Assembly: GCF_006345805.1 (NCBI RefSeq)
Contig: NC_042997.1
Coordinates: 11,222,001-11,286,000 of the forward strand
Reading direction: 5' to 3'
Length of the DNA stretch: 64,000 nt
DNA from: Octopus sinensis
Lineage: Eukaryota
The notes beneath the pieces are model-generated. The model saw only the letters and a program-made list of their open reading frames with translations. It was not told the DNA's origin and searched no databases. The position numbers were made by a program, and so were the translations under genes. This document shows, in pieces, positions 1 to 64,000 of the stretch. Positions within the stretch are counted from its first letter, which is position 1, and the number at the start of each line of letters is the position of its first letter.

Positions 1-253
1 CTACGATGAGTCAACGATTTAAAAAAAAATTTACCATAATTTTTTCCATTTTAATGCATTTTTTTCGCTATTATATAAGGGAAGTAACTCTCTAAAAATG
101 TCTACGATGAGTCAACGATTTAAAAAAAAATTTACCATCATATTTTTTCCATCTTTAATGCATTTTTTTGCTACTTTTTGGCTATAACTCTCTAAAAATG
201 CTTATATAGTTATTTCCCTTACAAACCCGAGCAACGCCGGGCGATACTGCTAG
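1..253 (+). mobile_element. Non-autonomous Helitron, 3' portion
   Basis: Ends cccgagcaacgccggg hairpin + gatactgCTAG|T; matches the 47447-47959 element; internal ~101-bp tandem subunit. Confidence 0.75.
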
Positions 254-328
254 TATTCTATAAATTCATTATTGTTAATTTAATATTTAAGACTTGAATT
301 TTATCTGATTTATTCACTTGTCTCCAAG

Positions 329-433
329 GTCGTGGTACTGTTGTCAGTGGTCGATTGGAAAGAGGTGTGTTGAAGAAAGGAGATGAGTGTGAAATTGTTG
401 GCTATGATAAGAAAATCAAATCAACTGTCACAG
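329..433 (+). CDS. TUFM: Mitochondrial elongation factor Tu, internal coding exon (domain 2); gene begins upstream of window
   Basis: Translates (G)[34 protein letters not shown](G); acceptor ccaag| at 328, donor |gtaagt at 434; phase-1 ends join to next exon. Confidence 0.95.
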
Positions 434-537
434 GTAAGTTTCCAATTAAAAATTCAAGATTGAAGTTCTTTTTGATTCAAGTCTCACAGGTTCCTCGTTT
501 TAATGTTGGACAGAAACGATTTCACTTAATTTTTTAA

Positions 538-740
538 CCTTTAGCTTTCAGATTACTTTGTCAAATGTAATGCTTATTTCTTCCTGTTGGTTTGAATTAA
601 TCATGCATTATCTCATAGCATCAAGACTTCTATGATGTGATTGTTTCTTTTTAGAATAGGGTGCGTGTGGGTGGCTAGATCTGACCACTTTCAGTAGCAG
701 AAATATTTGGGCTGGATATGGTCAGTTTAAATGCTAAAGG
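538..740. mobile_element. piggyBac-type MITE, degenerate copy
   Basis: ttaa-cctttagc ... gtttaaatgctaaagg; interior similar to 27555 and 58838 copies. Confidence 0.6.
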
Positions 741-1137
741 ATGATGTAAAAGTAAAAATAAATTATGACCATTACAATAGTTTTGACCAATTTTTTTCTG
801 TTTTGGAAAGCTAACTTATTAAAGAATGATGGAGCAAAATTTCCTAGGGATGCTTGCTGCATGAAAACTTAATAGTAAAGTGAATGTTAGCATATTTGAT
901 GTAGTAAATCAAGAATTTTTTTAATTATTTGAAACTATACACTGTGTGATGACATCAGTCCTTATTTACATAATTAAGCCTGATAAAATAAAGCTTGGTT
1001 GCAGGAAGGACAGCCCCCAAATTTTAATTACAGAATGCTGTGAGAATGTGAATTCAGTCTGAACTCAAGGTTTAATTTAGATCTCAGGTTGTCCCCCCTG
1101 CACTTTTTTTTTCTTTTTCTTTTGCTACCATATTCAA

Positions 1138-1475
1138 TCATCATCATCATCATTTAACGTCCGTTTTCCACGCTAGCACGGATTGGACGGTTTGACCGGG
1201 GTCTGGGAAGCCAGGGCTGCACCAGGCTCCAGTCCGATCTGGCAGTGTTTCTACAGCTGGATGCCCTTCCTACGCCAACCACTCCGCGAGTGTAGTGGGT
1301 GCTTTTTACGTGCCACCTGCACAGGTGCCAGGGGGGGTCTGGCATCGGCCACGATCGGTTGGTGCTTTTAACGTGCCACCGGCACGGAAGCCAGCCAAGG
1401 CGGCGCTGGCATCAGCCACGTTCGGATGGTGCTTTTTATGTGCCACCGGCACAGAAGCCAGTCGAGGCGGCGCTG
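1138..1475 (-). mobile_element. 5'-truncated RTE 3'-UTR copy
   Basis: (CAT)n-ttaacgtccgttttcca.gctagc.. reverse complement of the 44.5-45.0 kb UTR; similar copies at about 2988-3370(-), 3886-4225(-), 6000-6240(-), 11020-11320(+), 22490-22776(+), 43686-43817(+), 58288-58430(-). Confidence 0.8.
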
Positions 1476-1644
1476 ACATAATCTTTGATCTCATTACTAA
1501 GGGTGTGGTTTCTGTTTATTACATATAGTAGTGTCCATTTTACTGTAAGAAAAAGTAAATCCTTTTCAAATGCCATAAGACATTGTTTTGTTGTTTTTTT
1601 TTCTCAGCGGTTTTTATATATCCAATTTTCCATATTTACAATAG

Positions 1645-2037
1645 TAGTCTCTCTCTTTTTACTCTCTTTTACTTGTTTCAGTCATTTGACTGTGGCCATG
1701 CTGGAGCACCACCTTTTTTTTCGAGCAAATCGACCCCAGGACTTATTCATTGTAAGCCTAGTACTTATTTTGCCGAACCGCTAAGTTACGGGACGTAAAC
1801 AGACTAGCATCGGTTGTCAAGCAATGTTGGGGGGGGGCAAACATGGGCACACAAACATACTCACACACATATACATATATACGACAGGCTTCTTTCAGTT
1901 TCCGTCTACCAAATCCACTCACAAGGCTTTGGTCGGACTGAGGCTATAGTAGAAGACACTTGCCCATGCAGTGGGACTGAACCCAGAACCTTGTGGTTGG
2001 TAAGCAAGCTACTTACCACACAGCCACTCCTACGCCT
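1645..2037 (-). mobile_element. tRNA-headed SINE family A (internal TA/TG microsatellite)
   Basis: Reverse complement of ggcgcaggagtggctgtgtggtaagtagcttgc..ggttcagtccca..caaatgactgaaacaagtaaaaga; Pol III A/B-box-like head. Confidence 0.85.
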
Positions 2038-4390
2038 AGTGTAGATTTCTTTAAACAATTTTTTTAACAACTACATATATAATTCAAACCAGGAGTCTAT
2101 AGAAGGGAAACATCAAGTTTTTGTTGGTAATGGGTTGCTAGAGTAAGCAGTTTATTTTTTTTACTTAGAGGTAGGCTTGACAGAGGCACAGACTGGCTAT
2201 GTCATTTAGAAGTTTACTTCCTGACTACATGGTTATGGGTTCAGTCCCACTGCATGGTACCTTGGGCAAGTGTCTTTTACTATAGCTCCAGGAATTTGCA
2301 GCAGAACCAATTTTCTAAAAGTGTAGAACTTTAGTCTTTAGGATAGGTTTGTCACATCCTTGGTATGTTCTCTAGTAGCTTGTGGATTTCAGAATATGTT
2401 GTACCTGCTTTGTCAAATGTGACAAAATTAATTTTTAATATCCATGTTAACATAGAAACTATATTATCTAATCTGATTATCCATGGTTTAATTTTGATAT
2501 GTGCAACCATTTTACTGTATATTGTGATGGTCAATATGCTAATAATAAATACATGTACTGTTTCTATTTCACTTCCTTTATTAATCAATTCATTAAAATT
2601 TAACCAATTAAATAATCAGTTGATTAATTGTTTGGTCAATCAGCTAGATTTGTCAGAGGCCTTACATTACCGCTCAAGACCTTACCAATGATATTCCCTC
2701 TCCACTGCATTCACTAATAATAATGTACCCTCAAATTACACAACTAATAATAATAATAATAATAATAATCCTTTCTACTAAAGGCACAAGGTCTTAAATT
2801 TGGGGCAAGGGTGATAGTCGATTACATTGACCCGACTACTCAACTGGTACTTAATTTATTGACCTCGAAAGGACGAAAGGCAAAGTCTACCTCGGTGGAA
2901 TTTGAACTCAGAACATAGCAACAGCCAAATTACAGCTAAGCATTTTGTCCAGCATGCTAAGGATTCTTCCTGCTCGCCGCCTTAATGTCATCATCATCAT
3001 CATCGTTTAACGTCTGTTTTCCATGCTAGCATGGGTTGGACGGTTCGACCAGGGTTTTTGGAAACCAGGAGACTACACCAGGCTCCAGTCTGATCTGGCA
3101 GTGTTTCTACAGCAAAATGCCCTTCATAACACCAACCACTCCATGAGTGTAGTGGGTGCTTTTTACGTGCCACCAGCACGGAAGCCGGTCAAAGTGGCAC
3201 TGGCATCGGCCACGTTTGGACGGTGCTTATTTGCCACTGGCATGGGTATCACAACTACAGTTTCCATTTGATTTTTATTTTGATGTTGATGTACTTGACT
3301 CAATAGGTCTCCTCAAGCACAGCAGGTTGCCATACGATCCAAGGTAAGCACAGCAGGCCGTCCTGCGATCCAAGGTGCTTTGGATGGGCTGGGGCTGCTA
3401 TGTGAAGCTGGTGCAGGAAACCACCATGAACTTGCGTTATTATAATAATAAAGTGAAATAGAACCAGTGCATGTGTTTATTATTGACATCATGATCATCT
3501 CAAGAGAAAATAAAAACCTGTTTCAACACAAGTTCACAGTAAGAATCTTGCAACCCAAATACAAAAGTAAAATATTTACGCACAACTTTGTAAGCTTTAA
3601 AAAGCTTCTTGTACATCGCCATTTAAATATACATCTTGACAGTTTGAATCCTTTTTCAAACTTTTTAGAATGAAGAAAAAGTCATAATAAATTTGCCATC
3701 CATATTCTATATTTCTAAATTCTATACAATTTTAATTTCATGTCTTATCTGAGATACTGGCCGAAAGATGGATATCTGGAAATTTTTTTTAGGATTCCAT
3801 TTTCCTTCATAAAATTTTATATGCAGCTTTGAAAAGCACAATTTTCTCTTTTTTCAATGTCGTTAAGAGCATGTGGAAGAAATCTTCATCATCATCATTT
3901 AAACATCCGCTTTCCATGCTAGCATGGGTTGGACGATTTGACTGAGGACTGGCGAACCAGATGGCTGCACCAGGCTCCAATTTGATCTGGCAGAGTTTCT
4001 ACAGCTGGATGCCCTTCCTAACGCCAACCACTCCAAGAGTGTAGTGGGTGTTTTTACATGCCACCAGCACGAGGGCCAGTCAGGCAGTACTGGCAACGGC
4101 CATGCTCCAATGGTTTTTTTTACATGCCACCTGCACAGGAGCCAGTCCAATGGTGCTGGCAACGACCTCACTCGAATGTTTTTTAATGTGCCACCAGCAC
4201 AAGTGCCAGTAAGGTGACACTGATGCATTTTGTGCAAATAACCTATTTAAAATGCAATATATCCTACATTTTAACAGCAAATTTACAAAGTGTTTTTTTC
4301 CCCTTTTTGTTCAGCAGTATTAATCTATTTATTTAATTAACTCCATTTTCCCATTCATGTCCATCAATTCACCGTTTATTGTATTTTTTT

Positions 4391-4551
4391 CAGGAGTGGC
4401 TGTGTGGTAAGTAGCTTGCTAACCAACCACATGGTTCCAGGTTCAGTCCCACTGCGTGGCATCTTGGGCAAGTGTCTTCTGCTATAGCCCCGGGCCGACC
4501 AATGCCTTGTGAGTGGATTTGGTAGACGGAAACTGAAAGAAGCCTGTCGTA

Positions 4552-4592
<41 letters not shown>

Positions 4593-4795
4593 TTGTGTGT
4601 GTCCCCCTAGCATTGCTTGACAACCGATGCTGGTGTGTTTACGTCCCTGTCACTTAGTGGTTCGGCAAAAGAGACCGATAGAATAAGTACTGGGCTTACA
4701 AAGAATAAGTCCCGGGGTCGATTTGCTCGACTAAAGGTGGTGCTCCAGCATGGCCGCAGTCAAATGACTGAAACAAGTAAAAGAGTAAAAGAGAG
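4391..4795 (+). mobile_element. SINE family A
   Basis: Full head, (TA)n core, gaaacaagtaaaaga tail. Confidence 0.88.
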
Positions 4796-5036
4796 AGAAA
4801 AGAGAGTATACTATGGATATATTTTTGCAGTGAATTGATGGTGGTAAACTTCACTGTAATCTTTCCCATCCTAACATGTCTGAGGTGCTTTTCCTTTTGC
4901 TAGCTCTTACTTGTTTTACAGGTTTCCAACCAATAATGCTATTTTCACAAATGTTCGTTATAATCAAAGGTGTTCAGGACTACAGTGTTCACTATGTACT
5001 TCATTTTGATGATGTTCTTTACTTTATATTCCACAG

Positions 5037-5188
5037 GTATTGAGATGTTCCATCAAACTCTTGGTAAAAGTGAAGCTGGAGATCAGCTTGGTGCATTAAT
5101 TCGTGGAGTGAAGCGTCATGATGTTCGACGTGGCATGTGCCTCTGCAAACCTAATACTGTTAACATGCACAATAAAATTGAAGCCCAG
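5037..5188 (+). CDS. TUFM: Mitochondrial EF-Tu coding exon
   Basis: (G)IEMFHQTLGKSEAGDQLGALIRGVKRHDVRRGMCLCKPNTVNMHNKIEAQ; ccacag| acceptor, |gtaaaa donor; 152 nt restores frame. Confidence 0.95.
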
Positions 5189-6424
5189 GTAAAAATTATA
5201 AAAATACACTTCATTTTTCAAAAGAGAGATTATTTTGTTTGTCTTTTTTTTTTGTGTTGTTACTGCTGTGGATTAACAGAATCATTAGAGCATCAGACAA
5301 AATGCATTGCTGTATTTAGTTACAACTCTTTACATTCTGAGTTCAAATCCTGCTGAGGTCACTTTTGCTTTTTATCTTATCAGATACCAGTGAAGTATTA
5401 GAGTTGATATAATTGTCTAACCCCAACCTACTCTCAAAATTACTGGCCTTTTGCCTAAATTAAAAACAATAATTATTGCTGTTGTTCTCATTGTTGTTGT
5501 CAAATGCAGAATGAATGGGTTCCTTATGTGTGAGTCTGTATCAGCAACAGGTGCTTGCTTGGCACTCTGTTTGTTATGACAATGAGGGTTACGTTTGATC
5601 CTATCGAGGGAACAGCCTGCTCGTGAAATTAATGTGCAAGTGGCTGAGCACTCCACGGACATGCATACCCTTAAGATAATGCTTGGAGATTCAGTGTGAC
5701 ACAGAACGTGACAAGGCTGGCCCTTTGAAATACAGGTACAACTCATTTTTGCCAGATGAGTAGACTGGAGCAACATGAAATAATGTGTCTCGCTCAAGGA
5801 TACAATATGTCACTGGGAATTGACCTCATGACCTTACGATCATGAAACAAATGCCCTAACCACTAAGCCATGCACCTTCACACTACTACTTCTTCTTTTC
5901 CTTATTCTTATTATTATTATAAAAAGATAGGTTCTGAAATTAAGAGACTTGGTAGATAACCAAAGTGTTGTAATTTTTCATGCCAACCGCTCTTCCTTAT
6001 CCATCATCATCATCATCATTTAGCATCCGCTTTCCATGCTGACGTAGGCTGGATGGTTTGACCGGAGCTGGCCAACTGAGGAACTTCCCCAGTTCCAGTT
6101 GTCTGTTTTGATTTGGTTTCTATGACCAGATGCCCTTCCTAACACCAGCCACTCCACAGAGTGTACTGGGTGCTTTTTACAGGGCACTGGCATGGATGCT
6201 TTTACGATGCAGAGGCACATGTGCTTTTATGTGGCACCGTATATATTTGTTTCCAAAAAGGTGATGGTTTACTTGTTGGAGTGGCAATTCTTTGGTAGCT
6301 AATTACACAATGATTGTAGTAAGGGTTAAATTTATAACCTTGTGGTGTATCATCTAGCATACTGTACTTTTATGTAAATATTTATTATTATTATTATTAT
6401 TATTATTTAAATTTATCATTCTAG

Positions 6425-6601
6425 GTCTATTTATTGACAAAAGATGAAGGAGGGCGTTCCAAACCATTTACAAACTATTTCCAAACACAGATCTTCAGCC
6501 GAACTTGGGACTGTCCAAGTTTTATGTTGTTAGACCAAGGTAAAGACATGATGATGCCTGGTGAAGATGGGAAAGTTGTTTTCAACCTCTTCAAAAAAAT
6601 G
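6425..6601 (+). CDS. TUFM: Mitochondrial EF-Tu coding exon (domain 3)
   Basis: VYLLTKDEGGRSKPFTNYFQTQIFSRTWDCPSFMLLDQGKDMMMPGEDGKVVFNLFKKM; ttctag| acceptor, |gtaaat donor; phase 0. Confidence 0.95.
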
Positions 6602-6632
6602 GTAAATTATTATTATTTTATTTTTATTACTC

Positions 6633-7025
6633 TTTACTCTCTTTTACTTGTTTCAGTCATTTTGACTGCGGCCATGCTGGAGCACCACCTTTAATCGAGC
6701 AATTTGACCCAGGGACTTATTCTTTTGTAAGCCCAGTACTTATTCTATCGGTCTCTTTTGCCGAACCGCTAAGTAACGGGGACATAAACACACCAGCATC
6801 GGTTGTCAAGCAATGCTAGGGGTACAAACACAGACGCACAAACACAAACATACATACATATACGACGGGCTTCTTTCAGTTTCCGTCTACCAAATCCACT
6901 CACAAGGCATTGGTCGGCCCGAGGCCATAGTAGAAGACACTTGCCCAAGGTGCCACACAGTGGGACTGAACCCGGAACCATGTGGTTGGTAAACAAGCTA
7001 CTTACCACACAGCCACTCCTGTGCC
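6633..7025 (-). mobile_element. SINE family A
   Basis: Full-length reverse copy starting about 30 nt after the TUFM donor at 6602. Confidence 0.88.
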
Positions 7026-8542
7026 TATTGTTATTATTATTATTATTATGTTTTGGCTTTGCTTTAATTTATACAAGCTGTACCTAGGTCGCCTGATTAT
7101 TATTAAAGGCAACAAACTGGCAGAATTGTTTGCATGCTGGGCAAAATGCTTAACGGCATTTCATCCATCTTTACATGCTGAGTTCAAATTCTGCAGAGGT
7201 TGAGTTTACCTTTCGTCCACTCCAGGTCGATAAAGTATCAGTTGAGTACTGGAGTTGATGTAATCAATGAGTCCCCTCCCCCAAAATTTCAGGCACTATG
7301 CCTATAGTAGAAAGGATTATTATTATTATTATTGAGTGAGAGAGCAGTGCATGCCACCAAAGTGACACTGGGGTAAAATATACAAAGCCCAGTATACCCA
7401 TGACTACTCGTCTGATGAGGGTACACCAGGCACATGCATCACAACCATCTGTGTGCAACATGGTGATCTCATATCAAGATTAACAGGGCTGGCAACAAGA
7501 AGGGCATCTGACCATAGAAAATTTACCTCAACAAATTCCACAGAAAAATTGTCCAGTTGCATATATATATATATATATGAGGCTTGTAAATATGGTAAGA
7601 ATGTGAATGGGCAAACAAGCAAAGTGAGGAGAAAGTATGGAAGTTCACTACAAAGGAGTTATTTGTATCCTTTCCCAACCTTAACACTCTGCTGAAAAGT
7701 GGCAAAGAGATGGACTCCAACAATGAACACTTCTCAAAACACAGAGGAATGCACATGTACCGTTTTTACCACATGTCTCTGAGAAGAATTACATTACAAA
7801 ATACATATTTGTGGATTACTAATTCCATGAGCAGGTTGTCCTGTTGACCAAACAACTGAATATTTCTCTATTTCATTAAATTTGCCTCAAGGGCAATACA
7901 GCTGGATACCTCTCAGTGAATCAAAATTCGCTGAGATCCATTTACTTCAATATATTTGTGTGTGTATCAAATAGGTAGAGATGAGTTTGTGGTTGAGAAG
8001 TTTACTTCCTAATCACATAACCTCATGGTTTGGGGTTCATTCCCATTGTGTAGTACCCTGGACAATTGTCCTCTACTGTATCTCCAGGCTGACCAAAGCT
8101 ATATGAGTGGATTTGGAAGAAAGTTCTTCATGAGTGTTACTCTCATACAAGCCATGTTATTTGTTTACAGTTTTCTATAAAAACATGTCCAGCCATGAAG
8201 AAATATTACTTAATTTGGAAACAAATGAGAGTTGACAGCAAGAATATTTGCTTCAACGAATTCCATCTGACTTAAAAGAATGGACTTACAAAATAAAAAT
8301 GATCGTTATGTGCATGTGTGTAAAATAAATTGTTACAATTTTAATATAAATGATAAGCATTATATCAATCTTACCATTAATTTGAAATGGAAAAGAGAAA
8401 ATAGTTTATTTATGTATGTATGTGTTATTTACTCTTTTTTTATATTTTCTTTTGTATAATGTACTAACACTATTTCCTCCTTTTCTTTTTCTACTCCGTC
8501 TTGTTCTTCTCATCACCCTATCCCTGTTTGCTGTTATTTTAG

Positions 8543-8674
8543 GCACTTGAGAAAGGACAACGCTTCACATTGAGAGCATCTGGAGTGACACTTGGATTTG
8601 GCGTAATCAGTGATGTTCTGGCTGATTATGACCCAGCAGAAATGGACAAGAAAGTACGGCAGAAAGACAAATGA
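8543..8674 (+). CDS. TUFM: Mitochondrial EF-Tu last coding exon
   Basis: ALEKGQRFTLRASGVTLGFGVISDVLADYDPAEMDKKVRQKDK*; ttttag| acceptor after pyrimidine tract; TGA 8672-8674. Confidence 0.92.
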   Translation, partial: ALEKGQRFTLRASGVTLGFGVISDVLADYDPAEMDKKVRQKDK

Positions 8675-8792
8675 ACATTATAAGATCGAATGTGGATGAT
8701 AATCATTACAAAATACAAAGAGGGGAGATGGATGACAACTCAAATAACAACTGTTTAGGATATCATTTTTCAGTGTAGTGTACACCAAATTC

Positions 8793-8810
8793 ATTAAACA
8801 TTACAATAAA
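8793..8810 (+). terminator. Putative polyadenylation signals of EF-Tu gene
   Basis: ATTAAA 8793-8798 and AATAAA 8805-8810, about 120-135 nt after the stop, followed by T-rich sequence. Confidence 0.6.
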
Positions 8811-9640
8811 GTTTGATTTTTTCTATAAACTAGTTATATAAACTATGTTTTGTTTTTATTTCTGATGATGATTATGATAATGTTCTTTGGCTCCTTTGTT
8901 TCTTGTTCCAGCTTGACCAGAATCCGTTATTTTAAATTAAAAACCTTGCCAATAAGAATGTCTTTATGTTGTTTTTTGATCAGCTAGAAACAGCAATTGA
9001 ATCACCCACAAATCACATCTTACTGTCTCAGAAAATCAGAAAATAATTAGGTCACGATAGATTGTGTAGTTCTGAATACAATATGCCTTTAAAAAATGGG
9101 ATGGCCACAACTGGAATGACTTTAATCTGGATCAAGCTGATTTGGGATGAAACAATAACTTGAGCTAAACAGGAGTTGACTCTAGGCTATCATTTGACTT
9201 GCCAGAAATAATCAAATTTCTTCAAAATTACATCCTATTGTCTTAAAAAAAAGAATGGCGAAAAACTATTTAATCTCTAAAGAAATTTTATATTCCTTCT
9301 CCAGTAAATGTACAATCTTGTATATTTACTTTGAGATGAATTCATTACATCAGCTAACATTGTAAAAATTATTCTTTGTTGATAAGGATCGAATAAGACA
9401 AAAACAGAAGGTAATGGCAAACTTCTGCTGACTCTTTCACCATAACTTACTCAAACTTTCCTCTTACATCTAGCAGCTCACCTGTGACAGACCAGTGTCC
9501 CATCCAGGTGGAGAACCTATATGCCAATGAAACCGGGAAACTGGACCTTATGGCTTGAGAAGGAACAAACAACAATAGAGGCTGTGGATCAGCTGCAATT
9601 GCTGCTTGTCCAGTGACAGTATAGAGGTTCTGATGGAATA

Positions 9641-10089
9641 ATATCTGGCATTCCTTCGATATAACTTGACTTCGGGTATTTCCATGACAGTTGCTGAAAT
9701 GGGAGGAAGACGAAAGCTAATGGGTTGTGTGTGCGTGCTTATTCTTGTTGATGCATAAACTTTGATTCTGTTTTCTGCTTGGTAACTTGCGGATTTTACA
9801 TACACGCATGAAGCAGGTAAGAACAAATATGTAAGGTTCAGAATATGGCAAATGCCTGATGGAGGGATTTTCTCTTGGTTGCATGTCGCTGTATGGATTT
9901 TTTTTCTTCAAGTTTAAAATGAGACATTGCTGGCATAATTTCATTATATCTATATTTCACAACACATAAAAACAGAACGGACACAGACAAGAACAAGCAC
10001 ACACACACAGACAACTATCACGGAAATACCTGAAGTCAAATGTCAGATGTTTCAATTTTGTTGAGTTATATCGAAGGAATGCCCAATAT
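9641..10089. repeat. Inverted repeat (MITE-like)
   Basis: atatctggcattccttcgatataacttgacttcgggtatttccatgacag versus reverse copy at 10015-10089 containing a 25-bp extra segment. Confidence 0.7.
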
Positions 10090-10152
10090 CTTCTATATTT
10101 GAGAATATACAATGTGTTTATAATGCTGTTTTTCAATATAAGAGAGACATAA

Positions 10153-10385
10153 GGCAGCAAGCTGGCAGAAATGTTAGCACGCTGGGTGAAATGCTTAGCG
10201 GTATTTTGTCTGTCTTTACGTTCTGAGTTCAAATTCCACCGAGTTCAACTTTGACTTTCATCCTTTCGGGGTCGATAAAGTAAGTACCAGTTACGCACTG
10301 GGGTCGATGTAATCGACTTAATCCGTTTGTCTGTCCTCGTTTGTTTGCTCTATGTTTAACCCTTTGTGGGTAGTAAAGAAATAGG
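10153..10385 (+). mobile_element. tRNA-headed SINE family B
   Basis: ggcggcgagctggcagaaacgttagcacgcc..gttctgagttcaaattccgccgaggtcgactttgcctttcatcctttcggggtcgataaa..gtagtaaagaaata; other copies at about 2770-2985(-), 7110-7310(+), 10400-10545(+), 25525-25732(-), 28422-28622(-), 39122-39350(+), 45258-45382(+), 50720-50890(-), 53517-53750(+), 57753-57967(+). Confidence 0.85.
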
Positions 10386-11480
10386 TATTTCATCTGTCTT
10401 AATGTTCTGAGTTCAAATTTCACCGAGGTCGACTTTGCCGTTCATCCTTGATAAATTAAGTACCAGCTGCGTACTGGGGTCGATCTAATCGACTGGTCCC
10501 CTCCCCTCAAAATTTCATGTCTTGTGTCTAGAATGGAAAAGAATATAAGAAAGACACAATATTGGTTTCAAATTTTGTCACAAGGCCAGCAACTTTGGAG
10601 CAGGAGATAAGTTGATTACATTGCTCGACTGGTACTTATTTTATCAACTCCAAAACAATAAAAGGCTAAGTCGACCCACTGGCATTTGAACTCAGAACAC
10701 GAAGTTGGAAATATAGCTACTGAGCATTTTTTCTAGCACGGTAACAATTTTGCCAGCTTGTCACATTACTTTATGCAAAAATACTTCAGAGATTGTTATT
10801 TTAAACTTAAAGATAAATTTCTGAATCTATAAATATAATTATTTGCTATGTTTTCTAAGGAATATTGAGGTATAAAAAAAAAAGATAAGTACTTAAAGCA
10901 TATATATATATTTTTATGTTCCCTAGAACTCAGCCAGAGTTCAACTCAGTTTCCATAATGTGCAAGGAACTCCTCTGAACAGGAAGCCAGTCCACTGTGG
11001 GGTTAACTTCCCAGCTATTGCTGAAATTCAAGCACCATCCGAACGTGTCTGATACCAGCGCTGCCTAACTGGCGTCCATGTCGGTGACACGTAAAAAGCA
11101 CCAACCGATTGCGGTCATTTGCCAGCCTGCTCTGGCCCCTGTGCCAGTGGTACGTAAAAAGCACCACTACACTCACGGAGTGGTTGGCATCCAGCTGTAG
11201 AAACACTGCCAGATTAGACTGGAGCCTGGAGCAGCCTCCTGACCTCTCAGACCCCGGTCGAACCGTCCAACCCATGCTAGCATGGAAAATGAACGTTAAA
11301 CGATGACGACGACGACAACAACGAACTGGAGCAACATGAAATGAAACATTTTGCTCAGGAGGAATCCGGAAATTGAAATCACAATGTTACAGCTATGAGT
11401 ACATTGCCCAAACCACTGGACCATTCACTTCCACTCTTAATTCATTTAGCAGAGTTTATTAATTTATTAAAGTTAAATAG

Positions 11481-11875
11481 GTGCAGGAGTGGCTGTGTGG
11501 TAAGTAGCTTGCTTACCAACCACACAGTTCCGGGTTCAGTCCCACTGCGTAGCACCTTGGGCAAGTGTCTTCTACTATAGCCTCGGGCCGACCAAAGCCT
11601 TGTGAGTGGATTTGGTAGACGGAAACTGAAAGAAGCCCGTCGTATATATATATATATGTGTTTGTGTGTCTATGTTTGTCTCCCCAACATCGCTTGACAA
11701 CCAATGCTGGTGTGTTTACGTCCCCGTTACTTAGCAGTTCGGCAAAAGAGACCGATAGGATAAGTACTAGGCTTACAAAGAATAAGCCCTGGGGTCGATT
11801 TGCTCGACTAAAAATGCGGTGCTCCAGCATGGCCGCAGTCAAATGACTGAAACAAGTAAAAGAGAGAAAGAGAAA
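11481..11875 (+). mobile_element. SINE family A, left parent of tandem duplication
   Basis: Full head gtgcaggagtggctg. Confidence 0.88.
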
Positions 11876-12335
11876 TATTTACTAGTTACAAGTTTCCTGA
11901 GCCTCAAACATTTTTCAAGGCTACTGGTATAAAGTTCAAATTCTTAATATGCATAGAAGTTATGTCTACCTTGATAACTTCAGCCAAGCTTGGCTAAATT
12001 ACTATAATTTATATCATCATTCCTGCTATAAGTGAGTCTATCTTTTTTTGTTGCTGGAAGGGTTTCTTTCTGTTTATTCTCATGTCTGTACTTAGGCACA
12101 GGCTAATGCCTGTTAATCTCAAAAACTGCATCCTTCAAAACTTCAATGCTTCCTGAGATTCGCCAACACTACACCTGATTTTCTCCCCTCCATACACAAG
12201 CAAGCATATATCTGACTCATACACTGCTCACTTTCCAGACATTTGTACATTACTGCATATTCTTTATACACACTTTTGACAAGTTGTGGTGCACCTGAGC
12301 ATTGTATACAATAATTTCATTATTATTATTATCCG

Positions 12336-12618
12336 TGTCCGTTGCCAGCCTCGCCTGGACCCCGTGCCGGTGACACGTAAAAGCACCATCCGTTCGTGGC
12401 CGTTTGCCAGCTCTGTCTGGCACCTGTGCGGGTGGCATGTAAAAAGCACCCACTACACTCACGGAGTGGTTGGCGTTAGGAAGGGCATCCAGCCGTAGAA
12501 ACACTGCCAGATCTGACTGGGCCTGATGAAGCCTTCCAGCTTCACAGACCCCAGTTGAACCGTCCAACCCATGCTAGCATGGAAAACGGACGCTAAATGA
12601 TGATGATGATGATGATGA
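12336..12618 (+). mobile_element. 5'-truncated RTE 3'-UTR copy (duplicated at 14635-14918)
   Basis: Matches 44.7-45.0 kb UTR; (GAT)n(ATT)n tail. Confidence 0.8.
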
Positions 12619-12649
12619 TTATTATTATTATTTTAAAAGAACTATTGCA

Positions 12650-12900
12650 CAGCTAGACAGAGGAAAGCATCTTTCTGGTTTGTTAATGTAAGGCTGCCAT
12701 TCTCAACAGAGAGATAAATTTTATCTACTGATACCTCCTCTTCAGCAAAATACATGTTCTTGTCTTCATATTTGATACCCATGTTTCACTACCAAACATT
12801 ATCACACACCTTACACATACTTCCTATTCTCTGCCTTTTATCCAGAGAAAGAAATACTTTGTTGACAACAGAGGAAATATCTTCTGACTTTCTTATTGTA
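12650..12900 (-). mobile_element. Degenerate RTE LINE fragment (duplicated at about 14950-15200)
   Basis: Minus strand IMFGSETW motif preceded by decayed SL..KGR.. Confidence 0.5.
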
Positions 12901-13780
12901 GCAACTACACTTTAATGAGCAAATACAGGACCTTCTATATGGTTGTTCAACATGTAGAATTACAGTCAAATATTCCTCAAATTACATCTTACTGTATCAT
13001 CAGATAAGTGATTGTCACAGCTGGAATAATTTTGATCAAAAGTTTTCTCAATAACAGCTAATTTAGTGACCTGCAAATATCAATAAAACTTTCCATGAGG
13101 CAGGTAAACATTGACAGATTTGCTTTTAACTTCTTAAAAAAAGTATCCCCACCCTTTCTCTGTTAGAGTTGGTTATTCCCAAGACAAGATTACTTGAAGT
13201 TTGTTGTTGCTACTCTTAGAACAACTTTGAATGGTTTTAATAAGCCATCTTAAGTTTCACAATGTTCATCACACAACAGAATAATAGTAAGACGTGGGAG
13301 GGGGAAAGTCAGAATAATTTTTCAGATTGAGAAATACCTAAGTAATTGTTTTTTTTTTTCAAAGCAGAGAGAGAAAGAGAGACAGACAGAGAAGAGAAAG
13401 AGAGAGACAGACGGATAATGCTCGTCCACACACTTTCATATAAAAAGTGTATTTGTTTCTTTGTATGTATGCATCAAACTTTGAGAGCACAAGCCGACTA
13501 CAGAGTAACTACTCGACCTGTTAGCATCCAAATACCCATCAAATCTACCTTTACTCTATGAACTAAGGAGGGATACGTTAGATAAAAAAAGTCTAGAATA
13601 CGTTATCTGAATATAAAATACGATAGTCATAAATGGAATGCTTTTATTATAGGTCTGTTTGGTCACAGCTTACTTGCTGTTAAACAGCTTAGGACCTAAG
13701 CCTTAGGTGGTAGAGCCACTGCGTGAAGCCGCCACTCACAGTAGCATGTCTGCTTGAAATATCAACTAAATCTTGCTTAA

Positions 13781-14173
13781 GTGTGGTAAGTAGCTTGCTT
13801 ACCAACCACATGGTTCCGGGTTCAGTCCCACTGCATGGCACCTTGGGCAAGTGTCTTCTACTATAGCCTCGGGCCGACCAAAGCCTTGTGAGTGGATTTG
13901 GTAGACGGAAACTGAAAGAAGCCCGTCGTATATATATATATATGTATATATATATGTGTTTGTGTGTCTATGTTTGTCTCCCCAACATCGCTTGACAACC
14001 AATGCTGGTGTGTTTACGTCCCCGTTACTTAGCAGTTCGGCAAAAGAGACCGATAGGATAAGTACTAGGCTTACAAAGAATAAGCCCTGGGGTCGATTTG
14101 CTCGACTAAAAATGCGGTGCTCCAGCATGGCCGCAGTCAAATGACTGAAACAAGTAAAAGAGAGAAAGAGAAA
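13781..14173 (+). mobile_element. SINE family A, chimeric junction copy
   Basis: 5' part identical to the 16079 copy, 3' part identical to the 11481 copy. Confidence 0.88.
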
Positions 14174-16078
14174 TATTTACTAGTTACAAGTTTCCTGAGC
14201 CTCAAACATTTTTCAAGGCGACTGGTATAAAGTTCAAATTCTTAATATGCATAGAAGTTATGTCTACCTTGATAACTTCAGCCAAGCTTGGCTAAATTAC
14301 TATAATTTATATCATCATTCCTGCTATGAGTGAGAGTCTATCTTTTTTTGTTGCTGGAAGGGTTTCTTTATGTTTATTCTCATGTCTGTACTTAAGCACA
14401 GGCTAATGCCTGTTAATCTCAAAAACTGCATCCTTCAAAACTTCAATGCTTCCTGAGATTCGCCAACACTACACCTGATTTTCTCCCCTCCATACACAAG
14501 CAAGCATGTATCTGACTCATACACTGCTCACTTTCCAGACATTTGTACATTACTGCATATTCTTTATACACACTTTTGACAAGTTGTGGTGCACCTGAGC
14601 ATTGTATACAATAATTTCAATATTATTATTATCCGTGTCCGTTGCCAGCCTCGCCTGGCCCCCGTGCCGGTGACACGTAAAAGCACCATCCGTTCGTGGC
14701 CGTTTGCCAGCTCTGTCTGGCACCTGTGCGGGTGGCATGTAAAAAGCACCCACTACACTCACGGAGTGGTTGGCGTTAGGAAGGGCATCCAGCCGTAGAA
14801 ACACTGCCAGATCTGACTGGGCCTGATGAAGCCTTCCAGCTTCACAGACCCCAGTTGAACCGTCCAACCCATGCTAGCATGGAAAACGGACGCTAAATGA
14901 TGATGATGATGATGATGATTATTATTATTATTTTAAAAGAACTATTGCACAGCTAGACAGAGGAAAGCATCTTTCTGGTTTGTTAATGTAAGGCTGCCAT
15001 TCTCAACAGAGAGATAAATTTTATCTACTGATACATCCTCTTCAGCAAAATACATGTTCTTGTCTTCATATTTGATACCCATGTTTCACTACCAAACATT
15101 ATCACACACCTTACACATACTTCCTATTCTCTGCCTTTTATCCAGAGAAAGAAATACTTTGTTGACAACAGAGGAAATATCTTCTGACTTTCTTATTGTA
15201 GCAACTACACTTTAATGAGCAAATACAGGACCTTCTATATGGTTGTTCAACATGTTAGAATTACAGTCAAATATTCCTCAAATTACATCTTACTGTATCA
15301 TCAGATAAGTGATTGTCACAGCTGGAATAATTTTGATCAAAAGTTTTCTCAATAACAGCTAATTTAGTGACCTGCAAATATCAATAAAACTTTCCATGAG
15401 GCAGGTAAACATTGACAGATTTGCTTTTAACTTCTTAAAAAAAGTATCCCCACCCTTTCTCTGTTAGAGTTGGTTATTCCCAAGACAAGATTACTTGAAG
15501 TTTGTTGTTGCTACTCTTAGAACAACTTTGAATGGTTTTAATAAGCCATCTTAAGTTTCACAATGTTCATCACACAACAGAATAATAGTAAGACGCGGGA
15601 GGGGGAAAGTCAGAATAATTTTTCAGATTGAGAAATACCTAAGTAATTATTTTTTTTTTTCAAAGCAGAGAGAGAAAGAGAGACAGACAGAGAAGAGAAA
15701 GAGAGAGACAGACGGATAATGCTCGTCCACACACTTCATATAAAAAGTGTATTTGTTCTTTGTATGTATGCATCAAACTTGAGAGCACAAGCCGACTACA
15801 GAGTAACTACTCGACCTGTTAGCATCCAAATACCCATCAAATCTACCTTTACTCTATGAACTAAGGAGGGATACGTTAGATAAAAAAAGTCTAGAATACG
15901 TTATCTGAATATAAAATACGATAGTCATAAATGGAATGCTTTTATTATAGGTCTGTTTGGTCACAGCTTACTTGCTGTTAAACAGCTTAGGACCTAAGCC
16001 TTAGGTGGTAGAGCCACTGCGTGAAGCCGCCACTCACAGTAGCATGTCTGCTTGAAATATCAACTAAATCTTGCTTAA

Positions 16079-16465
16079 GTGTGGTAAGTAGCTTGCTTAC
16101 CAACCACATGGTTCCGGGTTCAGTCCCACTGCATGGCACCTTGGGCAAGTGTCTTCTACTATAGCCTCGGGCCGACCAAAGCCTTGTGAGTGGATTTGGT
16201 AGACGGAAACTGAAATAAGCCTGTCGTATATATGTATATGTATATATATGTGTGTGTGTGTCTGTGTTTGTCCCCTCAACATTGCTTGACAACTGATGCT
16301 GGTGTGTTTACGTCTCTGTAACTTAGCGGTTTGGCAAAAGGGACCGATAGAATAAGTACTAGACTTACAAAGAATAAGTCGTGGGATCGATTTGCTCGAA
16401 AAAAAAGGTGGTGCTCCAGCATGGCCACAGTCAAATGACTGAAACAAGTAAAAGAGTAAAGAGTA
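16079..16465 (+). mobile_element. SINE family A, right parent of tandem duplication
   Basis: Head truncated at gtgtggtaag; own diagnostic substitutions. Confidence 0.88.
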
Positions 16466-16679
16466 GGTCACATTCACCCACCCTTAAAAAATTGGAAGGA
16501 CATCCTAAATAATGTGCACAATTATTCACGATACATAATTCCTAAAATCAAAATGGTGTGGCCAATGACTGGAAATCTTTTGATCATACGCTCGCTCGAT
16601 CAGAATTATCCTAGGGCTAAACAACAACTTCGCTAGCAGAAGCTAAGAGCTAAGTTTTCATAGTTGACTGTATTTCACT

Positions 16680-17450
16680 GAACACCGTTCACCACTTCAC
16701 TTCCGTTATTTACGGTCCTATGCGACAAGTTAAGGTATCTCGACCCAACCCTTTATTGAGGGCAGGTCTTGCTTCTAAGTTTGTGATGAATCGTATTAAG
16801 ACACAACTTATTTCTTATATAAATATTTCAATCCACTCTAAGTATTTATAAAAAATATATATATATAACAACAAATTTGCTCAAGGAGCTTTATAGTTGG
16901 CAAAAGTTTGAAAATATAAATCATTATTTCACTCAGATCGACATTATATTCACACGGCTGGGAAAAAAAAAAGGTATAAATGTTTTTTTGCTTGCACGTT
17001 TCATTAATATTAATGAACTGATTATCGATCTGTATCAGATATTGATACACTGTCTATGATATATAACAGATATTTGATGTGATCGATCGGTACACGAAAA
17101 TTATTTGACGATGTCTATGAAACTTTTCTCTTGTTTTGTTTTGCTTTTTCGAATACATTATTGCTGCTTAGCTCCATGTTACCTCTGATCAAGCAGACTT
17201 GTTATAATTGTAGACGTTCCAGCCACGACATCTCGTCTTTTTTTATGAATCAAGCATTGTTTTGTCAAATCCGATTTGTCTTTCCTAATTTCAGATCGAA
17301 AACGGTGTGTTTTGAGTGAAAGTTGGTTGCCCGTTCTAGCTGATCGAACGACAGCGTAAATGCTCATTTGTATAATATAATGTAGCCTTCTGTTCAAAAG
17401 GAAAGCGCTGAGTACACAAAACATACAGAGGGATTCCTGGCAGGTTAATA
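16680..17450 (+). promoter_or_regulatory. Candidate promoter/first-exon region (possibly of the ZNF gene)
   Basis: Locally CpG-richer, SINE-free; ETS-type CACTTCCG 16698-16705, donor-like AAG|GTATCT at 16734/5, DRE-like ATCGAT cores near 17023 and 17082. Confidence 0.3.
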
Positions 17451-18063
17451 GAGACCTAGGATATTAAAATTACAATTTGGGTATATACTTATTCCGCCAC
17501 CCGGTTTAACATCACAAACTGATCTGAATATAAACTTCTTTCCTGCCAGTCACAGAACCCCTGGGATTGTTTGTAGCCATTGTCCTTCCACTTATAAGCC
17601 ATTTGAGACAGAGAAAGGGTGTGTGGCTTAATAGGGCACAGGAATAATAACATTAGAGGCTCGCTCCTAGACGATTTTCTTATTCTACCTGGTTCACGTC
17701 TACGCATGATTATTGTTCCACCTGTACAACATTTTTTTTTTCTTTTTCATCCAATTTTTCTTATTCAGCCGTAAACTTCAAAAAATATATGCAAACACAT
17801 AAACACGAGCGTCATTAAATTTTCTAGTGCTTCAAATATGTTACTGTAATCTTGATTTTTTTTTGTGTATAAGAAAATGTAATTTTACAAAATATATATT
17901 CAAAAGATAGAATATTGTTTCATTAGTTGTGAACGGTACTTCAGATTCTCTTTGAGTTAAAGTAAGGTTTTCGTGTTTCGTCGCCTAAGCAACAATACGA
18001 TGGACTCGTTAAACGATACTATGCTTGTTGAACATATATTCTATACTTAAAAACCATTACTTA

Positions 18064-18133
<70 letters not shown>

Positions 18134-18686
18134 TATATATATTTCAGGAATTACTATTTAATAAGGTTTGTGTTTGAATTCTGGAATCTGGTTTCTCTTT
18201 GTTCTTTCTAGTTTAGGGGCTTTGACTTGGATTTCTTTTTCATATAAAGTTAATGGGGGTGATTTACTTGCTATTTCTAACAGATTAAGCAAAGATTGTA
18301 GAAGCAACCTCATTGATTTGTTTCGTGTTTTGAAATTAGTATTGTTGTGAAAGTACAGTGGGGAAATTTTTTATCACCTAAACATCTCGACTTAACTATG
18401 GACAGGTGTACAAATTTTACATAAAATACAAATACATTTCTTTCTACGACAACATGAAACAATGTAAGTCAACAGATTAAAAATATCATCATCACACGTC
18501 CGTTTGACCTTGCTTGCATGGGTTGGACGAGTTTTACAGTAGCTCACACGACCTACTGTGATCCTTTGTTATCTGTCACACACAGTAATGAAGATAATAA
18601 CCAATCCATATAACCAATCCTTGTTTTATTTATATATATATATATATTTCCATCATTTTCTATATATAGGAGAAAAAATTTTTTTT

Positions 18687-18883
18687 AATTCAATGAAAGT
18701 GGAGAATACATACATAGAGTAATCAATTTATTACCATAGTCCAGTCAAATTAATAAGTTCATTCATATTGCCTATGCTGCATTTCGGCTGATTGCTGTAG
18801 GCAATATGAAAGAACTTATTAATTTGACTGGACTATGGTAATATTGATTACTCTATGTATGTATTCTCCATTTTCATAGAATT
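18687..18883. repeat. Fold-back inverted repeat
   Basis: Arms 18687-18774 / 18798-18883, 23-nt loop, about 4 mismatches. Confidence 0.9.
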
Positions 18884-18929
18884 TTTTAAAGTTTGTCTTC
18901 CTGTGGTGTTATGGGCTGTGATGAGCTAT

Positions 18930-19305
18930 GTGGTGTTGGTGGAGAGGATTGCAGATGAGGCAAACGGAAGTGAAGACTGCAGGGGCTGGTGGAAGAGCTA
19001 TGGGTGCATGCGTAGGCAAAAAGCACATGCGGGCAGTTCGATAAAAGACAGCAGCATGTAAGGACGTGTTTTTTCTTGACAGTGATTGCTCATCCCACCT
19101 AGGTAACCCAAGAATTTAAAAAGCGTCTGTTGTCCTTGGCAGGATGAGCGATCACTGTCGAGAAAAAACACGTCCTTGCACGTCGCTGCCTCATCGAACT
19201 GCCTGCACATTCTTTTTGTCCATGCATGCACCCGTGGCTCTTCCACCAGCCCCTGCTGTCTTCACTTCCATTAACCTCATCTGCAATCCTCTCCACAAAC
19301 ACTAC
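18930..19305. repeat. GC-rich inverted repeat (MITE-like)
   Basis: Arms 18930-19095 / 19142-19305, roughly 85% identical by eye, 46-nt spacer. Confidence 0.88.
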
Positions 19306-19329
19306 ACCTCCTATATCGAAAATGATGGA

Positions 19330-20400
19330 AATTTGGCTTGATGCATCTTTTCAAGTACAGCAAATCGCCACAACTCTCAGTCCATTGTCATTTACCTCAG
19401 TGTGGCCTAACAGCTGAAGATCCTTTCTCACCACTTCATTCCACATCTTCCTGTGTCTACCTCTTTGACAGGTTCCCTCCACAATTAGAGCTTGGCACTT
19501 GTTTATGCAGCTGTCCTCATCCATATGCATCACATAACCAAACTAGTGCAGCCTTCTCTCTTGCTCACTACATCTGATGCTTCTTATACCAAGTTATACT
19601 CTTAAGTCACTTACACTCTGTCACATGTACAACTATATCATCCACCCAGCAGAACATGCTAGCTCCATTTTTTTCAAGCCTTAGCAAATCCTCTGTGACC
19701 ATAACCAATGTTTCACTGCCATGTAGCATAGCTGTATGTACACAGGCATCCTACAATCTGCCTTTCACTCTAAGGGAGAGGCTCTTAGCTACCAACAAAA
19801 CTAGAAGCTCTCTGAACTCCGCCCAGCCCATTCTTATCCTAGCAACTATACTTTCAGAACTCTTTCCTCAACTGCTAACTTGGTCCCCAAGGTAACAGAA
19901 GCTATCTACTACTTCTAATGATCTACCCAAGCATTTGAGGGAGCCCTGTTGTCTGTGTGTTTTTAGTGCTTATTGTACCTGTACTTTTGCCACATACTAA
20001 GACTATATTCTCTGTTAACCTTTCTTTGATAGTACCACACCTCTTATGCACTGGGTACAATGCATGGAGTTTTTACCAACACCCCTTCTTATATAACAAG
20101 CAGGGCCATCTCTCAGAAGGGTCTTGTGGTTTGTCTGTTTTTCTAGTTACTAGGACTTTAATTTTTGCTAAATTAACTGTAAGGCCCTTAGATTCCAGAC
20201 CTTGTTTCCACACCTGAAATTTCTTCTTTTGGTCAGGTCCTAGATTCAGCTATAAGAACAAAGTCATCAGCATAGAAGAGCTCCCAGAGACAACCAGTCT
20301 TGAATTCTTCAGTTAAGGCCTGGAGGAAGCTAATCCTTTACTCTATTACTATTCTGAGTTTCTAATGTTATCATGTTCTTCAAGGATAGCAATGGCTTAG
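19330..20400 (-). mobile_element. Old RTE LINE relic with RT domain
   Basis: Minus strand EFKTGCLWELFYADDFVLIAES near 20250-20310 and C-terminal CQALIVEGTCQRGRHRKMWNEVVRKDL near 19400-19500; disrupted. Confidence 0.75.
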
Positions 20401-21221
20401 CTTTGAAAATAAATGAATAAAATATGTCATGTCATGCCATATTATGTGTGTGTGTGTGAATATCATATTTACATTATATTATATTTCTTTGTTGCCAACA
20501 GAAGTAATATCTCCTTAAACTTTTTGTATCCTGTTCTTGATCTGACTGCAATACTTTCAGAGTATTCTCTTCTACAGCTTTCTAGTCATCTAACCAACAG
20601 AAGCTATCAACTACTTGTATAAAGCCTTCAAATTGCTGCAAAGAATATGCCTTTGCTGTCTGTTAAAAGGCCCCTTACCCTTGTAATAACTAACAGTTAT
20701 ATTACTACACCAGTCACTGGGTGTTACACCTTCCTGAATGACCTAGTTAACTATGTGGGTGGCTAGCCTATATCCTACTTTACTGGATATTTCAAACATC
20801 TCAACTGTGGTTCTGGATGGACCAGAGGCTTTCCCTGGTTTTTCATGTTTTTAATTACCTTATCTACCATATCCACTAGGATAGCCGGTCCCCTTTGTAG
20901 GGTTCACATGAGGGAGACTCCCTTTATCCCATTCATTCTCTACATTCAACAGACCCACATAGTAAATTTTCCATCCGTCTTTCTTGTTCGCATCACTAAG
21001 TGCAAGCAGACCATTATCCATCCGTACGCACTTCCTTCCTACAATATCTCAATTCTCACTGTGACACTCCCTAGCAATCCAGAAAACTTCAAGCCTCAGG
21101 TCTTCATGCTGTAGGACATCGGCAAGCTTCTTTTCTGTGTCTACTCTAGCTAAATAAACCTAACATTTAACCTCCCTTTTAGCCTTCTGATATGATTCTT
21201 TGCTACCACCCCTCTTTTCCA

Positions 21222-21749
21222 TCATCATCATCATCGTTTAGCATCCGCTTTCCATGCTAGCATGGGTTGGACGGTTCAACTGGGGTCTGGGAAACCAGAA
21301 GGCTGCACAAGGCCCAGTTTGATCTGGCAATGTTTCTACGGCTGGATGCCCTTCCTAACGCCAACCACTCCATGAGTGTAGTGGGTGCTTTTTACGTGCC
21401 ACCGGCACAGGTGCCAGATGAGTCTGGCAAACGGCCACGATCAGATGCTGCTTTTTACGTACCACTGGCACGGGGGCCAGGCGAGGCTGGCAAACGGCCA
21501 CAATCGGATGGTGCTTTTTATGCGCCACCGCCACGGGGGCCAGGCGAGGCTGGCAATGGCCACGATCAGATGCTGCTTTTTACGTACCACTGGCACGGGG
21601 GCCAGGCGAGGCTGGCAATGGCCACGAACGGATGGTGCTTTTTACGTGCCACCGGCACGGGGGCCAGGCAGGGCTGGCAACGGCCACGAATGGATGGCCG
21701 TTGCCAGCCTCGCCTGGCCCCCGTGCCGGTGGCACGTAAAAAGCACCAT
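21222..21749 (-). mobile_element. RTE 3'-UTR copy with five ~62-bp minisatellite units and terminal fold-back
   Basis: Units start at 21385, 21448, 21511, 21573, 21635; inverted 55-bp copy at 21695-21749. Confidence 0.85.
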
Positions 21750-21932
21750 ATATATATATAAAACAATATGTATATAGGGCAGTCAAGAGCACCTATTAAA
21801 TTATTCTTTTTCTAATTGATTCAAAAAAGCATATAAAAACTAGACAGAAATAAATTAACTTTAAATGAAGGTTTGTTCAAGTCTAGATTGGAGCCAGTTG
21901 TTTTGTCATGAGAAACAGTAATTTAGGCCCTT

Positions 21933-22226
21933 AAGAAAAGGGTCAGGTTGACTATAAATGACCATTCTGTCTTAATGGTCAGATTTTGACCATTCTGTCT
22001 TAATGGTCAGATTTTAAGGAATTAAGTTCTAAACAGACTTAAGAATAAAATTAAGCATTTAGAGATAATAAAGGGACAGTTGTGAAGAAAGGGTCAGTCT
22101 TCACAACTGTCCCTTTATTATCTCTAAATGCTTAAATTTTATTCTTGAGTCTGTTTAGAACTTAATTCCTTAAAATCTGACCATTAAGACAGAATGGTCA
22201 TTTATAGTCAACCTGACCCTTTTCTT
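21933..22226. repeat. Long near-perfect palindrome
   Basis: Arms 21933-22088 / 22098-22226, 9-nt loop; arms differ by 1 substitution, 1 indel and a 28-bp duplication. Confidence 0.95.
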
Positions 22227-23287
22227 TTGTCTGCTTCTTTATTTACGTATTTTGTCTACACTATATCTATGGGTTTAGTAAACTGTTGAAAATACAAACA
22301 CACACATTTTATATACAAGTATCTCCCATATTACAGGAAGTGATGCATTCCTGTAAAACTTGTAATATGAAATCCTGTAAAACAATTTCATCTCATAATG
22401 TGATAATGTGTTCTGGTGGATTTTTTTGAAAAATCAACAACACTCTCACTTTTTTTGCATGAATATAACAAATGTCGATTGCATCGCCTTACTAGCACTT
22501 GTGCTGGTGGCACATGAAGCATTCGAGCGAGGTCGTCGCCAGTGCCGCTGGACTGGCTCCTGTGCAGGTGGCACATAAAAAGCACCATTTGGGCATGGCT
22601 GTTGCCAGTTCCACCAAACTGGCCCTCATCCTGGTGGCACGTAAAAGCACCCACTACACTCTCGGAGTGGTTGGCGTTAGGAAGAGCAGATTGGAGTCTG
22701 GTTCGCTAGACCTCAGTCAGATCATCCAACCCATGCTAGCATGGAAAGCGGATATTAAATGATGATGATGATGATGTCTAAAAAATACTCAGCACAATAT
22801 GTATTCATAAAAACATTTGGAAGAGTATATTAAGGGATAAATAAGAATTATAATAATAGGGTACATTCTTAACACAGAAGATATTGGCTACTGTGTGAAG
22901 GATAATGGGAGAATGAGGGACACTATCATCTGTCTTATAAGTTCATCAATATTTGCCTGACGGGTTAAGAGTTTATGCAAAATTGTTTGGTGTTTATGGT
23001 GTTTATCTTTGCACTGCTCAATATAAGAACTGAACTCATTGTAAACTCCTCTTATAATTGTTATGTTGCATTCACAGTTAGTCTTTTTCTAAAAAAAACT
23101 TGACATGCAGACCTTCCTCTATAAATGCCAACTCTTTGAGTCAATTCAAATAGAATTGGTGGAATTTCTGTATTTTCAGCTTGCTCTTGTTCTCACTGCT
23201 TCAATTCCTCATTAGATAAATGTTCGTCATGGAACTCTTAATAATTTAATAATCACAACATTCTCTGTGGAGTCCAGTTTGCTGGAC

Positions 23288-23500
23288 ATTGTTGTAGAGA
23301 TGAAAAGGAGGTAATTTCTACTCTTCTCCTCTCGAAGCCATCTGCTTGCTATACCAAAGGGCGCACACTCTCCTACCCTGATATAATCTCCGGGGATACA
23401 GGCATCCAGCAACAGGACCTTCGTAATGCTATGATGGACCGTGAAGTCTGGCGTAACATAGTAAATTCCATTGTCTCGACCACAGTTGAACAGTGATGAT
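23288..23500 (+). mobile_element. 3' fragment of a different RTE-like LINE inserted in the Tigger fossil
   Basis: RDEKEVISTLLL.KPS..YTKGRTLSYPDIISGDTGIQQQDLRNAMMDREVWRNIV followed by tgatgatga tail. Confidence 0.65.
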
Positions 23501-23751
23501 GACTTCTTCAAACCCTACATTATTTGCAAGGGTCACAAATATGTTTCTGAATTTGATGTAGACATCCTGCTTATGGGAAACTTGTAAAGTTACAGTTACA
23601 GTCTGACCATGTATTTTGCTAATCACCATTCAGAGTTGAGGTTTCCACTTCATCCCATAACTCAGTAATGTTACGCACAGCATCCATTATGGGGAAACAT
23701 CTTCCAAGAGTCTCTAACTAGGTTTATCCTCCTTGTTAATGTTTTCATAAG

Positions 23752-24118
23752 TTGTGGCACGTAAAAGCACCATCCGTTCGTGGCTGTTGCCAGCCTTGCC
23801 TGGCCCCCGTGCCAGTGGCACGTAAAAAGCACCATCTGATTGTGGCCGTTGCCAGCCTCGCCTGGCCCCTGTGCCGCTGGCACATAAAAAGCACCATCCG
23901 TCCATGGCTGTTTGCCAGCTCCGTCTGGCACCTGTGCGGGTGGCACGTAAAAAGCACCCACTACACTCACGGAGTGGTTGGCGTTAGGAAGGGCATCCAG
24001 CCGTAGAAACACTGCCAGATCAAACTGGGCCTGATGCAGCCTTCTGGCTTCACAGACCCCAGTTGAACCGTCCAACCCATGCTAGCATGGAAAGCGGATG
24101 CTAAATGATGATGATGAT
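23752..24118 (+). mobile_element. RTE 3'-UTR copy inserted in the Tigger fossil
   Basis: About three minisatellite units plus tail gctaaatgatgatgatg. Confidence 0.8.
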
Positions 24119-24397
24119 GTTTGAAAGTTCTTCTGGGATAATATTGAAGTTAACTATCCATTTGCTGCAGCAAAGAAGTTGTACACTTGGGGCTATATTC
24201 TGTTCTCACATTATTAGAAAACTTAATTAAGTTTACTAGGGGGTTCTTGGTTGCATTGTTTTAAAAAAGCAATGTTTTGCTGGAAATATGTCTGGCACTG
24301 TACCTTTCTACAGTAGGACAAAATCTATTCTTCAAAAAAGGCTCTTAGTCATCCATACCTTCTTATTTGAATACCAAATCAAAAGCAAATTAAATCT

Positions 24398-24555
24398 TGC
24401 AGGAGTGGCTGTGTGGTAAGTAGCTTGCTAACCAACCACATGGTTCCGGGTTCACTCCACTGCGTGGCATCTTGGGCAAGTGTCTTCTACTATAGCCTCG
24501 GGCCGACCAATGCCTTGTGAGTGGATTTGGTAGACGGAAACTGAAAGAAGCCTGT

Positions 24556-24588
<33 letters not shown>

Positions 24589-24795
24589 ATATGTTTGTGT
24601 GTCTGTGTTTGTCCCCCTAGCATTGCTTGACAACCGATGCTGGTGTGTTTACGTCCCCGTCACTTAGCGGTTCGGCAAAAAGAGACCGATAGAATAAGTA
24701 CTGGGCTTACAAAGAATAAGTCCCGGGGTCAATTTGCTCGACTAAAGGCGGTGCTCCAGCATGACCGCAGTCAAATGACTGAAACAAGTAAAAAA
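24398..24795 (+). mobile_element. SINE family A (inverted partner at 25052-25468, - strand)
   Basis: Two full copies tail-to-tail about 260 bp apart inside the Tigger fossil. Confidence 0.88.
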
Positions 24796-25271
24796 AATTT
24801 TTTAATAAAAAAAAACCTTGAAAACCCTTGGATTTTTGAGAGCGATACATGAGTAGGGGCTTTAATTTTGCACCAGTGGCATTTCCTCCCAGCAGATGTG
24901 TCAGACAATTTTTGGAAGCTTTAAATCCTGGTGTTGACTTTTCTATTCAAGGAACAAAAATTCTAGCAGGCATGAGCTTCTAGAAAAGTGCAATGTCATC
25001 AATATTGTATACTTGCTCTGGTGCATAGCTCCCTCCAGCAATCATTTTTTACAACTCTTTTACTTGTTTCAGTCATTTGACTGCAGCCATGCTGGAGCAC
25101 CGCCTTTAATCGAGTAACTCGACCCCGGGACTTATCCATTTTTTGTAAGCCCAGTACTTATTCTATCGGTCTCTTTTTGCCGAACGCTAAGTAACGGGGA
25201 CATAAACACACCAGCATCGGTCGTCAAGCAATGCTAGAGGGACAAACAGAGACACACAAACACACACACGC

Positions 25272-25303
<32 letters not shown>

Positions 25304-27554
25304 TACGACGGGCTTCTTTCAGTTTCCGTCTACCAAATCACTCACAAGGCTTTGGTCGGCCCGAGGCTATAGTAGAAGACACTTGCCCAAGATGCCACGC
25401 AGTGGGACTGAACCCGGAACCATGTGGTTGGTAAACAAGCTACTTACCACACAGCCACTCCTGCGCCTATAATCCTGCTCAGGATAATTACATAGGCACA
25501 GTTGTGGTGGCATCTTATTTGTTTATTACCCACAAGGGGCTAAACATAGAGGGGACAAAGGGATTAAGTTGATTATATCGACCCCAGTACGTAACTGGTA
25601 CTTAATTTATCGACCCAGAAAGGATGAAAGGCAAAGTCGACCTCAGCGGAATTTGAACTCAGAACGTAAAGACAGATGAAATACCTCTAAGCATTTTGTC
25701 TGGCGTGCTAACATCTCTGCCAGCTTGCCACCTTGTGTGGCGTCTTGGGCAAGTGTCTTCTGCTATAGCCTCAGGCCAACCAAAGCTTTGTGGGTGGAAC
25801 TGGTAGAAGGAAACTGAAAGAAGCCCACCATGTGTGTGTGTGTGTGTATGTCTTTACCACCACTGCTTGACAACCAGTGTTGGTATATTTATACCCCTGT
25901 AACTTAGCAGTTCAACAAAAGATACTGATAGAATAAGTACCCATCTTTAAAAAAAGAAAATAACTACTGGTGTCAATTTGGTCTATTAAAATCCTTTTAG
26001 ACAGTGCCCCAGCATGACCACAGTCTAATTAATGAGATAATTGGCAGCAGTCTTTGTTTCAGCACAGGTAGCTCTATCAGTCATTTTTATGTTATGTTTA
26101 TTCAAACACTTCTTAAGCCTTTCAAACCAGATTTTACTAATCAGACAAGCTTTTCCATTTGAAGTTTCACTTTCCTTTTTCTGCAAATCATCATAACCCG
26201 CCCCCTTTTTTTTTTATTGCACAACGCATCAAGTATGATCCTTGATTTATATTCCCAAGGGCCATTCCATTGTAAGCATCACATGACATTAGATCTAAGG
26301 CAAAGTAGGATCCAAGCATTTAAGAGAGTAACTTCTTGTACACTTAATTTTCTCTTTATTGCCTTGTACTGCTCTCACTGTAGACGTTGCAAGCTTTAAT
26401 GTTTTGGCGAAGTTGTTGATTCCTACCTCACCACCCTTACCCACCTGCATCAGGCTTTTTTAAAAATCAAATTTATCATCAAGTGTAATTCTTTTACAGT
26501 TCCTTTTCAAACTACTGCCTTCAGTTCCATTTGTTGGCCTCTCTCCAGATATGTTGAATTGTTGGCAAATCCAACAGCTATGGCGATCATCATCTGACAC
26601 AAGATCACCTCTCCTTGCAAATGATTTTCGTCTTGGTGTCCCTGCCAAAACAAGTGCCACTTAAAAAGTATCCAGTCCACAGGAAGGGCATCCAGCTGTA
26701 AAAACCTTGCCAAAACTGACCTTGTCTGTGCTTGTACCACATAAAAAGCACTAAGTCCACTCTGCTGAGTGGTTGATGTTAGGCAGGGCATCCAGCTGTA
26801 AAAATCCTGCCAAAACAATTACAGAAGTCTGGTGCAGGCTCCTGCCTGGCCAGCTCCTGCCTGGCCAGCTCCTGGCAAACCATCCCACCCATGCCAGCAT
26901 TGAAGGCGGGTGTTAAACAATGATGATAATAATGATGACAAATATGTAGTAAAAAATCATGGCTTTGGGAAAGAATTGTTTTTGTGAAAACAAAAAACAA
27001 TTGTTACTTCATTGCTATGGATGTACCAGGGTTTTCTGAAAATTCTCCCAGGGCTGTTTAATTGAAAATTCTATTTTACAAACCTTTTTTATGGCTTAAA
27101 TAACCACCTGCCTATAATAAGTGCCCATGGGCGGTAATATAGGTATAAAAAAAAAAAAACCATATTTATTTTATACAATTCCATTGAACTTCTATCGTTT
27201 TAGTTATCAGATATATAGACATAAAGAAACTGAAACAGTCTGAAGAAGTAGCATATTAAAATATATTCTGGAGTTAACAATGGATCTATTAGGAAATATT
27301 GAAAATTAAACTGTTGATAACATGAATAGAAGCCTCATATGAACAAATAATGTCCTTGGACATTTATAGTAGAATAATAACTGAATAGTTTCAAGTTAAA
27401 TGTCACGAATATCTTCATTTGTTGCTTGACCATAATTCACATCAGAGCTAATTTCACTTACTTGTATCTCATCTCCTTCTTCAATTTTTTCATTTTGTGC
27501 ATCGGGCACATTTACTTCAAGGCCAGACAAAACATCTTGTAAGCGTGAGTTTAA

Positions 27555-27775
27555 CCCTTTAGTGTTCGCATTATTCTGCCAAAATGAATGCTTTTTTATC
27601 CACTTTGCTTTGAAATAATCATGCATTATCTTGTAGTTATGAGATTTTGATGAGGTAGCTGTTAATTTTTAAAACGATATTGTAGGGTTGGTGTGAGAGA
27701 TCAGATCTGGCCAGTTTGAACATAAAACAGGCAGAATACTTTTGGCCGGATATGGCCAGTTTAAATGCTAAAGGG
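27555..27775. mobile_element. piggyBac-type MITE
   Basis: TTAA|CCCTTTAG ... CTAAAGGG|TTAA; TTAA TSD at 27551-27554 and 27776-27779. Confidence 0.8.
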
Positions 27776-29402
27776 TTAAGAGGCTATGTTCTACAGTCTG
27801 TCCATGAGGAGCAATTCCACTCTTTATAGTTTCTTTATTTAAAGTGGCCACAGCTTGTTGTTGCCAGCTGATTATTCAAAAGTCGGTAGTTCTAATTTTA
27901 GTGGCTGCATTCATCATATTGTTCTTGTTAATTACATTGTTGTTACTAAGCATTTGAGTTCAAATGTCAGTGAGGTCAACTTTGCCTTTCATCCTTTTGT
28001 TGTTGATAAAATAAGTATCAGTTGGGCCCTGAGGTTAATTTAATCGACTTATTCTCTCCCCAGAAATTGCTGGCCTTGTGCCTAAACTTGAAATCAATTA
28101 CATTGTGGTTGCTTAGTCTCAAGTCAATCTACATTGAGCTAGGATCAATCACATTTCATTCAACATTTAAAATAGACCACAGGACCAACCCATGCCAGCA
28201 TGGAAAATGGACATTAAAGATGATGATGATGATGATGATGATGTATTTTATTATTTTGTGTGATTGTTATTTTATATTTTTGATGGGATTGCTCCAGCTT
28301 GGTTTGGTAATGCCAGTGGTTGTAGTGGTTTTGATGTTAATGTTGGTTGCGCTGGTGTTGATGAGAGATAAACATAGTGGCGAAGCTTGATTTATACATG
28401 TGTGTATATGTTTGTTACTTCTTTACTGCCCACAGAGGGGACAAACAGGGACAGACAAAGGGATTAAGTCGATTTGATTGACCCCAGTACGCAACTGGTA
28501 TTTAATTTATCGACCCCGAAAGGATGAAAGGCAGAGTTGACCTCGAACTCAGAACGTAAAGACAGATGAAATACCGCTAAGCATTTCGCCCGGCGTGCTA
28601 ACGTTTCTGCCAGCTAGCCGCCTGTGTGTATATGTTTGTGTGTGTGTGTTTATCTTTTATCTCTTACTTGTTACAGTTATTGAACTGTGGCCATGCTGAG
28701 GCACTACTTTGAGGAGTTTTTAATCAAATGAATCAACCCCAGTACCTGAGTTCAAATGTCTGGTACTTATTCTATCAGTCTCTTTTGCCAATCTACTAAG
28801 TTAAAGGAATATAAACAAACTAACACTGGTGGTGGTGGTGGTGGGAACTTACTCAAACACAAATACACACACTCACACACACACACACACAGATGTGTAT
28901 GTGTCTTTTTTGCTTGTATTCATTAGGCATCTTTCGGTTTCTGTCTGCCAGATCCACACACAAAGCTTTGGTTGGCCCAAGGTTGTAGTCTACTAAGCTC
29001 TTCCCCAAGGTGGCTTCCAGTGGGACTGAACCCAGAACCATGTGGCTAGGAGGCAAACTCCTTACCACACATCCACTGGTTGGTGTTACAAAGGGCAACC
29101 AGCTGTAAAAATCCTGCCAAAACAGTCACAGAAGTCCAGTGCAGGCTTCGGCCTTGCCAGCTCTTGTAGTACCATCCCACCCATGCTAGCGTGGAACACA
29201 GACATTAAATGATGATACATATATATTTTTAATTTATTTATTGGAGTTGTTTAGTTTTTATGAAGCATTGTCTAGTAAAATATCTTTTAAAGCCAAAACG
29301 ATACAAGTTATAAAAAAAATCAATGTGTGTATATATATATATGTAACAAAGAAAGGCAGTTTTAAACTATTAATAAAATAGACTAAGTTCAAAATGTTTT
29401 CA

Positions 29403-29577
29403 TAGGCGTAGGAATGGCTGTGTGGTAAGTAGCTTGCTTACCAACCACATGGTTCCAGGTTCAGTCCCATTGCGTGGCACCTTGAGCAAGTGTCTTCTAC
29501 TATAGCCCTGGGCTGACCAAAGCCTTGTGAATGGATTTGGTTGACAGATACTGAAAGAAGCCCGTCATATATATGTG

Positions 29578-29640
<63 letters not shown>

Positions 29641-29866
29641 TTATATGTATGTGTGTGTATATTGTGTATTTGTGTTTGTCTCCCCAACATCACTTCACAA
29701 CCGATGCTGGTGTGTTTAGGTCTCTGTAACTTAGCGGTTCAGCAAAAGAGACTGATAGAATAAGTACTAGGCTTAGAAAGAATAAGTCCTGGGGTTGATT
29801 TGATTCAACTAAAGGCAATGCTCAAGCATGGTCGCAGTCAAATGACTGAAACAAGTAAAAGAATAA
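29403..29866 (+). mobile_element. SINE family A; further copies at about 28660-29060(-), 40390-40785(-), 49091-49466(+), 61498-61733(+, truncated)
   Basis: Same head/core/tail consensus; expanded (TA)n(TG)n interior. Confidence 0.85.
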
Positions 29867-29939
29867 AAAATAGTTTCAATGTCAATTTTGGGGGATGTAA
29901 TTAAAATTTTCTATGACCTCCCTTGTAGTATATTTATAT

Positions 29940-29964
29940 TGATGTTTGTTTTATTTTTCTACAG
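29940..29964 (+). promoter_or_regulatory. Candidate splice acceptor opening the large ZNF exon
   Basis: gtttgttttatttttctacag| strong pyrimidine tract plus AG at 29963-29964, 520 nt before the ORF. Confidence 0.45.
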
Positions 29965-30485
29965 ATGCATAAATTGTGTTATTAGAAAACATGGCATGAA
30001 TTGAAGATTGTGTCTTCAAGAAAATATAAGAAGAAAAGAATTTTGATTACAAGTTTATATCGAATTATCATCTAAAAGGCAGAAAAAATATCATCAAAAA
30101 GACAGAAAACAAAACCTCTAAGAAAAACATGTGCAAAGAATATCAAAAAATATAAATTTTTGAGGATTTACAACTCTATCTTTCATGGAATTTCATTCAT
30201 AATTTAAATAAATATTTTTAAAACCAGAAGATTTTGACAATTAAAACACTGAAATTTGTTTTAAAAAATCTACATGAAATAAAATTTTTGACAGAAAATT
30301 TCCAAAACTGATTGTGGACAAAAATCATTTACCTTTGTGTTGAAAAATCTTAAAAATTTGCTGCTGCTTAGATATCTTCTATATAAAACTTAGTGTATTT
30401 ACTGTGCAACTGAAACACTACTGATGCATCTATTAGAAATTGCATTGGATTTTCCCAATATGACTTTATCATTAAGAATAGAACC

Positions 30486-33400
30486 ATGCACAAAATAGTT
30501 GAATATTTACCTAAATTCAAATTGTCAGTTCATCTCCATCATCAGGTAACTTCTGGAAAATCCTGTCAGCAAATATTGTTACAAGAAACAGTTATCTTGT
30601 TATTCCAGTTGAGTTTTGAATCAAAGAGAAATGGTTGGAATTTAACTTCTCTCTACTTGGTCATTGCTTTTGAAAACAAGTTAGCAATAATTCCTCTGCT
30701 AAAAAATGCAGACAAGTTGCACAGTACCAGGGTATCAATTCAGTTTGTGATATTTTTCATTGCGAATAAACCAAATTCAGAGCATTTATTTTTTATATCT
30801 TATCCTGTCCATGAACTTGTAACTGACATTTCAATAAGTAGTCACAGCAACAAAATGTCCACAGATAAACATTCTTCTCTTAAATCAAGAAAATCCATCA
30901 AAAAGCATCGCTGTGAGTTCTGCAACAAAGAATTCATGAGCAGTTCTGCGTTGGTTATTCATAGACGCTCACACACCGGCTTGCGTCCTTACAAATGTCC
31001 ATTCTGCAGTCGAGCATTCTCTCAAATGACTGGAATCCAGCATCATATTCGTACTCACACCGGGGAGAGGCCATACGTTTGCAACATCTGCCATTTTAAA
31101 TTTTCTCGCTCAGATTCTTTAGCCAGACATATAAAGAAGCGGCATTCAAGCGTTCAAAATGGATTGGTAAAGAGAAAAAAGAAGACTTCAGAAATATCAA
31201 AGAAGCAGCTACTGCTTAGCTATTATAATAATTCCCACTCAGATCCTACTACTTCTCAGCTAACAGACTCTAGTTTTATACTCAATGGTTTTCTTGATGC
31301 ACCCACAGAATTTCAGTCTTCAAATTTAGGAATTAATTCAGATGTACATATTACTGATGATTCTTCTAAAAATTCACGTCTTAAGTTTCCAGATGAAATG
31401 CATTCTCATAATAAAGTAACTGATTCTTTCATCAGAGATAAAAGATATACACATTCTAGAATACAATCTCCAAGATTGAGAACTAAATCCATGGATAAAA
31501 AATATTCGTTTTCAAATTGTAATTTACCTGAATTCAGGTATTCTGAAGCAGCACACCAAAGAATTTCAGTTCCTCAAAATGAAATATCTGAAAATTCTAG
31601 GAAAAATTATAAAAGAACTGAAGAGACATCTTTGCTGCAGTCTAAAGTGAATAAAAGATGTAATTATAACCCAAATATAAGTTATACTAATAATTTGGAC
31701 AATATACACTTTAAAAATGTCAGTGATATAAGTATTTCCTCAGAACTAGAATCTAAGCTTCACAATAAACTAGATAATTACCAACATGCCAACAGAAGAA
31801 ATCTTGATACAAAGAGTGGTGGTAAATATCACAAGTGTTTCTTCTGTTTCAAGTGTTTTGCGAGTAAGTCTGCATTGAACATTCATAAAAGAATTCATAC
31901 TGGCATTCGTCCCTATGTCTGCAAAATGTGTGGTCGTTCATTTACCCAAAAAACTGGTTTGCGGCACCATTATAGGACTCACACACAAGAAAGACCTTAC
32001 AAATGTAGCATTTGCTTCTATGCATTCGCTAGATCTGATTCTCTTTTGCGGCACACAAAACTTCGACACAAGAAGCTGAAGAAAAAAGCCCCTGTTTATA
32101 ACAAGCAATTAAGAAAACCACCTGAATGCTATCCTAATTCAGAGCATTTTTTTGAAAAATCTGGTAGTTTTAAGCAAGTGGTACTTCAAAATGAAAGCAA
32201 TAATTTATTTGAAAATGATCGTCTGGTTGCAAAAAATGTTAATGATCTTGACATTCATGAATATTCTATTAGAAATAATAACAATTCCAACCATGTTTCA
32301 GTTGTTGATTCCACTCTGTTACTCGATCCATTAATAACAGTTTCTGATGAAATCAATTATGGTAGGCATCACGTACAGTCTACAGACTTTAGCAACAGTA
32401 ATTTGAGTTCTGGGGTAGTATTGAATATCGAGAGACCTGAAATCACTCACACAAATTCTCCTATCTACATAACTGATGATGAAGAAGAATTTGATGTCAT
32501 TTCATTCCCAGAAAAAAATGAAGATGTACCTGCTGTTAAATCCTGCTTGAAGCCCTCCACCAATTCTAAAAATACCACAGGAAAATATGGGAAAAAACGA
32601 AACCTTCCTTGTAATTTCTGTCACAAGACTTTCTCTAGTTTCTCGGTGCTGAAAGTTCATAGAAGAATCCACACTGGTGTTAGACCTTATCGGTGTAAGT
32701 TTTGTGGCCGTTCCTTTACTCAACAGACTGGTCTTACCCACCATCTGCGTACTCACACTGGAGAAAAACCCTACTCTTGTGGAAACTGTAATGCCCAATT
32801 TTCCAGATCCGATTCCTTGGCTCGTCACTGGAAACAGCAGCATTTAAAACACTCTAACACAAAAGGTAATCATTTGAAACAGATAAATAGAACTAAGAAA
32901 GATCATGTTAGTTCAAGCAGCACTGATGAAAATTTAAGCATTTCAGCAAAGGATGTCAGGCTTTCTGAATCTGAAACAAATAATGTACAAGAAATAAGTG
33001 ACAATACTTCAAGTTTAGATCAGGTAAATTTTGCATCAGTCGTTATAAAATCTGAAGTTTCTAACGATGAACCTGTTCCTGCTGTTATCTGTGATACTTC
33101 TTCTAAAGAGGATGCTGGCACTGCTGATAAACTGGGAACTGATGATCTCAGTCCAACATGGAAAAGTGGCAGTAGTTATAGAGATGATGGAAATTTCAGC
33201 AATATTGAAATTGAAACCTTTGAACCAGTTCGAAATGCATTTAGTCCTTCCAATGAACCAAACCTACAGTTGAAATGTTCTTCATGCAAAAAAGTGTTTA
33301 ACGACAAAACTCTGTTATCTTCTCATGTGTGTGAGGTAAATACAGAATATCAATGTTTTCTTTGTGATATGAACTTTAACAATACCATATTACTGGCTGA

Positions 33401-36400
33401 ACATATGAGTGAGCAGCATAATTTGAAACAAAACTGTAAAAGAGAAGGTGAGCTGTCACAATTTTCCTTCGAGGATGAATTTGGTTCTCTTGTAGAAATG
33501 GTAATCACCCATAATAATGACAGAGATGTTTGTCGTATTTATCTTAGTGACTTTTCTGAAAATACCCAAACCATAGAAATGAACATGGATGAGAAAATCA
33601 ATCAAAACCTTTCTGATATTTGGGAATCTACAGAGAATAGAAAACTTGAAGTTACTCAAAACTCTCCAGATGATTTTGATTCTAAAGCCAACATTTTCTG
33701 CCAATCTAATTACAATGCAGGCACTATAAATAACCACAAGGACAGTTCTGAAGATATTTTGCAAATTAAACTTGAGCAGGATCAACAGGAAATATCAGAT
33801 ATCGTCAGCCAGAACAATAGTAGCTTTGAGTCTTTCTGCTTGACTAACCAGGAGCAAGAATTTCGCAATGTCTTTGAACCAAATACTAACCCTCTTGGTA
33901 CACAGACAAATGGAATTAATTCTGAGGTTTCTAATTTTGTAGATAATAGCAGCGATGCTGGTATATCCATACCATTGTTGGATCTGAACCAGTGTAAGAC
34001 AGAAGATAACGACAGCAACACTGCTCCATTAAACAAAGATTCTAAGCAAACTAGAAACAAACAGCGCCAATGTGAATTCTGTAAGAAATCATTTAATAGC
34101 AAATGGGCTTTGATTATTCACCGCAGATCCCATACTGGTGAAAAGCCATACGAATGTGGGCACTGTGGCCGTGGTTTCAGTCAGTTATCTGGTGTTCAAC
34201 ATCATATTCTCACACATACTGGTGAGAGACCATTCGAGTGTCAAATTTGTCATTTCAGATTCGCTCGATCTGATTCATTGGTTCGACATACCAGGTTAAA
34301 ACATTCAGAATGTGCAAGAGAAAATGGTTCGAAAGAGGAGCCCAAGAAAGCTTCAACCCTCTCCAATAACCAAAGTTTAGTAAGGGACTTAAGGAATGCA
34401 TATAGTACAGATATGTTAGACATGGAGACAGATATGCAAAACGATTGTACAATGATTGAACCAATGTTACAAGATAAAAACTTGATTAACTTATCAGAAT
34501 ATCCTTTGCTTCTTTCATCTCAAGTGAAGGAACCTGACTCAAAGAAAAATTCTGAGGATCATATTACTTTGAAAGATATCCACAAGGAAGTTGATTTCGA
34601 TAAGGATATTAAAAATTGCAACATGTTAGACTTGTCTTTGCCTCCTTCGAAAGATATTTCTACCAAGCAGATAAAAACTTTTGATTGTAAATTTTGTGGG
34701 AGTCTGTTTCCAAATTCTGATGTTTTATTGCAACATCTAATGTTAAGTCATAGCAATGAAATTATTTTAAATGATATTAAAACAGATATCTTGCTAAAAT
34801 CTGGGCCTGAGCAAAATAAGAATTCATCTCAAGATTCCCTTAGTATTTCTGAGTCCAAAGAAGCTTTAACATTTCAGTCTAGTAATGTTTCATCATTCCC
34901 TGAAAATTGTCTGCAAAGGGATAGCATTTTGCATCTTTTAAAAGAGTATGATCTTGGTATGGTGACAGAAGATAATTCAACTTTGAATAGAGATGAAAGC
35001 AACCCTAATTTCAATGTTGATCTCAAATATATAGAAAATGTTGAAACTATTCCTTTAGACAGGTTAGAGCAAAATGGAGATGGTCAAGAAATGGACCGAA
35101 GTCAAAATTCTTTTCAAAATATCATAGATATTACAGAAACGGACTTTGATTTGAAAGAAACAAGTGTTGATGAAATCATAGAGAAAGATCTTAGCACTAG
35201 TGAAGAAAGAAATCTCAAAGATGTAGATGTTGGCAATGTTGAAGATAATAACAACAACAATAATGATGATGATGATGATGATGATGTTATATGCATCACA
35301 CCTGAGAATTTCCCTTCAAGTTTTCAGATGAATTCTTTGAAGGGTTTTGCTGAAGATTTTCATGTAACTGAAGAGAAAAGTTATGAAGCCTCTTACATAT
35401 CTCTCACAGATAATGACAACATGAGTGCAAGGGAAATAACGGAACAGTCTAACCGAAGCAATTCTTGTAGGTTTTGTGGCAAAAGTTTTCCTACTCAGTC
35501 GGCATTAAAAGTGCACCAACGCACACATACCGGCCTGCGTCCATATAAGTGTCCAACCTGTGACAGAGCATTCACACAGAAAGTCGGACTCCAGCATCAC
35601 GTCCGAACTCATACAGGAGAGCGGCCATATCAGTGTAAATACTGCATTCAGAAGTTTGCTCGGTCAGATTCTTTGGGTCGGCACATAAGACACAAGCATT
35701 TAAAAACAGCCAAGGATTTGAATTCTGTGAGTAACTATCAGAAAAGCCTTGTATCTCCTTTGTCCTTAGAATCAGATGCAAACCAAGAAGCAGCTAGAAA
35801 AAGGGAGATGAATGGAGGAAATTCCAATCAACTGGAATCGAATTTCATTGAGTCACCGGAACATTCTTCTAGTAAAAATCCTAATCAAACGGATTTTGTA
35901 ATGATGACTCCAAATTCATTTGGAGATTTATTTGTATTGGAGCCATCAGACAACCATGTTAAGAATAATCTGAATGAATGCTTCCAAGAATACATTAGTT
36001 ACTCTCGATTGAATGATGATAATCACATTGATAGGAAGACTATGTGTGACCAAATTGAAGAAAGAATGCAGAATAGTTCTTATTCTATTCCTAATACTAG
36101 CCTACTACAGTCTTCTGGTAACACACCAGGCAAGTCATCTGACACAATTGTTTTGGAAGAGATGGCAATAAATATAAGTGATTCTGAATGTAATTCACCT
36201 GAACAAAATACAACAATAAAATATGAAAATGATCTTACCTGTGATATTTGCTGCAAAGAATTCTCTAATTCACACCTGTTAATAAAGCACCTAAAAGATC
36301 ATATAAATGCTAGCAAAGAAACTGCAACCAATCCAGATAAAACCATCTCTGGTCCTGTTCCTACTTGTTATCTTATAGACCTCAGTGATGAGAGCTTAGA

Positions 36401-37103
36401 ACAAAAAACACAAAGTGAATTAGACATTGATCTAATGGAATCTGATTTACTCTCAAATATAACCAAAGAAAAATGCATGGAAAACAAGAATGTAACTGAA
36501 ATACAAGAATTCAATTCAAGAACTGATCCAAAAATAGCCCCCTCTTCATTGACGAACCTGATAGATGATGATAGTCAAACCCAGATTGGTATTGAGAAAA
36601 ATGCTGATAATTACCAGTTGGTTACAGAAACAGAAGACACTAACACAACAACCAGTGTTCTTTCTAATATGATTTCCCCAAATCTCCTGCCCCACCACAC
36701 TAATGTGGTCTCGACGGGTACACGAGGCAATATTACTTGCAGTAAAACCAATAACAACTCTCTTTTAATCATCAAAGACGGTACTAGATTTAAACTCGGT
36801 CACAAAAGGCACATTTGTAAGTACTGCAGTAAAAGTTTTGCTAGTTCTTCCGCCCTTGTGATTCACACTCGGACACACACTGGTGAAAGGCCTTATGAAT
36901 GTGATTATTGTTCACGAGCCTTCAGCCAGGTCACTGGTCTTCGTCACCATATCAGAACACATACGGGGTATAAGCCATACAGCTGTCACTTCTGTTATTA
37001 CCGATTTGCAAGATCAGATTCTTTAGCCAGGCACTTAAAACTGGAACACCAAAAGAGAAACAAAGATTCCTCTTCAGGAACAGATGTCAATGCTATACAA
37101 TAA
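30486..37103 (+). CDS. Large multi-cluster C2H2 zinc-finger protein, single coding exon (2205 aa from ATG 30486; 2082 aa from ATG 30855)
   Basis: 6.6-kb stop-free ORF; six triple-finger modules with TGE/L/I/V-R/K-P-Y/F linkers at 30912-31145, 31836-32069, 32610-32843, 34071-34304, 35466-35699, 36816-37049; four isolated fingers (CSSC..HVC, CFLC..H, CKFC..H, CDIC..H); acidic S/N/D-rich linkers. Confidence 0.95.
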   Translation: MHKIVEYLPKFKLSVHLHHQVTSGKSCQQILLQETVILLFQLSFESKRNGWNLTSLYLVIAFENKLAIIPLLKNADKLHSTRVSIQFVIFFIANKPNSEHLFFISYPVHELVTDISISSHSNKMSTDKHSSLKSRKSIKKHRCEFCNKEFMSSSALVIHRRSHTGLRPYKCPFCSRAFSQMTGIQHHIRTHTGERPYVCNICHFKFSRSDSLARHIKKRHSSVQNGLVKRKKKTSEISKKQLLLSYYNNSHSDPTTSQLTDSSFILNGFLDAPTEFQSSNLGINSDVHITDDSSKNSRLKFPDEMHSHNKVTDSFIRDKRYTHSRIQSPRLRTKSMDKKYSFSNCNLPEFRYSEAAHQRISVPQNEISENSRKNYKRTEETSLLQSKVNKRCNYNPNISYTNNLDNIHFKNVSDISISSELESKLHNKLDNYQHANRRNLDTKSGGKYHKCFFCFKCFASKSALNIHKRIHTGIRPYVCKMCGRSFTQKTGLRHHYRTHTQERPYKCSICFYAFARSDSLLRHTKLRHKKLKKKAPVYNKQLRKPPECYPNSEHFFEKSGSFKQVVLQNESNNLFENDRLVAKNVNDLDIHEYSIRNNNNSNHVSVVDSTLLLDPLITVSDEINYGRHHVQSTDFSNSNLSSGVVLNIERPEITHTNSPIYITDDEEEFDVISFPEKNEDVPAVKSCLKPSTNSKNTTGKYGKKRNLPCNFCHKTFSSFSVLKVHRRIHTGVRPYRCKFCGRSFTQQTGLTHHLRTHTGEKPYSCGNCNAQFSRSDSLARHWKQQHLKHSNTKGNHLKQINRTKKDHVSSSSTDENLSISAKDVRLSESETNNVQEISDNTSSLDQVNFASVVIKSEVSNDEPVPAVICDTSSKEDAGTADKLGTDDLSPTWKSGSSYRDDGNFSNIEIETFEPVRNAFSPSNEPNLQLKCSSCKKVFNDKTLLSSHVCEVNTEYQCFLCDMNFNNTILLAEHMSEQHNLKQNCKREGELSQFSFEDEFGSLVEMVITHNNDRDVCRIYLSDFSENTQTIEMNMDEKINQNLSDIWESTENRKLEVTQNSPDDFDSKANIFCQSNYNAGTINNHKDSSEDILQIKLEQDQQEISDIVSQNNSSFESFCLTNQEQEFRNVFEPNTNPLGTQTNGINSEVSNFVDNSSDAGISIPLLDLNQCKTEDNDSNTAPLNKDSKQTRNKQRQCEFCKKSFNSKWALIIHRRSHTGEKPYECGHCGRGFSQLSGVQHHILTHTGERPFECQICHFRFARSDSLVRHTRLKHSECARENGSKEEPKKASTLSNNQSLVRDLRNAYSTDMLDMETDMQNDCTMIEPMLQDKNLINLSEYPLLLSSQVKEPDSKKNSEDHITLKDIHKEVDFDKDIKNCNMLDLSLPPSKDISTKQIKTFDCKFCGSLFPNSDVLLQHLMLSHSNEIILNDIKTDILLKSGPEQNKNSSQDSLSISESKEALTFQSSNVSSFPENCLQRDSILHLLKEYDLGMVTEDNSTLNRDESNPNFNVDLKYIENVETIPLDRLEQNGDGQEMDRSQNSFQNIIDITETDFDLKETSVDEIIEKDLSTSEERNLKDVDVGNVEDNNNNNNDDDDDDDVICITPENFPSSFQMNSLKGFAEDFHVTEEKSYEASYISLTDNDNMSAREITEQSNRSNSCRFCGKSFPTQSALKVHQRTHTGLRPYKCPTCDRAFTQKVGLQHHVRTHTGERPYQCKYCIQKFARSDSLGRHIRHKHLKTAKDLNSVSNYQKSLVSPLSLESDANQEAARKREMNGGNSNQLESNFIESPEHSSSKNPNQTDFVMMTPNSFGDLFVLEPSDNHVKNNLNECFQEYISYSRLNDDNHIDRKTMCDQIEERMQNSSYSIPNTSLLQSSGNTPGKSSDTIVLEEMAINISDSECNSPEQNTTIKYENDLTCDICCKEFSNSHLLIKHLKDHINASKETATNPDKTISGPVPTCYLIDLSDESLEQKTQSELDIDLMESDLLSNITKEKCMENKNVTEIQEFNSRTDPKIAPSSLTNLIDDDSQTQIGIEKNADNYQLVTETEDTNTTTSVLSNMISPNLLPHHTNVVSTGTRGNITCSKTNNNSLLIIKDGTRFKLGHKRHICKYCSKSFASSSALVIHTRTHTGERPYECDYCSRAFSQVTGLRHHIRTHTGYKPYSCHFCYYRFARSDSLARHLKLEHQKRNKDSSSGTDVNAIQ

Positions 37104-38410
37104 CAGAACTCTTTATTTTATATTTGTATATATTTATTTATTGGTATGGGGGAAATTTTGTTCCACAGTTTCATTATTTCTAGAATGCGTGTGTGTGTGT
37201 ATGTGAATGTACATGCATGTGTGTATGTGCACAGATGTGTATATGAAAATGTGTGTGTGTGTGTATGAATATGTCATTATAATCATCATTTTAATATCCA
37301 CTTTTCTGTGCTTTCATGGGTGAGATGAAATTTGTTGAGGCAGATTGTCTACAACTGGATGCCCTTCCTGTCACCAACTCTCACTTGTTTCCAATCAAGG
37401 TAATATTTCTCCATGGCCAGACTTGTTTTTCATGGGAGATAGGAAATATAAAGTGACACTCATTTACAGCCTCCACACAATGTCAAGACAAGGACATATA
37501 CACATTCACACATATATATATATTCATTCATTGGCTAATAATCTTAGCCTGTACGACAACAACAGCTATGTTTCTTGGAATAAGAGAATTCATTCATCTG
37601 TATTTTTTTAAAGAGAAATTACCAAAAGATTGGTTATTTATCTACTAAATTGTTTATATTGAATCCCATGCAGATCATCATTAAAAAGGAAAATAATAAT
37701 AACAATTATAAATCAACAAACTACCTCTGTATCTCCTTGTTGACATGGATTAAGTGGGTGAGATTAAATTTTATACATACGTTTTCCCTCTGGTGGTGAA
37801 CTTGTCATTAAAGGGGAGAGAATTTCTTCTTGATTAGACAAAGTCTAACCAGCATATTTAATTTTTAATTTAAAGATTTTTTATTTCTTTTTTTCTTATA
37901 CAAAATAAAAATAAAATAAAATCCTTTTATTTATCTATTCATTTTTTTAAAATCCTTCTTTGGAATTGTTGATGCAGCATAACTCGAAACACAAATTAAT
38001 TAAGCTAAATTCCACATTCTATGAAGTTTCATAAAGAAAAGAGAGAATAGAAGATGGTTCATAGTTTAAAAGACATTTCCTCATTTTACTTTTTCTTCAT
38101 CCTAGATTAACAGTTTAGCAGTAGAAAAAAGGGACGCTTCTATTTTTTTTCTCTTTCATGCTTCACATCATGTACAAACCTTATTAATTTGTAAATACAG
38201 TATTTTTATATCTTCCTTCATTATAGTTCCTGTGAGATCTCACACTAGAGACAAATTATACCATAAATACAAGACTACTGGAAAAACAAGAATGCTGAGT
38301 TCATGTGAGTCCTAATGAGGTGGATCTGTGATCAAAATCATTCTAGTTCTATAGTTCCCATTTATTTTATGTTCTCAAACATTGTATATCTAGGATTACA
38401 TTATCTAATA

Positions 38411-38800
38411 CTAGCAGTATTGCCCGGCGTCGCTCGGTTTTGTTTCGACCCTTTAGAATTGGATTATTTGAAAAGTAAAAATTTTGCATTATGTAGCTTG
38501 TTATTCTCTTTAAGTGAACATTTTTCTGGTTGAAATACACCGAAAAATGGCGACACAGCAGTAAAAAAATCGTAAAAAATAGGGATTTTCATAGAAAAAA
38601 AAGCACCTTTTTGATGTAAATAATTATTGGTGTTAACATGGTCCGATTTGAATTTTATCTTCTATGGAAGGAAGAGCAAGCCTTCTATCATACTCTCAAT
38701 TTTGGTCAACTTGCGCCGCAAGGTCTTGGAGGAGATAGTGTTAGTTGAAGGCTACCAAACCTGCCATACACAGACAACTGCAGCTTTATATATAGAGAGA
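38411..38800 (-). mobile_element. Non-autonomous Helitron (related termini, different interior)
   Basis: Minus strand A|TCTCTCTATATATAAAGCTGCAGTTG ... ccgagcgacgccgggcaatactgCTAG|T. Confidence 0.75.
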
Positions 38801-39656
38801 TGTCCTTATTTTTGAAGAAGTAGTTTGTAATTTTAAGGAGATTTAGCTGCTGTTTCCAACAGGCCTAGCAACCACATAAAGTGTTCTCTCATAGACTCAA
38901 AAATAGGATTGCTGTTTAGCTCCAAGCCAACTTTGGTCAAGCAGACAGAATTTCAAATACTTTCTTACCATAATTGTCCCTACCCTTTTAAATATTGTGT
39001 AATTGGGCTGTATTAATCAATCGTATAATCAATTTTAAGATGGGTGTGCTATGAGGGAGTCATGGTTACTACTTCTAGCAAGGAGATTAACCAGTTAAAG
39101 TCCTCCTCATTGTTGCTGTTGCTGGCGAGCTGGCAGAAATGTTAACACGCCAGGCGAAATGCTTAGCGGTATTTCGTCTGCCGTTATGTTCTGAGTTCAA
39201 ATTCCACCGAGGTCGACTTTGCCTTTCATCCTTTTGGGGTCGATAAATAAAGTACCGATTACGCAGTTGGGTTGATATAATCGATTTAATCCATTTGTCT
39301 GTCCTTGTTTGTCCCTTCTGTGTTTAGCGCCTTGTAGGTAGTAAAGAAATGGGTAGTGGTGGTGGTTGTCATTTTAACATCCACTTTTCCATACTTGCAT
39401 GGGTCAGACAGAGTTTATTGAGGCAGATTTTCTACATCAAGAGGCCATTTCTGTCATTCCAACCCTTCTTTTCACTGAAGATTGGAAATGAAGGACACTG
39501 CTTATACAACAGTGACATTTATTTACTTATTTTCATGCAATGTCATGGCAAGCAGTCACAAACACACATACACATACATATACATATTGATAACAAGCTT
39601 CTTTCAGTGTCTGTCTACCAGATTCACCTATAGAGTTTTGGCTGGCCTGGGGCAAT

Positions 39657-40233
39657 TCATCATCATCATCGTTTAACGTCCATTTTCCATGCTAGCATGG
39701 GTTGGACGGTTCAACCGGGGTGTGGGAAGCCAGGAGGCTGCACCAGACTCCAGTCTGATCTGGCAGTGTTTCTACAGCTGGATGTCCTTCCTAACGCCAA
39801 CCACTTCGTGAATATAGTGGATGCTTTTTATGTGCCACCGGCACAGGGACCACAGGAGGCTGGCAAACGGCCACGATTGGTCGGTGCTTTTTACGTATCA
39901 CCGACACGGACGCCAGTCAGGCGGCACTGGCATCAGCCACATTCGGATGGTGCTTTTTACGTGCCACCAGCACAGGTATCATAACTACAATTTCCATTTG
40001 ATTTTTATTTTGATGTTGATGTACTTGACTCAATAGGTCTCCTCAAGCACAGCGGGTCACTCTACAATCCAAGGTTTGCACAGCAGGCCATCCTGCAAGC
40101 TATGAACTCACTTCATTTGTCGGGTCTTCGCAGTCACAGCATATCGCAGAGGTCTCGGTCTTTCATCATTTCCTCTGTGAGGCCCAATGTTCGAAGGTCA
40201 TACTTCACCATCTCATCCCATGTCTTCCTGGGT
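39657..40233 (-). mobile_element. RTE LINE 3' end, second subfamily
   Basis: Minus strand PRKTWDEMVKYDLRTLGLTEEMMKDRD; UTR variant shared with the 2988-3370 copy; (GAT)n tail. Confidence 0.75.
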
Positions 40234-41879
40234 AACATTTGCCCAAGGTGCCACGCAGTGGGATTGAATCTAAAACAATGTGGTTCTTACCACACAGTCA
40301 TGCCTGCATTCTAAATTCAAATTCTTCTCGAGTGTCAGTGACCAGGGTTACTCACCTGACTACAAGAGCAACTTCTCAGGTACATCATTTCTCTCTTTTA
40401 CTTGTTTTAGTCATTTGACTGCAATCATGCTGGAGCACCACCATTAGTCGAATAAATCAACCGCAGGGCTTATTCTTTGTAAGCCTAATACTTATTCTAT
40501 CGGTCTCTTTTTGCCGAACCGCTAAATGATGGGGACGTAAACACACCAACATTGGTTGTCAAGTGATAGTGAGAGGGATAAACACAGACACAAACAACAA
40601 ACACATACATACCTATATATATATATATGACAGGCTTTTTTCAGTTTCTGTCTACCAAATCCACTCACAAGGCTTTGGTTGGCCTGAGTCTATAGTAGAA
40701 GACACTTGCCCAAGTTACCACGCTGTGGGACTGAACCCGGAACCATGTGGTTGGGAAGCAAGCTTCTTACCACACAGCCACTCCTGCTGAACTTCCTCTG
40801 TTGAACTTCTTTTTATTATAGCTCCTTTCTTCAAACAGCTGCTCCCTAGAACTCATTACCATTTTCATGTTTTCCTTTAACCTTTCTGTCAGTCGATGTC
40901 TTTTGAATTTATTGGCCCCTTTTTCTTCTTTGTAGTCCCTTATGCTACAGTGGCCTCAAATGTTGTTTGGGGCAAAATCATATAAAAATAAAATAAAATA
41001 CAGAGTAAACTAACTGTGCCATTTTGTGCCAACTTGAAGCTCATCAAATTTGTCTGTGGAAGATTGTTGTCAGCCCTGATCTAACAGATTTATGGTCAAA
41101 AATAATCAGCCATGATAATCTGGTTTTTATAGCAGTGTGTAAAACTATGTTATTTAATATGTTCTTTCTTTATTCATGATGGCAAAGAGTAATTTGAGGT
41201 AGATTTGTCTGCTATTTCTATGAGATCAAGCAACTACATACAGGCTCCATTGTTGCCCTGTTATTGTGGTGTAAGTCTGCTTTTATGCAGCCGTCTTGTG
41301 GCATACAGGTAGTCAGCCAAATGATAAAACATGAGCCACAGATCAATCTTTCCTGTTATACTAGCTGAGGGCCATGCTGCACTCTGACACACAGTGTGGT
41401 GGTGGACATCTTCTCTTTTACATTATTTACATTTGACGGATATTTGTCCTCATCTTGTTTGTCGCTAACATAACGTTTCAGCTGATAAACCCTCCAGCCT
41501 TCATCATCAGGTGTCTTGGAGAAATTTTGAACCTGAGTTCTCATTCCTAAGGTATTTTTTGATGTTATTATTGTTATTTTTATTATTATTATTATTATCA
41601 TTATTTAGGTCACTGCCTGGAATTGAACTCAGAATCTTGGTGTTAGTAGCCCACGCTCTTAACCACTATGCCATATGCCCATGGGATTATAAGCTATGAT
41701 AATAATAGGGATTCAAAGGAATATGCAAGCAGAGCCATTAAATATAAGCAAGAAAGTCCAGCTGATACATTAGTAGAGGGCCCACCACATACACTTGTGT
41801 ATACATGGTGGGCCCTCCTAAAAAAAATAGCCTCCTTGAATTACAAGTAGAGTTCCCTAACTGGGTTCAACAATAGACT

Positions 41880-42640
41880 GAGCTTTGCCCATGATCTTTA
41901 CTGACAGTCTGAGACTGTTGGGATTGATGCTATTCACATCCTGCTTTAATCTGTTACAACTCAATGGCTCCTGGAAAACCATCTTCAGGGGAAAAATTCT
42001 GAAAAAAATTGACCTTCTTGAATAAAAGGACTGGATATAAAGGTTAATGTGGGACCTGGAAAGAAGGTTACAATAAGGGTAATGAGAGAAAGAATGACAA
42101 ATGAATTGGGAGTACCTGAATTGAAGTGGCACATGATCAACCAACTCTGAGGAGCAGAAGCCACAGGCATAAAGGTAGAAAAGGCAGAGAGGAGACAACA
42201 TGCATGTAAACATAACAAATACACTAATCAGTTGGGTTGCCTTGTTTTCAATGCTGTCAGGATATCTGTGTAGCAGCATTGTTCTAGATGTGAGATCAAT
42301 ACTTAATTTAAGCATTGTAGAGGGCTAGTTGTTATTAAGAGATTAACTATTTCCTGGCTCCAAAGCGGAAGAACAGTTTTTGTTATGGATATGTATTCAT
42401 CAGGTGATATCGTTAGTAATATTGAGGCCTAGCATTTGAAGTTATTGTGAGGGTTCTTATTGGATGTTGTCCATGGTTAACGCAAGGTGAGTCACAATGA
42501 TTATCTTTTGAGATATACATTTTTTTTGTTTTTTTCTTTGAGGAGACAAAATTGAAACAACCCCATTGAAGGATGTTTTTGAGGTCTTTGTTCATGAAGT
42601 TAATGCAGATTGTCATTTGAATGCAGTTGTTAGGTAGTAA
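41880..42640 (-). mobile_element. Old CR1/L2-like LINE 3' relic
   Basis: Minus strand SHINLYIQSFYSR..IFPLKMVFQEPLSCNRLKQDVNSIN resembles CR1/L2 ORF2 C-termini. Confidence 0.45.
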
Positions 42641-43591
42641 TGAAGGGCCCACCACATATGCTTATGTATGCATGGTAGGCCCTCCTAAAAAAAAAAAGCC
42701 TCTTTGAATTATAAGTAGAGTTCACTAACTGGAGTTCAACAATAGTCTTGTTCTATCTTGTAAAATTTCTTTTAGATGCCCCACAAGCATAAAATTTTGA
42801 AGAGATAATAATAAATGCATCAACGACCTAGTAATTCCACTTCTCTTATTGCTACTTAACTATTAATAAACCATTGAAAGGAAGGTCAATACTCATCACT
42901 TTGGAAACCATGGTAATTAGGTGCAATTAATTCCACAGATCTTTGAGAATAGAGAATGAAAACACCTCCATACACTATAAAAAATTAAACTTTCCAATAT
43001 TAGTTAAACAATTTTCTTTTTTGATGTTTTTTTTTTTGCAATTCCTCTAACCCGAAGAATAAACAGAATGTTAAAGAATTCTTGCTACTCCAACAACATT
43101 AAAATGAGTTAAAATGACTTGAAATGTTCAGGAAATATATGTAGATAAGTTTCCATCCCTTCCGCTACTAAAAAAAAAAATGAAATTCAAAGCAAAATTA
43201 TTAGAAGAAAATTCAAAAATTTCTTCTCTGTTCATACACAAACTAGTACAAGTCAGTCTTGCAAACATGTATAAAGGAAAGACCAAACATATTCTGTATG
43301 TGTGTGTGTGTGAAGGTCTATATCAAAAGCATATGCAATCACAAATACACAAGGCCCCTATATACATAACCCTATTTTATTTTAATAATTAATAGACCAT
43401 CATCTCATTACACATGCAAGCATGCAAAATTTCTTACACTGACCTTTATGCATTTATATAAACCATACCAAAACAGGCGCAGAAGTCTGGTGTAGTCTTC
43501 TATCTCGCCAAGTCCTATCAAACTGTCCAACCAATGCCAGCATGGAAGGTCGACATTAAATGATGATGATGATGATGCACATACACATATA

Positions 43592-43680
<89 letters not shown>

Positions 43681-43899
43681 TGCATTTCGGAGTGGTTGGC
43701 GTTAGGAAAGGCATCCAGCTGTAGAAACTCTGCCAGATCAAGATTGAAGCCTGGTGCAGCCATCTGGTTCGCCAGCCCTCAGTCATTCGTCCAACCCATG
43801 CTAGCATAGAAAGCGGACGTTAAACGATGATGATGATGCATTTCTATTTATAAATATCCTAGAATATCACATTGCTATGGCCTTGTTATCTTATTATAT

Positions 43900-43964
<65 letters not shown>

Positions 43965-44312
43965 AATACAGGTATATCAAATGTCATACAACATATTCAT
44001 GATTTATTTGATTTGATTTATTACAATTTTATCTCCACCTCTAGAGGTTGTCATAATTACCAAATGACAATTAAGACCAGCTGCACACATGAAGGGAGAA
44101 ATAATCTCAAGCTTCAAGAATTCTTTGAAGGTGACATGCCACTATGAAAAGAGGCTTTTGTCCAGAGATAAGTGGGGGGGGGGCAGTTGTGGACACATTT
44201 CTACCTCAATAGGTATCATCAGCAGAACACTTGTCCAACCTCAGGGCTATTAGAGATACCTTATCTCCAATAGTCATGAGGCATAGCTTTATACCATAAA
44301 AGAATACATAGG

Positions 44313-44992
44313 TGTGTGAGAAAGTGCCAATCCCTAGCAGTTGAGGGAACCCGTGGAAGAGGTAGACCCAGGAAAACCTGGGACGAGGTGGTGAAGCACG
44401 ACCTTTGAACTTTAGGCCTCACTGAGGAAATGACCAGCGACCGAGACCTTTGGAAATATGCTGTACGTGAGAAGACCAGGCAGGACAAGTGAGCCCAGCC
44501 CACTTATGAATGCCTTTCCTCCCTTGGACACAAAGACCTGTTGAGGCAAGCGAAGTTGATATAGAACCTCATCCGACGACAGGCACCCATGCCAACCCCC
44601 TTTGCTTGCGAAGACATGTTAGAGCAAGCGAAATCGAAATCGAATTGAACCAGCTAGGATCCCTGGTCTGGTGGTACGTAAAAAGCACTATCTGACTCAT
44701 GGCCGATGCCAGCACCGCCTCGACTGGCTTCCGTGCCGGTGGCACATAAAATACACCAATCCGACCGTGGCCGTTGCCAGCCTCGCCTGGCACCTGTGCA
44801 GGTGGCATGTAAAAAGCACCCACTACACTCACGGAGTGGTTGGCGTTAGGAAGGGCATCCAGCTGTAGAAACATTGCCAGATAAGACTGCAGCCTGGTGC
44901 AGCCTTCTGGCTTCCCAGATCCCCGGTCGAACCGTCCAACCCATGCTAGCATGGAGAACGGACGTTAAACGATGATGATGATGATGATGATG
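44313..44992 (+). mobile_element. RTE-clade LINE 3' end (ORF C-terminus, 3' UTR and (GAT)n tail)
   Basis: CVRKCQSLAVEGTRGRGRPRKTWDEVVKHDL*TLGLTEEMTSDRDLWKYAVREKTRQDK* followed by GC-rich UTR ending gttaaacgatgatgatg. Confidence 0.85.
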
Positions 44993-45814
44993 GTCCAGGT
45001 AATCTGCATAATTGAAACAAAAATGAGCTGAGAGGTCAGTGGCTTGTATTTGAACAACATTCACAAATACAGGTATATCAAATACCATACAACATAAATT
45101 TTTAATTTATTGAATTTATCTCCACTTCTAGAAGTGTTGTAATTTCCACACACGCACACATGGATACACACACACACAAATTAAGGGTGTGTAGCATTTT
45201 GATTGTAGGATGTCTAAATCTTGCAAGCTGATCAGGTACGCGGTATCTGTTGCCCTTCATCCTTTCGGGGTCGATAAATTAAGTACCAGTTACGCACTGG
45301 GGTCGATATAATCGACTTAATCCGTTTGTCTGTCCTTGTTTGTCCCCGCTGTGTTTAGCCCCTTGTGGGCAGTAAAGAAATATGTATCTGAATGGACAAA
45401 CGAACTAATCCTTGAAAAAATTTTTTAAAGAAGTAACATTTTATTTTTTGTAAAATTCAAAATTGCGATGCCTGTTCATTAGGGGTATATCAGCAAAGAA
45501 TATACACACAAAAAGAAATATATATAAATACATGAATATATTACATAATAGTAATTCTATACAACGTGTACAAAAAGAGTATTTAATACTAAGTTGTGTG
45601 TGTTTGTGTGTGTGTGAATATACGTGTAGTTTTTCTAACAATTGATCAAATAAAACGGTGAGAAAACAGTCAGAAGTGATTAGTAATCAGAACTCGGCCG
45701 ATTACGTCATGTTTCGTTCAAGTGAATACATATATATATTCGTTGAAGGGCAAGTGTTTTAATTCTCGCAGTTGAAATACCGTTATACTTGAAAGAACTT
45801 TTGTTTTAACGTGT

Positions 45815-46297
45815 CTAGGCTACAAATTCGTACCGCACTGGTTCTAGTAGAGTAGGTTTATTTTTAGCAATTGATACAAAGTGTCTTTTGACAGGACCTG
45901 CAGGCTGTCTCTTTAAACAAACGCGGACTCCTTTAGCTTTTGCTTCAGCTTTCAGTTTGCTACATTCGACAATTCTCTTACGGAAATCTTCTTGACACTT
46001 GGATGGTTTCACGTGTTCGATCCTCAGATTGATCCTCTTTGGGATGATGCGATGCTTCACTCGTTTATTGATGATCACCCCAACGGCGTGTTGTGTTACG
46101 TTGAAGACACGTCCCGTACGACCGTGGTAGGATTTATGCGGCATACCTTTTTGCACACCTCCGTCACCTTTAACATCGACCAAGTCGCCACGTTTGTAAA
46201 CTTTCATGTAAGTGGACAGCGGAAGGACTCCGTGACGCCTGAATGCCCTGGCGAACATATGCCGGGTACCCCGGCGATAACCTTTTGTGTTTGTCAT
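45815..46297 (-). CDS. RPL21: 60S ribosomal protein L21 (eL21), paralog 1
   Basis: Intact 160-aa [15 protein letters not shown]...[19 protein letters not shown]...RINLRIEHV...EPVRYEFVA*; acceptor ttttcag| 16 nt before ATG. Confidence 0.97.
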
Positions 46298-47148
46298 TTT
46301 GAATTAAGGGAAGCTGAAAAATAAGTAAATAAATAATTAGAAAATAAAAATAAAGTGTATAAATAAATTGAAAGACAACAAAAATCAAATAACTGGAACC
46401 GAAATAATAAGGTTAGAATGTGTGTAAAAGAATGACTAGAGAGAGAAATAGTGTGTGTGTGTGTGTGTGAATGTTCGTGTATAGGTGTAAGAGTGTTGCA
46501 GCTGAAAAATATTTTGTGGAGGGATATTGTGTTATATAGTAGGATCCGAGGAAACCTATCGGTTGTATGTGCGACAGAGCAAACGTCTAATTAAAAGTAT
46601 ATATGTTTGAGAAAAATAGGCAGAGTGTGCTAATTATTTAAATCGAATAGTTTGAGGAGTCAGTGACCGAAAGGATAATTGATAATGTTGATAGTTTCGA
46701 TGCAGTACTGTACTGATCTGTGCCAGGCCTACTATCCCCGCTCAACCATCTGAAAAGCAGAGCTGGTAAAAAGGAAAAAAATAAACTATTATGTAATGTA
46801 AAATATTCATTTTGCGGGTTAGCAAAATCAGTTGAGTGGAGGACAATGAACTGTAGCATTTAATTACCGTGCTTAGTTCAAATCCCGCCGATCTGAGATT
46901 GATAAAATTCGGTACCAGTCAAGCACTGAAAACGATTTCATATTCATATAAAGTATCCGAGATGTACACGGAACACTAGAGGATTCCTTCACCCCACTCT
47001 ATCTCTTTACCCCTTGCTCCTAGATGGGAATGAAAGAATGGACCAGTTATTACTACTATAGAACGATAAAGGTTATATACGATGAAAAACAAAACACCGA
47101 GTGAATTGTTTAATAAAATTGAATTGATAAAAACAATAAATTGATTAC

Positions 47149-47245
47149 CTATGTCAACAAACGTCGGCTACCACAGCAAAGAAATGGAAAAGTGAAACAA
47201 GAGAAGTGTACTGCGCATGCACCAATAAGAATAATCGATATCAGA
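47149..47245 (-). promoter_or_regulatory. Putative 5' non-coding exon and promoter of RPL21 paralog 1 (intron 47148-46314)
   Basis: Minus strand: pyrimidine-rich TOP-like start cttctcttgtttcacttttccatttcttt, donor AG|GTAATC at 47149/47148; TGCGCATGC (NRF1-like), CCAAT and AATCGATA (DRE-like) immediately upstream. Confidence 0.6.
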
Positions 47246-47446
47246 GATGAAAAAAAAAGGTGGGGGGGGGCGTACAATACAGGATATGAGTATTGATTAG
47301 GCTGGAATTTTCGTTGTTGTTTTAGGTAGATAATCCTGCGGATAGAGAAAGAGTGATCAGTAGCTTATTGCAAATAAACGTGTATACAAATTAGGACTCA
47401 GCTAAATCGGTCAAGCTAATTTCTATTCATTGCATGTGCTGACTAA

Positions 47447-47959
47447 TCTATATATATAAAACTGTAGTTGTGTGAGTGTCTGTCCCCTTCGATTTAGATT
47501 CCTAACTACTCCCACATTTTGCGGTGCAGTTTAACCAAATTCGGGTATCTTATAGTCGCGATTCATATCAAGCCCGTCTGAGTATTAGCGCGCGTCTACG
47601 ATGAGTCTACGATTTTAAAAATAATTTAACATCATTTTTTATTCCATTTTAATGCATAATTTTTCGTGTGTCGATGGCGGCGGAGTTGGCGTCCATGGTC
47701 ACACCTGCACCTGTTTGCTTCTCCCCTTTCTTCCCTCCCTCGTGAAGCTGTGGGGAAGGGAGTGTAAGGAAATCAACGTCGTAAAGCGTTGTCAAGGAGA
47801 CCAGCGTTCTTTTAGAACAACGACTTCATGGCTTGAAGACACCAAAACAGAAATGGCTAAGAAAGCCCGAATTGGCATCTATAAGGGAAGTAACTCTCTA
47901 AAAATGCTTATATAGTTATTTCCCTTACAAACCCGAGCAACGCCGGGCGATACTGCTAG
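47447..47959 (+). mobile_element. Non-autonomous Helitron, full length
   Basis: A|TCTATATATATAAAACTGTAGTTG ... cccgagcaacgccggg hairpin ... CTAG|T; A|T target, no TSD. Confidence 0.8.
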
Positions 47960-48588
47960 TCACCTATAAAGAAACATACGACATAGTGTAATACACAAAC
48001 TGAGCCCATTTTTTCTATCCGTGGAAGGATGAAGCTTGCCATGTAACCGTTTTGCTCACTTTCCAAAGTGAAGCTAAAATTGTATGCTTATTACAAAAAG
48101 TAAGCTCCGGAAAGCTCGAGCCCCCATAACGGAGTACTGCGCTCACTTTTAGGACGACACACAAACATCGTGGACCGTATCTGAGGACGAGTCATACAAA
48201 TGATGGGCTTTAAATTACAAACACGCTTTAACCTCTAGCCATGTCATTTTTTTCGGTACTATAATGATTTTTGTTCCTCAGAGCTGGTTGTATTCCATTC
48301 AGGTACCGTTAATACAACCCCCACTCCAGGCCTTGCGCTAACCACCACGTCCAATCCTTCATTCCCAGAACACTGGGCCGTTGAAATCTTCTCTATGCTC
48401 ATGTCTTTTCCGCAGGTGTTGACCAGCAACCACTTAAACGGAACATTAACTGTATCGAGTCCACTGGTCTCGGAGAACATGTTAAAGTTTTTGACACTGT
48501 CCCTTCCTTCAGATTTAATAAGAAAAAACAAATGCATTACATTTCAAATTATCTAATGAATGCCAAGTAGGGTACAATGAATCGATGA

Positions 48589-48656
48589 ATGAATAAATCT
48601 ATCTATATATGTATGTATGTTATGTATCTATCTATCCGTGTGTCTGTCGATATCTG

Positions 48657-48753
<97 letters not shown>

Positions 48754-48816
48754 ATATATATACATATATATATAAAACTGAAATATATATATATATATAT
48801 ATATAAACACATACAA

Positions 48817-48855
<39 letters not shown>

Positions 48856-49007
48856 GCTGTCTAAGTATCTCGTTTGATAAGATCGGTTGAAATGGTTCTA
48901 TAATACTGCATGCTTTGATATATATTATATGATACTAATATTAAAAGAGTGCATATATACATATATATACATACATACACACACACACACACCACACACA
49001 CACACAC

Positions 49008-49090
<83 letters not shown>
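48589..49090. repeat. Compound microsatellite block: (TCTA)n 48657-48752, (TA)n, (CA)n
   Basis: Visible directly; other long (TA)n tracts at about 18065-18140, 43605-43680, 43880-43945, 49470-49510. Confidence 0.95.
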
Positions 49091-49092
<2 letters not shown>

Positions 49093-49233
49093 CGCAGGAG
49101 TGGCTGTGTGGTAAGTAGCTTGCTTACCAACCACATGGTTCTGGGTTCTTCTACTATAGCCTCGGGCCGACCAAAGCCTTGTGAGTGGATTTGGTAACAG
49201 AAACTGATAGAAGCCCGTCGTATATATGTATAT

Positions 49234-49278
<45 letters not shown>

Positions 49279-49465
49279 TATATATATATGCGTGTGTGTT
49301 TGTCCCCTTAGCATTGCTTGACAACCGATGCTGGTGTGTTTATGTCCCCGTCACTTAGCGGTTCAGCAAAAGAGGCTTACAAAGAATAAGTCCCAGGGTC
49401 GAGTTGCTCGATTAAAGGCGGTGCTCCAGCATGGCCGCAGTCAAATGACTGAAACAAGTAAAAGA

Positions 49466-49514
<49 letters not shown>

Positions 49515-52275
49515 CACACATATATATATGAGAGAGAGACAGAGACAGACAAGTGTGTGGGAATGTGTATGTATGTGTGTAATAGAGAGAGAGAGATAGG
49601 AGGAAGAGGAGGATACGCGTACACGCTGTGGTGGGAAGAGAATACAGACCGATAGTGCAGAAAGCAAGTGGTTATAGATTATTGCGCATCGCCCTGTATA
49701 GATGAAAATCGATATTTAAGTAGCTGCCTACAATCAGATGTCTCAATGACCTTCATGTTTTGATGAAGTAACTTGCTGCGTACAAAATATAAGGTTGTCT
49801 CGACTCGGACGACCGACCGACCGACCAACTTTTGGATGTGATTTTAATTTTGTTTGAAGAGATGACAGAGGATAACGCATCAACTAAAAACAAAATTTAT
49901 TATTTTAGTAGAGAGAAAGAAATCAGGAAGAATAATTAGAAAGACGAATGAGCAAAAGAAGAGAAGAAAACTAAAAATTTTAAACGAAAATTATAGATTT
50001 CGTAAACAGCAATGTTTGTATTTTGGCAAGTATTTTAATCTATTTTATCCGTCTTTCCAATTTACCTTTACCGTTTCCAACCTATTTTTTTTTTTATAGT
50101 TGCTGGTAGGATGTTGTTATTGCTTAATCCCCCAAGTAAATGCTTTTTAAGCAAATCTTTTAACTGAATACATTCCAACCTGTCTACCTAGGGCTGCACA
50201 ATTTTAAGATCAAAATGATTGTAAGAGGTGTTTGAGGGAGATTTGACTGCTATTTCTTGCATATCGAATAGGCGACCACAGTTTTTTTTTTTAATTAGAA
50301 TTCTGGTTTTTACTCCCTCTTTGTAAATGTGATGAAATGAGTAATTTAATAATTTATAATAATAATAATAAATAATAATAATAATGAAATTATAGTATAC
50401 AGTGCTCAGGTGCACCACAACATTTAATTAGAAACAATTATTTGCAAAGAAAACAATATATTTATTCATTATTCTTAATAATTATTCCTAAGCGAAGTGC
50501 CATGACCACATTTTTGGTGGAGTTTAGCAGATTAAATCGAACCCGTACATGACTTGTATTTATTTTATCGCCTCCAGAAGCGACGTAATACAAGATTAAC
50601 TACATGGAATTCGAACTCACAATGTAAAAAGTATGAAACTAAACACTGCAGCTATTTTCTACGATGTTCTATCGATTTTGCCAATCTTCGTCCTGTTTCA
50701 ATAATAGTTTCGAAAATTTAATATTGGTTTCAAATTTTGGCACAAGGCCAGCAATTATGAAATAAGTTGATTACATCGATCCCCAGGACTCGGCTGGTAC
50801 TATTTCATCGAACCCGAAAGGTGGAAAGGCAAAGTCAACTTAGGCGGAATTTGAACTCATAACATAAAGACAGAAGAAATGCACGTATTGGTTTCCAGCG
50901 TACTGTTTTTTATAATAATATTGTTCATTCTCGAACATAGGGGTATGCAATAAATAAAACATTTTACAAACATTAAGTAATAATTCGGACTTCAGAGAAA
51001 TTGGAGTGATTGAAGAAGCCTCTACGCTGTTGCTTTATCAGCTAGAAATAGCATTGGAATCGCCCTATTGTTTTTAAAAAAGCAGAAAGGGCACAATTGT
51101 ATATTGACCTAGGGGCAGTGTAGGCAAGAAAAGAGAAAGGGGAAAAAAGAATAAGAAAGACGAGATGGCTATAACAGGAATGCGTTTGCTAATTGACTTG
51201 CTTAACCAGAGTTGATCTAATGATGAACAATAACTAGCTCAAATTGATAGTACAAATTACTAAAGATAACATAACCGAATAAGTGTAGGTTTACTGGCCG
51301 GTGTCAAATTAGATTTAAACTGGAGTTTATATATATTAGCATCTATATCAATTTATCTGTATCTGTTTAAATGCAATATCTATATAGTAAAGGTGCTTGG
51401 CTGTTTCAGTATCTCAGCCTTGTGATCACCCTCAGTAATGCGGTTTTGGGATTACCTTAAAATTTTTTTAAGGTAGGACCATTATTCCCTATTATAGCTC
51501 TGTGTGCCTTTTTTTATTCATTTTTATTGTTGTTAAATCATTTGCTTGTGTAAATCTAATTTTTATTGAATAAAACATTAAAATTTTTATTTATATCTGT
51601 TTCTTTAAATCTATCGATAATCAATATATATCAATCAATTAAGCTCTCGGTTTTGTCTGCATCTGATAGTTTCTGTCTATTTCCTCCCTTTAAAGCTTAT
51701 TTTCAGATTCTCCTTAACGAAAATTAATTACAGTTTTATTTCCAACATCAATTGAGGGAAATTGGTCTTATACCTGAGATGATGCTAGCCATCATAGAAT
51801 AACTTTGTGGTCGCAACTGAGCGAATTGCTTAACTAGCTTGTACTCACATCTGCACCAAGTTTCAATTAATTTGAATTCCGATCGTCATCAAGTACTTTA
51901 TTTCTGGTTTTTGATACCATATCAGATATATTCTGTAAGAACTTTTCATTTCAAAACGAAGATTGTTCGCATTCTTATCCAGGATACCATGCGTGTACAT
52001 ATTCAGAAATAAACCACCTGATAAACAGTCAGGTATTAAACCGATCGAGATGTAATTTAGACGTGAATTCCAAATCAATAGATAAATATTGATTGCTACA
52101 GATGAGCTCAATCGTCAAAAGACGGACTTTCGGAATAGCTGTCCCGAATAAAATGAAATTTTTTGGTTTTGTATGGTGTTTTTTCGTTCTTTTAAAATAT
52201 CCCACTTTTTAAAACACATATAATTTGCATTAAGAATTTTGTTTTTCTCTGAAAACCAATGTTTTTTCAAACTTC

Positions 52276-52698
52276 GGCAATCTTTCGTCTCTAGTAGACC
52301 TTTCCGTCGATTTCTGTAAAAAAAAATTTTTTTTTTACATATGGGCTTGCGGGAACTTTTGAAGTAATGAGAGCGAAAAAGACTAAGAGAAAGCGATTGT
52401 ATGACGAGGGAAATTCTTTTGAAGTTACCGTGCATGGGAAGCATTGATGTACATGTGTGTGTGTGTGTTTGATGGGGTGTGGGAGACAGACAGTATGTTG
52501 TGTAAGTGAAGTGCTTCTGTTAGTATGTGTGAAGAGACAGAGTAATGTGTGAAAGAAAGAGATAACTGAAATTTTTTACTCGGTGTATGTGTATATGTAT
52601 GTATATTACTTCAAAAGTTCCCGCAAGCCCATATGTAAAAAAAAATAAATTTTTTTACGGAAATCGACGGAAAGGTCTACTAGAGACGAAAGATCGCC
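52276..52698. repeat. Inverted repeat (MITE-like)
   Basis: Arms 52276-52368 / 52605-52698, 236-nt spacer. Confidence 0.88.
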
Positions 52699-54320
52699 CA
52701 AACTTCTTTCTCCCTTTCGGTTCATCGTGTTATCCGAACGGCTGTCACAGAATGATTTTTTTTCTCTTGATTGATGGTTCGTCATTTCATAAATACCGCA
52801 CATTCTGAAACACCTGTAATTCGCATAAAAAATAATTAAAAAAAAAAGGCGGGTTCCAGCGTGGCCGCAGTCCATTGAATAAACCAAGTAAAAGATAATC
52901 CATGGTTTTCTAATTTCTTAAGCTCACTTTCCCCCCATTTAGCAACTCATAGTCTCTAGAGCTGCTATGTAAAAGTTAATTTAAACTTCGAAGTATTTAA
53001 CTTTCTGTTATAATCCCGTTCATATCCAGGATGCATTTATTCACAGCTAGGATACATAAAAACATAAACCAGCGTGTTTTCGCAATCAACACCTCTGTTG
53101 TAGCTTTTTTAGTTTTTCCAAAATTTCATTTTCATCGATGGTTCTTTTTACCTCACCTCACTAAGTTCCTGAAGCCCGTTGTGTAATTGTGTATTATCTG
53201 TTTCAGTGATAGGATTACGGTCATGCTGGGGCACTACCTTGACGGCACTGGTAGAGGACGTAAACAAATCAAGATGTGGGGCCACACACACGTATGTGCG
53301 CCCGCGCAGACACGCACACACACACACACGATACATATACTCGATACACAAGTTCCCACACAGTTTCCGTCTACCAAATTCACTAATAAGGCATTAGTCT
53401 GTCCAAAGTTGTAGCAGAAGACACTTGTCCTATGTACTGCGCAATGGGAGTGAACTCAGAACCATGTAGTTACGCAACGAACATAATCACACATCCGTAA
53501 GGCCGAGCACTTTCGAGGCGGCGAGTTGGCAGAACCGTTAGCACGCCAGGCGAAATGCGTAGCCGTATTTCGTCTACCGCTACGTTCTGAGTTCAAATTC
53601 CGCCGAGGTCGACTTTGCCTTTCATCCTTTCGGGGGTCGATAAATTAAGTACCAGTTACGCACTGGAGTAGATATAATCGACTTAATCCGTCTGTCTGTC
53701 CTTGTTTGTTTCCTCTGTGTTTAGCCCCCTGTGGGCAATAAAGAAATAAATTTCGAGGGTAGAAGATTACTCAATACCATCGACCCCACCCCCACTCCAG
53801 TACTTCATTAGTATTTTACTTTTATCGACCCCTTAGTTGACTACGGTGGGATTTAAACACAGAACATTAAGAGTCGGAACGAGTACTGCAAAGTATTTTC
53901 TGCGACGTTCTAACATTCTACTAGCTCGAGTATATGTATATACGAGTATTATAACTGAAACGCATTAGTAATGCCCTACAATGAAATATCAATTGGCGGA
54001 ATTCTAGTTTAAGCACCTCATATAACTTCTCAATTTTCTGAAAATTTTTGCGAACTTGTGTTCTACACACGAGAATTCATACGTCCGATATAAGGGCGAT
54101 TTAGCTGTTATTTTTAGTACATCTCACGATCACTTGATACCTTCCACATTTTGGGTAAAAATTCGTCTTTTTTTAAAAATTCTGACATGTATTGTTGATT
54201 ATCAATATTTTTCTTCTCATAAACACATTTAATGGAATGATGATGAATTCAAGGGTGATCCGTTGCTCGGTTTTAAGCAAAAAATTTGCATTCTAGTATT
54301 TTTGATTAATTAAAAAAAAT

Positions 54321-54741
54321 TGATAGAATGGAACTTTTAGGACTTATGGAGCGGGGATTAAAACACTAAGAATAAATATTTTTTTATTATGGTATCAATT
54401 CTCCTGTGCTTAATCAGAAACTCCACCAGATAGGAATTTAAATATTAATATTTCCTGATCATAAATTACCTAATTTATATTTTATATTTGCTGCTAATAT
54501 CAGAGTAATTTATAAACAATCAAAGAAAGTTGATAGAGTGGAACTTTTAGGATTTATGGAGCGGGGATTAAAAAACTAAGAATAAATATTTTTTTATTAT
54601 GGTATCAATTCTCCTGTGCTTAACCAGAAACTCCAACAGATAGGAATTTAAATATTAATATTTCCTGATCATAAATTACCTAATTTATATTTTATATTTG
54701 CTGCTAATATCAGAGTAATTTATAAACAATCAAAGAAAGTT
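54321..54741 (+). repeat. 210-bp direct tandem duplication
   Basis: tgatagaatggaacttttagga.. at 54321 and tgatagagtggaacttttagga.. at 54531; few mismatches. Confidence 0.92.
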
Positions 54742-54869
54742 TCTTAATGAAAGGAAGGGAGACAACTGCTGCTATTCCTTATTTACCTCTCTTTCAGTCA
54801 GCTTCCTCCTTAACTGTTGCGCCCTCTAGTAGGAAGGAAGTGTAATTTTTATTCTAAGGGAGGTAAAAT

Positions 54870-55003
54870 CTTCCTTTTTAGCTTTGGCCACCATATTGTA
54901 CGCACGTACAACGTGGTCTGTTGTCGAGAAAAGTCAGTATCTGCTGGACTTTTGCTGCTAAAACTGAACAAGACTTGGTCAAGTCGTTGTCTTACTATAG
55001 CAG
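54870..55003 (+). promoter_or_regulatory. TOP-like start, short 5' exon and 5'-UTR intron of RPL21 paralog 2
   Basis: CTTCCTTTTT at 54870-54879; donor TT|GTACGC at 54898; tandem acceptor TAG/CAG at 55000/55003. Confidence 0.6.
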
Positions 55004-55021
55004 GAACTCAAATTTGTGAAA

Positions 55022-55504
55022 ATGACAAATACAAAAGGTTATCGTCGTGGTACTCGGCACATGTTTGCCAGGAGATTCCGCCGCCATGGAGTCCTTCCAC
55101 TGTCTACTTACATGAAAGTCTACAAACGTGGTGATTTGGTCGACGTTAAAGGCGACGGAGGTGTGCAAAAAGGTATGCCGCATAAATCCTACCACGGTCG
55201 TACGGGTCGAGTCTTCAACGTAACACAACACGCTGTCGGTGTGATCGTCAACAAACGAGTGAAGCATCGCATCATCCCAAAGAGAATCAACTTGAGGATC
55301 GAACACGTGAACCCATCCAAGTGTCAACAGGATTTCCGTCAGAGAATCGTCGAATGCAGCAAACTGAAAGCTGAAGCAAAAGCTAAAGGAATTCGCGTTT
55401 GTTTAAAGAGACAGCCTGCAGGTCCTGTGAAAAGGCATTTTGTGTCAATAGCCAAAAATAAGCCCACAGTCTTGGAACCAATCCCCTATGAATTCGTGGC
55501 ATAA
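55022..55504 (+). CDS. RPL21: 60S ribosomal protein L21 (eL21), paralog 2
   Basis: Intact 160-aa ORF from ATG 55022 ending EPIPYEFVA*; AATAAA at 55673-55678. Confidence 0.97.
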
Positions 55505-56142
55505 AATCTTACAGGGAACACTTCGATAAAAGGAAGTAAGTTAATATATATGTACATCAGATATTCCCATCGTGTTATCAAACTGTATATTTTATACTGT
55601 TGTCTGTCAAGATAATGATAAACGAACTAAATATCTATAATATGACTATAATCTGCTTCCTTTTATATCACAAATAAATGTTTGAAGTGAACCAGTATTT
55701 TGGTTTGTATTGATTTTTAAAAATTTTCTTTTTCTAGTATATATATATCTGTATATCTATCTATCTATAAAATGTATTGCCTGAAACGTTAGTTAGTCCA
55801 CCACGTGGATAAGCTCGAATTATTTGCCCCTTCCCAAATTGCTCTTCTGTTAAACTTCCGCTTATCTTCGTAACCGCTCCATTAACAGTTTTGTCTAATT
55901 ATTTTTTTTCTGCGTATTTAAATTTATTTTGTTTTTACTTAATATTTCAGTAAATTGATGGGAAAGCAATGTAAGTGAAATTTGGGGAACAACTGTAACG
56001 GAGAATGTAAATAGGGCATAGAGAAAACTACGTCCCATTTTTAAACATGCCGCTAGTATCTTTCTCATATAGAAACAAATGGGACAACTTATTTTCTACA
56101 CCTATACTGTACTATATACATGACGCTTGAATACGTTTTGAA

Positions 56143-56205
56143 TGGTGTAATGGTTAAGAGCGCGGTCTACTAACCCCAAGTATTCCGAGTTCGATTCTAG
56201 GCAGG
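56143..56205 (+). mobile_element. tRNA-like SINE head (third family) or tRNA pseudogene fragment
   Basis: tggtgtaatggttaagagcgc (A box) .. gagttcgattc (B box); no complete cloverleaf. Confidence 0.45.
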
Positions 56206-56574
56206 GATCTGATTAATAATAATATCGAAAAATACATTATCTATGGACCCCTTCGATTATTATTGGCCGCTGTCAAATGACTGAAACAAGTGAAAAGGAA
56301 AAAAAAAGATATGTGCGTATGTACATTTTATATCCAGTGGTGTAACGTAGGTTGGCGCCTTGTGCAGTAGTCAAATTGGCCGCTCTTAGACGTTACAGCG
56401 AAGGTAAAGAATACGCACATTTGGTGATAAGTGCAGAAAATTCTAAGTACTTCGCCCGTCTTTAAAATATATTGTGTTCTTGGTTTTTACCCCACGCTTC
56501 AAACTGAATCAATATGGATTTTAAAAGAGGCTACTCAATTCGATTATTTCGTCCAATTTCTGTTTAGGGTTTTC

Positions 56575-56775
56575 AAATCTGTTTCTTCATAAGGCATCGT
56601 CAGCATGAACCGTATCCACGGTTTTGTTTTGATTCCCTCATTTCATGATCGCATTGATCACATGTTCAATTGGGAAACAACAACCCGATTTTCTTACAGC
56701 ATTGTATAGGATGGTCTTGTTCATAATTTCCGAATAAATTCTTCACGCATTTCAATCGGAAATGGTAGTTAATAT
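56575..56775 (-). pseudogene. Possible Merlin/ISXO2-like transposase N-terminal remnant
   Basis: Minus strand IGLLFPN*TCDQCDHEMRESKQNRGYGSC*RC resembles the zinc-binding N-terminus of these transposases; short and decayed. Confidence 0.3.
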
Positions 56776-58837
56776 TTAGCCATGTCATTAGGACCTTCGA
56801 ATTTTCTAAGTATATTATAATGTTAGCTGGGGTGGGATCAAGAATAGATTTACATACACAGGCGTAGACATGACTGGTTATGAAGCTCGCATCCCAACCA
56901 CATGGCTTTGTTTAGTCCCACAGTGAAGATAGTGCCTTCTACGACTGAACCAGGCCGACCAGATCCTTCTGAGTGAATTCGCTAGGTGGAATTTGAAAGA
57001 ACGACATCGTATTTATGTGTGCTTACATTTTATCTCTATGAAAGTTGCTCACTTCTGTCCAAACTGTCCGCAGACTTAGTATCTTCAGAGCGTGAAAAAG
57101 ATCATTTACTTGAAAAATAGGTAAGGGTTAGTAACAATCCCTCAGTATATTGTGTTCACAACGGAAAGCGAGTGAACGAACGTATTTCACATCAAGGTAA
57201 GAAGCCAAAATTGTCTTTCATACAACAAATAGGTTTTAGTTGGAGACATGATTTTTTACATGAATGTGTTTAGAAATATATATATATATTTCAATTTCTT
57301 TGTAGTATTGAAGAAATTTTGAACATAATCTGCCTCCTGTTAACTAGTTTAATGGGCAAGGCTATTTGGTTGGTGGAAAATGGTACTTAATGAATTACTT
57401 TAATGGTCTATTCTTGTTCGTATTGCTTTTGTACATCTCCCAAATGAAATGTATGCCAGTCATCTGTGTACAAGATTTCAGAAGCCCATAGGAAACTGGT
57501 AAATTTTTATAGATATAAGTTGATCATCAGCATTCTGACATCCACTTTTCAATACTTGAATGGGTCACACATTTATACAGATTTCCTACAACCAAATCTC
57601 CTTCCTGTCACCAACTTACCTGTTTCTAAGCAAAGTAATATTTCCCTATGGCCAGACATGTTCTCACAGAATATTGGAAATGAATGACTGCTTATATAAT
57701 AGTAACATTAATTTATCACTGCCACATGATGTCAAGACAGGGACACACATAAGGCGGCGAGCTGGCAGAAACGTTAGCGCGCCAGGCGAAATGCTTAGCG
57801 GTATTTCGTCTGCCGCTAGTTTCTGAGTTCAAATTCCGCCAAGGTCGACTTTGCCTTTCATCCTTTCGGGGTCGATAAATTAGTACCAGTTACGCACTGG
57901 GGTTGATGTAATAGACTTAATCCATTCAGTCCTTGTTTTTCCCCTCTATGTTTAACCCCTTGTGGGTTTTTCAGTTAAAGCTTAGGTTGGTCCTGGGCTA
58001 TTGGGGAAGACACTTATACCTAGTGAAATTATTTCTGTAGCCCCAGAAGATTATGTTTTTCTGTGTGGTAAAATTTAATCACTGGTTGACACCAACCCTT
58101 TTGCTACCATGTTTTTGTTGGAATACATTGCTTTTGTTTCAGTTATGAAGAATTTGGTAAAATAAACCTGTTCTAAACAAATTAACTCTGTGACAATCTC
58201 ATGCAGATTGACATCAAAAGTGAAGCAAGCATAAATGGTAATATAATCTTACATCTATGATTTGTCTACTAAATCCTTGTGTGTGTATCATTATCATCGT
58301 CGTTTAACGTCCGTTTTCCATGCTGGCATGGGTTTGACTGAGGGCTGGTGAACCTGAAGGCTACACCAATCTCCATTCTGAGCTGGCAAAGTTTCTACAG
58401 CTGGATGCCCTTCCTAATCCCAACCACTCAGTTTATATATATATATATAAGTGTGTGTGTGTGCGTGTGTCACCATTATACTAGTAGTATCTTTCATTTA
58501 CATTCTTCTGTGAAGACATGTCTGGCCACAGAAATAATACCTTGTTTGGAAACAAGGGAGGGTTGTTGACAAGAAGGCATCCAACCATAGAAAATCTGCC
58601 TCATTGAATTCTTTCTGACCCATGCTTTCATGGAAAAGTGGACGTTAAAATGATGCTTATTTTGGGTCTAAGTATTTTAGAAATTTGTGATCTTACTCAG
58701 CTACAACTGGCTGAAACATCTGCTCACTGCAAGCCCATTCCAACCACACTGATACTGTGTGGAAGATAAAGACATTTTAGAATTTTAAAGACAAACTAGC
58801 CCAAAACCAAATAATTTTCTGTATACTACATGTTTAA

Positions 58838-59045
58838 CCCTTTAGTGTTCTGATTATTCTATCAAACATAATGCTTATTGATTCCCATTGATTTGAATTA
58901 ATCATGCATTATCTCATATCTTCAAGATCTTGATGGTGTAATTACTTAATGTAGAATAACATTGTAGGGTAGGTGTGAGAGCCTGGATCTGGTCAGTTTG
59001 AACATAAAACAGATTAACTTTTTGGCCGGTTTAAATACTAAAGGG
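58838..59045. mobile_element. piggyBac-type MITE
   Basis: TTAA|CCCTTTAG ... CTAAAGGG|TTAA; same interior as 27555 copy. Confidence 0.8.
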
Positions 59046-59358
59046 TTAAGGTTGTTACAATCAATTATGGTAAGAAAATACTCGTGGGTATCTCGCAAAC
59101 CATTAACCATTTTGGAGTTCATTGATATAGGATTTTTATAACCAGCTGTCCTTGTCACCAACCTTTACCTATTTCAAAATAAAGTAAGATTTTCCAGTAA
59201 TCAGTCGGATTGAGTCTCAGAATTGTCACTTTCGTTTGTTAGTTTCCGTGGAAAGTTTATTCATTTACTTATGATGTGTCAAAGTGGAAGAGGAAGTTAA
59301 TGGGTGTGTATATGTATGTGATCATGTTCTGTTGTATGTATTTGTATTCTCTCACACA

Positions 59359-59717
59359 TGCATCATCATCATTTAGCGTCCGCTTTCCATGCTAGCATGG
59401 GTTGGACGGTTCAACGGGGGTCTGTGAAGCCAGAAGGCTGCATCAGGCCCAGTCTGATCTAGCAGTGTTTCTACGGCTGGATGCCCTTCCTAACGCCAAC
59501 CACTCCATGAGTGTAGTGGGTGCTTTTTACGTGCCAGACGGAGCTGGCAAACGGCCACGGATGGATGGTGCGTTTACGTGCCACCGGCACGGGGGCCAGG
59601 CGAGGCTGGCAACGGCCACGATCGGATGGTACTTTTTACGTGCCACCGGCACGGGAGCCAGGCGAGGCTGGCAACGGCCACGAACGGATGGTGCTACGTG
59701 GCCGTTGCCAGCCTCGC
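59359..59717 (-). mobile_element. RTE 3'-UTR copy with terminal fold-back
   Basis: (CAT)n tail at 59359; 21-bp perfect inverted repeat 59662-59682 / 59697-59717. Confidence 0.8.
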
Positions 59718-59911
59718 ATGATAAAAACTATTGCATTTTAAATATGCAAGGCTTTTCTGAAGTTCAAAATGTAACACTTTTTGTTATCGTGGGTGGCATA
59801 ATGATGTTATGCGTTAATAGTGTGTTGAATTTAACTTTATTAATGTATCTTGAATTAGATATATATACAAGATCTGATATACATGTACATACATTTCTTA
59901 TTTCTGTACTG

Positions 59912-60337
59912 CCTACAAGGGGGTAGACACAGAGGGGACAAACGGATTATGTCAATTATATTGACCCCAGTGTGTAACTGGTACTTATATAAAGTGTCAA
60001 GTTGGCAGAAACTTTAGCACGCTGGGCGAAATGCGTAGCCGTATTTCGTCTGCCGTTACGTTCTGAGTTCAAAATCCGCAGAGTTCGACTTTGCCTTTCA
60101 TCCTTTTGGGGGTCGATAAATTAAGTACCAGTTACGCACTGGGATCGATATAATCGACTTAAATCTGTCTGTCCTTGTTTGTCTCCTCTGTGTTTAGCCC
60201 TCTGTGGGTAGTAAAAAAAAAAAAGTACTTATATAATCAACCCCGAAAGGATGAAAGGCAGTCGACCTCAGTGGAATTTGAACTCAGAATGCAGCAGCAG
60301 ACGAAATACTGCTAACGTTTCTGCCAGCTCACTGCCT
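59912..60337. mobile_element. SINE B (+, 59992-60224) nested in an oppositely oriented SINE B
   Basis: 11-bp TSD gtacttatata at 59981-59991 and 60225-60235; poly(A) tail. Confidence 0.85.
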
Positions 60338-60969
60338 TTAAGCAGAAAAAACTTGTTTTCTACTTCTCCTTCACACTAGTTTTTACTATTGACAATACTG
60401 CTTTCAAATCCTGTTTTTTGATTGGATAAAGTTTTTCATGGAAAGTAAGTGACAACTCTGAGACTCAATCCAAGTGATTGCTGATTTTTTTTTTTTTTTT
60501 ATGGCTGGTTATGACACCCAAGATATTATGTAGTGAGTTTGAACATAGAACCATGTGGTTGGGAAACAATCTTCTTAACCACACAGCCACTTATGCCAAA
60601 CTATCCAACTAAATAGCAAAACTAATCTAAGTGAAGACCATACACAGCTTTCAAAGTAGCAGGGTGTCTATATCAATTAAGTTCCTAATATTTTCACAAA
60701 TATTTAAAAAGGGTACCTATTCATATATAGATTTTTCTGTGTGGTAAAATATAATCACTGGTTGACACCAACCCTTTTGTTACAATGTTTTTGTTGGAAT
60801 ACATGGCTTTTGTTTCAGTTATGAAGAATTTGGTAAAATAAACCTGTTCTAATGGTAAAGAATTATATCAGCACCAGGATTTTATTACAAAATTGATCTC
60901 CCTTCCTCTATAGAAAAATTAGCAAAATTTGCTGATGAAAATTTCTCCATCTGAGGATGTTGTTAGATG

Positions 60970-61497
60970 TATTGGGTTGTCCGGAAAGTTTGCGCTGATT
61001 TATAGTAGTCTACCTTTCGACTTATTTTAGAACATGGTTGAGTCCATAAAATAGGATTTGATTACACCTCCATTTAGAGCTCAGTTTAAGCTGTCTTTTC
61101 AAGGAACAAGGTTTCTGTTCGTATAACCTGTGTTAATTCTGTAACCTTTTAAAAATGGAAGATAAGAATGTTCATTTTTGGGAACCAGACAAAAAATTGC
61201 TGCAGCTCGGCTGGGATGTTAGCCCACCCTCCATATTCACCAGATATTGCTCCTTCGGATTTCCACTTATTCAGATCTCTGCAGAAGGGTAAAAATTTCA
61301 ATTCCTTGGATGACATAAAAAGATACTTTGATGAATTCTTTGTCATGAAACCACCACAATTCTGGGAAGAGGGTATTTTCAAGTTAAAGGAAAGATGGAG
61401 ACGCATTGTGCAACAAAATGGTTCATATTTGGTTGATTAAAAATGTAATGGCAAGTATTTATTGACCTTTTTCTTAGCTTTAAAAATCGGCACAAAC
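60970..61497 (+). mobile_element. Internally deleted mariner element
   Basis: TA-TTGGGTTGTCCGGAAAG left TIR; MEDKNVHF joined directly to KKLLQLGWDV..HPPYSPDIAPSDFHLFRSL..WRRIVQQNGSYLVD*; partial right TIR aaatcggcacaaac. Confidence 0.88.
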
Positions 61498-62020
61498 AGT
61501 GGATTTGGTAGACGGAAACTGAAAGAAGCCTGTCGTATATATGTATGTGTGTGTGTTTGTCCCCCTAGCATTGCTTGACAACCGATGGTGTGTTTACGTC
61601 CCCGTCACTTAGCGGTTCGGCAAAAGAGACCGATAGAATAAGTACTGGGCTTACAAAAAAATTAGTCCTGGGCTCAACTAAAAGGCGGTGCTCCAGCATG
61701 GCCGCAGTCAAATGACTGAAACAAGTTAAAGAGTATAATCCAATATAAATTTTCCTAAGTGATTAAATGGGTAGCTGTGATTGCTATTGTTAATGATTTG
61801 TCTTTTTATCATTAAAACATGTTCCTGATGAAAATATTGATGCAACATAATCTCAAGGTTGTAATCAGAATAGAAAATAGAACTTTCCCCACTCTCATAC
61901 ATTTAAGCTAAATTTGGTCTAGTTTTATTTCTTGGACAACTATGAATTGAAAATTACTACATAATTCCTTAGTACACCTTGTAAGAAAGCATCATTTTAT
62001 AAATTGGTGCTGTTCTTTAA

Positions 62021-64000
62021 CCCTTTCATTATTATATTTCTGACCAAAAAACATCCCTCATGAGTTTCAATTAAATTCTAAAATAATCATGAATTTAGAC
62101 TAGTTTCATTAAACAACTATAACTTTTTTACTTATCAACATATTAATGTGATATTTGGAACATAATTGACGAAAGGGTTCTTAATCAATTCCATTGCATA
62201 ATTTTTGTCTCAAAGTGACTAATTACAGGTAAATCCAGGTAAACTGAGCAAAAGGTAAAAAATATTAAAATTTTGTTTAAACATTACCATAGAAAATCAA
62301 TCCTCAGCTAATATTTGAGGTATGCAACAAAATTTTGATATAGAAGAATTGTGCACATCACTAGATTATCAGTTGAATTTAATGCACAGAACAGGTGTAC
62401 CATAAAGGTAAAATAAACTGAAATATTAGAATTTGTTTTTGAAGAAAACTAGAAAATTAAAGACAACTGAATGAAATATACTCGCACACATACATGAATA
62501 CACAGGAACATATATAATAAAGATTTACAATAGAAATTAAATCAAAACTTGTCATTCACCTTACAGGCAAATTAAAAAGTTAAAACTAAGTAAATTTGAA
62601 AAATATTTATACAATCTAATTATACATATATACAAACAATATTTACATTATATTTCTATCATGGAAAGTTGTAAAACATCCCACTCTACATACTGCAACC
62701 TTGCGGAATCCACATTGGAAGGATGTTTCAACTGGCCGTCCACTGGGAGTTTTTCTTTTTTGATGTACACATTCACGGCACTGCCTTTTGCGACACCCGA
62801 TTTTTTTCTAATTTATGTAGATCGGCTGAACTCGGAGGAATATCTCTGGCAGGCTTTGCTTTTCATTCCTGCAGTTATTTATTTTGAGGAATATCCTGCC
62901 CGGAACTGCAGATGGTCGCACCGCTTACGAACCCCTCCTGATTTGGTATATAATATAAATGCATTTACAATGCTCATGTTTATTATATACCAAACCAGGT
63001 ATCGCCACCATTTATTACCCGGTCTACCAACCGGATAATAACTCATCATCTGGTTCAGCCAATCCACACCGCCCATGTACTTGTTATAATCAAGGTTCAC
63101 AAACGGAGTGCCATTTTCATCTACACATGGTTGTGCACTGGTAGATAGAAAATTTATCTGCCTCTTATCTCTGTATCCAGTCGCTAGCAGATTTTCTTTC
63201 TGCCATTGGATTATTTCACCTCTTTTTTTTAATTTTGCTTTTTTTATATCCAACGGCAGCCCCTTTTCTACTAGCAATTACTGTAGAACACGTATACGTT
63301 GCCACAGCTTCTAAATCCTCCGCAAGTTTGACCGAATTGAAAAATCAGTCAAAAAATAATATATGGCCCTGGTTATGGTATGGAAGTGATAAATTCCAGA
63401 CCACATCGTACCCTAGGCCATGCTGACTTACATAATTGTCTCTTTTCCCTGTATAGAAGTTAAATCCACAGCAGTACCCACTATTTGCTTCACATATTTT
63501 CCAAACTTTGATCCATTTTGTGGGCTTTCCTGGCATATACTGCCGAAAACGTACTCGGCTTTTATAGCCCACCATACCCTCATCGATAGATAAATACGTT
63601 CCAGGGTTGTAAAATTTTTTGTAGGCATTTTGAACACCATCAATGAGGGGTCTTATTTTAAATAAGGGATCAAAGTTTGGTTCTCCATGTACGGGGGTAC
63701 TGCTAGTGTCTCTCACATGTAAATACTGGCTCAGTTTTACAAATCGTATTCGGGTCATAATACTGGAAACAATGATCCCCAAAAAGTTCCCGATTGCTCC
63801 AGTAATTCGTAATTCTGGGCAATTACCTTATGCCCATAATATTTATGGCAAAAAAATGCCCGCATTTCTTCTACGGTTGTTGGGTACCACAAGCTATCTT
63901 TTTTTCAAGCTTGTTTACTTTCTGCATAACGGTTTGTCTCTGCAGTTATAGCTTCAAACAAGCATACAGGAAAAAAAAAAAATTCTATTGGTCTCGCTGC
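62021..64000 (-). mobile_element. piggyBac transposon relic with frameshifted transposase (PGBD-like), continues past window end
   Basis: Motifs DPLFKIRPLID, LSIDEGMVGYK, FRQYMPGKP, DYNKYMGGVD, KWWRYL..IINMSIVNAFILY and Cys-rich C-terminus CRECVH..CGFRKVAVCRVGCF; terminus TTAA|CCCTTTC at 62017-62027; several frameshifts/stops. Confidence 0.9.

Follow-up and report, generated by a model that had tools for sequence, protein, structure and literature searches.

HIVEP/Schnurri (ZAS) proteins are giant C2H2 zinc finger proteins with widely separated, paralogous finger clusters that read similar DNA motifs, each cluster adjoining acidic and Ser/Thr-rich sequence. Spalt/SALL proteins carry several double-finger units along the chain, with the recognition helix of the 'SAL box' repeated in each, and so are a precedent for one helix code recurring within a protein. 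Members of the Sp/KLF and EGR families possess a single triple finger at the C-terminus (a unit of 81 aa in Sp/KLF). Drosophila D1 and HMGA1 bear many AT-hooks, copies of one DNA-reading element of low information content, on a flexible chain, by which repeated DNA is bound through avidity and bundled. Vertebrate ZNF236 is another giant many-finger C2H2 protein without KRAB, SCAN or BTB; it is poorly characterised, ribosome biogenesis being the only functional lead. Drosophila SU(VAR)3-7, with its widely spaced zinc fingers, is a component of heterochromatin and functions in a sumoylation-dependent manner (PMC2910048).

The window (the whole 64-kb stretch of Octopus sinensis DNA that was analysed) contains a gene for a giant C2H2 protein with six finger triples, whereas HIVEP/Schnurri has two finger pairs and is related to it by the C2H2 fold alone. 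Spalt/SALL has pairs where the octopod protein has triples, its helices differ, a repression motif lies at its N-terminus, and the family has a separate history. SU(VAR)3-7 recalls the octopod protein in combining spaced DNA-binding units with SUMO-related motifs (putative in the octopod protein), but it has seven single fingers instead of triple modules and is not homologous. Zif268/EGR shares a self-contained three-finger unit, canonical linkers and R-1/D2/R6 in finger 3; EGR, however, has one unit of three G-rich-reading fingers, whereas the octopod protein has S-S-A-I and Q-T-G-H in fingers 1 and 2, HX4H spacing in finger 3, and the unit six times. The multi-AT-hook satellite binders D1 and HMGA1, whose DNA-binding fold is different, are proposed as a functional analogy.

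The gene and its orthologues

The exact protein encoded by the longest open reading frame (Table 1) is present in NCBI/UniRef. The gene has no introns, and collinear single-exon orthologues are found in Octopus vulgaris (CAI9714938, 99% identical), O. bimaculoides (XP_014771470, about 96% identity) and Argonauta hians (GAB1598165, 57-62% identity), with a 6.2-kb frame uninterrupted in all four species and a placement between TUFM and RPL21 that is kept in Argonauta. No close paralogue was found among the best 120 matches of a full-length search. The locus is read as one octopod protein-coding gene, single-copy and intronless, that occurs in both Octopus and Argonauta; its C2H2 product of about 2,100 aa is probably nuclear. 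The gene is genuine and evolves under selection: a very long intronless frame in an AT-rich region, and the unconstrained look of its first 123 codons, might suggest a misannotation or a pseudogene in decay, but this reading is effectively refuted by the dN/dS ratios (0.04 in the modules, 0.37 in the spacers between them) and the paralogue and contact-residue data given below, and is also contradicted by the frame that is open in four species and by the synteny in Argonauta.

The first 123 codons differ from the remainder. Argonauta keeps both the ATG and the open reading frame, with no in-frame stops versus 5-12 in the other frames; the differences between Octopus and Argonauta are spread evenly over the three codon positions (42/40/47). 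In comparison with O. vulgaris, this extension has 1.9% substitutions (synonymous to non-synonymous, 3:4) versus 0.43% in the remaining coding sequence. A Pfam scan gave no match in these 123 aa. The Argonauta gene model begins at a Met aligned with 30855, and its 2046-aa protein aligns collinearly, from its first residue, with the coding sequence from Met124. Met124 (30855), rather than 30486, is the probable start of the constrained protein.

Table 1. Features of the octopod zinc finger gene (positions are those of the window).
Feature	Position	Strand	Remarks
Longest ORF	30486..37103	+	2205 codons + stop; single-exon CDS, octopod 'ZNF236-like'/uncharacterised C2H2 protein
Doubtful N-terminal extension, 123 codons	30486..30854	+	Frame open in all four species; non-coding-like evolution
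Constrained CDS from Met124, 2082 aa	30855..37103	+	Collinear with Argonauta protein; purifying selection throughout
Module 1	30912..31145	+	Helices SSSALVI / QMTGIQH / RSDSLAR; dN/dS 0.039; profile domain score about 150 bits
Basic patch LVKRKKKTSEISKK, right after module 1	31164..31217	+	Conserved in Argonauta
Module 2	31836..32069	+	Helices SKSALNI / QKTGLRH / RSDSLLR; dN/dS 0.055
Hydrophobic-acidic motif SPIYITDDEEEFDV, linker 2	32433..32498	+	Conserved
Module 3	32610..32843	+	Helices SFSVLKV / QQTGLTH / RSDSLAR; dN/dS 0.059
Conserved island, linker 3	33213..33584	+	68-82% identity to Argonauta; dN/dS 0.10
Atypical C2HC lone finger, linker 3 island	33276-33332	+	
Lone C2H2 finger, linker 3 island	33354-33419	+	
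Module 4	34071..34304	+	Helices SKWALII / QLSGVQH / RSDSLVR; dN/dS 0.026
Lone finger CKFCGSLFPNSDVLLQHLMLSH, linker 4	34686..34751	+	Flank conserved
SIM-like conserved motif DDDDDDDVICITPENFPS, linker 4	35262..35327	+	
Module 5	35466..35699	+	Helices TQSALKV / QKVGLQH / RSDSLGR; dN/dS 0.034
Conserved island, linker 5	36153..36338	+	dN/dS 0.02
Lone finger CDICCKEFSNSHLLIKHLKDH, linker 5 island	36240-36302	+	
SIM-like conserved motif CYLIDLSDESLEQKTQSELDIDL, linker 5	36348..36437	+	
Module 6	36816..37049	+	Helices SSSALVI / QVTGLRH / RSDSLAR; dN/dS 0.024

Six triple-finger modules with one code

The six triple C2H2 modules described in the initial annotation were recovered with the same length and the same contact residues. 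Every module spans exactly 78 aa, or 234 nt, and has the form C-x2-C-x12-H-x3-H / 7-aa linker / C-x2-C-x12-H-x3-H / 7-aa linker / C-x2-C-x12-H-x4-H, with inter-finger linkers of the TGE[KR]P type (TGLRPYK, TGERPYV, TGEKPYE and similar). Consecutive modules are separated by spacers of 230, 180, 409, 387 and 372 aa, and module 6 ends 17 aa before the C-terminus. The contact residues are S/T, S (W once), A (V once) and I/V in finger 1, Q, T/S/V, G and H in finger 2, and R, D, S and R in finger 3 of all modules, where helix position 1 is always Ser and the spacing is HX4H. The protein has 21 matches to a C2H2 regular expression and 22 fingers in total, and scores strongly against Pfam zf-C2H2 (E = 1.4e-75; PF00096, 246 bits against a cutoff of 25.2; PF13465, 235 bits against a cutoff of 40). 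Among solved structures, the nearest matches are arrays bound to DNA (ZNF568, Aart, CTCF and Zif268, the last represented by its chains). The layout is real and unusual.

The claim of a shared reading code is borne out by the contact residues being the most conserved free positions: mean pairwise identity among modules is 0.82 in the 12 contact columns versus 0.33 across the remaining 34 columns that are not structural (permutation p = 3e-5, Mann-Whitney p = 7e-5). When the three finger classes are compared with one another, contact-position identity is 0.012, and thus the fingers within a module are all unlike and follow one constant order. Among 248 other poly-ZF proteins, a background that takes in two other octopod poly-ZFs, contact identity averages 0.215 (maximum 0.51) and lies below framework identity (0.43), the reverse of the octopod protein. 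The proposed departure from tandem cephalopod zinc finger arrays therefore stands, and a lineage-specific tandem poly-ZF expansion of the usual cephalopod or KZFP type was rejected, the modules being 180-409 aa apart and their contacts conserved above the background maximum.

The modules have 53-67% protein identity and 56-63% DNA identity among themselves, and residual DNA repeats between them are short and of 60-76% identity. Synonymous sites of the module paralogues are saturated (pS 0.79-0.95, 0.88 overall), and the 12 modules of Octopus and Argonauta form six orthologous pairs (distance 0.06-0.12) that join one another at 0.32-0.41, in agreement with the old internal multiplication originally suggested. 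The selection that had been postulated to maintain the code is purifying: at a module dN/dS of 0.04, none of 72 contact residues has changed between Octopus and Argonauta, versus 42 of 468 module residues altogether, and the modules differ from those of O. vulgaris by five synonymous changes and no non-synonymous one.

The same evidence of iso-specific modules applies to a conventional transcription factor that occupies a single site and whose modules are redundant, one being bound at a time; the extra copies would raise the on-rate or let the protein hop between DNA segments, and the protein would neither bridge DNA nor bind repeats. The sequence itself does not require several modules to bind simultaneously. 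Pure redundancy, however, should let some copies decay, and each of the six modules is strongly constrained (dN/dS 0.024-0.059, at dS about 1), which makes this reading improbable.

Spacers between the modules

The linkers had been described as unrelated and acidic, which holds for spacers 3, 4 and 5 (net charge -33, -45 and -23) but not for spacer 1, which is basic (+12), or spacer 2, which is neutral; moreover, the spacers contain about 20 short conserved islands and four extra lone fingers of one type that had been missed. The signature F-x-N/D-x3-L-L-x2-H is common to the CKFCGSLFPNSDVLLQHLMLSH finger of linker 4 and the other lone fingers, which match finger families of the dsRNA and ZNF451 types weakly and below threshold. 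The island in linker 3 also holds the motif FSFEDEFGS.VEMVITH...RIYLSDFSEN; its zf-C2H2 score (27.6 bits) is barely over the Pfam cutoff, and its AF2 model (pLDDT 44) is uninformative. The basic patch LVKRKKKTSEISKK looks like a nuclear localisation signal, and the linker 2 motif SPIYITDDEEEFDV resembles a SUMO-interaction motif (SIM), as judged from motif form. Fast evolution interrupted by short conserved islands is as expected for disordered tethers bearing linear motifs, and the 180-410-aa linkers are probably disordered.

Predicted DNA recognition

The finger 3 helix of module 2, RSDSLLR, served as a GTG module in the CXCR4 ZFN (PMC3077364), and a bacterial one-hybrid screen (PMC1920264) yielded RSDSLTR twice on GTG and once on ATG. 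By analogy with these engineered fingers, the target G(C/T)G earlier assigned to finger 3 can be sharpened, and RSDSLxR most likely reads 5'-GTG. By general recognition rules, finger 2 (Q-1, G3, H6) probably reads about G-N-A, and finger 1 (S, S, A, I/V), which is without classic base-contacting side chains, would add little, perhaps a T-rich preference. The whole predicted site, 5'-GTG GNA TTN-3', is a rough guess. Since the base-contacting residues are the same in all six modules, each is expected to recognise roughly one and the same 9-10-bp site, and DNA binding with identical specificity is predicted for all six from their sequences; the small differences among modules (W in place of S and V in place of A in finger 1, and the choice of T, S or V at helix position 2 in finger 2) could give individual modules altered specificities. 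Matches to the guessed motif GTGGNATT number 15 in the 64-kb window, where 10.8 +/- 2.9 are expected; this lack of enrichment carries little weight with so short a sequence and so rough a motif.

Some C2H2 fingers bind RNA or protein, and the conserved helices might serve a repeated ligand of either kind, with the protein as a scaffold. The typical base-contacting residues missing from finger 1, the weak matches of the lone fingers and the ribosome-biogenesis link of the human namesake ZNF236 would fit such a role. It is nevertheless very unlikely, given the classic Zif268-type contact set (R-1, D2, R6) in finger 3, helices of which have been used or selected on DNA triplets (PMC3077364, PMC1920264), and the canonical TGE[KR]P-type linkers, which are typical of DNA-binding arrays.

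Relationship to known zinc finger families

Above-threshold Pfam fingers and TGEKP-type linkers place the protein among C2H2 (Krueppel-type) proteins, and a Pfam scan of the whole protein shows finger families only, the effector domains KRAB, SCAN, BTB/POZ and ZAD being absent. An exhaustive module-profile search covered 1.84 billion protein representatives, and no other protein among the best 150 inspected (cutoff 540 bits) has such modules. Membership of the Sp/KLF and EGR families was rejected on the six 78-aa units and on differing finger-1 and finger-2 helices. HIVEP/ZAS membership was also rejected, the units here being triples and six in number; the likeness is architectural only, with no specific match among the best 120 full-length or best 150 profile matches. 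No well-characterised bilaterian orthologue with the same six-triplet layout is among the matches listed.

The octopod protein may instead be an orthologue of bilaterian ZNF236, with an inherited clustered layout and the function of ZNF236. The name of vertebrate ZNF236 is the database label of the octopod protein ('finger 236-like' in O. vulgaris, 'zinc finger protein 236-like' in Argonauta), and the fingers of human ZNF236 are in separate clusters, with three together close to the N-terminus and another group towards the C-terminus, which also counts for orthology. Further points in its favour are the nearly 30 C2H2 fingers of zebrafish Znf236 (PMC11620358) and the ribosome-biogenesis defect that follows ZNF236 knockdown in K562 cells (Perturb-seq preprint). 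However, ZNF236 has about 30 fingers versus 22 in the octopod protein, and vertebrate ZNF236 is absent from the best 120 full-length matches (cutoff 445 bits) and ZNF236 from the best 150 module-profile matches (cutoff 540 bits), weaker similarity being possible below either cutoff; a protein with seven or eight clusters of the octopod code, at >100 bits each, would rank near the top. Among the 250 proteins retrieved, the best non-octopod domain scores 94 bits versus 140-152 for the octopod modules, a linker-only search matches octopods alone and detects no linker homology with ZNF236, and the octopod gene is intronless. Orthology is a less likely reading than the one put forward below, though a likelier one than the redundant-module or non-DNA readings; if true, it would fit multivalent DNA binding but take away most of the novelty.

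A proposed multivalent reader

Because one three-finger unit is present six times with the same contacts, the protein probably grips several copies of a motif at once. The reading that we put forward, with about even confidence, is that of a hexavalent protein that reads a single short motif containing GTG and binds clustered or repeated DNA through avidity. Its DNA-binding part would be a single Zif268-type three-finger unit in six copies. A single site would carry little information, and strong, specific binding is therefore proposed to come from avidity, several modules on tethers of 180-410 aa simultaneously engaging several motif copies. These copies may sit side by side in DNA where the motif is clustered or tandemly repeated or, alternatively, may lie on separate DNA segments that would thereby be held together. 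The NLS-like and SIM-like linker motifs and the four lone fingers may recruit partners.

A more speculative extension of the hexavalent reader, and on balance an unlikely one, is an octopod- or cephalopod-restricted 'molecular staple', in which one polypeptide with six iso-specific readers on long flexible tethers would draw together many copies of the GTG-containing motif, forming a nuclear hub or loops. The copies would belong to a satellite, to a family of transposable elements or to clustered genes of one family, and the SUMO-interaction-like motifs would perhaps couple the assembly to SUMO-dependent chromatin bodies. If true, the staple would offer a cis-encoded substitute for the oligomerisation on which known architectural zinc finger proteins rely.

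Architecture of a giant octopod zinc-finger protein

The longest reading frame in the window (30486..37103, + strand, 2205 codons) encodes 21 C2H2 fingers by regular-expression scan. The product passed every test applied for membership of the C2H2 zinc-finger proteins, and a Pfam scan found none of the KRAB, SCAN, BTB and ZAD domains in it. Eighteen of the 21 fingers are arranged as six modules with one internal plan (C-x2-C-x12-H-x3-H, a 7-aa linker, C-x2-C-x12-H-x3-H, a 7-aa linker, C-x2-C-x12-H-x4-H), separated by linkers 1 to 5 of 230, 180, 409, 387 and 372 aa, respectively. The initial annotation had located the six equal-length modules correctly, each being exactly 78 aa (234 nt), and its list of base-contacting residues at helix positions -1, 2, 3 and 6 matches in detail: S or T, S (W once), A (V once), and I or V in finger 1; Q, T/S/V, G and H in finger 2; and R, D, S and R in finger 3 of all six modules.

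Features of the zinc-finger gene and its surroundings, by position in the window
Feature	Position	Strand	Remarks
Module 1	30912-31145	+	
Module 2	31836-32069	+	finger-3 helix RSDSLLR
Module 3	32610-32843	+	
Module 4	34071-34304	+	
Module 5	35466-35699	+	
Module 6	36816-37049	+	
Lone finger, atypical C2HC	33276-33332	+	
Lone C2H2 finger	33354-33419	+	
Lone C2H2 finger	34686-34751	+	
Lone C2H2 finger	36240-36302	+	
N-S-x-x-[HY]-I-T-[DL]-D motif, linkers 1, 2 and 4	31335-31361, 32454-32480, 34548-34568	+	
Mitochondrial EF-Tu (TUFM-type) exons	~6425-6691, ~8486-8671	+	synteny kept with Argonauta and O. vulgaris
RPL21, intronless intact ORF	45815-46297	-	Pfam Ribosomal_L21e
RPL21, intronless intact ORF	55016-55504	+	Pfam Ribosomal_L21e
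Repeated element with spurious ORFs	21267-21761, 59402-59926	+	ORF similarity
Related pieces of the repeated element	near 12470-12598, 14770-14898, 23976-24142		
piggyBac-type transposase ORF fragment	63345-63782	-	DDE_Tnp_1_7, 109 bits, profile positions 73-212 of 349

A reading code shared by six modules

Mean pairwise identity across the six modules is 0.82 at the 12 contact columns versus 0.33 at the remaining 34 non-structural columns (Mann-Whitney p = 7e-5; permutation p = 3e-5). In fingers 1 and 2, helix positions 1 and 5 vary almost freely (identity 0.07-0.27), in agreement with the free variation first described at non-contact positions of these fingers. Contact identity between the three finger classes is 0.012, so the module is composed of three distinct fingers whose order is fixed. 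The pattern is opposite in 248 other poly-zinc-finger proteins gathered in the homology searches, in which contact identity (mean 0.215, maximum 0.51) is lower than framework identity (0.43) and period-3 contact identity reaches at most 0.42; the octopod protein thus behaves differently from tandem arrays with diversifying helices, as had been claimed from the sequence. The heavy divergence that had been noted for the module DNA is also borne out: identity between modules is 56-63%, residual DNA repeats are short (60-76% identity), and synonymous differences between the paralogues are saturated (pS 0.79-0.95). Recent duplication or gene conversion is ruled out as the source of the shared helices by this divergence and saturation. 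The observation of a shared code is confirmed and statistically solid.

Conservation and selection in octopods

The gene is genuine and conserved among octopods; it had been annotated already but is uncharacterised. The exact protein is present in NCBI and UniRef, and related proteins occur in O. vulgaris (CAI9714938, 'finger 236-like', 99% identical), O. bimaculoides (XP_014771470, 'uncharacterized protein LOC106870020', ~96% identical) and Argonauta hians (GAB1598165, 'zinc finger protein 236-like', 57-62% identical); a literature search found no mention of the gene's accession numbers. The Argonauta gene is likewise one uninterrupted exon, with mitochondrial EF-Tu exons upstream and an intronless RPL21 downstream as in the window, and the two proteins align collinearly, module by module and lone finger by lone finger. 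In Argonauta, helix position 4 of module 2, finger 1 carries Ser in place of the structural Leu (SKSASNIH versus SKSALNIH), which may weaken the finger in that species or may be a sequencing error.

Nei-Gojobori estimates between Octopus and Argonauta give dN/dS of 0.04 for the modules (dS 1.3; 0.024-0.059 for each module separately), 0.37 for the linkers, 0.10 for a conserved island in linker 3 and 0.02 for the finger island of linker 5. Between these two genera 42 of 468 module residues have changed, and 0 of 72 contact residues; relative to O. vulgaris, the modules carry five synonymous and no non-synonymous changes. A pseudogene or annotation artefact is ruled out by the contrast between modules and linkers and by the unchanged contacts. 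Clustering of the 12 Octopus and Argonauta modules yields six orthologous pairs at distances of 0.06-0.12 that join one another only at 0.32-0.41, and hence the six-fold layout is much older than the split between the two genera (dS ~1). As far as sequence evolution goes, the saturated pS, the module dN/dS of 0.04 and the 0/72 contact changes support the proposal that the modules go back to an old internal multiplication and have been retained to read a single motif.

Linkers and lone fingers

The linkers contain four lone fingers that the initial annotation missed, all with the signature F-x-N/D-x3-L-L-x2-H. The acidic character ascribed to the linkers holds for linkers 3-5 (net charge -33, -45 and -23) but not for linker 1, which is basic (+12), or linker 2, which is neutral. 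Some 20 short linker islands are kept in Argonauta, including a basic KRKKK patch after module 1, a 110-aa island surrounding the first two lone fingers (linker 3), and three hydrophobic-acidic islands (SPIYITDDEEE, DDDDVICITP and CYLIDLSDES) that by their form are putative SUMO-interaction motifs. Pfam gave only weak C2H2-type matches in the lone-finger islands and no match in the N-terminal extension, and an AlphaFold2 model of the conserved linker-3 island was unusable (pLDDT 44). Linkers 1, 2 and 4 each contain a copy of the motif N-S-x-x-[HY]-I-T-[DL]-D, of which only the linker-2 copy is well conserved in Argonauta; this recurrence hints that the ancestral repeated unit may have included linker sequence besides the three fingers.

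Start of the protein

The first 123 codons (30486-30854, + strand) form an open frame in all four species, beginning with an ATG at 30486 that is conserved in Argonauta, and such a frame would rarely be left open by chance, given 5-12 stops in the other two frames. Yet the segment evolves like non-coding DNA: Octopus-Argonauta differences are spread evenly over the three codon positions (42/40/47), and relative to O. vulgaris there are 1.9% substitutions versus 0.43% in the rest of the coding sequence (4.4x faster), with a synonymous to non-synonymous ratio of 3:4. Candidate explanations are a leader peptide under weak constraint, an alternative start, or chance, none of which fits both the conserved open frame and ATG and the non-coding-like evolution well. 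The Argonauta gene model starts at a Met aligned with 30855, and the constrained protein is taken to begin at that position (Met124).

Neighbouring genes and repeats

The O. vulgaris EF-Tu gene model extends to ~460 nt upstream of the zinc-finger ORF (~30004 in the window), some 21 kb past the coding exons seen here, and so may include an extended 3' UTR, read-through, or 5' exons that belong to the zinc-finger gene and were misassigned. The two RPL21 ORFs (160 and 162 aa, in opposite orientation; Ribosomal_L21e, 153-154 bits) are similar across the coding sequence only, with most differences at third positions and unrelated flanks, and the Argonauta intronless RPL21 at the matching downstream position is 92-94% identical in protein sequence; they look like selected retrogene-type copies, not dead pseudogenes. 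The repeated element, probably an interspersed repeat, has the ORF pattern MDGSTGV.E.RRLH.AQ.DLA.FLRLDALPNANHSMSVVGAFYVP..., with related pieces also at the Argonauta locus; one copy had no match in Pfam. The DDE_Tnp_1_7 fragment is a transposase remnant or an ORF cut by the window end.

Relatives outside octopods

After two octopod proteins, the matches listed in a full-length search were generic poly-zinc-finger giants, at most 30% identical where the aligned piece was long, with a few short pieces (4-5% of the query) reaching 41-55%. A search with the six modules masked by X, which left the linkers and lone fingers as query, matched O. vulgaris and Argonauta alone and nothing outside octopods. 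An exhaustive search of 1.84 billion protein representatives with a profile built from the 12 modules of Octopus and Argonauta returned a list dominated by giant poly-zinc-finger proteins. Rescoring of all 250 retrieved proteins per domain gave 140-152 bits for the octopod modules, against at most 94 bits for a domain of any other protein. No other protein among these representatives has at least five such modules, because it would have exceeded the 540-bit score floor, below which proteins with four or fewer true modules are invisible. A metagenome scan with the module gave generic fingers only (best 98 bits). The nearest named entity is ZNF236, of which the octopod protein may be a divergent form; the link rests on the database names of the O. 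vulgaris and Argonauta proteins, and the module profile search, among matches listed above its 540-bit floor, speaks against a six-fold code of this kind in vertebrate ZNF236. ZNF236 itself is not well characterised: zebrafish Znf236 has nearly 30 fingers (PMC11620358), knockdown of human ZNF236 disturbs ribosome biogenesis (preprint), and the gene is mentioned at a recombination GWAS locus (recent preprint).

Six triple units with one code are without counterpart in HIVEP/Schnurri, Spalt/SALL, SU(VAR)3-7 or the multi-AT-hook satellite binders, the last of which offer a functional analogy. Architectural precedents are HIVEP/Schnurri, with two separated finger pairs of similar specificity where the octopod protein has triples, and, for the repeated helix, Spalt/SALL, with a 'SAL box' helix repeated in spaced finger pairs. 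SU(VAR)3-7, with widely spaced fingers and a heterochromatin function dependent on sumoylation (PMC2910048), is a precedent for the spacing of fingers.

Predicted mode of action

The modules carry hallmarks of DNA binding: canonical TGE[KR]P-type linkers, and solved-structure matches that are DNA-bound arrays. Finger 3 holds the classic R-1, D2, R6 set; RSDSLLR, identical to the helix of module 2, was used for GTG in a published CXCR4 zinc-finger nuclease (PMC3077364), and a bacterial one-hybrid screen yielded RSDSLTR twice on GTG and once on ATG (PMC1920264). These precedents sharpen the earlier prediction of G(C/T)G, and finger 3 most likely reads GTG. General recognition rules suggest roughly G-N-A for finger 2 (H6, G3, Q-1) and a weak, perhaps T-rich, preference for finger 1 (I/V6, A3, S-1), for a predicted whole site of about 5'-GTG GNA TTN-3'. 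In the 64-kb window the guessed motif GTGGNATT was not enriched, a weak test.

Such a site would hold little information, and so the natural reading is that several modules bind at once, their simultaneous binding supplying specificity and affinity. Linkers of 180-410 disordered residues would have a mean span of ~10-20 nm by rough polymer scaling, and far more when stretched, so that neighbouring modules could engage copies of the motif separated by tens of base pairs or lying on a different DNA segment, and the conserved linker motifs and lone fingers might recruit partners. That the modules are merely redundant is spoken against by the equally strong constraint on all six. The model of a multivalent reader of one short motif, in which DNA binding, equal specificity of the modules and multivalency are all predicted from sequence, is given an even chance of being correct, and a multivalent bridging function may reasonably be inferred.

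Significance

The annotation of the gene was already known; the reading of the protein's architecture is new. The usual view of poly-zinc-finger proteins is of a single long array whose helices diversify. The octopod protein is the reverse: long-lasting selection has evidently kept six copies of one three-finger code, duplicated long before Octopus and Argonauta diverged, as everything else drifted. If the protein is a divergent ZNF236, its multivalency logic might help with the human gene, for which the ribosome-biogenesis phenotype is the sole functional lead here. The protein offers a clean, testable case of built-in multivalency that would give specificity from a low-information motif, and it is a candidate for an architectural or repeat-binding factor in cephalopods, a group actively studied for its genome organisation and zinc-finger expansions.
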